DNA of 63,112 nt, counting the filler, from Atractiella rhizophila (Eukaryota), in assembly GCA_021432655.1 (NCBI GenBank). It is 6 parts of 6 records of this genome, joined end to end, with 100 filler letters (N's around TTAATTAATTAA, not from the genome) between each part and the next. Parts side by side here need not be neighbours in the genome. Positions count along the whole stretch, not along the records: positions 13,606 to 24,638 come from MU271980.1; 5 more parts are not named here. One strand, 5' to 3'. Within the stretch, counting starts at the first letter, position 1, and every line of letters begins with the position of its first letter. Of this stretch, positions 1 through 63,112 are shown piece after piece. The notes under the pieces were generated by a model that was not told the DNA's origin, searched no databases, and saw only the letters and a program-made list of their open reading frames with translations. A program made the translations under genes and the position numbers.

Positions 1-3000
1 GTGGACTTGTTTACCTTCTTTCCCGGCAGCTCTAGAGTTTTCAAATTCGTTTTTATCAGCGCTCTGCTCAGCTTAGGGCTTAACGAATTGGCGCCTTCCC
101 TTCTGCAAGTGATTCCCGGTAAGTCTCTTCACCAACTGCTCCCGCCTCTCAAAGCATTCTGATCTGGTTTCGGAAAGAATGGTTTTCCATTGGCAATCAC
201 AACATTACGATTCCCTCCTTGCCTCCGCTTTCCATCCACGCCAACTTGTCGCAGCCTTTTGCTGGCACAGATTCCCTCCGCACACCTGCTACGGGATTAA
301 CCCCTTTCTTGAGTGTGGGGTTATCATCGAAACTCGTGGTACCGATTCCAGTGATCCACACTCCCAACAGTTACGAGGTGTATCCCACCGATGTCGTTTC
401 CTTGACATATGACTGTGCATGGGTGGCGCCTACATACGTCTCAGACCCAAATGGTGACAATGCTCAAGAAGTGTATGATGGAGGAGCGACTTACGGAGCG
501 GGTCGATTTTTCGGGTTTGGGAAAGCTCCTTTCCACCCTAATAGTGAGTTATTGCATCTCACTTGCCATTCCGTAGGATTGACTGTTATCCAACCTGTTA
601 TAGGTGCAGATTTCCTCTCATCTATTTTCAAACTCGCCCCTGACAACACCTCCATCATTCCTTCTTTCGATGGTGTTATAATGGTTGCCGTTCAGACGGC
701 TCCATTGGACGCTATTTTTGCTGAAACCTCCTGGTTCAACTTTTCTTCTGTTCCTCAGCTCTCGATCCCTCCCTCGTGGCGCACGTATCAAGAGGAGTGG
801 CTACTCATGGGGAACGGCCCGATCGCGAAAGAAGTGTCAATACTCTTCTGTCTTCCTCAGTTCTCCGTGCACTCTTACTCTGTCGCCGTCGACTCAGCTC
901 AAGTAGGGGGGCAGCTGGAGAATCCGCTTCCCTATCGAGTCGGGAATATTGACGAGACTCAACTGAAAATTGCTCTGTCCGACTCTCTGCACGAGCTTGC
1001 ACGCACCGCCCCTTCCATTTTTACGACAGAGTTCGTGGATCAAGAACGCAGAGCCACAAATCTTTCAAATTCTACTCTCGTTGACACTCCTGTCGACGCG
1101 AATGCCCTCTCCGAGAGCATTACCGACATGGTCCGCGGCGCACTGTCTGCATATCTGACTGGCGGTCCATTTGGTACGACGGTAATCCAAAGCCATGGTT
1201 ACAGGATGGGTCTTGTGCTGCGTGCACAGAACGAATTTCTTTGGATCGTGGCTGCTTCCTTTTTCTGTCTGGCTGTAGCCGGCGGACTCGTGCTTGTTCT
1301 CCAGCATCGAGAGAAGCGCCTTGAGAGACAGCTTTCTATTGCAGGAGTCTTGCGGCTCGTGCGTTGGGATAAGGAGACGTCTCTGGTTGGCGAAAAATGG
1401 CTTAATGGACGGGGGCTGATGGAGTTTGCAACCGACCTGACACCTGGATGCGGAATGACTGATGAAGAGGAGGAGAAGGTGCATTTTGCTTTCCGAAATT
1501 CCATGGTGCGAATAGATGACTTTCCAGCTGCAAGCGGAACGGTGCCGACTGTCCGCTTGCAGATGACGCCGGTCCCAACGAGGAAATTCAAGATAGAAGG
1601 AAGAAGTTTGAGGAAACTCGTTGGGTTTATCACACCAGTGGTGGGAGGAGCGTTCATCGCCTTTGGAGCATACGCATATACCCACGACGTGATTATTCCC
1701 GAAGATATCGGAGATGTTCGACCGGTGCTCCTAGGAACGACTTTCACCGTCGTCATTGGGTTGTGGAGAACTCTGGCTCTGGGTGGAACTAGGAGCTCTA
1801 TTCGTGAAGTGCGATCTGAGGTACGCCTTCATTACGGACGTTTTAAGGATGCCCGTATAGCGATATTAGGCTAACATTTCTGTTATCTAGGAATGGACAC
1901 GTTTGTCAAGTCGGGCAACCACGCAGGGAATAATGGCGCAAGAAAATGTCAGAACCGCAATCGGGGACGTGTCGACAAATACTACGTCAATTGTTGATCA
2001 ACTTCGACGTTCCGTCCTGTTTACACCTCACTCCCTCATATCCAAGTATTATCGGCTTGCAGTGCTTTCATTCCTCATCATGTCTGTTTGCTCCATCACT
2101 TCTCAAGGAGCGATCCAACTACGCCGTCGCGTAGTATCCATTGGTTCAAGCGAACCAGTTGCTATCAATGCATACTCGACAAACGTTAGCAGCTTATACA
2201 CTATTTTGAGTGCATCTCGAGAACCATGGCGCACAAGTCAAGGCATAGGTAACAGTGATTTAGATTTTGCCGTCAATGGCTGGCGCCAGGAATTTCTGAT
2301 CTCGAGTGGGGTTGGTTATATTGAGGAAGAGCTAGATATCCCAGTGGCGGTCCAAATGCCTCCAACCAACGCGGAAGGATACTTTCTTCTGCAGCCTGCC
2401 GGGACGGAAGACTTAAAGGGTATCAGCATTCGCTTCTTGACTGACCTCGGAGTGTGGAAAACGTCTTGCGAATGGGCTGCTCCAAGACTTCAACCGTGGA
2501 GCGCGGATATCAATAGTTCCTCCTTTGTCTCCATCCAGCTCATGGAGCACAATTTACAAGGGGTTGTAGCGGTTCCTTCTCCGTTTTCCTGGTTTACTCC
2601 GCTTCAGATGCCTCAACGCATGGACAACGAAGAGTTTATCTCCAGCGGCCTCTTCGCCTGGACGCTTTTCGCAGGCTCACGGATCAATGTCGATAATGTG
2701 CCTTTCTCCGATCTTTCGGCTGATTGGCGAGATTGGCTCACTAGCGAGATGGCTCACTATAATCCGGATTTTGGATCGTTTTACGAGATTCCCACAAGAC
2801 TGACGACGCTTGTTTGCGAACCGAATATCAAGATTTTTTATAACTCTGAAGTGACAATCTATAACAACACTGCTTCTATCCGCAAGAGGAACCGTGAATC
2901 AGAAAAGGTCGGAAACCTTGAATTCGGACAGCTGGCATTCCAAGTTTATGCTATGGGATCCATGCTGGGCGAATCAGAACTAGGTCGCTTCAGTGACAAC

Positions 3001-3363
3001 TTACTTATCGGCTCTCGCGCTGGTCATGTAGCCCTCTCCAACTCATCTGACGCGAATTCTATCGTGCTTCGAACGGGAGCTGAAGCAGCACGGTCGTTGA
3101 ACAGTATCCTGACATCGGAGCTCAAATTGGTTGCAACAGTGAATATTCACAATGTCACCACCCTGTCTGCTCCAGTGGGAGAACGCTATGTAGTCGACGT
3201 CTCTCTTCCTCAGCTCGTGGCCTCTGGCGTGATGTTTGCAATACTTTCACTACTTTTACTTGTCTTCCAAGTCAGAACGAGGTTGAGAAAGTTCACTCTT
3301 GCCGGAATATTACTGGCAGGAGGCACGGACTTGCAGGACTGGAATAGAATGACTGACGATTGA
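1..3363 (+). CDS. Multi-pass membrane protein with two internal repeats and large luminal domains, paralog A (5' end lies outside the window)
   Basis: ORFs 219-1874 and 1903-3363 join through GT-AG introns at 119-177, 544-603 and 1821-1890. Several hydrophobic segments; colinear similarity to the gene at 5139-8957. Confidence 0.8.
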
Positions 3364-5138
3364 GAACTCCAAATGGCAATTCTAATGATAGATTCAATGT
3401 GTACTATTACATGCAATGACGATGTAACAGTAAATTTTGACAATGCCAACCATTATCCAGAAGATCGAGGTCACGGTAGGAAGAACGTATGGAGTTGGGA
3501 CTATGCCTGTTGACGCCACACTGTGAGGCATTTGCGTTCGCGCTTTTCCCTCCCATCGGGTCACTAGACGGCGAGACCTCATGAGAGATCGCGATGTCTC
3601 AATATGGGTTGTTGCAGCAAACGTTCGGGAGCAATCATAAAGGCGGTGGCAAGAAGAATGGCGCACCGATATACACATCTGTTGGGACTCTGGCTCGGGG
3701 AGACATCAATATCGCATAGGGACTTCAAGTAATTGACACGCCTCATCCTCTCATCATCATCCGTGTTTAAAAACTAGGCACAAAGCACAACCAACAGCGC
3801 AAACATGTCAATTTTCAAGACATTCTTTCTCCTGCATAAAAATTTTAAGCAGAAGGCGACAGAACTCGGCTGCAGAAGGCAAGCTTGCACATAGCAACAT
3901 TTCCTCGGGAGGCTTGCATTAAAGAAATTGGACGAGTTATTGGACTTTCTTGTGTACTTGCACAAGTCAAGCATTCTTGGCAAGAGACAGAAGGAAACTC
4001 TGAGTGTGACCTGGATCCATAGCGAATTCGTTACAATAAATTCAACCATGGCGTACACCTCAGATTTGTCAAGCTGTCATGCCACTGAGCGTATTCTGCC
4101 GTTTTCTGCCTGATTTACGTTGTGTCAAACGTAGTCTCAATACTACGTGGACGATGCAGGCTCTGTAGTCTCGAGAGTCTCGAGTTGCTTCCGTGAACAT
4201 CGCGCACCACCTGTCCTTTATGGAAGAGGCTAATCTCTGTGGGATTTGGAGCAACACAGCACAGAAAGAACGGGTGAGATATCGGGGGAGAAGGTGGACA
4301 GATTGTCCCTGTGGTCGAACTAGTGCATCACGTCTTCCTTCCTTGATGCTACAAATCATGTGGGGCAACGAAAGGTGCGTTCAAATCAGTTCAAATCTCA
4401 CGAATCATGCGAGCGCCCAGAAGGGCTCAGCAGGTTGCTCAGAGCGCTTGGGATTGAGTACTGTAGTGGCAGAAATTGCAATTCGTCAACTACAGTGGTG
4501 TCGTGAACAGTTGATTTGGGGTATCAAGCAATCCATTACTCCCAAGAGGAAACTTTCATTCCACAAACAGGTGCGGAGGTGCAAGTCCTTTAGTGCTCCT
4601 CTGATTACAATCCTCCTGCTTATGATGACAGCGCCAGACTCTCTCGCAAGCTTTCCTCCGAGTTATGATAAATCGGATGAGCGAGAAGTGATTGTCTAAT
4701 GCTTCCAACCTTGGCACGCTACAGTATAGCCCCGCGGAACTGCTGTTGGCCAGCTTTATTCGTTTCATTTTCATACACTACGGGAAGCTTTCTTTGAAAT
4801 TGAAGAACAGACGGATGAGATGAGCCACATACTCGATGTTTGTTGTTACTCGGTCTCTATCCCGCATTTGCGCAAGCTTCACAATCTGTCAATGTTCTTC
4901 CTCACAAAAGTCGCTTTATGCGCTAAACACACCTTGAGTGTCAGGTGGAACGTAGCCTAAATTCTTGCGGAGTTGCCCACACTGATGTCCTACCAATAGT
5001 CTGTGGGTCTCACAGTGATGGCAGCTTTTTCTCAAATTCTTTTAAGATAAGTAGGACGGTTTCAGCTCCTCAGAGACTCTGCCTTCTCTTTGGTGTTGGC
5101 TTGTTGTAAGACGTCGAAGGACTTGTAGTGGAACAGGG

Positions 5139-8100
5139 ATGTATCAGTCACTGCCAAATCTTGATCCGTACCGACATCCCACATCGCCTAGGCTGAGCAT
5201 CTTGCGCGAGGAAGAGAAGGAAGAATGTGATTATCCCACGTACGAAGCGGTGGTTCCTTTATCTTCGCCCCTGGAACGACCACGCTCCAGTTTCTGGAGA
5301 CTGGCGAATACTTTCCTCCCGTCCATTTTAGGACTGATATACTTGATTTTTTGCATCTACGTCGCATATTCAGGGAAGAATATTATCGTCTCCCACTCCA
5401 CAGAGCACACTACAGAAATCCGAGGCTTCGTCACAGCATTAGCGAATATATGGATCTTCATCTGCTTGCTCTTTGTTGATAGTTTGGTAGATCGGATAAG
5501 GTCAGAAGAGTGGCACAGGCGCCTTTCTATCGCTTCTTCTGACACCACAGGGAACGAGAATGGGTTGATCTTCACACATCTAAATCACGTTTCCTCCAAC
5601 CTTGGTGGTACGCTCTGGCATGCGGTGGACCTTTTCACTTTTTTTCCTGGCAGCTCCAAAGTTTTCAAGGTGGTTTTCGCCAGTGCTGTGCTCAGCTTAG
5701 GACTTAACGAATTAGCGCCGTCCCTTCTGCAGGTCGTTTCTGGTATGCGTCCCTCGTGATCCGCCACCCCTCACGTGTTTCCTAATCTGTCTTCGGAAAG
5801 AGTGGTATTCCGTTGGCCTTCACAATATCACGATCTCCGCCCTCCCGCCTCTTTCCATCCACGCCAACTTGTCTGACCCTTTTCGCGGCATCGATACCAT
5901 CCTCACCCCTGCTGCCCTTCTAACCACCTCCATGGCGGTTCGAGGGGGAACTGGCCGCCTTGACTTTGTGATACCCGTTCCCACACTCCTCAAAGCCAAT
6001 AATTTGGAGACGTATCCGTCCGACATCGTTTCCGTGACGTATGACTGCAAGTGGACGGCACCTACGTACATTTCGGATCCAATTGGAGATAATTTGTCAG
6101 AAGTGCTTGACGGAGGAGTATTCTATGAAACTGGTGGATTCTTTGGCTTTGGCAGTGCTCCTTTCGAGCCCGATGGTACGCTAGGCGTTCCACTTGCTCT
6201 TGTATTGATGCTGATCCAACTTGTTACAGCTCTATATTTTCTTACTCCTATTCTGAAATCAGACTCAAATGCCACATCGCTCATTCCCTCTTTTGACGGC
6301 GCCATTATGCTTGCCTTTCAAACGACCCTGTGGTACGACAGGAGCATCGATGGCGTGGTATTCAACATGTCCTCAGTCCCTCAAACTGCGATACCTTCCT
6401 CTTGGCGTCCATATCAAGAAGAATGGGCTGCCCTGCAGACCAACATCCCAACAGATGTTTCGGTAGTCTTCTGTCTTCCTCGATTCTCCATCCAGTCCTA
6501 CGTTGTCGCCGTATCCTCAGCCCCATTGTGGAAGACAGACGAGCCAATGCCGCGAAGGAAAGGAAATATTGACGAGACTCAGCTGAAAATTGCCATGTCC
6601 GACTCTCTTCGCCAGTACGCAGAGAGCATGCCCACCCTTTTTCTTGCCGAGTTCTTTTTTTCAGAAACCATAACCCTGAATTCTTCAAATTCCACCACCA
6701 TCGTTTACTATCCTCGCGACGAGAGTTACCTCTCCAAGCGCATCACCGATCTGGTGAAAGGCGGGTTGACCGCGTTTTTTCATGGTGCTCCATTTGGTAC
6801 GATGGTTGTCCGAGGCTACGGTTACAGACTTGGCCTCGTACTTCACTCTCAGAACGAGTTTCTTTGGGTCGTAGCTGTTTTTTTTCTCTCTCTGGCTGTA
6901 GCTGGAGCATTGGTGCTTGTGCTACAGCGGCGGGAGAGGCGGATTCAGAGACATCTTTCCCCTTCAACAGTCTTGCGACTTGTGGGTAGGGGTAGGAATC
7001 CTGTTATCCTAGGAAATGGATTGATGGGCACAACGTGACGGAGATTGCGAAGGATCTGGCAGGTGAACATAATGACGGAAGGGGAGGAGGAGAATGTGTA
7101 TCTTGCGCTTCGAAATTCGGGGGTGCGACTGGTAGATTTCCAGACTAGGCTACAGATTGATTGTAGACAGACAACATCATCCCCTATGGGAAAAGTTGAG
7201 GCGGAAGTGGGAAACTTGAGGAAGTACGTTGGATTCATCACCCCTGGAGTGGGAGCAACTTTCATCGCTTTCGGAGCGTACGCATACACCCACGATGTGA
7301 TTGTACCTGGAGACGTTGGAGAAAATCGCCTTGTACTCCTGGGAACAATATTCACGGTTGCCATTGGGTTCTGGAGGACTTTAGCACTCGGCGGAGCCAG
7401 GAGCTCCATGCGTGAAGTGCGATCGGAGGTTCGTTGTTCTTCATCTGACACTCTGACTTGAAGTTAGTGATGCTTCTGCCTGTTAGGAATGGACACGTCT
7501 GTCGGATTCTGCCGTCACTAATGGAAAGATGGAACAGGAGAGGGTCAGAAGCGCATTTGAAGAGGTATCGACGAACACTACATCTGTCGTTGGCCAAATT
7601 CGACATTCATTCCTGTTCACGCCAAAGTCCGTCGTGTCATGGTACTATCGCCTAGCATTTCTCTCCTTCCTCGTCATCGCTGCTTGCTCCATCATATCTC
7701 AAGGAGCTATACAACTTCATCGTCGCGTGGTGCCCATCGGCCCAAGCGAGCCAGTTCCAATCAATTGGTTCTCTGAACAGGAGGACCCCCTGTACAGCAA
7801 TATCACTGCACAAGGAGAACCATGGCGTACAAGTCTAGGACTAGGTAGTCCTGTTGCAGATAAATTCCTCGGGTTGTTGAATGAGGAAAATATGCTCTGG
7901 AGCGGGTTAAACTATGTCGAGGAAGAGCTAGGTTGAGCTAGGTTATTCCGCATGGGTTAAGATGCCTCTAACAAACGAGGAAGGGTATTTCGTACAGCAG
8001 CCCATCGAAGAGGACGTTTACGGTGCCAGCATTCGTTTTTCGACCGATCTCGGGGTGTGGAAGATGTCTTGCCAGTGGGCTGCTCCACAGCTTCAGACAT

Positions 8101-8957
8101 GGACTTCGGACATCAATGGTTCCTCCTTTGTGTCTATTCAGCTCAGAGAACACAATCTGCAAGGGCTCGTAGAGGCTCCTCGCGGTTATTCTTGGTTCCA
8201 TCCTCTCCAGCGACCCCAAAGGATCGATAATGAAGAGCCCATTTTCACTGGCCTCTTTGCCTGGACACTTTTCGCAGGCTCTCGGATCAATCTTGAACGC
8301 ATGCCTTTTAGCAAACTTTCGGCTGACTGGCTAGATTGGATCATCAACATCACTGCTAGCTATAATCCAGAGTATGCATCATTTTACGACACTCCAACAA
8401 GACTGACAACGCTTGTTTGTGAACCAAATATCAAGATTTTTTATAACTCTGAAGTGACCTTCTATAACCGCTCCGTTTCTATACGTAAAAGGAATCGCGA
8501 ACTAGAAAAAGTCGGAAACCTCGATTTCCGACGCCTGGCTTACCAGATTTACGCTTCAGGATCCTTGTTGGGAGAATCTGAACTGGGACGCTTCAGCAAC
8601 AACTCATTTATTGGAGCTCGTGCTGGCCATATCGCGCTCTCCAAGTCGTCCGATACGAATTCTGTCACCCTTCGAAAGGGCGATGAGGCAGCTCGGTCGT
8701 TGAACAGAGCATTGACTTCCGAGCTCAAATTCCATGCTATGGTGAATTATGTGAATGTCACCACCCTCTCCGCTCCGGTGGCAGAACGGTTTGTAGTCGA
8801 CGTCTCTTTTCCTCAGCTCGTGGCCTCCGGCGTGATGTTTGCCATACTCTCGCTCTTCATCGTCGTCTTCCAACTCCGGACAAGACTCAGGAAGTTTACC
8901 CTTGCTGGAATCCTACTTGCAGGAGGCACGGACTTGAAAGATTGGAAGGAAGACTGA
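5139..8957 (+). pseudogene. Paralog B of the membrane protein at 1-3363, frameshifted (pseudogene or sequencing errors)
   Basis: Intron positions match paralog A (5743-5800, ~6176-6229, 7429-7486). Two compensating frameshifts around a TGA at 7036-7038. A 10-nt tandem duplication GAGCTAGGTT (7925-7944) creates a stop. Confidence 0.7.
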
Positions 8958-9853
8958 CTGGAGCAGATTAGACTGCTGACGACATCGAATGACTAGTCAT
9001 TCTCGATGATAGACATGGGATGGGGACGTGTAAATTAGGTTTTGTATTAAAGTATGACAATGAAACACTCTGAATGGATCCAGTGTATTCTGGAAGGGAG
9101 GTGCCTTTTTGTTGGAAACCTGCATGAAATCGTCCATCCAACAATGCATGCAGGTAGTCAAAAGTGCAGGGAAGCTCACAGCAGTAAATTCAAGAGAGGC
9201 CCATGAGTTCGATGACAGCATCGTTCCTTCCTCAAAGAATGCATAACGGGAGGGACAGGGTTGGCAAAAATCACTGCCATCCTGATGGACATATGCACAT
9301 TCTCATTTCTCGCACGTCATTCGGTCTTATGACTTTTCTCTTTCTTCTTTCTTGCTTGTATTGCTTGATAATTGGCTCAAAGAATGGCAACACGCTATGG
9401 TGATAGTTTTTTACAATTTAAGTACAATTAAGATGTATTCCCAGCACTTTGGGTTCGCATATTATAGATCCCTGTCTCGTCACATCCTCCCACGCCTTCG
9501 AGCATACCAGAAGCCAATGAGGACCCTCCCAGCTTCTTTGGAAGGCCCATGGAGAAAGAGCATGAGTTTAGGAAAGAGTGGCCTCAAGTTGGCTTTCGAG
9601 GGAAGACTTGGACGCTCGTGATGGAAATACGCACAAAAATTCCCAACTGCGCCGACATTGCAGTGAGATGGCGCACATCTGATCAATGTTCCTCCAGCGT
9701 ACTGAGCATAATATTCAAGAGAAGAAATCTGTCCTCTGTTTTCATTGCCGTTTTGTGTTGGTCTGCTGGAATGCGGTCGCATTTACAAAGAACGAAAACT
9801 TCTGACCAGCAATCTTTGCAATTTGCCATCGGGGAGTTGGATACGTTGGTGTT

Positions 9854-12800
9854 ATGTCGCTCCCAGTCCCGTCGACGTCGAAGCTGCCTCCTCTGCATGC
9901 GCCAGTGAAGGAAGTGGCGGACAAATGGACGCTGCTGCCCTCCTTCCTCTCAACCAAGGGACTCGTCAAACAGCATCTCGACTCGTTCAACTACCTCCTC
10001 GACACCGAGCTGCCCCTCATCCTCCGCGCCAACTCCACCATCACCTCCGACGTCGACCCCTCCTTCCTCTTCCAGTACCTCGACATCTCCGTCGGCCAGC
10101 CCGAGCGCCCCGACGTCGAGAGCGTGGACCGGAGCATCACGCCGCACGAGTGTCGTCTGCGGGACATCACCTATGCGGCCCCCATATACGTCTCGGTGCG
10201 CTACACTAGGGGCGGGAAGAACGTGATCATGCGCGGGGTCAAGATTGGGAAGATACCGATCATGCTCAAGTCGTCGCATTGCATCCTCAACGGAAAGAGC
10301 GAATCCGAACTCGCAAGGATGACAGAGTGCCCCCTCGACCCCGGCGGATACTTTATCGTCAAGGGCACCGAAAAGGTCATCCTCGTGCAGGAGCAGCTGT
10401 CCAAGAACAGGATCATCGTCGAGCACGATGCGAAGAAGGGCGCGGTGTTGGCCAGCGTGACCAGCTCTTCCCTCTCGAGAGGAAGAGCAAGACTTACGTC
10501 GTCAGCGCCTCCAAGGCTGGCAGTCCTCCGCTCTTATATCTCCGACACAACAGCATAGGAGACGACGTGCCCATCCCTCTCCTCCTGCGCGCGCTCGGAG
10601 CGACCTCCGCCTTCGAGATCGTCTCCATCGTCTGTGGACCGAACGACAACCTGAGGCGAGCGTTTGAACCCAATTTGGCGTGTCTGGGATGGGAAAGGTT
10701 GCAAGACGCGGAAAGGCTGTTTGGAGTGGATTGGATCTCGCATAAAGCGGAGGTTGGGAGGTGCGGGAAGTGGGAGGAGGGATAAAGTGGAAGAAGGCTT
10801 GGAGGTCTTAGCGTCCGTGGTATTGGCGCACCTCAAAGTGGAAGGGCCAGGGTTTAGGTCTGAGGAAGAAGGCACTGGCGATCGGGATCATGGCTCGACG
10901 CGTCCTCGAATGTTTGGAGGGAGGAGAGACGGACGACAGGGACTATGTAGGGAACAAGCGGGCTCGAGTTGGCGGGACAATTGATGAGTTTGTTATTCGA
11001 GGATCTCTTCAAAAAATTCAACCACGACCTCAANNNNNNNNNNNNNNNNNNNNNNNNNNNNNNNNNNNNNNNNNNNNNNNNNNNNNNNNNNNNNNNNNNN
11101 NNNNNNNNNNNNNNNNNNNNNNNNNNNNNNNNNNNNNNNNNNNNNNNNNNNNNNNNNNNNNNNNNNNNNNNNNNNNNNNNNNNNNNNNNNNNNNNNNNNN
11201 NNNNNNNNNNNNNNNNNNNNNNNNNNNNNNNNNNNNNNNNNNNNNNNNNNNNNNNNNNNNNNNNNNNNNNNNNNNNNNNNNNNNNNNNNNNNNNNNNNNN
11301 NNNNNNNNNNNNNNNNNNNNNNNNNNNNNNNNNNNNNNNNNNNNNNNNNNNNNNNNNNNNNNNNNNNNNNNNNNNNNNNNNNNNNNNNNNNNNNNNNNNN
11401 NNNNNNNNNNNNNNNNNNNNNNNNNNNNNNNNNNNNNNNNNNNNNNNNNNNNNNNNNNNNNNNNNNNNNNNNNNNNNNNNNNNNNNNNNNNNNNNNNNNN
11501 NNNNNNNNNNNNNNNNNNNNNNNNNNNNNNNNNNNNNNNNNNNNNNNNNNNNNNNNNNNNNNNNNNNNNNNNNNNNNNNNNNNNNNNNNNNNNNNNNNNN
11601 NNNNNNNNNNNNNNNNNNNNNNNNNNNNNNNNNNNNNNNNNNNNNNNNNNNNNNNNNNNNNNNNNNNNNNNNNNNNNNNNNNNNNNNNNNNNNNNNNNNN
11701 NNNNNNNNNNNNNNNNNNNNNNNNNNNNNNNNNNNNNNNNNNNNNNNNNNNNNNNNNNNNNNNNNNNNNNNNNNNNNNNNNNNNNNNNNNNNNNNNNNNN
11801 NNNNNNNNNNNNNNNNNNNNNNNNNNNNNNNNNNNNNNNNNNNNNNNNNNNNNNNNNNNNNNNNNNNNNNNNNNNNNNNNNNNNNNNNNNNNNNNNNNNN
11901 NNNNNNNNNNNNNNNNNNNNNNNNNNNNNNNNNNNNNNNNNNNNNNNNNNNNNNNNNNNNNNNNNNNNNNNNNNNNNNNNNNNNNNNNNNNNNNNNNGAC
12001 GAGCTGACCATGCACACGACCCACCTCGAGATCGAGCCTTTCACCCTCCTCGGCGCCGTCGCCGGCTTGATCCCCTATCCACACCACAACCAGTCTCCCC
12101 GAAACACATATCAATGCGCCATGGGCAAACAGGCGATGGGGAGCATCGGATACAACCAGCTCAATAGGATCGACACGCTGATGTACCTCATGGTTTATCC
12201 TCAGCAACCTATGGTGAAGACGCGGACTATCGAGATGGTTGGATTTGATAAATTGCCGGGAGGACAGAATGCGATTGTTGCCGTCATGAGCTATTCGGGT
12301 TACGATATCGAGGATGCGCTCATTTTGAACAAGAGCAGTTTGGATCGGGGGTATGGCAGATGTCAAGTGTTTAGGAAGCATGGTACGATCCTAAAGAGGT
12401 ATCCCAATGGAACGTACGTTTCTCACTTATCATCAGCCATCTCTTCTCTCTCAGTTTCATTCTGAATGGAACAACGCTGATAACTTGGACAATGTAGACA
12501 CGATCGCCTTGCAGATCCCCCAAAGGACGAAAATGGAAAGAATCTCGAAAAGTGGACCTCCATCGAAGGTGATGGGCTCGCTCACGTCGGTGCCAGAATC
12601 CTTCCCGGACAAGCTTACATCAACAAGCAAACACCCTCCAATGCCAACTCCACAGAAGCCATCACCGATCTCGCCTCCACAACCTGGAAGAATGCGACCA
12701 TGAGCTACCGAGGAGCGATCCCCGGTTACGTCGACAAGGTCATGATTTCGCAGGGAGAGAACGAGGGTGTGACGGTGTTGAAGGTCCTCATGAGGCAGAC

Positions 12801-13505
12801 GAGGAGGCCGGAGCTCGGCGACAAGTTCTCGTCGAGGCATGGGCAGAAGGGAGTTTGCGGATTGATCGTCCCCCAGGAAGACATGCCGTTTAATGACCAG
12901 GGAACATGTCCGGATATCATCATGAACCCCCACGGTTTCCCTTCGCGAATGACGGTAGGGAAGATGCTCGAGCTTGTTAGCGGAAAGGCGGGAGTCGTGA
13001 GGGGAACGTTGGAATATGGAACGGCTTTTGGAGGGAGCAAGTTGGAGGATATGAGTAAGGTGCTGATCGACGCGGGGTATTCGTACCACGCCAAAGAAAT
13101 GCTCCACTCCGGCATAACAGGATTACCGTTAGAAGCATACATTTTTTTCGGTCCCATTTTCTACCAGAAGCTCAGTGCGTCTCTCTTCGTTTCAATTTGT
13201 CTGTCGCGGCTGACGGGTCTGATTGGTAGAACACATGGTATTGGACAAAATGCATGCGCGAGCACGGTAAGCGTTCATCTCCTCCACCTGATATGCCTCT
13301 ACTAATCATCTTGCAGAGGTCCACGAGCAACTTTGACTCGTCAACCAACCGAAGGACGTTCACGCGATGGTGGTCTACGGCTGGGAGAGATGGAGCGCGA
13401 CTGTCTCATCGCCCATGGCGCTTCTCAGCTCCTCCTTGAACGACTGATGATCTCCAGCGACGCCTTTGAGGTCGATGTGTGTCAAGAGTGCGGGTTCATG
13501 GGATA
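9854..13505 (+). CDS. RPC2: RNA polymerase III second-largest subunit (partial; internal N gap; 3' end truncated by spacer)
   Basis: Motifs [95 protein letters not shown]. Several apparent indels at ~10470-10960; gap at 11034-11997. Confidence 0.95.
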
Positions 13506-13605
13506 NNNNNNNNNNNNNNNNNNNNNNNNNNNNNNNNNNNNNNNNNNNNTTAATTAATTAANNNNNNNNNNNNNNNNNNNNNNNNNNNNNNNNNNNNNNN
13601 NNNNN
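13506..13605. other. Artificial contig spacer N44-TTAATTAATTAA-N44
   Basis: All-frame stop linker at 13550-13561 between N runs. Identical spacers at 24639-24738, 38082-38181, 46682-46781 and 60065-60164. Confidence 0.97.
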
Positions 13606-14030
13606 ACTTTCCCTTTAATCCATCGCGTGTGCCGCCCGTGAACTGCTGTTCTCTTCAGCTTACCAAGAGCAAAAAGCGGATGGTTATGGTGGGAATGAGA
13701 ATGGGAATAGTCCCGGCATGACGGTACAATAAGGTTAGTTACTACTGCGAATGCGAACAAGGATCAAGGAGCCGGCTCTGCCTCTGTCCGGGTCATTTGG
13801 TTGGCAACGGATAAGGGCAACCACGACGTCTCTTTTCTTTTGAGCTTCTCGCCACTTCAACTTCCCCTTCGCTCTTTCAGGGTTGATCCTCTCATCGTCA
13901 GCGACGGCAGTCATTTATTAGATTTCTCATCGAAAGCCGCCAGGGTCGCCTTTTCATCTTTCTTCGTGCACATATCCCAATCATCTTCGATTTTCTACTC
14001 GCAACTATGCAAGCTCGCGCATCGCCGACC

Positions 14031-16393
14031 ATGTCGACTTCAGTAATCCTTCTCCTCACATTCCTTTCCCTTTTTTCTCTCGTTGACGCTCACTCCTCCA
14101 ATCTCGCCAACACCAATCGCCTGCATGCCAAGCTTCGGATGGAGCGCAGGCAGAAGTCCTCTTGCGTACGGAGGAACGAGACTTCGGCAGTGTCCATCTC
14201 TACTCCCAAGTCCTCCTCTGGGGTCTCCGGAACGACCCTCGTGGATGCCGAGGTCACTTCTCTCGGAAAGAAAGGCAGAGTAGCGGTTAAGCAGGCTGGG
14301 ACCTTTGTGCCACAATCGCTCAAGAAGTCTAGCAATAGCAATGGTGGACAGTGCACAATCAGTGTTTCGTCCAAGGTGAGTGTTCTCTCATTACTTCACG
14401 ATAAACGTGGGAACGGGAGCGGATGGAGTTGCGATTTTCCTCAGCACGGTAATTACGTGATCGGTTGACTTTGCTCTTTATTGTTTTCCCTAGACGAACA
14501 AAGCCATCCAAGCCTCTGTCAAGAACTCCGCTCAGAACTGCGAGGACGCAGCAAAGGCAACCGTTCAAAGTGACGCTGGTAAGTCCTTTTTCATATGCTG
14601 CGGGTTGTCAAGTCCGATCCTCATGGCTGCCACTTGTGACATGTGTGCGCAGAAGGACTTTTGGGATGCTATCGAATCGGATTCTTGGATATGACCAACC
14701 GTCAGTTTGGAGCTGAACTCTCCGTCTGGAACGCTGGGTCTCAACTCTCTTCTTCGGACCTATCCAAGGCATCCCTCCAGCTCTCATGGTCGAACGGCAC
14801 TAAGAACTTAGCCACCGCTCCCGGATCTTTCGCAACTACCGACGAATCTTCTGGTTCCATCTCGAAAGTAGGAAGCTTTCACTTTGTCTCCGACCTCCCG
14901 GCGTCGTTCAGCTCCTCCTCCGATCTCGCGGACCTTACCCCTTCACTCGCCGCAGCCGGAGTCGACCTTTCCAACGTTCTCGGACTCGTCGATGTTACCA
15001 GCTTGAACAACACCCTGCTCGCGGATTCCAAGTGGGGTCTGTACGACAAACAATTCGTCGTTGAGCAAGAGAGCACCCTTACCCGATTCGTCCGATTCGT
15101 CAAGAGGAAGTTCGTCGACCTCTCCAACGGTGCTCAAGATGACTCTACGAAGGAGGACTCTGCTTCTTCCACCGATTCGGTCGACAAATCTTCTTCGTCC
15201 GAATCAGTAGCAGAGGAGACGAAATCCACTAAGTCGTCTGCCGCTGCTGAGACTAAGGCTGCGGCGAAGGGCGATTTGGGAGGCTTCCTCGATCAGGCCA
15301 ACTCGCAAGCTGGAGCTGATGCTACGTCGACTTCCAAGGCGAGCAAAGCGACGGAGACTTCCTCTGCCAGCGCAGAGGACAGCGCTTCCTCCACCACTTC
15401 ATCTGCTCAAGCCAAGGAGACAAAAGGAAACAACAAAGGGAATAGCGGCAACAGCGGTAAGAACAACAGCGGCAAGGACAACACCGGCAAGAACAACAAC
15501 GGCAGCAACAACAACGGTAACAGCAACACGCAGATCATCGTTTCGGACAGTTCTTGCACCGTCATTGTCACCGATTCTGGCATCGTTATTTCGGATGGAG
15601 TCATTGTCAGCAGTGGGACTGGAGCTGCAGGTTTAACCATCACCAACGGCATTGTCATCACGGAAACCGTCACGGAGACCGTTACCAGCTCCGAATCGAA
15701 AAGCACTGATACCACCTCAAGCGAGAAGGGGAAGACGACAACGACTGAAGACTCGACCTCGACTTCCACCAAAGACACCTCGTCTGCCGAAGCGACCACC
15801 ACCACCACCTCCTCCGATGCTAGTTCGACTGGAGGAGTTGGAGTCAACGTAGTTGGATTCGGCACTTCCGTTGGTGCAGATGAAGTCTCCAGTGTTCTTG
15901 CCAGTGCGACTGCTACTGCCTCAAGCGCAGATTCGACGACTGTCATTGAAGGAACTAGTACCAGTACTTCGGACGATTCGTCGTCGACGACTGAGACCCC
16001 TTCTTCAACGACTACCGGTACTGTTCAGGGAGCTTTGGGAGCGGGAACTTCGTTAGCTGATACGACGTACGTCCCATCCCTCTGTCCGGGATGACTTGAC
16101 GATTGAACAATGTCTACAGTGCGAGCTCTACTAGCACGCCATTCCAATTGCCTGGAAGGCAGTTGCAGGTTCTTCCCATTGGTTTGGGAGTTTTCGCTGG
16201 TGTTTCCGTGCTCGCTTTGGCGGTATGTTTTCTGCTTATCCGAGTTCGAAATGCCGAACTGACGACTGGGCTGTAGATTGTTGGAGTAGTGACTTATGAG
16301 AGGAGGAAGTACAGGAGGCAATTCCGTCTGAGACGGGAACAGGAACAGGCGTCCGCTGGATTGAGGGGAGGGATGACTGAAGTTAGGATTTAA
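14031..16393 (+). CDS. Ser/Thr-rich mucin-like type I membrane (cell-surface) protein
   Basis: Signal peptide MSTSVILLLTFLSLFSLVDA, long S/T-rich ORF 14643-16094 with an N/G/K repeat, and spliced C-terminal exons giving FQLPGRQLQVLPIGLGVFAGVSVLALA|IVGVVTYERRKYRRQFR (TM plus basic tail). TAA at 16391-16393. Confidence 0.8.
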
Positions 16394-16802
16394 AGGACAA
16401 AAGGTTGAACTCCCATTTCTGAGATTTGGGAGGGATTAGGAGTAGAAAAAAGGGGAAGCTTCGTACTGCTTGGGTCTTAGAGGTTGCATTTCATCTTTTC
16501 TTTTGTCTTTCGCACGAGCAGGGGGTTAACTTGACCTCCATTTCGACTTTCCTTCACACACCGTTTATTTGTTGCCTTTTACTACCCTTGCTCTCTTATT
16601 CCTATTTCAGGTGGATGTAGCAACATCTTGAAATCCAAGCGGTTTGAAGTCGATGTACTCGCGAGTTAGCAGTGTCGTATCCAATCACATCTCAAACCGT
16701 TCGCATCTTGCAGTTTTGCTTGCCAAAAGGGTCATGTGACGTCGCATAATACGGCACGTCAGCCCACAAAAAAGTTTCCCAATTTCCAAACCACCATTCG
16801 AG

Positions 16803-17819
16803 ATGCAACGAGCCCTCCTGTCAACCTCAAAGCATGTTGCAAAGGCAGCTTTCACGCGAGCCGGAGCTAGGAGGAGCATAGGGATGGGAGCGCAGAGTGC
16901 AGATACCCCAGGAAAGAATACGAAGTCGTTGGTCGTTGGCAGTGGTTTGCTGGTTGGCACGCTGGCGCTTGGAACGCTTTTCTCGTCTTCTGGGAAGGAG
17001 AAATTGAAAGGTGAGCACTCATGTTCATTCCTTTAAAGGCTGTTAGAGCTACAGCGTAAAATGGGGAATGTGGTTGATTGGTCATCGTTCGGCTCTCCAT
17101 AACTTGACCAGTTACCAAGCGATAATATGTGCTTTGATGTCGCCCACAAACCATACTTGATTGCTGACACCTTTCACCAGACGCAGCAAATTCGTCCCAA
17201 CTGTCATCAACAGCTGAAAAGCTCAAAGACGAAGCTCAATCCCTTGCTTCTCACGCCGTCGACTCCTCTACTGCTTCTAACGCCGAGGGTCACTCTTCAG
17301 AGGAAGAGGAGGTGGATCCTTCGCAGGCAGCTTTCAACCCGGAGACCGGAGAAATAAACTGGGACTGCCCCTGCCTAGGTGGGATGGCACATGGACCGTG
17401 CGGCGAGCAATTCAAAACCGCTTTTTCGTGCTTCGTCTACTCAGACAAGGAGCCGAAAGGGATGGAATGTGTCGAGGCCTTCACAGCCATGCAGGATTGC
17501 TTCAGGGCTCATCCAGACGTCTACGCTGCCCGTGAGCCTCTCCTTGTCACCTGGCCGTCAGGGAGAGGTTTCTCATACGTCCTCCATTTGACGAACGATA
17601 GATGATTACGAAGACGACGAAGAGGAGGACATTGAGTTTGCGATCCGAGAAGCAGAGTTGGCAACAAGGGATGGAGAGGAGCCTGCTCAACCACGGTACG
17701 TCGTTTCACCCTTTCAATGGAGATGTGCTGACTGCTGACGCTGCCTCCTTGTTCTCTTCAGGACGCCTTCATCATCTAATTTGAGAGACTCGGCAGAGTC
17801 TACAACACATGAAAAGTGA
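16803..17819 (+). CDS. MIA40: Mitochondrial intermembrane-space import oxidoreductase Mia40
   Basis: Presequence plus TM segment, then [35 protein letters not shown]...[16 protein letters not shown] (CPC and twin CX9C). Three introns. Confidence 0.95.
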
Positions 17820-18079
17820 TCATACTGCATCCTCATCATATATGCTTCCTTGTAATCACCATTCAAACTTTCAAGTTGTTTTTGCTTGAAATCGGATTGC
17901 ACGATTTGTCAGCCCTCTGCTCGCACTACAAGGTGTCGTAAATTATAAAGCAATCTCCACTCTCCCTACTTAAGAACTACTGATATTCTACTACCTCAAG
18001 TGAACCCAGTGAGGCGAACTTTTGAGATGCGAATTCGATGCGTCAAATAAGAAATCTTGTACCAAGGTTGATGCAATGT

Positions 18080-20134
18080 TCAGAGAATAGAACTGCGAGA
18101 AAACCGTAAATCAGGCTCTTCAATGAGAGACGTAGACAAAGGACGTACGTCAATTCTCTGTCGTATTTTGGATGAATAGACGTGTGGTTCGCCTATTTTC
18201 TGCTCAGTCTTGACCATGACATTATGATGAGAAACATACGACTCCCTCGACGCGGTGATACGCGTTCAAGTTCTTGTGAAGGGTGATTTGGAACAAGCTC
18301 GAACCTCCTTGCCTGGATTACGTTCGCTGAGCAGCGGAACAGAAGGGCAGAGGGGCAAACAAACCTGGCAGTGATCACAGAGGAGGCAAGGAAGAAGACC
18401 CATTTCCTGTACCATTCCTCTCCGTACTTCTCAACCACCTTGTCCTTGTTGGAGAGCCAGCTATGAACCGCATCGTCAAAAACTATTCTAGATCAGTCAA
18501 AAAAAGTACTTCTTATACCACCTGTTCAACGACGTAAATTAGTCCTGACCCACTTATGAACCGACGGACGGCAAACTCACCTCCACAAAGTAGCAGAGTA
18601 GTGAACACCCAGAACATCAATGTTCTTAACCTCGAAACCAGCAGCCTCAAGTTTGGTGATGACCCATCCGAGAGAACAGGAGGCGTCGGCACCAGGGAAC
18701 ACGTATTTGTTCTGCCAGTCTAACTCAGATCTTTGCTGCGAGGCCAAGGATAAACACACCATAAAGAGGCCCCAATTCAAATCCTCATACTGCCAGGAAG
18801 GACGGAGACCTGCAACTTGGAAGACAAAGGTTCCATCGTCGTCCAAGAGATCGTAGACCTGCTTGAGGAACGTTCCATATCGCCTGATTCCTACATGCTG
18901 TACCAGATGGCAAACGCTAAGTCCAAGTCTACGGAACACAAAAAAGATGAGGAATGGCAACGGACCTCTGCCATTTCCAAGCTCACAATCTTCGTAAACC
19001 TATTCTTGGGCTCGGCGGGGATTTCTCTATAATCCAGGCAGAGAACCCTCGCTTTTTGTGGATTGACACCGTTTTCCTTAATGCGAGTATTGCCAAAATG
19101 GGCTTGCTCCTTCGCCAACGTAACTCCCGTTGCATCGCAGTCATAATTTTTCGCAGCGTAAGCTGTGAGCGTTCCCCATCCACATCCGATGTCCAAGAGC
19201 TTGTCTTCAGGCTTCAGATCCAACTTTTGGCACACAAGAGCGAGCTTGTTATCCTGTAGCTGTTCGAGAGACTCTTCGACGGAAGCGTCGTTGATCACTC
19301 CGGAGGTATAAATCATACGTGGACCCAAGAACCACTCGTAAAAGTCGTTACCGCCTATTCCAGCAAGTACGAATAGTTAGACTAGAAGGCAAGGAGAAAT
19401 CAGTAGAACATACGGTCGTAATTGTCTCTAATTTGTTTCTCGTCTTGCTCAGAAGTGTGGAAGAGGACGTCAGGGATGAGGTTCTTCAGAACGTATTCAA
19501 GGAGCTTCCACGTCATTGGGAACGATACAAAGTCATGTCTGTACTCCAAGACGTCGAGGCAGTCACCTGTGCAATTCAGGCAGAACCATATCAGTGAACA
19601 CCGAAAGCGTTAGAGAAAAGACTAACCCTTGAAGTCCAGTTTTCCCTCAAAGTAAGCATCATGCAGAACCTGATAGGGTATTTTTGTTTTCCCGTTGTAC
19701 TTCTGCCTCAATTCCGCGTCCTTGATATCAATATAATGCTCTAGATCCTTTCCTGGGAGCTTGCACTTCTCGTTGATTCTTGGACCATAATTCGACATAA
19801 ACATCCAGTAACCCAACGTGATTGGCCCTCCGAGGGTGAAGAAGAGAATCCACCACGACCACTTGAACCCGAAGTACGGTACCCAGCCCGTTAATATCGC
19901 AGGAACAACGGTGAGTAAAAGGGCAAGGTGGAGGTTAGAAAAGGACCCATTTCCCTCTGCAGGCAGAGGAGGGTTGGGAATCGTTTTTGCGTTCGAAGTT
20001 CGTACTCCACAATCCGCCATCTATGGAATAGTTATTGGGAAGCTTCTCATGAGAATTTGAGGAAAATAAACGGAACTCACCTTCGTCGTCGTTGGGGAGA
20101 ATTTTTTGGTCTCTTTATTATTCTGAGTGCACAT
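18080..20134 (-). CDS. Sphingolipid C9-methyltransferase (CFA-synthase family)
   Basis: PAEGNGSFSNLHL N-terminus with two TMs, LGPRMIYTSG, SAM motif LLDIGCGWG, SLEMAE, WGLFM..KYVFPGADASC, LHKNLNAYHR. Multi-exon; ATG at 20134. Confidence 0.92.
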
Positions 20135-20291
20135 ATTTGTCTCCCTGCCACGTGGCGTTCTGTCACGGTCACGATCAAGCAGACAAGTTTTCAACGACCA
20201 CAGCAAACTCCGGCAGAGCTCATGATAAAGCAGGTCTTATAGGATTCATTCAGGGATTCATTACGAGAGACTGAGGACATCGCAAGGAACT

Positions 20292-20500
20292 ATGAACTCT
20301 CTTTACACCATAGCCCAGCGACAAACATCCAACATCTCTTCTGACCTCTCTCTGCTCGAGCAAACAATCCAATCAGGTTCAAAGACCACTTCGTTATATG
20401 GGCAAATTAATGCTTCTTTATCTGGATTGTCGCGGACGGTAGATGACTATGAAGGTCTTGCACGGCGGGAAGTGGGCGACGAGAAGCGTCAGAAAGCCAG
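20292..20500 (+). CDS. BOS1: Golgi Qb-SNARE Bos1/membrin, first exon (the rest lies in the mirror-reversed block)
   Basis: MNSLYTIAQRQ...GQINASLSGLSRTVDDYEGLARRE. Continues in frame into the sequence read backwards from 23643. Confidence 0.92.
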
Positions 20501-20852
20501 GGGGGAACAGGGGGAAGCCTCTTTCTCACAGAACGGCGGGCCGATTATGACAACAGTAGGGGAACGGCGTTGCCTCTAGAGCTTTGGTCGCCAAAGAATC
20601 GTGGGAAGACATTAAGCTCGGCCTTCTTTCCTCGAACTTGCTCTGAGGTCAACGCGAACAGGCAATGGAATCCGGCTGTATTGGTAACTGTTCACAGGCG
20701 TGGTTAGTAGGGGTCTTTAAAGGGGGATTAACTCCGCGCGTACGGGACAGGGGCCGTTTTAAGCTCTCGCGTTAAGGGTTAAAGGCCACGTGTTTCTGGC
20801 GAGTGTATTCCTGTCTCGTCCTCAGCCGCTGAGGGAAGAGCGTCCGTCGTCC

Positions 20853-22571
20853 TACCTGCTTAGCGAACGGTTCTACTGTTGAGTATGGAGGTAGGAGAAG
20901 CAGTGGGTTGGACTTCGTCCAGTCCGTTTACAGCAGAAGAGGCAGTAGGCGGTGAAGGAGGAAGAGAGAGTTCTTATGCCAGTGTTGCAGTCTCATGTGG
21001 AACGACGGCTGGGACTATTTCCCTTCAAGTTCGCTGCGCAGCTCTTTTGAAAGTGCCGAAGTCTTCAGTGGAAAGTGGGTGACTCGCTAGCCCCTCACTC
21101 TCTTCGCTCACTTGTTTCGTAGCTTAACAACGCTGTAGGAGGTCGACGCTTCCTAAGCTTTGGCATACATCTCTACTGATTCTACGATTGAACCCTAGGG
21201 ATGCAGATACGGTTCTTACACTTCCTCCAGTACCTCTAGCAGCTGTCCAACGTCGGCCGAGAGCATCACACGCTGGTTAACCGGTACATGCCACAGCTAC
21301 GCGAAGTCTGGAACTTCTTCGCTAAACAGCAAGAGAGGGGCTGGGAGAATCCTCTGCAAATGGAGTAAGGAGTAGTTGGAACCTACGTTACCAATACCGT
21401 AATAGGGTCATTCAAATGCTTGGTGAAGTGACGTTGATTTCACTTACGACTTCGGAGATTTGTTATCAGCGTAAGTGACCGGACGGAATGGGACAGGGAG
21501 AGGAGAGCTAGGGTTGCTTGTATGAGAGTAAGTAAGCTGAACGAATGCGGTGCTGCTGAAGGGGTCTCTAGTTTCTTGAGGCAGAACACGCGTTCTCGGT
21601 TCCTTAATGTCCTGGCGAGGGAAAACAGCTACCTATAGGTTGTGTTCGTCTCGAGAAGGAGAGGCGTCCGAAAGCTCTTCGCCTAAAGGGTGAGAGACGG
21701 GATGGAGTCTTGCGTCACCTCACACCTGGGTATGAGAAGCTGCTGCGGAGGAGCCTCGCTCGTTACCTTCTCTTCCGCCTCGACCTCCAGACCTACCTAC
21801 TTCGCTTTCGACTCTTTGTTCTGTAGCAGGAGTAGAGCGAGCCTTTAGTGCAGCAGAAGAGCTTTCTTAGTTTCCTATGCCTGCGCTAGCGTTTCCGTTA
21901 AGCTACGCAGTAAAGACGAAACTTGCAGTCTCACTAGACCTTCGAGGGGTTGCGCCTCCTGTTACGACTCTACGAGGCTAGACAAGAACCTTTGCTTACG
22001 GAGGACCGCGACTTCCCTCGCAGCCAAAACTTCCCCTACCGCTTCCGCTTTTCTCAAACCTAGTGCCTAACCTAACACGTCGGAGAGGTGTGCGAAATAT
22101 TTGTGCTATGCCACTTTCACAAGCAAGTAGTACCTCCGCCCTTGAGCATAGAGCTTAGCCGGTTTATACCAGATTTCGTCAAACAGGAAGGAAACGAAGA
22201 CGAGACTTCAACCGATTGTAACTTAGGTGTCTTAGTAAGAACGTGTTACCATGCTGAATATATGCTTAAGTCCGTACTGGAGAGGGGACAAGAATATTGG
22301 TACGACTGGGACAAACTTTCGAGCTCGGCTTATAGTGCCGCAGCCTTAAACCCGATTGTTCAGAACGCGTGGAGTACAGAGCAGTTGACTTGACAGCAGA
22401 CCCTAATTCGAACAAGATCTCCTCTTTTTCATATGTCTTCGACAACTGGCTGAGGCTATACGAACAAGTTACTGACCGCCACCTGCAGATCGACGAGTCT
22501 TCAACCAGCTGGACTACACCGCACAGCTGCTTCTTCTCTATAGTTACAACTCCGCATTTTTTGTTCTGACT
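20853..22571. CDS. UDP-glycosyltransferase (GT1), ~519 aa, encoded by the left-to-right complement (true minus strand once the block is flipped)
   Basis: Complement reads ILFVTQPEAGQANVVF...CGPIL...DIVLISLGNH...RVIWKL...WITDWIVQ...VKVFVHHGGGNSYLESAKYGLKQIILAQWYD...GVGIWANK...TGA. Introns at 21409-21467 (GT-AG), 22180-22231 (GT-AG) and 22273-22320 (GC-AG). Exons sum to 1560 nt. Confidence 0.93.
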
Positions 22572-22998
22572 ATGTGCTATGGATGGTATCCTGTTCTTCT
22601 CAGGTACAGACAGAAATAGTAGAGTGGTGTATCCGGGACTACAAATATGTTAAATACGACGAACATACGATGTCACTTTCGTAGCTGCTTCTTCTTCCGC
22701 TTATCCTTCTTCCCCTCATTAAACTCGTACGGTTTCTTCTTATTCTTCTTCTTTCCCTTTTTCCAAGCGCGAGGCAATAAGGTTACCACAATGCTGTGAC
22801 TTGGCGCCAGAGAGTGTCACTGGGTGCAGGTGTGAGTAACAGAAGCCGATCAAACACTCAAGCGCATTGCCATAGTCATACCTCACTTTATTCAATCAGC
22901 AACGTTGGGCAATTTTTAGTACGTGAGCAGTTCTTTTCTTAATTTGTTGTGCTATATAGGTGCTTAGTGGATCCAGATTTATTGCCTTCGCCTTATTT

Positions 22999-23643
22999 AG
23001 TAGGCTCCATAAACTCCTACTTTTTCTTCCTATGCTTTCACGGATAACGGGGTTGATAGTTCTAATTGTTCAGAGGAGAGCAAGCTGCAAGCTACTTGCT
23101 TTAACATAAGGCTCTATTAGGATCCCACAAACGTCGTAGCTCTTCTGCGGCAGCTCAGGGACAGGTGTATAAAGTGAGTCGTACAAGACCCTTTCGAAGC
23201 ACATCTCCCTTTTCCTTCGCGATATGTTTGGAAACTCGTACAGGGAGACGAGGCAGTACAAGGGATCATAACGGACAGGAACCCGTTCCATGTATAGCTC
23301 GCGACGTGGCCACCTTCTCTCCTTGCTCAAAAGTAACTCGCGTATTAAGCAAGCCGGCAGGTTGTAGCACCCTCCTCGTAATTTCCATCGACACACGGGC
23401 GCTTTCACGGGTGCTGACAATCACAACCTCTTGCCTGAGAGACGACAGGCCCTTCTCCTGCGCTTCCGCCTCCTTCATACCTTATCGCTCAGAGCGAGAA
23501 ACAAACTGAGGTAAACAAACTCTCAGAGTTCCGCTCAGAAGTCACGGCTTTTTAGCAGTGCCTGTGCGAAACGAGCAGACACAGGCCTATAGGTAATGAT
23601 GCGCAGGTATGGTAACAACCCTTATCCTCCTTGTATGTTGTAG
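22999..23643. CDS. BOS1: BOS1 remaining exons, read right-to-left without complementing
   Basis: Reverse reading gives RML|RAKRVRDDFSALK...ALNENSFL...LDMYLAQGQAILGNMTEQRDMLK|GTRRRLLDAANTLGLSRNTISFIERRTRGDLLILIVGAIGTFVSFFFILKYLG*. Introns at 23637-23578 and 23230-23160; total CDS 723 nt (240 aa). Confidence 0.93.
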
Positions 23644-23668
23644 NNNNNNNNNNNNNNNNNNNNNNNNN

Positions 23669-24367
23669 CTTTGCTGTCCATGCCCGAAAGAACCGTCCTT
23701 AAGTTTGGTAACGATTTGGGTGAGGATTTCTGTGTTCAAAGGTGCCTGGACCTCTCTTCCGTCGATGCTTTGGCTCTTCCCCAGACCCAACCGATCATAG
23801 GCGAATACGGTGTAACCTAACAACCGTTCGCCTCAACCTCTTGCCAAATACAAACGAAGCGAGCATACCCTGAGAGGTGGCATAGTCGATGTAGTTGTAT
23901 TTCTCGGGCTGATAGGCTATTTCGTATTCTGCTTCCACCTCCCATGCAGCATGCACCAGCACTTGAATCGTGTCCGGATTCTTCGCTGCTGTGTATGCAG
24001 GGGGATAACAGAACTTTCCAAAGTGAGTAAATGTGGCTGTGGTGTATTCGGATCCCTACTCCTCGTTGAGCACACAATCCCTGCTAAAAGAAGAAGCTAC
24101 AGTGACGGGGTTGATCACGCCTCCAAAGATGTCTTCAAGCAGCTTCTGTGCTTCAGCTTGGGTGGTCGGAAGAGTCAAGTCAATATCGAAGCGTTCATAC
24201 GTGGCTTCTACGTCGAAGTAGAACTTGGGAACTACATCAGTATCCTTCTCTTGATGCGTAGAAATACCTACAGAGTTGCAGTTTGCTGTCTGGTGTTGCT
24301 GAGTGGTCGGCGCACTGATGGCGCCGAGGATGAAAGATACCAGCGATACTGTTTTGATGGAATGCAT
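23669..24367 (-). CDS. Secreted alpha/beta-fold hydrolase (3' end lost at gap)
   Basis: Signal peptide MHSIKTVSLVSFILGAISA, NYIDYA, and GYTVFAYDRLGLGKSQSIDGREVQ, typical of fungal AB-hydrolase-1/6 proteins. Confidence 0.8.
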
Positions 24368-24738
24368 TTTATTGGCGCTTTATGATGATGAGATATGTCG
24401 CTCGAGTGATGACATTCTCCATATCTGTCGACGACCTTTTATATCTGCGCGTTCAGCCAACCCCATGAACTGTTTCACAGAGCTGTGAAGTGTGTAGGGG
24501 GCGGGTCAGAATCCCTAACGGCTCTAGGTAACTTGCAACCTGTTGTAGCGTAGAAGTATCTTGATTGAAAACTGCATCTCCGTGAGCATTCTTTGCCCGA
24601 GAGGAGAGTCCGTCAAGTCTTGAGACTCCGACGAAATANNNNNNNNNNNNNNNNNNNNNNNNNNNNNNNNNNNNNNNNNNNNTTAATTAATTAANNNNNN
24701 NNNNNNNNNNNNNNNNNNNNNNNNNNNNNNNNNNNNNN

Positions 24739-25510
24739 ATTCTTGACTGTGCTGGCTTCATTGAGGCAATAATCCCCTTCTTCGTCACTTTCTAATAGCC
24801 TAAGAGCCATACATGTAGCCTTGAAAGTCTCATGGACAGTTCCCTCGACTGTTCGGATATCCTCAAAAGATTTTGGGCTGGCGAGCTGATGCAGAAGCAA
24901 TCAGAGATAGAATAACTCCCCTTGTGACAGCCAACATAGTAGATACGGCCAATAGCTTCTTGTCTCTCCTGGATTTTCCAAGAGCATGAGCCCGACTTCC
25001 AGGTAAGGAATTGAGGAGCCTTAGGATAGGTAAGGTCTTCAGTAATGTTGGGGTTTTCCCGACAGTAGGTGAAGCAGTCTGTCAACATTGTTTTGGTGAT
25101 GTTGTTCCTGCCAAGAATGTTACCCAGGGATTTATCCGGAGGATTAAAGATTAAAGGTCACAGAACGCCGATCCGGAAGGGGTACTGCCAAGGGAATAAC
25201 CACAGGAAAATGCTGGTGTAAATTAAAGCGGAAAATCCAGTAACAGGCTATAAAATTTTATCAAATAAGCCCTAACATCATCTCAGGAGTAGTTCTAAAC
25301 ACTTCAGAAGATCCAATGAATCTAGCAGCCAAGTACTCTTGAATCTCATCCATCACCCTAATATCACTTCGGGCGCTATAAGGACAGCTTGTGCCTGATC
25401 CTTTCCTTTGTAGATGTATTTGAACAGGTATTTGATTGATTTTGATGGAGATGCATAGCTCACATTGATATGGGCTGTAAACTGACGAAGAATGTCAGCA
25501 TTAAATGGTC
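24739..25510 (-). mobile_element. Helitron Rep/helicase fragment, degenerate
   Basis: PFNADILRQFTAHINVSYASPSKSIKYLFKYIYKG, AIGRIYYV, and LLLHQLASPKSFEDIRTVEGTVHETFKATCMALRLLESDEE. Stops and frameshifts present. Confidence 0.9.
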
Positions 25511-28500
25511 TCTCTGGGCTTTCTCCTGGGTTGCCATGATGAGATCCCAGTCATTGCAGTCTGAGGCTCCGTTTAGCACGTAGTTTCTCTGGCACCAGTC
25601 CTTCATGGATTGGACCGCTCTGGCAATGTTCATTGCGTTCTGTCTTCCCATTTGTGTACGAGTTTGATGTATCAGTCCATGCCTTTCTCGAAGTTAGAGG
25701 AAAATGGTCTGTTGTCCCTTGCCATAGACCCGTTCGATGATTTTGCGCATTTTGTCGTCAGATAGTATTAGTTGGTTGCCTGAATCAAACTTGATTTCTA
25801 TGGACTTATCCAGCCCGTACTCTGCTGAGAGTCGTTTCCACACTGTTGGCAAGTGGGCAAGGATATAGGCATGCATTTTCTAACGGATGTTCTTTCTGAG
25901 ATCTGGTACGTCGAAGTCGATCTGGAGGATGGGGATGGACTCCTTATTGATGACGGATTACTTCCAGTCCTTCTGAGATTCGCTTCCTTGATCAGTCTCC
26001 TCTGGTGTGAGTGCTCCGACTCTGTAGATGCGTCCGAGTTGGAGTTGATTCTGATGGGACTTGTTCATGGCTGGCGTGTCTTATGTTCTTTCTCTTTTTC
26101 CGCCTTCTTTTCCTCTCTTCCCCTTCACCCCCGCTCGAAGAGAAGTTGGAGGTGTGGTGCTTCTTTTTCAAGGTGGGTTTCTTCTTCATAGTTGTTGCCT
26201 CTAGGCCATGTGCGTTTCCCCTCATTTGCCTGCTGCCACCCATGAGTAGTCTCGGATGTTTCTGCTCCTATTCCTGCCTCACGGCAGTTACACTGGCCGA
26301 CAGAGGTGCATGTTGCTACCTTTGTCTTTCTTTCGCCAGGCGAGGTGATTCTGGGCCATGGTTGGTTGGGTGGCTTGCATAAAGTTCTGGTAGGCCGGGA
26401 AGAATTGGGCCTGAGTTGGAGGGGTGTTGTTAGGGTTCACAAAAGGCGGAATGGAGCGCGCTTCATGTAGGCAACTAGCTGGGAATCCTCTGATGTGGGC
26501 ACCCGGTGACAGGAGAGGCTGTATGGGTGGTACAGGTAGAGTTGTGTCACCCCTTCCTCCCCCTCATTGTACTTGGAATTCTGGGCTATGGTGGTTTTGA
26601 CCGGTGGATTTATTTATGATTCTGATGGTCTCCCTGGCTAGTATTAGCTTTGCCAATTGGGTGGTTCCGGTTCGATTCTCTCTGGTTCCTTCGTAAAGGT
26701 TCCAGTTAAGCGTAGGTATGTGATGGTATTGTCCTTCGCTGTTAAGGGGGATCCCTACTAGTTGAGCCATAGGCACAGGGTTCATGGTTGCATGTACGGC
26801 GGCAGTTTAAGGGACATTGAGGAATCCCCTAGGGTGAGGGTTTCCAATGGGTTGTTTGATACTGCGATCACCACACTTAGTGTAGGTACTCCGACCATAT
26901 GGAGCTGCTTACGAGGTAAAGGGATGGTGAGGAATCCTCCCCAAAGTGAGGGTTTCAGACTGGGGTGTACGGCACTACAACCATCACACCTTAGCAGAAG
27001 CACTCCCACCATGTGGAGCTGCTTACTGGGTAAAGGTGTCGTTGCAAAGAGCCCCCATGAAGGCCTGGCAACCTGCCCTACGGTCTCACAACAGAGAAAC
27101 GCCTGTATATGAGCTCAGCATTAGTCCCTGTCCCCTTTTGGATCCTATGGTAATTCTTGTCAAAGGAGATATGGAGGACTTGGATCTGTTGCGCAGATAA
27201 TTTCCGCTCCTCAATATGGCGGTTAAATTTGTCTGGTTCGGTTGGCTCAAGGATGTGTTGCATTGCTTCTACTGCGTTCTACTGTTCCTCCTCCCTCTCT
27301 TCTTCCTCTCTCGTATCCTCCATCACTTCCCTTTTTACTTCCAGGCCCAGTTCTTCTGGTGCATGCCCATGTTCTACACCTAATATGCCCAATTCCTTCC
27401 ATCCTACTTGTGCCGTTTCTACTGTTGGTTGTCTAAAGTTGACTCTTTTGTGGGGTTGTAAGCTCCAGCAGCCTAACCTAACCCTCATAATCAAAGCACT
27501 CCAGCAATTGAACCACCAGAACAATATCAGTACAATGACATACATCCAAATTGATGGGATATGGAATAGATGCCATTTGGTTTCCTAATTCATGGGCACA
27601 AGTGGACTGAGCAAGCGAGAAGAGGCGATCAAGGAAAATAACTACCTTTCACCTCTTTTTTCTGAGCATAAGTAAAAATCTGCTCATGCAATTTTAGTTT
27701 TCTTTCTGTGCGACCACAGTGCTCACCTTGTAAGCATCCACAGGGATTCCTATGACAATCAAATCTTTCTCTTTGACATCCATCAAGGCACTTCTGATCA
27801 CAAATTCACTTGCAATTCTTTAAAAAGAAGACAGCACACTGCATGGTATTAAACTTAGAGGCTGCAAATCTGCAGATCATGTTGATCTCGTTAAGCAAAT
27901 ATTATAGGAGAAGAAAGAAACCCTGTTTTCATTCATGATTCATCCTGCCATCTCATTTGAGTTGCAATTCCAGAACATTACTCTTTTACCACAAGTTCTC
28001 ACTTTTTCTTATCTTACTTTTCTTGAAGATTATATAAAGCCTCTGAAGAGCGAAATAAAGCATGATTACATTCCACAATAACAACAGGTTATGAGCCTAA
28101 TGAGCTCATAGACACAAAACAGCACCTACCAACCAAGTACAAAAGAGACAATGCACCAATGTATCCAATCCCCACTAGCAGCCCCTTGCAACAATGTTCG
28201 AGTCCTTCAATGCATTCAAGATCGAGCTGCTGAAGATGAATAACTGGGTGGTTAGACTATGTCATTGGGACAAAGAAAAGACCTATACCTGAAGTGGTGA
28301 AAGGTGAAGATAGCAAAGACATCACCATTGCGAATAAAGAGGCACTGGACACATAGGACACCAAGGACTCGAAGGCCCAAACAAGAATCAAGCTGACGAT
28401 TTAGACAGCGAACTGATCCATTTGGTGGGAGCAATGACAGTGGTGGATATGTGGAAACAGCTATGCACGGTGAAAGAGGCGAAAGCGATCATGCGGATCC

Positions 28501-29559
28501 TAGCTGTAAGGTGGCGGTTATATTGCTCATATGCTGAGGAAGGATTCAGCATGGTGGAACACATCTCTGCATCCAGAGGAGTTCAAGAAGAACTTGCCTT
28601 GATGGGGATACCCTCAAAGATGAGGATTTCATGTTCCTCCTGATCACTCCCTTCCCGAATCTTGGGACACTTTTCCATCCTCTTATTTTGGCGCCAACTC
28701 CAACAAACCAACTGTCTCACCCTATAAACTATCGGCGTTAACTGAAGAAGAAAGGCAAAGAAAGAAGAAGTTCACTGTCCTGTACCTGTCGAATGACCCT
28801 GCCAAAGTTGTATCGGTGGTTGTGCCGAATGGACTGGATATTGGCTTACAATAGACGATACAGTTCCGGGACGATACAAAGAACACTGGCAAACGAAAGT
28901 ACCCTTTCAGGTTTCAATATGATTCGATAGCCATCACTAGAACTCATGACTAAAATGTCTTTTCTCCTCGATTCGCTGCCCGGGAGGCCAGGAGGCATAC
29001 AAGGAAGTTGAGGGAATCCCCCAGATAGGAGGCACATACCAGGAATCTAGAGACCCTAGAGGTGGGCACTAGGAATCCATTTGCTTCCTGGAGGAACACA
29101 GGTTCAGCAATTTCCTTCACCTCCAGTCTCCAACAGCCTCCATAATCCTCCTTAAATGTGTGTTGGCTCCTCCAGACCACATAAAGCCTAGGTGGAGGCT
29201 TTTGCCAACCTTGGCACTTTTCCTCTTCGAGGAGCAGCTAGCACTGATTGAATGTGGGTGTTGAAGGAGAGCTAGAGGGGAATCAAAGTTCTACTCCATA
29301 GGAACAGGTAGAATACACTTGGCTTTTGGGCTGGCTGACTATCCAACTGGGTGGCATGATGATGACGATGATGAAGTCATATTAACGAGCTTTTTAGGAC
29401 CGGAAGGTCAAGAAGCTCTCCATTTTGATTGTAGATACAAGGCCCCGTGGGTTAGTCACCTTGGCCATTTGACCAGATTCTTCTCCCTTTCAATTCCATT
29501 TACTTCCTACTCCTCTCCGAACCCAGGGCCCTTGCAGGGTGGTGTGTTCGTCTAGTTTT

Positions 29560-32500
29560 GCATATCGCCGTAGATGGCTGGGTGAGAGTCAAAACTCCCC
29601 TGAAGGATAGATTTTGATGTGATGCTTGATTGCGACTGTATCCAAGAGATGTTAGATGCGTGTTCTGTAAACGGGGACAGTGGAAGTAGAAATACAAATA
29701 ATACACTGAAGCTAATGAGGAAGAAAGGGAGTTAAAAGAAAGAGTAAAAGGTGTTGTAAAGCGAAAGAAGACCAAATCTGAGGGGTTAAGGAGAGGGATT
29801 CAGAAAGGCTTAGCTTCAGAATATGCGGGCATGTAGAGGTTGAGTGCACCTTCTTATCCTACCCCAACCAGGGCGCCAGACGGCAGGGCAGCGTCATGAG
29901 CTTTCTTCTTGTGTCTTAGGACCCTCTCAGTGGCTCGAGTGTGGGTAGGAAACCTCCTGGATGCACGGATGAACTTCCAAAGCGGTGGAAGGGCGTCAGG
30001 GTTGGAAAGGACCGCTGTGTAGCTCGTAAGGCATATTCCTGCTTTGGCCAAGTTCGACTTAAGGGTGTTGCGGTGTTTCCTGTATCTCTCACACGACAAA
30101 AGGTAGTGCTTGACCGTCTCGCAGGAGCGACAGAACTCCCAGAACGGGGACTCCTGTACCTTCCTTCGATGCAGGTAGTCCCCAAGTCCAATGTGTCCTG
30201 ATCTAAGCTGAACCACCACAGAGGCTACCGGTCTTGGCAGTTCTGATAGCATCTTGTAGGTGGCAGCTGATGATAGTTCGCCTTTGGCCTTGTTGTGGTG
30301 TTTGGATGTGTTGGGATTCGAAGGCAGGAGGGAGCAAGGGAGCGAATGCTTTGGGAAAGGAGGACAGGCTGAAGGGGAAAGGAGAAGGGGGATGGTCTCC
30401 TACTGACTCTGACGCTTTCCGTACCAGCCTGTCAGCTGCTTCATTTCCCTCTAAGTCGCAGTGGCCTGGGATCCACTGAAGGCGGACACGAATGTAGGGA
30501 TGTAGTTCGGAAAGAGTCGCGAGGGAAGCATGGATATCCAAGAGGATGTGTTGACCAGGGCGTGTGTTAGGGCGGCCTGCAAGGCATATGATGGCGCTTT
30601 GGCTGTCCGAGAAGATGACAACATTGGGGGGGAGGCCTTCGTCTTGTAAGAGGCGCCCTAGCGCGACCCTGATAGCTGTCACCTCCGCCTCGAAGACCGA
30701 GTGTCTCCCTGCTTCTCCCAGCCTAATATATCTACTCCATCCTGACTCCAGCTCCACCGCGGCCGCCCCCACTCCTTTATCACCACTAGAGCCATCAGAA
30801 AATATATGCAGGTCCGTCCTATTGTTAGCAATCTCGTTATACACTTCAAGCGCGAGTTCCTTAGTGTCAGGTATCAAGGTTGTGAAGAGTGGGAGAAAGT
30901 TGGGGGGAGGCGAGGATTTAGGATCTCAAGGTCGACAGGGAAGGAAATGTTGGAAGAGTGAAAGATGTGGTGAAGCGGGGAGGGGAACTTATTAACGAAA
31001 TAAATCTTGCGGGAGCAAGCTAGCACTCCAGCAGGGTTGGAATCAGGGAGGGTAAGTAGGCGGAGAGCGCAGCGGAGGACTAGCTTGTCTAGGCGGGCAA
31101 GGGGGTCGAGGAGGTTGGAGTCGAAGGAGAGAGCAGATGTGGGTGTGGACTTAAAGGCTCCCAGCATAATTCGTTGGGCCATATGGTGTAGGACTTCCAG
31201 TCTTCTGACGATGGCTGAATGGGTGTGAGGGCAATGCCATAAGATGGCGGCATAGTCTGTGGCGGCACAGACTATGAAGATGTAGAGGCGACGGAACTGA
31301 GCCAAGGGAATTCCTTCAGTGATCTTGGCTAGTGACACGATCGTCATCAAGCGCTTTCTTCCCTTCTCCTCGATAGAGGATAGTTGGGGCTTCCAGCGGA
31401 GTTCCTTATCAAGAATGACCCCGAGGAGGGTTGCGTTGTCAGACATCTCTAGTCTCTCGCCTCCGAACCGAAGTCTAAGGCTAGCGGTTATCCTTCGACG
31501 ATTGCGAGTAAAGATGACAAACTTAGATTTATCTCTCTCGAATAGTGCTCCATGGGTGCTCCCCCACTCCTCTGCCTTATCAATCATCCCCTCAAGTCCC
31601 CTTATGGCTAGCATTACTGATGACGACCTGTACAAATAGGATACGTCGTCGATAAATCCGGTTGATTGGGAATCCCGTTCGGTTGCTGCCTTGAGCAAGG
31701 AGGTGTTATAGAATAGGTAAAGGATAGGGGAGAGCGGAGAGCCCTGGACCAGGCCGATTTTGATGGGTAGTTGGGATAAAATGGAGCCATCGAATGAGTA
31801 GGAGGTGGATCGTCCGACAAGCCATGAAGAAACCAAGTTATAGAAGCGTGAGTCAACTTTTGCCTTCCTTAGGTCGTCGACTAGCCTGCTGTGGATGACA
31901 GAGGGGAAGGCACCTTTTACGTCGAGGAACACAGCTGCAGTCACTTGTCCCTTTCGCCATCCTTCCATAACAAATTCAATTACTGAAAGAAGAGCGTCCG
32001 TTGTGCTGCGACCTGACCGACCCTCAAAGTGCTGGTTGGGTGGGGTAGAAGGAGATGCTTTTCAGCATAGAAGGCAAGTTTCGCAGCTAGAACTCTATTA
32101 AAAATTTTAGCGAGGCACTTCAGAAGAGCGATTGGGCAGTAGGCTTTGGGAATGGAGTAATCTGGTTTCTTGGGCTTTTTTAATATTGCCGTAGAGAAAC
32201 ATTTCCACTTTTGCGGATAATAAGAGAGGTCATAGCATGAAATAATAATGTGAAATAATACTTCCCTGATTTTGGGCCATAGTTCTTTGAGGACCCAGTT
32301 AGGGATCCCATCATTCCCTTGTGCTGACTTCTTTTTGGCGTTTTCGATATATCGATCCAGCTCTTGGATTTCGATTTCTCCAAAGTCTATCCAGTCTTCA
32401 TTCGTTGGTCTTTCCTGTTGTAGCTCATCTAGTTCGGGATTGGGGTGTGAGGCGCTGAAGGTGTCATGAAACACCCTCGCCTTTCCCTCATTGTTAAAAG

Positions 32501-33960
32501 TGAGGGAATTATCAAGATTCTGGAGTGGCGGGATTTGTCTTTCGCAGCTCTCGTGTTTAGCTTATGATGAAGCTGTCCAGAGCGACTGTTCATCTAAGCT
32601 GGCTAGGAAGTTGTTCCAGTGCAAACGCTTTGCGCGCTTTGACCGCACGACGGAAGGTCTGAAGGGAACTTTGCCACAATGCATAGTCCCCTTCACTTTT
32701 CGTCTTCTGGACCTGTTCCTTTGCTTGCTTGCATTCGCACGGAGATCTGTGAGTTCCTCGTCCCACCACCTCTTAGAAAACTTCGATTCTTCACTTTTTT
32801 GGTCAACACCTCCAGCGCTGATTGGATGGAAAAAGTGAGGTACTCAACTGCAGCTTCAATGTCTTCTTCGCGGTTCAGAGGAGTTTCTCGTTCAAAGGGA
32901 TAACCCTTCAAACGATCTTCAACATCCTCTCTCATCTTGTTCCAATCCGCCTTGGTCAGATTGAATCTATCCAAGTCGGGTGGGTTGGTCTTCTCCAAGT
33001 TGAAGGTCGTGAGTATGGGGAAGTGATCAGAACCGTGATTCACCTCTGGGTCATGGGAGGTTAAGCATCGCTCTACTAGGTCATCGGCTGCCGCATTGAC
33101 AAATACGAGGTCAATGACCGCTTGAGATTCCCGTGCATACCAGGTGATCACTCCTTGTTCTGACCTTAGGACTAACCCCATCTCTGTCAGACTTGTTAGC
33201 AGTTCTTCCGCTTTGGCATCCCATCTGAGGTATCCTTCTTGATTCCACAGGTCGTGGTGTAAATTAAAGTCGCCTCTGACATAGAGTAAAAATTTATCGT
33301 CTGAGTTAAATTCGAGCAGAAGTTGGTGGACTAGGTCAAACAGGACCCTTAAGACGTCAGACATAATGTCAGTCGCGTTGTAGATGTTGAATAAAGCAAG
33401 TATGTACGAGGTGCAAGAGATCCTAACAGAGGAGATTTCTGGTATAGGAGAGATTATTTGAGAGATGGATGAGCTGTGAATAGTCGCAGAGTTGACTAAA
33501 ATGGCAGAACGAGCAGAGGGAGACGTAGAGAAATGGTGCCAGCCTGGATAAAACGGAAGGGATTGACCCGGAGTGATGTAAGGTTCTTGCAGAAGCAAAA
33601 TATCGAAACTGGCGTGGGCAGAAGAAAGGAGTGAGTGGAAAGTGGCTGGAGATTTTTGTGTGTTGTATTGAAAGACTCGTAGATGGGCTGGGTTAAAGAA
33701 GGATGAAGCGAAGGAGTTTCCTGATGAGAGTTTGATGGGGCTGTTTCCAAAACCAGGATCATCAGTGTTGGTAGACTTGTGCTGGATGATGTGAGAAAGG
33801 GGTTACAGAATGGTGATCGGTTTTGTGTAGGGGAAGGAGGGATCAGAAGAGGAAGAGGAGGAGGGATATTTGTAAGTAGGGGAGATAGAGTGGGGAAAGG
33901 GAAAGGGATAGAAGAGAATGAAAAGAAACAGGGGAACTTAGCTGGATAAAAGAGTCTTTG
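29560..33960 (-). mobile_element. Non-LTR retrotransposon (LINE, Tad1-like) with APE endonuclease, RT, RNase H and Cys/His finger; frameshifted
   Basis: APE: LRVFQYN...ILLLQEP, GDFNLHH, IDLVF, SDHFPI. RT: YCPIALL, LDVKGAF, QGSPLSPILYLFY, FIDD. RNase H: FSDGS, FEAE, FSDSQSA, WIPGH..GNEAAD. C-terminus: ETVKHYLLSC. Element ends are approximate. Confidence 0.95.
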
Positions 33961-34149
33961 GGAATGGGTATAATGCTGTCGTTCATTTCAGATAGAATCT
34001 GGAAGAACCAACCAACTGGGTGACATCTATAACAGAGCTAAGACTTTCCCTTCAAAGGTCGTTGAAAAATTATGTCCTAATTCAATCCAGAAAGGAACTA
34101 GCAAAAGCTCTCAGTTGATCTCATCTTTCCTCTCCCAGAATCCAAAGGT

Positions 34150-36900
34150 TAAGATGCTATCCTGGTAGCAGTTGATGGACGAAATTAGACTCCTTACGCC
34201 CTGTCCCAAGCAAAAAAAAGGTGCTAAGACACAGTTTTGCTTCCTGCAACTCCCACAACTTTCTCAATAATCTCTTCCTTTTCCTGTTCCGATCCAGCGA
34301 GAGCTTCGCTGTCATAAGGATGAGGACACGAATTGATGAAGGCTTCAATCGGCGTCATCTGATCCCAATGGTGTCACAAGCACCAGAACTCTGACAGCAC
34401 ATCCTGATAGCAAATTGAAAAGTCAATACAACTGCCACAAAGAGTAGTAAAAGTATACAGCTGGAATAGAGAGGATATCTAGTGCCATGCTGGACCAAGC
34501 AGGGAGCTGCTTCTTTGCTTGATCTTTACCACTCAAAGATATCTGTGCTATTAGGAAGCTGATAATGGGTCATGTAGTAATTGACCTCACACATTGGCTC
34601 AAGTTCGGTCATTGTTCTCAGCTAGTTACATGTTGTCATCGTTGCTGTCACTGTCAACATCATTGAAGGCTTTATCGAGGTAAGAGTCATTGCCGGTGGA
34701 GGTAGGCATTAGTTGGGTTGTGGATCCATTGCCATACTTTGGAAAGTATCTGTCCTTGAATAGTTGAATCCGCTTTTCTTTATGCTTCTCACAACCTTTC
34801 TCCCGTTGACTGAAAATTGAGCATTTGAAGAATTTGGGTCCAAGTTGAGGATCAAGAACTAAGTAGGTTTCAGCATTGACTATACACGTGAAGTTCAATA
34901 AGATTACATAGACATAATATGGAGAATCATCAGAACGGCAGTGTACTCTGCAAGCTTGTATAGGCATCAACGCTCCGATAACCCTTTGAGAAGTTGGGCA
35001 GAAACTCCTTGATTGCCTTCTTCAGCTGCTTGAGCAAGCCATGGTACTGATGGAGGGTTGAGGAGAGATAGGGGATCGATGTTGTTGACATTTGAAGAGT
35101 CACATCCCGAAAAGCTTTCAGCCAATCACAGACAGTACTTATCCCCTCCCAATCCTCCTCAGACAACCTTCACCCTCACCGATCTCGTAGTGATCTGAAT
35201 AGCGTCCAATAGCATGTCAGTAGGAGTCAGAAAGATTGAGCATCTCATGGGTGGAACTTCATCGAGTCCGAACATCAAGAATAAGCATTCTCAAGGACAT
35301 GTTAGGCATGATCTGAATCTCTGCTGATGCTTTCTCTAGCTCCTCTCCCCTGTTGCCACACTGATTAGAAGAGCTACAGATGGGATGGATGAATGTGTGC
35401 AGCTACAGTAGGAACAATATTGGCTCAGCGGGTATGTTGCACTGGAATTGGCGGAGTGACCTACTTTAGGGATTGCACCTTTCAACCTGTCGAGCTCCTC
35501 ATCATGGTAATCCAACTCTGCCCTTCCATCTTCATAAACAGCACCAAGCTTCTCCATAACACATTCTTAATAGTTTATCCTCCTTTTCTTCTTTTTGTCA
35601 TCTTCTTCTGCCTCGGCCCAGATGCCGAGGTAATTAAGGAGGGCGAGGGAAGAAAGATGGATGACATGGAGGAAGCAGCGAATCTGGTGTGGCTTAGCAT
35701 CGAAGGGGGGATTCCTTTTGAAGTGAACTTGTGAGCAACAGAGGCCATCATTGTGTCGTTATTAGATGCATTGTCCGAGGTAATGCAGCCGATCTGCATC
35801 AACAATGTATGAGAAGGAAACATGAAGACAAGTTAAAGAAATCTAGTCACCTTACTTGCAATTCCAAAGAAGTGAATGCATCTCCCCACAGCATCAGGCA
35901 TATTCTTCCCAGTGTGACTTCCTGGAAGCTTTGCAACATCAAGAATGACCTCATTTACTTCCCAATTATGATCAATGTAGGTTCCAGTAGTACAAAGGAA
36001 GGAGAAGTCATTTTTGGAGGTCCCACACATCAAATGCAAGATAAATTGTGGTATCTACTCCCTATACAACAGAAGAATTGTTACAATTGATGTTTAGCTG
36101 TCAATCAAATAGCAAACCTGCAGTTCCTTCTTGAGTTCTTCCAACAGAGTATCCCTTTCTTCATCACCTTGCTTCTCAATGCCATCCTCTTCGTATCTCG
36201 ATCTTCTTTAGATCAACATTGGCTACAGACTCCTCTCCTCTGCTTGCACCTCCCTCATCATCCATATTCCAAGCAGCTTCTTCCTCACGATCGAGGCCAG
36301 AGCCTTGTCCAGATTTTAAAGTAGGATAGGTATACTGAAGGTATTCAAGGTTACGGAATTGAGGGTTCTCAGTGAGCAGGAAGGGCTGATTGGTTGCAAC
36401 AAAGAACTCTGTCAAAAGATTTTCAAACTTCATTTGATCAAAACTCTGCAGCAACAAAAGCGTCAGAGCAGAATTGCATAGGCACAATATAGTGAAGGTA
36501 TACCTGTTGGCCAAATTTTGTACCCATGGTGTTTACATGATCCACCATATCTTTTTTTTTCCATCGCCCTTTTAGCTATACCATCAGATATCTATTGAAT
36601 CATTAGCTCAAGAGATTTTGCTAACTCCCTTTCATCAATATCCATTGCGATTGAATCTGGCACATTATCTCTTGCTGACCCGCTATTGTCCAACAGACGA
36701 TCATAAGTGCCGTCAAGATCATTCTCACCAATTCGGCAACAAGGACATGTTGAGCAAGATCAGCATGAATCTGAATTGCAGTGGCACAAATCGATGCCTT
36801 ACGCGCATTCAGCAGTGACTCATGAGGCCTTGACAAATGGTAGTGAGATGTGACTGTGTCAAAGAGTTACGCTAATTCGACTGCTAACAAGGGGAAAAAA
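34150..36900 (-). mobile_element. hAT-family DNA transposase relic, intron-containing
   Basis: IGCITSDNASNNDTM, LDVRTR*SSTHEML, LSEEDWE, LDP, and C-terminal dimerisation remnants SMALDILSIP and RRLKPSSIRVL. Many stops; ends approximate. Confidence 0.88.
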
Positions 36901-38181
36901 AGAACACTGACAATGTTGCCATCAATCCTCAATGTATAAGATGCAGCATGCAGAATCTTCAATGTATTGTATCACGGTATCTTCATGTGTGGCTGATTAG
37001 TGACATGGAAAAGGAAATATAAGGGAGCACCCACTCAGATTCCTCATTCTTCCCTCTTCAACTTGCTAATTGCAGTACCATCCTCATTGTTCCTCTTCAT
37101 AATGTCAACAGACATTCTAACTCTCTTCCCTAATACAGACATTGATAATTGGTGGAATGGTTGGACTGTAGTTGGTAATGAGGGAACGCCTTATCATTTG
37201 ACAGAGGGCTCAAGTACCCATTTATCTAGCTAGGTGGCCTGTAATCTATACTTTAGAACAAGTAGGAACAAGTTTGGAAGTGAGTAAAAGGATATTGGAG
37301 TGCATATCTTTGATTCTCATCGTCCAAAGCTACTTCTGAATCATGCATCGTACCGAATTGGATCAGAGGGCGTTGGTAGTTGGATTGTAGTCGGATCGTA
37401 AACCGAAGAGAATTTGAAAGTAACATTCGGGTTTGATGTCCATCCCTACTCATGACGGATGAAAGAATCGTGAATTCTTACCTCTAAAAGCAATCCGTTC
37501 TTGGCATGAGTTATAAAACGCACTTTTGAGCCTTTATACCTCCCTCACCAGGAGCATTGAAACGAAATGAGTTACACCATCTTATTGCATATGCTTGTGC
37601 CTTTCTGAAGCTTCGAGGAATTTTATTCTGAAGGGGGTAAAAATATGTTCATACTGGACTCGATACCTCACAAGAGTCACAGTAGGGTTTAAGGGGCCAT
37701 GCCCCTTGCGAGTGGGTTGGGAGGCCTGAGGGACGAAGACTTCAACACACTTGTAATGCTCCTAAGTTTGAGGTGAGGACAATCTAGCATGTGTTCCCCA
37801 TATACTTACAGCAGTATGCAAATAATTCGAGTGGAATATGCTGGATAAGGTACTGACGATGCAGACAGACATACTGGAACCAAACTGCATTGGCAATGAC
37901 TTTCTTTATTTTCGGGTGCAACGCCTTGACACTTTCTCTTCAGAATCGGGAACTCTTTGAGTGTTTAAATGATTGTAGCTGAGCTTTGATGGGGTGACCG
38001 GAACACTTACGCCTCCTACTTTCTGGGAGCATTCACTTCTCTTAGTATCCTTACCTTACTGTGGTGTGTGTTCAAGTTTTCNNNNNNNNNNNNNNNNNNN
38101 NNNNNNNNNNNNNNNNNNNNNNNNNTTAATTAATTAANNNNNNNNNNNNNNNNNNNNNNNNNNNNNNNNNNNNNNNNNNNN

Positions 38182-40385
38182 CGTACTAGAGTTATCCAAA
38201 TCCCGACGGACATATTCCTGCCAGTCCTCCTCAAACATGTCTTCCTCGAACTCTGTCACGCGCACATCAGCGATTTGAATTCACCAATGATTGATAATTA
38301 GCCCACCTCGAAGACCCATGTTTGGCAGGACAATCTTTTCGCAAAACGTCTTCAGTGTGCTTTCAGCCTCCAAGTTCGCACGCTGACTCGGCATCCGAAC
38401 CACTGTCGATAGAAACCGGATGGCTTTAGAAACAAACTGTACGACACGATGCAGATTAGCAGATTCTCCCAGGTGTGATAAAGAGGGATGGGGAGAAACA
38501 GCTTACAACGTCCTCATTGGGGCTCATGCTAACTGGCGCTACACCTTCTCCACCAGTGAGTAACGCTAAGACAGATCCCACAAAAGTCATGAGATGACTG
38601 AAAACGTCCAGGTACCTCTGAGTGTACAGTTCTGCAATTTCACAGATAGCAGATCGAATCTGTGACTGCAAAGGCGGTGCAGGATCCTCTGGCTGAAATC
38701 GTTCCTCAATCAGATTTCAAAGGAAACAAGTGTGAGGGACGTACGTCTCCAACGATGGCAGGATGGCTCCAACGGAGATATTTATCGAGAAGACTCATGA
38801 AAAGGTCCATATTGTCCTCAAAAAACTCTGGTAAATCCTATTCACAGCTACTCGTCACACTTGAGAACTTCTTCATGAAGAGCTTCAAAGGCTCACCTGG
38901 CAGTTAAGGTCGTAGAAAATCTGCAACAGCAACGTTAACGTGTTGGATAGGACCGGAATCTGAGCCGGAGGCGTCGATGGATCCGAGAGGCGAGTGTCCA
39001 CTGCCTGTCAAGATAGCGTTAGTGTGAGCAAACACTAACAGGGATGTGAGAAGAGATATTACCTTGAAGACTTCGAGATAAGGCGGACAGAATTTCTCCA
39101 AAACGAATTTAATCTCGAGGAACAGCTTATCTGTGCGAAACTGAGAACGCCATCTACATTAACATTTTCAGCATCCCCATCCTGCACAAGGCGCCGAGCT
39201 CACCGGCGGAATATGGAGTGTGCAAGTGAGAGCACAGCATTAGTTTGTTCGAAAGAAGTGGGAGACAAAGCCGCCGTAAGTTGCTGTACACGATGAGGTT
39301 ATGACGGGCTTTTCAGGAAGAAAGAGTCTCACATCTGGAAGCGTCATCCACTTTTCGGGAAAGTCGTACTGAGCAATGCGGGCGACTGCTTCCGCGACTT
39401 GGGATTGAAGCGATGGTTGATCGCCAAGCGAGATCATGATCTGTACAAGCTGCTGCTTGATCGTATCTTTCGTTTGTTCTTGCAAGGCGGGGATGTTGGA
39501 TGAGGTGGAGACTTCATCGTCAGCCTGAAGCAATAGGTGTTAGTAGGTGAGCCAGTGTAAATTCGTCGGTACGCGTGTTGATCCAGCTCAAAAAAGAGGG
39601 TTATCATATTGGGTGAGGCTGTTGCCGCCAAAAGAGAAGAAAAGCAAATAATAGCAGACGGATCTCTCTGAAAAGATTGTATTTAACAAATCTGCGAGGC
39701 GCAAACACCATTGATGTAGAGGTGGAGCCTCCAACGTCTTTTATTTGCGCTATTGCGTAGAATAGAATAGGCTGGATCTGCTCCTCCGCCCCAACTTGAC
39801 ACAGGTAGAGTACAACCCAGGGAACAGTTGCTGGATGATCGTTGTGGCACACGCGATAAAACGGAGAAGAAAGAGATAATGAGCCAAGACGTGCGCCAAA
39901 CAGATCGCACCAAGCTTTGCGGGTTGATCAACACTCTTCATCATCTGCATAGAAAGAGTGGGAGCAAAATGTCATGGCAAGCATCATGCCATTGATCCAC
40001 TTCCAACGCGTTCCTCCATCGTCCTCCACCTCTCCCAACAATCGACAACCTCTTCATCTTCAGCATACCGCTTCCCACTCCGTGGAATCCACATCACACA
40101 ACCCCACGCGTCTTCTGCAAACCGCAACAAAAACGAGACAAAAAACAAACTCACACCCCACCAACCCGCGCACCCATTCTTCCAATAAACCGCCGCCGCA
40201 GTCCTGACGCTCCTATCCACGCCCCCATCCGTTACGAGGCCGATGAGGACGCCAGGGAAGACGTCGACGTTTCCTGGTGCGGCGCGCAGCTGGGAGAGCG
40301 CGGTTTCGGCTGCTTGGCGGACGGGGCGGGAGGGGGAGAGGGAGGCGAGGAGGTGGGTGGAGAGCAGTTGAGGCGTGAGAGACAT
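38182..40385 (-). CDS. CSE1: Exportin-2 / importin-alpha re-exporter Cse1 (3' end truncated by spacer)
   Basis: IBN_N domain (SLSPSRPVRQAAETAL...VRTAAAVYWKN), IAQYDFPEKW, WRSQFRTDKLFLEIKFVLEKF, PEFFEDN, ICEIAELYTQRY. Confidence 0.92.
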
Positions 40386-40610
40386 GGCGATTGACGGTGG
40401 TGGTGATCGTCGTCTGTGCGAAGGTCGCGTTTTGGTGATTGTTTGTGATTCTGGAGCAATGAAATGTAAGTGAAAGATGTGTGAAAGAAGAAGGAGATTT
40501 CACGAATAGTTACGCGTCTCCAAATCTCACAGCAACTTTGAACGACTAACTCTTCTCATTCCATTGTCCAGCACCAGCATATCCTCAACACGCTCCACAC
40601 GAAGCATAAC

Positions 40611-43600
40611 ATGTCGCCACCAGCGCTGACCTCTTCCCTCGGCCTTCTCTCTCTCCTCGACGAACCAACGCCAACACTCGTCACCCACGCGCTCACGACG
40701 CTCTCCACCGTCGTCGACCTCTTCTGGTTCGAGATCTCCAACTCCCTCTCACGCGTAAGCGAAGCCATTTCCTCCCTCCTAACCACATGTCCTTGTGGAG
40801 TTCCTGCTGACTGGAGTGGTTGGTGGACAGTTGGAAATCATATACGAGAGCAGCCCGTCAGAAAAAGACCGTCGCCTCGCTGCTACCATCCTCTCCCGCG
40901 TACATTGGCACCTGGGGAACCAGACGGAGGCGCTTGAGTTCGCACTGGGGGCTGGAGAGGAGATTTGGGGGTTTGGAAAGGCAAAGTTTCAGAGTGGAGG
41001 TGACGAATGGGTCGAGGCTGTCGTCGGTGCGTTCTTCCTTTTTCCTTTCCATTACCTCTCTTTTCTATTGTTGGAGAGAGAGAGGGTTTGATGAGTGTTG
41101 TTCTGAGAGAGAATTTGAATCCTTGCCTAGGGTACATCTGCCAGAAGGAAATGATAGCCAGGAAGTTGTCTGGCAATATTTCTCCCTTAAAGTTTCGAGA
41201 GGAAATTGGGAGAGAAACACTCTGTCCTTCCACTTGCCCGTTGGTCAGAGATGCTGCGGCAGCAGGATAGACTCTTTGGCTGTTGAAGACGCACGTCATG
41301 AAGCTACTCCATCGTCTGTGAGACTCCAGGAGTTGTGAGACTTCGATGACAAAGATGCTTTGTCCCGAGTCAATTGGTGTTTTTCTTCTTTTCTTTCTAA
41401 GCAAGCGAGAATAGATACAATCCACTATTCTTTCTGCTTTACCTGTCGATGGAGGATGGACAAGGACGTTTTGCCATCGTCCTCACCAGAAGGTGTGCCT
41501 GTCAGCGTCTAAATTCTCATGGTCAGGGGAAGATGTCGTTCCAGAGGTGACGGAAAAGGACCCTTGAAGGATGCTGTTACAAATTTTAACCCCAGTCAAG
41601 CTGGGAGACAAATCTCACCTCGAGTTTCCTGTGTGCACTATGGTGATGGTCTATAAAGCTGCTTTGTGCTTTTCTCGGTTGACGATGTCTACGTCTGACG
41701 TCGTGAACTTTTACAGTCACCATTAAATGCAATGCATACCACAAGCAATTGTGCATTGCATCTTTGACCTCCCTTCTCTCTATGCCGAAGAAAGGCTAAT
41801 GTATCCCTCCAGCTACCTGTATCGACCAATATATCTCCATCCGCAATGCCAAAGAACCGCCTAAAGAAGAGGATACCCGGCTGCTGAACATTATCGAGAC
41901 CATCTTTCAGACCTGCTTAGACGACGGGGAGTACAAACAGGCGATCGGCCTCGCTCTGGATTCGAAGCGGCTGGATGTCTTACAGAAAGCTTTCAAACTT
42001 TCCAAGGATTCTAGTTTGCTGGAGTACGTCCTCGACGCCATAGCTATGGGAGGAGAAGGGGGAGGTAAGAGAGAAGCGGAGTGGAGAGAACAGGTACGCA
42101 TTTCTTTCTTTATTGCTAGCAGTAATAGCGGACTCGTGGTTAGGTCTTGAACCTTTTGATTTCGCTTTTCTCGACCCTCGCGACTCCGGATTATTTTTCC
42201 ATCACTCGTTGCTTCGTCCTCCTATCAGCCAGCGGATCCTCCTCTCAGCTTCTGCTCAAGCTCTTGTCCTCCCCAACTCCTTCGGACGTCCTCATGGCTT
42301 ATCAAATAGCGTTCGACCTCTCGTCCACAGGGTCACAAGACTTTATCGCTGATATCCGCACCTCTCTCACCTCCGAATCGTCCTACTCAGCTGATCCAGA
42401 AGACATGGAACGAGTAATGAAGATTCTGACTGGTGAAGTGTCGACACGATTTCAACTCGAGTTCCTGGTCCGAAATAACAAGGCGGACTTGCTGATATTG
42501 AAGAATATCAAAGAATCGTTAGAACTGCGCAACTCGGTTTACCACTCTGCCATGTCGTTCGCGAACGCCTTTGCTCATTCCGGAACGACATCAGATCAGT
42601 TCCTGAGAGAGAATCTGGACTGGCTCGCCCGTGCGTCGAACTGGTCAAAGTTCACCGCTACCACCGCTTTGGGGGTCATTCATCGAGGAAATCTCCAAGG
42701 CGCGATGAGCGTCCTTCGACCGTACCTTCCATCTGCAGACGGAAGCGCACCTGGTGGTTCAGGTGGGTCGGAGTATAGCGAAGGAGGCGCCTGTTTCGCT
42801 CTCGGACTCGTCCACGCCAATCATCCAGAAGCTGAAGTCACCGGATTCCTACTTCGCGTCCTCCGTTCTTTTGGCGCTTCACCAACGATTCAACATGGTG
42901 CCGCACTTGGACTCGGGGTTGCACACCTCTCTTCGGGATCGTGGGAGGTCTACGAAGATCTTAAAGTCGTCCTTTTCTCTGATGACGCAGTGGCTGGTGA
43001 AGCTGCAGGATATGCGATGGGATTGGTCATGTTAGGAAAAGGCGGAGTGAAAGGTGAAGATGGTGAAGAAGGAAAGGTGGTGAACGAGATGTTGGGTTAT
43101 GCTCGTGAAACTCAGCATGAGAAGATCATTCGAGGTTTGGCTATGGGGCTGGCAATGGTCTGGTACGGAAAGAGAGAGGAGGCAGAAGGCATGATCGAAA
43201 CCTTGTTAGGAGAGAAGGTACGTCACTCTGTGGTTCGTTATAACTATTGCTTGACCAAGTATGGCAGGATCCTATTTTGCGGTATGGAGGCGTCTGGACC
43301 GTGGCATTGGCTTATGCTGGGACCGGGGACAACGGCGCTATCAAGCGACTCCTTCATGTCGCTGTCTCGGATGTTAACGACGATGTGCGGCGAGCGGCTG
43401 TTACTAGCTTGGGGTTCCTGCTATTTAGGAATCCGTCGCAGGTGAGCTGCCTACAGAGTGACCCTGACCGGAGCTGACATTATACCTCAGGTACCACGAG
43501 TGGTACAGCTGCTCAGCGAGAGCTACAATCCTCATGTCCGATATGGTGCCAGCTTAGCTCTGGGTATTGCTTGCGCTGGGACTGGATTAGAGGTGAGCTT

Positions 43601-44866
43601 AACGTCTGTACGGCGCTGCTGTTGCTGACCATGAATGGGATGGGATGAACAGGACGCCATTTCTCTCCTCCTCCCAATGACTAAGGATCCAGTCGATTAC
43701 GTTCGTCAAGGAGCATGTATCGCTCTTTCCATGATCCTCATTCAACGCAACGAGACTCTTCCCAGCTACGTTACTGCACGGGCAACCTTCACCAAAATCA
43801 TCAAGGACAAGCATGAAGATCCGATGGCTAAATTCGGTGCAGCTATCTCCCAAGGCTTGATTGATGCTGGCGGACGGAATGTCACTATTTCGCTGCAGAG
43901 CAAAACCGGAAGTTTGAACATGCAAGCCGTCGTAGGAATGGCAATGTTCTGCCAGTTTTGGTATTGGTTCCCACTGGGACATATGATCAGCTTGGCATTC
44001 TCCCCGACAGCCATCATTGGTGTTGACCGTCATCTCAAGGCAAGCTAACCATGTTCTTGATATCGACATCTAGTAATTCTTGGTTTAGGTGCCCAAGTTT
44101 GAGGTTACGTCGAACATCAAGCCTTCAGCATTCGCATATCCTGTTCCAACGAAGCCACCCACTAAGGAGGCTGTAGAGAAGGTTGCGACTGCTGTTCTTT
44201 CAACGACAGCCAAAGCACAGGCAAGGGCGAAAGCGAAGGAGAAGGAGAAAGAGAAGGATTCAATGGATACGGTATGTTTCTTACCCCTGCCACAAGCCTC
44301 CTCTCATGTCCATTTCTACATAGGATGAGAAGGAGATGAAGATCTCTACGGACAAAGACGATGCCATGAAAGTTGATGAGCCGGAGTCAAACGAAAAGGA
44401 CAAGGAATTTGAAGAGACGAAGGGCAAGAAAGCTGCAGAACCTTCATATGAGAGCCTACAGAATTTGTCTCGAGTAACACCAGGACAAGTTCCACATATT
44501 CGCTTCTCCATCTCCTCTCGCTTTGTACCAGTCCAAGCCAGCCTCTCCAATATTCGACCGGCATCCTCCTCTGACTCCCTTCACCCAGAAAAATCTACTC
44601 TTCTCCAAAAACGGAGTGGGGCGGATGCCCAATATTACACAGTTAGGAGCGCAGGAATCTTGGTGGTTCGCGATGAGAAGCCAGACGAACCGATCGAATT
44701 TATCGATTTCCAAACTGCTGCTGCCCCACCCGCTGCCAATCAAGATCAAGCTATGGATGGTGTTCAAGGCGGACCACCTGGTAGAGACGACGTGGATGAT
44801 ACAAGGCATTTGCAAGGAGACATAGCCGAGATGCCTGAGCCATTTGAATACGATTTTGGCAACTAG
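40611..44866 (+). CDS. RPN2: 26S proteasome regulatory subunit Rpn2
   Basis: [41 protein letters not shown] repeats, [19 protein letters not shown]-terminal [10 protein letters not shown]. Includes a 786-nt intron (41027-41812) and a GC-AG intron (44040-44088). Confidence 0.97.
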
Positions 44867-44995
44867 ACGGATAGTGTAATCAAAAGTAATTTTCACATTC
44901 CCAGACATGCTACATGAGAACATCCGTGATAATGAGCTAAGTGAACAACGTGTAAATGCCACGCAATCCGAAACAATGCCTGCAGCTTGGAAAAG

Positions 44996-46681
44996 CTAGT
45001 CCTCCCTCGGTCTCTTCTTCCCTCTTTCCTGCTTCGCAGCCTTCTTCAACTCGCTCTTCTTCTTCTCCAATCTCTCCTTCTTGACCTTCTCTTTCCCTTC
45101 CGTAAATTTCAGCTTTCTGTACAACCTCTTCTTCTGTTTCCCCTCTAGCAAACCTTCGGCCTGTTTTCTCTGCTCTTCCTTATCTGCTTCTTCTTGAGCC
45201 TTCCGCTTCGCTTTTTGGTCTTTCTCCAGCTTCCGCTTCTTCGACGGGTTCCCATGTGCCGCCTCAGCATATTTTGAGTATGAGAGGCCTTTCCGCTCAG
45301 CAGCGAGTTCAGCCGCGCGTCCACCCAGATCTTCATCTGCATCCTCAGGTAACGACCGTTTCTTGCCTTTCTTCGTCGCTTTCGGCTGCTCCACATCACC
45401 CTCTGACGACTCTGCTTGCTCCCCATCTTCTGCGTCACCCAGTTCCATCCCTTCCCGTTCCTCAGCATCTTCTTCGTCTTCACTTTCGCTAAGTTCCTCT
45501 TCCCGACGACTCTCCCCTATCTCCTTCAATGCCTCCTCGGGCACATACGCTCCCCTCTTCCTCTCTGCTTCTGTATCCACCCATGGACTAAGATGGGAAG
45601 GCAGCTCCGCTCCAGGGGCATACATCTCCGTAGGGAGCACAGTGGCTCTATTTACACTATCCGCGACCCATTGAGGCTGGACATAAGCTACCTTCGCATC
45701 CTTCAGGCTAGGGGGAGGAGTGAAGTTGGGGCGGTCCACGACATAGTGTGTAATGGACGGGGGTGGGGTAGGATTTGAGGAAGGGAGGAGGACACGACCC
45801 GAGAAGGCGCGAATGAGGAAAGAAAGGACGGGGAGGGGCACCGATCGGTCGAGGTAGAAGGTATACTGGGAGAAGAGGTTGGTATTCGCTTCGCTCGGAG
45901 GTGGTGGTTCGTTCGCTTCTCCTTCCTTCCCTTCGGCAGGAGGTAAGGGGAAATCAACTGCTACCGCTTCCTTCTCCGATCCCCCTTCAGCTGCCCCACC
46001 TGTGCGGTCAACCTCCACTGGCACAGCTGCATCACCTTTATGTGCCTCCGTCACTTCCTTGATGCCTCGATTCACATCCCCAGATTTCACCTTTACGACC
46101 TCCCCCTTTTCCCCTAACTGAAGTAAAAGCTTCTCTTTTTCCTCCAACTGCACAATCTCGCTCCCTCCCAACACACCACCATCCTTCTCCATGTCCACCT
46201 TTGGCGGATAAATGAGATTGACGTCGTTGTACAGCTTGTAGAGCGAGAAGCCGAGGAGGGTTTGATAGAATTCAAGAAAGGTGGCCATTATGCGAAAATC
46301 AATATCTGATGGAATCTACGCCCATCATACGTGGACTCGTTCAGCTCTAGCAATATCTAAGAAGACAAGGAAGGTACGAACATTCTGCACAAATCCCCAA
46401 GGCTCGCACCATACCACTCGTCCCTCCTTCTTGTTCTGCACTCCTTCATTGCCCACCGGCACGACTTCAACCTCCCACCAAACACCTTTGATCCCAAAAA
46501 ACACCTTCCTCAATCGCTTTTCCCTCACAGCCCAAGCTTTAAACTCTTGCACAAGTCTCAAGCTCTCCGCACTACTAGTGCTTCCAATCGGATGGGGTGG
46601 GGGCCATGGTGCGCTGTAAAGCTCCCCTTTCTGCCCTTCCCGTAAGGCCTTGTTCCGCGCTTAAACTGCCTATGGTCACGT
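44996..46681 (-). CDS. NOP7: Pescadillo/Nop7 ribosome biogenesis protein (5' end truncated by spacer)
   Basis: LRKVFFGIKGVWWEVEV, DFRIMATFLEFYQTLLGFSLYKLY, BRCT (THYVVDRP...YVQPQWVADSVN...PGAELPSHLSPW), and an acidic then basic tail. Confidence 0.93.
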
Positions 46682-46781
46682 NNNNNNNNNNNNNNNNNNN
46701 NNNNNNNNNNNNNNNNNNNNNNNNNTTAATTAATTAANNNNNNNNNNNNNNNNNNNNNNNNNNNNNNNNNNNNNNNNNNNN

Positions 46782-47310
46782 AACATATTGCCCAGCGCGA
46801 TTGAGCACAGGTCCATAGATCGTCTTCACGCTCGTTTCTACGAGTCCCGCACCATACTATCCAGATCCACAATCAATCCTTATCTCAAACACACACGGCA
46901 GGGAAACCCACTTTGACGACTCGATTGCTGTTCTTCCCAACCTCATAAGCCCTCAACGCCCCCGACACGACCGACATTTTCCCCACCCTCTCCAAGAACC
47001 TCACATCCTCCTTCCCACGGTCTGAATACGGCACGGTGATCCCCGTTCCCTCGCTGAATCGATCATCCTCCTCCAACGTATTCCCGCTCGTGCTCGCAAC
47101 AGTCGAACTCTCCAAACTCCCCGACTCGTCCCTATACCTATGCGCGTTGCGCATGTGATCCAACGCGGAAACAGCTATCCGCACATCCTCAGATTCAGAA
47201 TCAATCGACCCGAAAGTGCTCGGGTCTGCAGGGTCGAGGTCTGGGGGAGCTGGGACGGGATTCAAGAGGCTGGCCAGGCTGGAAGGTCCTGCTCGGGGTT
47301 GGGAGTCCAT
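46782..47310 (-). CDS. Opi1-family transcriptional regulator (5' part only)
   Basis: SESEDVRIAVSALDHMR and FLERVGKMSVVSGALRAYEVGKNSNRVVK, then after an intron GAGLVETSVKTIYGPV, resembling the Opi1 N-terminal region. Confidence 0.78.
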
Positions 47311-47894
47311 AGCCAGTTTTAAACGCTTTTGAGATAACTGCTCGAGGGGAGATGGTGGTTCGTCAACTCGATGCAAGATTGTTGGGGCTTTCACGTTCAA
47401 TTCACGTGCAACCTGAAATCAAATTATGGTTGGTGCCATTCCCTTCTTGGCATTGAATGAAGCGCAAACATCAACAATCGACTTTGTAAAACGGGTCCGT
47501 GGACCATAATACGGGACGCGGGACCGCGAGATCTTTTTCCCTGACTTGTTTGTTTTGTTGAGACAAGGACCGACCCTACCCCTAAGTTAGAAATGTTCGA
47601 GGTTCTTCAATCGGTGCCGGGAAGCGGTCGGAATCAGCTACTGCCCATAGTGCGGAACCGAAACTACATCAATAAAACTTAGGTTCCTGGCCGACTGAGC
47701 AAAAAAAGTGAGGTCGCATCCGCTATATCTAGTTAACAACTGGGGAATAGAATTACTACACCCGAGTCTCTAAGGTACATTCAGGCTCAGTCTGGGTTAT
47801 CAGTCATCAATCATGAGATACAAGTTCCAGCGTAAGTGAATAATAAGCAAAAATGATGCGAATCCCTTCCGTCGCAACAGGAACACAACAGCCA

Positions 47895-51112
<3,218 letters not shown>

Positions 51113-52586
51113 CTCTCACTAGATCTCACTTCTCGTTCTGAGGTTTGCTTCGTCGTTGTTTCCTTCTGTTGCTGATTGATGCACGGGTTGGCTGTGACTC
51201 GCCTTCATCATCGCGCATCAACGGAAGCTCATCGGATTTTGTCACACTCCAACAAACTTCGAACTGCTTTCCTTGCCAAAACATGTCTAGATTCCTGTAT
51301 CGTGAGCATCCATTTCTTACCTGACGTATGCTGGTTCTGATGGCAGGTGCAGTCCCCAACAACGTCATCGCGAAACAGCGAGCCATTCAGGTTGGTGTCC
51401 CCGACGTTGTTAGAGTGGAAAGTGATGAGTATATTTCAACAGGCTGGGACGCAGCCTATGTACTTGAGGATGCCATATGACAAGTACATTATGCGTATGT
51501 CTTTCTTCTTCGTTTTACGAGGGTTGTAGTGGTAAGACGAGAACAGGTGGTGTTTGGTTCACCATGACCGTCTCAACCTTTTTCACTGGCGTCGGCCTCT
51601 ACCGAATGATCACGGTGCCCTTCTCTCTTCTCTGTCCCTCATTCCGCGCTGAGAAAAACAATGTTCAGGGCCAGAAACCAACACCGAAGTCGGAGTAAAG
51701 ACCTGCAAAATATTCGATTGAAATTCACTGCATCAGCTGACACCATCCCGCATTCATTCCACAGTCTCGTAAACAGGAGCCTTGAGATGGTCAATTACTG
51801 ATTGCCGTATGAAAACGGTTTTGCGTCGATAGAAGCCCTGAGTGGGTCCCTCTCAAAGCCCCGGCGCTCCAACGCCAAGTCTTTGAAGGGAATTCGACGT
51901 TCATATTGGTCCCAAACTAAATATTATTTCTGAACTTAGCAGCAAGCCCCGGTAATCTGTTGTGATTTTGTTCCCAAGATTGGGACCTCATTGGTGTCAG
52001 AGTCACACCAGCATATTCATCTTTTCCGCATCGACCCCACAATAGTTATTGTATGCACTCAAGACGCTCTGTGCTCTTCGGTATCCAGAGATTTATAATG
52101 ACAAGCGCAGCTACCAATGAATCAAAATCCAACACACCCGGCCGTTCTTTGTCACTACCCTTATCCTTCCTGCTCGCCCGCACCGTGGTAGAGCGCTCAA
52201 GGCGAGCTGCCCTCCGCGAACGGCATTTCCATTTTGCTGAATGTGGACATTTTAAAAGAACCAGACTCAGTACATTCTTGCTCTTTCGTTGACTAGTATG
52301 AGAAATAACAGAGACGAGCACAGAAGTATGTGTTGAGGGCGATGATTGTGGAAACTGAATACAAAGGATTGCCTGCAAATCTCGAAATGACGCTTAAAAA
52401 ATAAGATAACTCTGCTCTACTTCCAATTGTGATAAATCCGCATCCACAAATTGTGGGAACTGAAAACTTGAATGCTAATTAATCCAGAGAAGCTTTAAAA
52501 TCATGAAACTGAATGGCTACGACTGTGGAAACCTTTCATTATAAAACTGAACGAATGTGAGTGACTTCGAGTATAATCGGTTCTGA

Positions 52587-54523
52587 TCAGCGGAGACCAG
52601 TTGAGCGAGCTCGCCTTTCATAGTTATGGACCATGACGGTGTCGGGATACGCTGGCTCTACCACTTGCTCGAAATCATCAATGAACCTAGACAGATCTTC
52701 CGTAGCTTTAGATACGGTCGCGAGTCTGATCTTAAACATTGTGTTGAGCTCTTCGTCTGAAAGGTAGTTCTGGCTGCCAATGGTAGGTTCGAGAAAATCA
52801 GTGTTGAATATATACCATAGCCTCACTTCGCGGCTCAGGTATCGTCGGACAAGAATGAAAGCTTTGTCCAGATCCTTGATGACGGCGTCAATGACATGCC
52901 TCGAAGGATGTTGTGGCAGGTGTCGCCTCGTCGGCCAGTCATTATCGCATACGAGTTTGAGTGGAAAGGCAGATTGCGTGGTAAGCTGCAAACCAACTAA
53001 TACCCGGGGTAAGGAAAAGTAAGAACAAAAAAAAAACAACCTTTGGAAAAACCCTCCGCCGCCAACAACCGAAAAAGTTGAACACGAGGAGGTAACATGG
53101 ATGCACTGATTGACGACGAGCTGTCGATAGATGACGAGGAAGCAGAGTCCCGTAAAAGGCCCATTGTCAAATATCGCATCCCCTCGAACCAGATGGACTC
53201 GGCCCAAATAAGAACTTGTCGAAGAGACTCCATATCGCCTGCGAAGCTGTCGGTACTTCGGACAAAACCAGAGCGATTGATTCCATCTTGTTGAATCAAT
53301 TCAGTTAAAAAAATGGCCCATTTCTGACGGAAGTGCCTGTAAACGGAGAGAGCTGTGAGGAATGAATATCGCATGCCGTGAAGGATCAAATGCAGCTCAG
53401 ACGGTAGCGTCTCCCAGCGCTTCTGCATTTGGTCATTGAACCACTCGAGTGCTTGAAGAATGAAGTCGAGGAGGTAGAGCAAGGTCGGCATGATCTCTCC
53501 TAACTCATGAACATCATCCGGTTCTTCGCAAACAAGTGTAAGTCTTAGCGGTGTGATCTAACCTCTCGTTGAAAAGAGCTTATGAGTATACTTGGGGCTT
53601 ACCTCGTTCTGCGGCACTGTAGACTGTCAGCCAACTGTTCGCTACAGAAGCAATCTACTTACGACGAAATACTGGAATAGGCTGGAATACGTCTCTTCGG
53701 AACTGAGAAACTGCGCCAGGGAACCTGTACTCACTTAGCCTCTCATAACTCTGCTGACAGTCTGCCCAGTTGTCTGAAAATGCGTCAAGCTGTGTCTGAG
53801 TGAGCTGCACGATGTTTGACCCAATGTGGTGAAAATTCGTCTGAACCGTCGACCAGAATACATAGCAAGAAGCAAATAACGATTGAAGTTGCTTGAAAAT
53901 TCGAAAGAGCTGTCCTATCCCTCCTCCTAGTCTCTTCAGTTTCCTATGTAACGTAGCTGTATATAAAACGCACCGATCCTACGAAAACGAGAATCCATAC
54001 GTCGATAGAAGAATGCGTTGCGTACTCTTTGGAGTCGACGCTTCTCAGATTCATCAGAACAGGTCATCTTGATGGCACTCCCGACTTCGTTCAACTTTTG
54101 TAGGATAAGGTCACAAAGAGCAAGTTGTGATTTAATATTCGTAAAACGAAAACGCGTCACTATAGTCCATTCATCGGAAGTGTCCTTGTTCCATTCTGCA
54201 GGGGCGAGGTTTGCTAAAGAGTCGGTCAATTTGTCGGCGTCCATAAAACACCATCCGAAACATTGAGAGAGCAGAAGTAATAGATAGCGCAAGTCGAACA
54301 TGAGTTGAGCAGTTGACCCCAGAGAGACACAAAACACGCTGTGTAAGCCAGAATCAACATTGTCCAGTGTTTCAACCAACTCGAAGAAGATGTTTTCAAT
54401 CGATTTGAGTAGGTTTGCATGCTTCTCGACCAGGCGTGGTGAAAACACTGAGGTCAGGACAGGTATTACTGGAACCAACATTTCCAGAAATGACGCAGAA
54501 GGACAGACCCGAAGATCGGACAA
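52587..54523 (-). CDS. Hypothetical multi-exon protein, function unknown
   Basis: Chain of same-strand ORFs (53936-54523, 52997-53491, 52587-53207) with intron-like gaps. No family recognised; boundaries uncertain. Confidence 0.4.
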
Positions 54524-55167
54524 ATGGTGGTTTTACATGAATAGGCAGAACGCAAGAGGTTCATTGTCTGGGTTCATTGTACTTCGACAATTGACTGATT
54601 AGGTTTCCAATGAAGAACAAAGGCAAAGAACAAAGCAGTCTCCGTTCAAGTTCATCACTGTGATGGGGCCAAGAATCTAAAGCTTAGCTTCAGCAGGCTT
54701 CCTTGACGAGCCCCCCAGCTTCATTCAACTTGTAAAATAAAATCGCAAAGGGCTAATTGTGATTCAACATTCGTGAAACGAAAACGGATTACCTTAACCC
54801 CTGGCGCAGAAAATATAGCGGAGACTGCTACAAAGTTATTAAAAATTGATCCCAGCGTGAGACATTCCAGTCCATTAACGTAAGTATCGACGCCGAATTA
54901 TTAGGTTCCGAAACGAGCAGAGAGATAAAATGCTGAACAAAGAACATGCTGAATATCCATTTTCATTGGGACAAAGACTGGGACAAAGAATCCAAAACCT
55001 AACCATAATACTCGTCCATCCAAAAGGCTGCTGGCCCACAAGGTAAAGTGTCAGAACAGGATCAGAGGGAAAGAAGCACAGGTAGCAGCCATCTATCCCA
55101 AGCTTGCGAAGTCAGTACCTTTTCCCCTGATGCCCGAACATTACATTTAATGAACTGTAAGCAGAGG

Positions 55168-56647
55168 ATGAAAGCTTTACGCTTCTATGACATTTGGGAT
55201 CATGTTCCTTCAAACTCTGGCCGTTCTGGCGGTTGCTTGAAATTTGATTCTGACGGCCTCTCTTATGCCGACTACAGCACTCTGAAAGATCGTCAGGTGG
55301 ACTGGCTTGTCAATTCATCGGATCTAAAAGGAATTCATTTCGAGAGGTCAGCCTGTTGCTGCGCTTTGGTGCTGTAGACCTGACTGTTTATCTCGGACTT
55401 GTATAGAGAGAATGGCAAGATCCTTCACGTTACATTTTTGCGTGCGCGCCAAATCACTTTTCAATGCTTTTGGGGATTTCAAGAATCGGCAAGTCGACAC
55501 CAACTGGTTCCTCTCGACTCCTTCATGATCGGGTTTCTAGGATTTACCCCGCCTGACCCAGTTTTGTTCCGAACATTGGCAAATCGTTGCAACCGTCTCA
55601 TCTGAGTTCCATGCCCTGAACCTGCCGACGCTGTACCAGAGCCGTCTGAGGCGATCGCGTTCGCTTTCCTCACTTGGACAGTTACAGTTAACGAGGGAAG
55701 GTCACTCAAAGAGGATCAACATTCAACACTGGCTCCCCGCTACTTCGACAACGAATTACAAACGAGATATCCTCTTTCAAATCGAACATCTTCAGGAGAT
55801 CAACCTGCGCGGGGGTTGCAGCATTTTTAGACTAGGAGATAGGGCTGTCAAGTGTACCCTCAACTCTCAGAAAGCCCCTTTCGAAGCCTCAGCGATGGAG
55901 TTTGTTCGATCACAAACCACCATACCTATTCCTCGGGTGTACGCTGCGTTTGTCCACGAGAACAATTCTTACATCGTCATGGATTTTGTGGAGAACGACC
56001 CGCTAGAATCTTTTTATCCGGACTATTTGAAAACGTCAGTTGCATCTGTACATGAGTTTGTTAACTTTCTGGTCGACTGTAAGAGGCAACTCGTGGAATT
56101 GGGACATTCTTATACCACAGACCCTCCATTTAGCTCTTGGTCAGGGGAAGCCTACAACAACCGTATTTTCGATCCTCCGTTGACACGTACATTGCATCTT
56201 TACGAACAATTCCAAGATTATTGGAAAGATCAGTGGGATATACCGCACAATCCCTTCCTTGAAATGCCACGTAGTCTTTTGGAGTTCTCTACATCTCCAC
56301 CTTCAGCAGTGCTCTGCCATGGTGATCTGGTTGCCGACAACGTCCTGGTTAAAGACGGAAAGGCTGTGGCGATTATTGACTGGGACACACTTGGATTTTA
56401 TCCTCATTTTTGGGAAGCAGGTCAAGCAGTAAAACTCATGCTCAGCAAGGAGACCCCTGTTTTGACGGCATTCGTGGATGATGCCTTGGGTTCTCAGGAG
56501 GAACAGGAAATAAAGGATTGGGTCCAGGTTTGTCAAAAGGTAGTCTACGATCGAATGAGCTCTTGGCACGGTCGCAGGTATCAGGACGGTTGGATTCCTC
56601 GCTACACCGATCCCTCTTCCATAACACCACTTCACTTATATTCATGA
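55168..56647 (+). CDS. APH/choline-kinase-like phosphotransferase
   Basis: AVK...EASAMEFVRSQTTIPIPRV, YIVMDFV, Brenner motif CHGDLVADNVLV, AIIDWD, GFYPHFWE. The frame stays open upstream of 55895; 5' exons are tentative. Confidence 0.85.
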
Positions 56648-56842
56648 TAGTTCTGTTCTCCGGTGCATGGAATGTTCATTTGTTTAGAAATAATAATCAT
56701 CATTCTGCTAGCAAATGAGGAGATCATCACACTGTATGCTGCTTGTTATTGCCATCTCAGGAGACATCCCCCAGGAACATACAGACCCCTTACCGCGACT
56801 GCATGAGACCTACAGCCTGATCCTGAGTCCTTGTGCATGCGA

Positions 56843-57433
56843 TCAGGTTCGCAGAGCTTCAGCATCAGTGATTGCCTCATCGACGGAAGCCTGAGTAAAA
56901 TAGCCAACCCGGACGGCTTGGGCTAGAAGTTCTTTGATCCAGATCCGGCAATGGAAAACAGCTGGTTCTGGCCATGGCGGCCACACCACGTTCATCAAAT
57001 TCAAACCCTCGACTGGCTGAAGAGGAGGGATGCGTTCGGCGAGATCCGTCAGCTTGAGTCTGTCCTGCAAATGGAGGCTTCCGAGCTGGAAGAACGTCGA
57101 TTTGTACGTCCGAGATTGTGGAGTGATGATTTTGGGAAATAGTCCCCAGTTGGTATAATGATGTTCAGCTCCCCTATCCTGCACGACGTGGAGGAAAGAA
57201 TAAGAAATATTGCGGCCAACTCGCCCCACTTCCCACACGACCGCCCAGTGAAAGTCGTTGTCGACTCTCAAGTGAATATCAACTGAACCCTCTGGACCTT
57301 GGGGATGGCTAAGCAGTCCTGGTGGCCGACGACTGGGGGTCCCATCGTTCTGAAATCGTCCATTGTTGGGACTTGGAACCAAATTGGGATTCTTAAACGG
57401 ATCAGTGATCCAAGTGAGATCTTCGCTCGCCAT
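56843..57433 (-). CDS. Hypothetical protein (196 aa)
   Basis: Uninterrupted ORF with globular composition (FHWAVVWE...HCRIWIKELL). No confident family. Confidence 0.5.
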   Translation of the reverse strand: MASEDLTWITDPFKNPNLVPSPNNGRFQNDGTPSRRPPGLLSHPQGPEGSVDIHLRVDNDFHWAVVWEVGRVGRNISYSFLHVVQDRGAEHHYTNWGLFPKIITPQSRTYKSTFFQLGSLHLQDRLKLTDLAERIPPLQPVEGLNLMNVVWPPWPEPAVFHCRIWIKELLAQAVRVGYFTQASVDEAITDAEALRT

Positions 57434-58873
57434 CTAGAAAGAAAGGAGCCCTTGCTTGAAGACCAGAACGCTCGCGACCTCGGATGGTGAGTATTATCAG
57501 TTTGATAACTTGTATCCAAACTTCCCAAACTGGTTTTTGTGCTAATCAAGGTCCTGAGCCATTTAGCCATCTTTTATAGCTTCTAAGAGCATTGTTACCA
57601 CCACAGAAGCGAAAGATAAAGAAAACATGAAAGGGAAAGAGGTTACAAAAGGGCTGCAGAACAAGGCTGTCCATTTTCAAAGACCTTAGAGGCACAAGGA
57701 CAGTGATTTGTTAGCACACTAGCATAAGGTTGTTTTTTTCTAAAGGTCTTTCATTGTAGACAGCCTTGGGCGATGGGCGACGACGTGTTAACATCTTGCT
57801 AGCACAGATGGTGCCTACTATGTTTCCTTTGTGGAAAGCTCGCACCAATGTCCTATTATGTCACAACTGCCTGGCACACCATTACGTGAGCCACAAGCCA
57901 ATTTGCGAGAACAGGAAACAGAATACATGACACTGTACAGCACACCTATGAAGCGCTCCTGTCGGTCATGTCCAACATGACCACCAAGTGGTAGCTATGC
58001 TGCCATGGCACATAACAGGTTCATCTCCATCAGAATTACACCCCTTTATCTGTTAAGACACCATCGCTGCACTGTTCTAATGCCACACCGATTCCGGTTC
58101 ATGCAATAGGTTTTCATGTCCAAATTCACAGCAACAGAATTTTATACTCTTGGGCTTCAGACCTTAGGCAAGTCTCACGCCATCAGTCTTCATTATAACC
58201 ACTCTTCGTTGAGAACCTCAAAGCAAGGCTGCCTGGGATGCACGCTACACTCTGTTCAAACAGAGCTGAGGAGTAAATGCCAGCGTCAGTCTCCCACACA
58301 ACGGTTTCGTGGAAGTTGTGAACGAAGACACGCCGCAAACGTCATGGTACACAAGACACCAAAATTGTTCTCAACTCACAACATAAACGGATCAGCTGAA
58401 CTTGCACCTGAATATTGAATTTCAATCCATCCATCCTTCCTGTTTCTTTTCTTGAGCACTTTCGGTCATCCTTGTTGCTGGATCGGCGACGGCGCGTAGG
58501 CTACCAATGGTGTGATAGTATTGCCCAGACGTTTGGAGCGAGTGGCGAGAGGGATACGCATTGAAAGTATATGCTCTGAGTTGATAAAGTGCATCTGGTC
58601 GTTATGGGCTAATACGAATGGGATGAGGCCATCGGGAACCTACTCTTGAACCTTGTTCGTAGCCACATCGTGGGTTCCCCAAAACGACCGACTTCTCGAA
58701 TCTTTCGTTTCTTTTCACCCTTAGAGGCTTTCATTTCCTCAGTCAGTCTTAGCAGTCTCACAGAGCCGACTGGTCGGAATAGCTCTATCGACAAGGCTGG
58801 ACCATTCTTTTCAAGTCGTTCGTTCTCAACTCCAACTCAACTCGCACACCCGTCAAGATAGAAGATAACAGAC

Positions 58874-60064
58874 ATGGCATCTCGTCCAGTGGTCAAGGAA
58901 CAGCCGTGGTACATCCGCGAATTCACAGGTCGCAAGCTCGCCTGGAACCTCTTCTACTATGCTGGCCACATCGCCATTTTCTCGTACGGATGGTGGAAGC
59001 AGGCGTCAGACCCCAAGCTCGCTGGATTGAACACCCTCAAGTTTTCCGTGTGGTCATCCAGAGGCGCTGGACTCTGTTTGGGAGTCGACGGAGCCCTCAT
59101 ACTTATCCCGGTGCTGAGAAACATCGTGACCGCCGTCAGACCATCCCTTACTTGGTCCGTCTCTGTCATTCCATTTCATGCAGTTCGGGAATGAGAGTAA
59201 CGCGGGGGTATTGCAGGCTGTTCCCCGCCGATGAGAATTTATGGTTTCACAGACAGATCGCCTATTCCCTGCTCTTCTTCACCATCGTTCATACCACCGT
59301 GCGCATTTCCCTTTGTTCCTTTCACACCGAAATTCACAACTGACTCTGCCGCAGGCTCACTATGTCAATTTTATCAAGTAACGCCGTCATCTTTTTTTAG
59401 ACGACGGCAAGCTCACAGTAGATTACAGCGTCGAGAGGACTCAAATCCGAAAAGAAACAGCATGGGAGATCCACTACACCATGCCGTACGTGCCTTTACC
59501 TCGTCACTTACCAACCATGATGTTGAATCATAATCACACAGAGGAGGATTTACCGGCCATGTCATGCTCGTAATCATGGTGCTGATGTACACTGTGCGTC
59601 CTACTTCATTTCCCCTTGCCTACTGGACTTCCGATCGCTCACCGATTCGGCGCACGGGATGGTAGACGGCACACCAAAAAATTCGGCAACAATGTTTCGA
59701 GGCTTTCTGGTATACTCACCACCTCGCTTTCTTCTTCATGCTCGGACTCTACACCCATGCTACTGGTTGCTTCGTCCGTGGCGCGCTCCCTGGAGAACCC
59801 GTGGCTTGCCTTGGTTACTTTACTTGGCGGTTCACAACTTGGTGGGGTATCATCTACTTCTTCGAGAGAGTTTATCGTGTGGTACGCCTTCTATCTCGTT
59901 CGCTCAACCTGTGGTCTTATGAAATGATGTAATGATAACCAGATCCGATCGAGGAGGCAAACGAAGATGACTGGTGTCTTGATGCATCCTTCAGGAGCTA
60001 TGGAGATTCGATTCGTCAAGCCCAGCATGAAGTACAAGGCTGGTCAATGGCTCTTCCTGAATGT
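58874..60064 (+). CDS. NOX1: NADPH oxidase NoxA/Nox1 (3' end truncated by spacer)
   Basis: LNTLKFSVWSSRGAGL, ENLWFHRQIAY...HTTAHYVNF, TGHVMLVIMVLMYT, FEAFWYTHHL, HPSGAMEIRFVKPSMKYKAGQWLFLN. Confidence 0.95.
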
Positions 60065-60200
60065 NNNNNNNNNNNNNNNNNNNNNNNNNNNNNNNNNNNN
60101 NNNNNNNNTTAATTAATTAANNNNNNNNNNNNNNNNNNNNNNNNNNNNNNNNNNNNNNNNNNNNTTCTCCAGCAAACAGAGTATCGACCTCAATTCAAAC

Positions 60201-60740
60201 ATGCTCGCTCATCTTTGCATTTACGTGAAGGATTTGAAGGCCTCAGAGAAGTTCTATACGGAGGCCCTGTCGCCGCTTGGCTATAAAGTGACGAATCGGT
60301 ATGATGAACACAAAGTGATAGGATTGAGTTGCTTCTTTCTCTTCCACACTTTGAAAAGACTTAGCAGAGACTCTAGCTGACTCGGAGCCTAACGCAAAGG
60401 CTGATTTTTGGATTGTTGAAGATGCTTCGAAAGTCTCAAGCGCTGCACACTTCGCGTTCGCTGCGAAAGACAGGAATCAAGTAGATACCTTTCATACCGC
60501 AGGTTTGAAGGCAGGCGGGGAATGCAACGGTTCGTTTTGTCACTATTAGCGGTCAAAAAGGGTCCATTAAAGACATTTGCACACAGGTAAACCAGGTCTC
60601 CGCGAAATGTACGGCCCTGGTTATTACGCAGCCTATGTTAAGGATCTCGACGGTAAGTTCCTCCTTGTCGATTCGCAAAATCTGTTGTTCAAGAGGATGC
60701 AGGTCACAACGTTAAGTTGGTTTTCTATGAACAGAAATGA
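60201..60740 (+). CDS. Glyoxalase/bleomycin-resistance (VOC) family protein
   Basis: MLAHLCIYVKDLKASEKFYTEALSPLGY, HFAFAAKDRNQVDTFH..GLKAGG, PGLREMYGPGYYAAYVKDLDG|HNV. Confidence 0.9.
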
Positions 60741-61264
60741 AAGCTTGAGCCTGGCGTGAACTGGGGTGAAGTAAACAAGCAATGAATGACTCAATAGCCT
60801 CCTCCTCCGTGCAATGTATGATCCTTAAATGCACGAGATTATCACCATATCGCGAAAATATGCGAAACTTTAGGGGAAAACGACTGGAGCTGACGAGGCA
60901 TTGAACATTTGCTCACTGGCTTGACAGGGTCAGAGTCGCCGCACGGCAGTCGCCCTACGGTATTGCCTTGTTACATTTCAATGTTCCATGCTCGCCAAAC
61001 TGAACAAAGAGGATATTCTTGCGTTGACAATCCAATTGGTGGTTAGCAACTGAACTGAACATTTCATCTGACTCAAGTATGTGAAATCCCTCTGATTACA
61101 AATATGTTACAACTCTTTCCTGGCAGGTCCTCAGAGCTTACACAAACATTGTCTTTCACGAGAATCTTTAGCACGGAGCGACGATCTCTTACATCCTCAA
61201 ATCCATCGCTGCAGCTCTCAAGTGCTGTATTACCACTGTTCTCTTCTTGGTAGATTACAGCGCG

Positions 61265-63112
61265 ATGTCAGCTATAACCCCCTCTCCACCTTACTCTCCA
61301 TCTCCCGAAGTGAAACGTTCCTCGCTCGAAGATACGAAAGATGTTCAAGATCTCAAGGACCGTCACGATTTTGACGTAAAATCAGTCGAAGGCCAAGATA
61401 GTAGAACTCATATCCGTCAGCTCTCTGCATGGGAAGCTCTCTGGACTAAACCCCCGAAGGCGATTCGGAATGACAGCCTTGTTTTTACGGAGGGTTGGAG
61501 GGAATTTTTACGATCTGTCAAGAGGTGGCTGAAGAGCATGTGTACATTGAGGTGGTTCGCGGTCATGTTGGTACGTTCTCACTTGGATCGGACTGGACCG
61601 AAATGAGGAGGCATGCATCGAATGGATGCATTTGTTTAATGAAGGCTTGACGCGTTTTTCTCACGTTCAAGACCTGGACAAATTTATGGAAGCTTCACCA
61701 TGATATGTCGCCATTTTTGGTATATTCGCTCGTAATTTTACTTCGCTTTGAGATTATCACAGCCGATGTCATCTCTCAAGCTGCCGATTCCCTGACTGAG
61801 TGCTCCTGTTTCAGATTGCGAGCAAGGACATAGCATACTGTATCTCTCACCTTCCTGCTGCAATTGTACTGTTTCTGCATCAATTAGAGGCATTATTCAG
61901 TCTCGTGCCAGATCAGCTCTGCTTCATCTGACAATTTTTTACTGAATCTCTCGTTCGCTCCAGCCAAGGAGAAGGTACGCTCATGGATGATCAAACGTTC
62001 AACTGTCAGCATATCACTCTCAGCTTCTTGCGTGCTCTACGTCTGTAACACGATGCTTTGTACTGCTGATTCCATCAGTTACCTGGCATTGGAGTGGATG
62101 AAGTCTACACCGGTCTTTTCGGAACAGTTGACCACATCACTTGTTGTGGGTCGGTTCTCCGCATAACAATTTGTCTTCAAAGGGAAGATGTTTTTTTGGG
62201 CGCTGTAGAAAGACTCATATTTCTGTCACTTGGTATCTACCGCTAAACTACCCAGCCATGCTTTAGACAATCTTCGCTTCGGCCGAGATTGTTTATATCT
62301 TTCTCCTACTTCCAATGCAGCCCATTTTAAAGATTCTAGCAGCTACAATGTTGACTACATTTCGCCTATTTCTCCACGTTTCGATTTATGCCGCTCCGCA
62401 AGAAGATAGCGATATGAACAGATCGAAATGAAAGGATGCACGACTTCTTGTTTATTGGGTTTCGTTCGAGGCGCTGGAAGTGTTGATCACAACGTTTCAG
62501 TTATAAACAATAGCAATCAAACCAATATTTGTCCTAGATAGAAAACCGCAACTCCGCTCATGATTCCCCTTAATTAAAGCTTTGCTCTTCGGAGACTTAG
62601 CCTCCTCAGTCTCACCCCTTGTTTTATGCGCTAACAATGATTTATTTTCCAGGCTGGACAATACCTCTCACTCGCCATTGTCGCCACTAACGTCGAGGTT
62701 AGCTCTACTTCCGTCTCTCGTGTATCATTGACGCATGACGGATAGACTACCCAACTCGGTATCTGGGGATGGGCTCTGCCAACTACGCAGACATTTTTCT
62801 TGTCAGCGAGCCTTTTGATGCGATTGCGCAGGCTAATCGAGAAACAGATATTGCCTGCTCAACGTGGTTTATACCCCGACTACGATCTATAAATACGGCT
62901 GGAAGGGGTACTGGGAGATGCTGAAGAAGGATGGATGGAAATGTTGGGCCCCTTTTGCTATCCCGATCTTTCTTACATGAGTTGACAGACTTCATCCTCG
63001 CTGTCTTCGACGTGGAGGGCAACTACTCTGTCGTTAAAGCCTATCAATACACAGATCTTCTTTCCTGTGAACTTCTCAATTTATTTGCCACCCCAGTGTG
63101 CATGGTCGTCAC
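61265..63112 (+). CDS. Probable multi-exon hypothetical gene running off the window
   Basis: First ORF MSAITPSPPYSPSP...LRWFAVML followed by several short exon-like blocks flanked by GT/AG. No family recognised. Confidence 0.4.

What the first reader, a model, noticed from the sequence alone, without database searches (positions are those of the whole stretch)
20501..23643. Mirror-image DNA: a 3.1 kb block written backwards hides most of BOS1
Seen: BOS1 stops making sense at 20500. Joining 20500 to base 23643 and reading right-to-left without complementing gives ...GCC AG|G ATG TT[GTATGT..60 nt..CAG]A CGA GCA. This completes a 240-aa Bos1 with SNARE motif, C-terminal TM, two canonical introns and a TGA ending at 22999. 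TpA and ApT frequencies are swapped. The block ends at a 25-N gap, and its left ~250 nt look noisy. Established: no known enzyme reverses strand polarity without complementing. Inference: a gap-filling software error (25-N spacers are typical of long-read gap fillers such as PBJelly). Any annotation of this assembly would show BOS1 truncated, and other gaps may hide similar blocks.
Basis: partly seen in the sequence, partly recalled or inferred. Interest (0 to 1): 0.85.

Follow-up and report, generated by a model that had tools for sequence, protein, structure and literature searches.

The report
Assembly block written backwards, uncomplemented
About 3.1 kb of this fungal genome assembly was written in reverse order without complementing, almost certainly by software, which hides most of the BOS1 gene and a whole glycosyltransferase gene; it is a data error, not biology.

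Summary
Window 20498-23643 (3146 nt, ending at a 25-N gap) is real fungal DNA printed 3'->5' without complementing.

- **Composition.** The direction-sensitive dinucleotides are swapped only here. The block's forward-versus-reversed likelihood score is -49.4, against 62.2 +/- 14.9 for 100 other windows of equal size.
- **BOS1.** Reversing the block turns a 69-residue BOS1 fragment into a 239-aa Bos1. It aligns end to end with Mixia osmundae BOS1, has two GT..AG introns and stops with TGA at 23001->22999.
- **Second gene.** A GT1-type glycosyltransferase gene also appears only in the reversed reading.
- **Independent reads.** Public contigs of four runs all leave the printed sequence at 20497. 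The two DNA runs continue with 30 letters that are the exact reverse of 23643..23614. The two spliced (RNA) runs continue with the same letters minus the predicted 60-nt intron.

The cause is half of a reverse-complement operation, most likely when a sequence extending the left contig into the gap was appended. PBJelly fits the 25-N gap but is not shown. No other reversed block lies in this window.

Verdict: artefact, low biological interest, useful for assembly quality control.

The parts
20292..20497 (+). BOS1 exon 1 as far as it is printed correctly (ATG at 20292; 206 nt)
   Evidence: Frame. It is 59% identical over 69 residues to Mixia osmundae BOS1. All contigs of the 4 runs leave the window after 20497.
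20498..23643 (.). Block of 3146 nt written reversed without complementing (equal to the unreversed complement of the opposite strand)
   Evidence: Swapped dinucleotide asymmetries. Likelihood score -49.4 against 62.2 +/- 14.9, z -7.5. The loose ends of public contigs equal the reverse of its right end. Genes appear only in the reversed reading.
23638..23643 (.). Last 6 nt of BOS1 exon 1, read right to left
   Evidence: Loose ends behind 20497 in X1-X4; model.
23578..23637 (.). BOS1 intron 1, 60 nt, GTATGT..CAG when read right to left
   Evidence: The spliced contigs X3 and X4 skip exactly these letters.
23231..23577 (.). BOS1 exon 2 (347 nt), read right to left
23160..23230 (.). BOS1 intron 2, 71 nt, GTTTGT..CAG when read right to left
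   Evidence: Best-scoring GT..AG choice against P0002. No RNA evidence was seen for this one.
22999..23159 (.). BOS1 exon 3 with the SNARE region, membrane anchor and TGA (23001->22999), read right to left
   Evidence: The V-SNARE_C domain of the aligned homologue P0002 lies at its residues 171-225.
20853..22571 (.). Second hidden gene, GT1-type (UDP-)glycosyltransferase-like, read left to right on the complemented letters, which is the minus strand once the block is turned. Exon 1 is 20853-21408, the intron 21409-21467 (GTAAGT..ATAG), and exon 2 starts at 21468 and is open to 22204. A 3' open frame runs 22308-22568 with its stop at 22569-22571. The join between 22204 and 22308 is unresolved.
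   Evidence: Open frames; intron. A profile of 8 bacterial PF00201-positive proteins hits 2 of 71 reversed ORFs and 0 of 70 printed ORFs. The joined 431 aa score 33.6 bits over profile positions 28-371 of 454.
20498..20852 (.). Far end of the extension (upstream region of the glycosyltransferase-like gene). After turning, it abuts the gap.
   Evidence: 5 homopolymer runs of 4 or more in the first 250 nt, against 1-3 elsewhere. Quality not verifiable.
23644..23668 (.). 25-N gap; the true missing stretch is much longer
   Evidence: The X3 contig carries 605 letters before 23669, and the 30 letters seen before 23669 are not in the block.
23669..24379 (-). Start of the right contig: 5' part of a minus-strand gene (no Pfam family) whose transcript runs on into the gap
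   Evidence: ORF. CT..AC joints at 23814/23867 and 24054/24100 in X3. No Pfam hit.
18577..20020 (-). Left neighbour: CMAS-family (cyclopropane-fatty-acid-synthase-like) methyltransferase gene, printed normally
   Evidence: ORFs. PF02353 at E 2.9e-33. Spliced contigs of X3 and X4.

Best explanation
The block 20498-23643 is a software artefact. In the organism, the DNA after 20497 runs as the printed block read from 23643 back to 20498.

A program that had to reverse-complement this stretch did only half the job. It either reversed a plus-oriented string or complemented a minus-oriented read without reversing it; the two give the same letters.

The most likely setting (inferred) is a contig-extension or gap-filling step. 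The left contig ended at 20497, a long-read-derived sequence extending it by 3146 nt into a scaffold gap was appended, the extension did not reach the right contig, and a minimal 25-N gap was left.

Consequences:
- BOS1 (an ER-Golgi v-SNARE) appears cut off after 68 codons.
- A convergent GT1-type glycosyltransferase gene is invisible to any homology search.

Shown: the reversal, the junction and the hidden genes. Inferred: the processing step and the program.
For: - **Composition.** All three direction-sensitive dinucleotide ratios are swapped only in the block. The likelihood score is -49.4 against 62.2 +/- 14.9 in 100 other windows, with 15 consecutive negative 400-nt windows.
- **BOS1.** By tblastn, named BOS1 proteins match only residues 1-69 on the printed sequence and their full length on the turned one: P0002 E 1.6e-51, P0003 E 3.0e-54. 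The model of 239 aa shares 121 identical residues with P0002 and has no gap at the junction.
- **Second gene.** A profile of bacterial PF00201-positive proteins hits only reversed-block frames, collinearly. That is 2 of 71 reversed ORFs, 0 of 70 printed ORFs, and nothing better than E 0.015 among 1258 ORFs of the printed window.
- **Independent reads.** In X1 and X2 (DNA contigs, one sample) the 30 letters behind 20497 are the exact reverse of 23643..23614. They occur nowhere in the printed window on either strand. In X3 and X4, whose joints have GT..AG or CT..AC ends and which are therefore spliced, the letters behind 20497 are the exon end followed directly by the start of exon 2.
- **Contig end.** Short-read graph contigs of X1 and X2 also end exactly at 20497, where two variants diverge (agreement 0.88). 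An original contig end there is therefore plausible (inference).
- **Gap size.** A 25-N gap fits a gap filler's minimal gap (passages in PMC3504050, and PMC6733440).
- **General knowledge.** No polymerase, recombinase or ligase joins DNA so as to reverse polarity without complementing.
Against: - The assembly's own raw reads and methods were not available, so the step and the program are not shown.
- The laid DNA runs differ from the window at some places (for example 7 letters in 1293 and 17 in 719). They may come from another strain or haplotype rather than the assembled sample.
- Only 30 letters of each loose end are visible. Direct read evidence therefore covers the junction, not the whole 3.1 kb; the rest relies on composition and the two genes.
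- No paper describing a reverse-only fault in any gap filler turned up.
- The same window also holds a 964-N gap and five 100-nt spacers that no filler touched.
Confidence: 0.93

Rival explanations
1. The reversal came from PBJelly specifically, which extended the left flank into an 'overfilled' or reduced gap and left its minimal 25-N gap.
For: In PBJelly, 25 N is the gap definition; reduced gaps keep their Ns, and flank extensions that do not overlap are described (passages of PMC3504050). It inflates short gaps to exactly 25 (passage of PMC6733440). The block is a one-sided extension that fails to reach the right contig.
Against: No source seen reports a reverse-only output from PBJelly. 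A 25-N gap is not unique to one program. The assembly's methods are unknown here. The 964-N gap nearby was left unfilled.
Confidence: 0.3
2. The reversal was made after assembly: by a home-made joining or patching script, at submission, or in later handling of the record or of this window. It was not made by a gap filler.
For: The record was clearly post-processed. Five 100-nt spacers of 44 N, TTAATTAATTAA and 44 N join pieces of about 8-13 kb. A hand-written 'reverse complement' that only reverses is a common slip (general knowledge).
Against: The block is joined to the left contig without a spacer, exactly at the base where the real sequence continues. The program therefore knew from alignments that this sequence extends that contig end. 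The other joins in the window use the 100-nt spacer, and all their flanks score forward.
Confidence: 0.06
3. The printed sequence is genuine DNA of the assembled strain, as an odd rearrangement or a true inversion.
For: None beyond the fact that it stands in the record.
Against: A true inversion is a reverse complement, and it would still be found by tblastn on the other strand. On the printed sequence both strands gave nothing beyond residues 1-69. Contigs of four runs continue with the reversed letters. The dinucleotide asymmetries of the block mirror those of the rest of the genome. No known enzyme makes such a join (general knowledge).
Confidence: 0.005

Closest known systems
Misoriented (inverted) contigs and gap-filler errors in draft assemblies, e.g. 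PBJelly 'overfilled' or reduced gaps (PMC3504050, passages seen)
   Same: A block next to a scaffold gap is in the wrong orientation. It is a one-sided extension of a flank that does not close the gap, and a minimal 25-N gap is left.
   Different: Ordinary misorientation is a reverse complement: it could exist as DNA and stays visible to BLAST. Here only the order of the letters is reversed, so the string matches nothing on either strand. The genes vanish from homology searches, and only the composition or a deliberate reversal reveals them. No description of this fault was found in four full-text searches.
Reversed, non-complemented sequences used on purpose as decoys in benchmarks (PMC11099658; only the search listing and the start of the abstract were seen)
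   Same: The same transformation is applied. Base composition and length are kept, and biological signal is removed.
   Different: Those are deliberate null sequences kept apart from real data. Here the reversed string sits inside a public-style genome record.
Bos1, the ER-to-Golgi v-SNARE of fungi (named BOS1 of Mixia osmundae, P0002/P0003, and Ceraceosorus guamensis, P0004)
   Same: The turned sequence gives a 239-aa protein that is collinear with them from first to last residue. It shares 121 identical residues with P0002, is strongly conserved over the homologue's V-SNARE_C region, and has a C-terminal hydrophobic anchor.
   Different: Nothing unusual about the protein itself; only its representation in the record is broken.
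GT1-family UDP-glycosyltransferases (Pfam PF00201, UDPGT)
   Same: The second hidden gene matches, over both halves, a profile built from 8 bacterial ORFs that pass PF00201's cut-off (33.6 bits, profile positions 28-371 of 454). It carries an HHGGGNS motif, which I recall as typical of the nucleotide-sugar site.
   Different: Pfam itself could not be run on it. The 3' exon join is unresolved, and its substrate is unknown.

Membership tests
Reverse-without-complement assembly artefact | Direction-sensitive k-mer asymmetries are mirrored relative to the rest of the genome | tested here: met
   TA/AT, AG+CT/GA+TC and AC+GT/CA+TG are all swapped. The block scores -49.4 against 62.2 +/- 14.9 (n = 100), z -7.5.
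Reverse-without-complement assembly artefact | Reversing the string restores interrupted or missing genes that no strand of the printed string encodes | tested here: met
   BOS1 is full length only after reversal. GT1-like gene: 2 of 71 reversed ORFs hit, against 0 of 70 printed ORFs.
Reverse-without-complement assembly artefact | Independent sequence data follow the reversed string at the junction | tested here: met
   30 of 30 letters behind 20497 in X1/X2 equal the reverse of 23643..23614. X3 and X4 show the same letters with intron 1 removed.
Reverse-without-complement assembly artefact | The assembly's own raw reads reject the printed order | not testable with these tools
   No whole genome or raw data of the assembly is held. 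The runs laid are coded public runs that may be another strain.
PBJelly gap-fill product | Residual gap of exactly 25 N beside newly added sequence | tested here: met
   The N run at 23644-23668 is 25 long. Tool behaviour is described in passages of PMC3504050 and PMC6733440. Not specific to this tool.
PBJelly gap-fill product | The assembly was in fact processed with PBJelly, and that program can emit reversed-only sequence | not testable with these tools
   Methods of the assembly are unknown. No report of such a fault was found.
Bos1 / V-SNARE_C (PF12352) SNARE | Full-length collinear similarity to named BOS1 proteins | tested here: met
   (E 1.6e-51 and 3.0e-54). (121 identical residues, global alignment).
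Bos1 / V-SNARE_C (PF12352) SNARE | V-SNARE_C domain | tested here: inconclusive
   Indirect only. P0002 has PF12352 at residues 171-225, and that stretch aligns to the model with high identity.
Bos1 / V-SNARE_C (PF12352) SNARE | C-terminal membrane anchor | tested here: met
   The last 30 residues of the model end in an uncharged, hydrophobic run of about 19 residues, read directly. No predictor was run.
GT1 UDP-glycosyltransferase (PF00201) | Significant match to the family profile over both Rossmann-like halves | tested here: inconclusive
   A stand-in profile of 8 bacterial ORFs that pass PF00201 gives 33.6 bits over positions 28-371 of 454. Its E-values refer to tiny local databases, and Pfam's own model was not run on the turned protein.

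The most novel reading that the evidence does not exclude
The fault is systematic rather than a one-off. The same program would have written reverse-only (or complement-only) extensions at many contig ends of this assembly, and of other public assemblies made with it. A class of genes would then be hidden from all homology-based annotation next to short fixed-length N gaps. They could be recovered in bulk with a simple forward-versus-reversed k-mer score.
Probability: 0.3. Interest if true: 0.4.

Novelty: not a real feature. Interest (0 to 1): 0.22.

Why it matters
It has no biological meaning: the organism has an ordinary BOS1 gene and an ordinary glycosyltransferase gene.

It matters for data quality. 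An essential-pathway SNARE looks truncated, and a second gene is absent from anything derived from this record, including annotation, gene-content comparisons and completeness scores. Standard checks do not see the fault, because the string has normal base composition and matches nothing on either strand.

A forward-versus-reversed Markov score separated the block from every other stretch of the window by 7.5 standard deviations. Such blocks could therefore be screened for cheaply across assemblies, particularly beside fixed-length N gaps.

Tried and rejected
- **Read cover of the block.** All 4 runs laid have zero depth in the bins from 20594 to 23449. The tool warns that a hole in contig cover proves nothing, so I do not count it as evidence; the loose ends are the evidence.
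- **Whole genome.** None is held, so other 25-N gaps of the assembly could not be scanned.
- **First read-laying run.** It was repeated on 17500-24638.
- **Metagenome scan with BOS1 exon 1.** 590 pattern matches, none a relative.
- **Search for an annotated truncated BOS1.** 1 hit among 3 candidates, the same 61%-identical P0001 and nothing identical. The claim about annotation stays untested. The 'longer' search also found no protein closer than 61%.
- **First profile test of the second gene.** It was flawed: I picked the longest frame across the locus midpoint, which did not match genome search' reported open frame in 6 of 9 loci (one of them, L084, could not be fixed). It gave no profile hit. 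It was redone with the frames that the genome search reported. L084 was dropped because its frame runs off the locus (644 of 827 aa), so 8 of 9 loci were used.
- **Is the gap really closed by the block?** The 30 letters that X1 and X2 show before 23669 score at most 11 of 30 against the block in any orientation, so it is not.
- **Is the block a copy of something else in the window?** blastn of the printed and of the reversed block against the rest of the window gave no hit.
- **Join between 22204 and 22308 in the glycosyltransferase-like gene.** It is either an intron pattern I could not fix or an indel error in the fill. It could not be resolved without a close homologue.
- **Literature.** Four searches found no report of reverse-only blocks in assemblies. 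The passages in PMC5938232 and PMC4580222 were irrelevant to it.
- **Earlier findings of this scan.** Nothing relevant.
Full report
**What is printed.** The window carries a frame that starts with ATG at 20292. For 69 residues it is 59% identical to BOS1 of Mixia osmundae (P0002, P0003) and 49% identical to a Ceraceosorus BOS1 (P0004). After about 20500 the frame runs on into sequence with no resemblance to anything and stops at 20579. A run of exactly 25 N lies at 23644-23668.

**Composition.** Reversing a string without complementing swaps TA with AT, AG+CT with GA+TC, and AC+GT with CA+TG, and leaves base content unchanged.
- In 20501-23643, TA/AT is 0.0595/0.0379, against 0.040/0.062 in the rest of the window. 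The other two pairs are swapped as well.
- I trained a strand-symmetric second-order Markov model on the rest of the window and scored the printed minus the reversed reading. The score is negative in 15 consecutive 400-nt windows from 20401 to 23201.
- Outside the block, 10 of 290 windows are slightly negative. Each is isolated, and the minimum is -2.57.
- Taken whole, the block scores -49.4. One hundred other 3146-nt windows score 62.2 +/- 14.9 (minimum 30.2), so z = -7.5.
- The flanks of every other N run in the window score forward, so this is the only such block here.

**BOS1 after turning the block.**
- By tblastn on the printed 19000-25000, the three BOS1 proteins match residues 1-69 only. 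The next best hits have E of 0.66 or worse.
- With the block reversed they match over their full lengths: P0002 residues 1-252 at E 1.6e-51, and P0003 residues 1-268 at E 3.0e-54. tblastn reads both strands, so a true inversion is excluded as well.
- The model has exon 1 at 20292-20497 plus 23643->23638, and intron 1 at 23637->23578 (60 nt, GTATGT..CAG).
- Exon 2 is 23577->23231, intron 2 is 23230->23160 (71 nt, GTTTGT..CAG), and exon 3 is 23159->22999, with TGA at 23001->22999.
- The protein has 239 residues, 121 of them identical to P0002 in a global alignment. The best-conserved stretch lies where P0002 has its V-SNARE_C domain (residues 171-225). It ends in a hydrophobic anchor.

**Independent reads.** A word search over 17500-26500 found two DNA-type runs of one sample (X1, X2) that hold 0.55 and 0.52 of the words, and others that hold less. 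I laid X1-X4 on 17500-24638.
- Every contig leaves the window at 20497.
- In X1 and X2 the 30 letters that follow begin GATGTTGTATGTT. They are the exact reverse of 23643..23614 and occur nowhere in the printed window on either strand.
- X3 and X4 show 12 joints with GT..AG or CT..AC ends that X1 and X2 lack, so they are spliced transcripts. Behind 20497 they read the exon end followed directly by the first letters of exon 2, which means intron 1 is removed exactly as modelled.
- The junction is therefore 20497|23643.
- None of the four runs covers 20594-23449.

**A second hidden gene.**
- Read left to right on the complemented letters, which is the minus strand of the turned block, open frames of 245, 248 and 87 residues follow one another at 20730-21464, 21461-22204 and 22308-22568.
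- A GTAAGT..ATAG intron at 21409-21467 joins the first two in frame.
- The second frame holds HHGGGNS, which I recall as typical of GT1 glycosyltransferases.
- To test this without handing changed sequence to a database tool, I fetched bacterial genomes through the neighbouring methyltransferase. I then located 9 places that pass Pfam PF00201's cut-off in 4 of 5 of those genomes and built a local profile from 8 of them. L084 was dropped because it is cut by the locus end.
- The profile hits 2 of 71 frames of the reversed block (E 2.4e-6 and 3.5e-6), with the N-terminal half in the first frame and the C-terminal half in the second. It hits 0 of 70 frames of the printed block.
- The joined 431 residues score 33.6 bits over profile positions 28-371 of 454. 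Among 1258 frames of the whole printed window the best hit is E 0.015. Among 1297 frames of the whole window reversed, only the two block frames hit.
- These E-values refer to very small local databases.
- The join between 22204 and 22308 is unresolved.

**The gap.** The right contig starts at 23669 inside a minus-strand gene with no Pfam family. The X3 transcript contig carries 605 letters before 23669. The 30 letters seen there are not in the block in any orientation, with a best score of 11 of 30. The fill therefore did not close the gap, and the real missing stretch is far longer than 25 nt.

**How it arose.**
- The printed block equals the reverse of the true plus strand, which is the same string as the unreversed complement of the true minus strand. 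Half of a reverse-complement operation was applied.
- The block is joined without a spacer at the exact base where the real sequence continues. The program must therefore have known from alignments that this sequence extends the left contig.
- Short-read graph contigs of X1 and X2 also end exactly at 20497, where two variants diverge. An original contig end there is plausible.
- This points to a contig-extension or gap-filling step; that part is inference.
- PBJelly defines gaps as 25 or more N, keeps Ns in reduced gaps, describes non-overlapping flank extensions (passages of PMC3504050) and inflates short gaps to exactly 25 (passage of PMC6733440). That fits but is not specific.
- Four full-text searches found no report of a reverse-only fault.
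- The record was also post-processed with 100-nt spacers, so a home-made script remains a minor rival.

**Verdict.** The feature is not biological. Its interest lies in quality control of assemblies.

Noticed in passing
window 13506-13605, 24639-24738, 38082-38181, 46682-46781, 60065-60164: Five identical 100-nt spacers made of 44 N, TTAATTAATTAA (a stop in all six frames) and 44 N. They join pieces of about 8-13 kb, so the record is a chain of small contigs stitched by a script. A separate 964-N gap lies at 11034-11997.
   Followed up: partly
window 18966-19352 (minus strand); loci L001-L080: One exon of the neighbouring CMAS-family methyltransferase (PF02353, E 2.9e-33) is 53-64% identical over all 129 residues to genes of Myxococcota, Polyangiaceae, Oligoflexia and Bacteroidota genomes. 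That is unusually close for a fungal-bacterial pair.
   Followed up: no
window 20498 and the letters behind 20497 in runs X1-X4: Two sequence variants diverge right after 20497 in the public runs: agreement is 0.88 between two contigs, and the first letter is G in X3 and T in X4. The differences appear to lie mostly in intron 1. This suggests two haplotypes or strains, and may explain why short-read contigs break there.
   Followed up: no
window 14640-16094 (+): A 484-residue open frame very rich in Ser, Thr, Asn and Gly (mucin-like, low complexity). It gives two of the isolated slightly negative windows in the direction score.
   Followed up: no
window 23669-24379 (minus strand): The gene at the start of the right contig begins with what looks like a signal peptide and has no Pfam family. 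At least 605 nt of its transcript lie in the unsequenced gap.
   Followed up: partly
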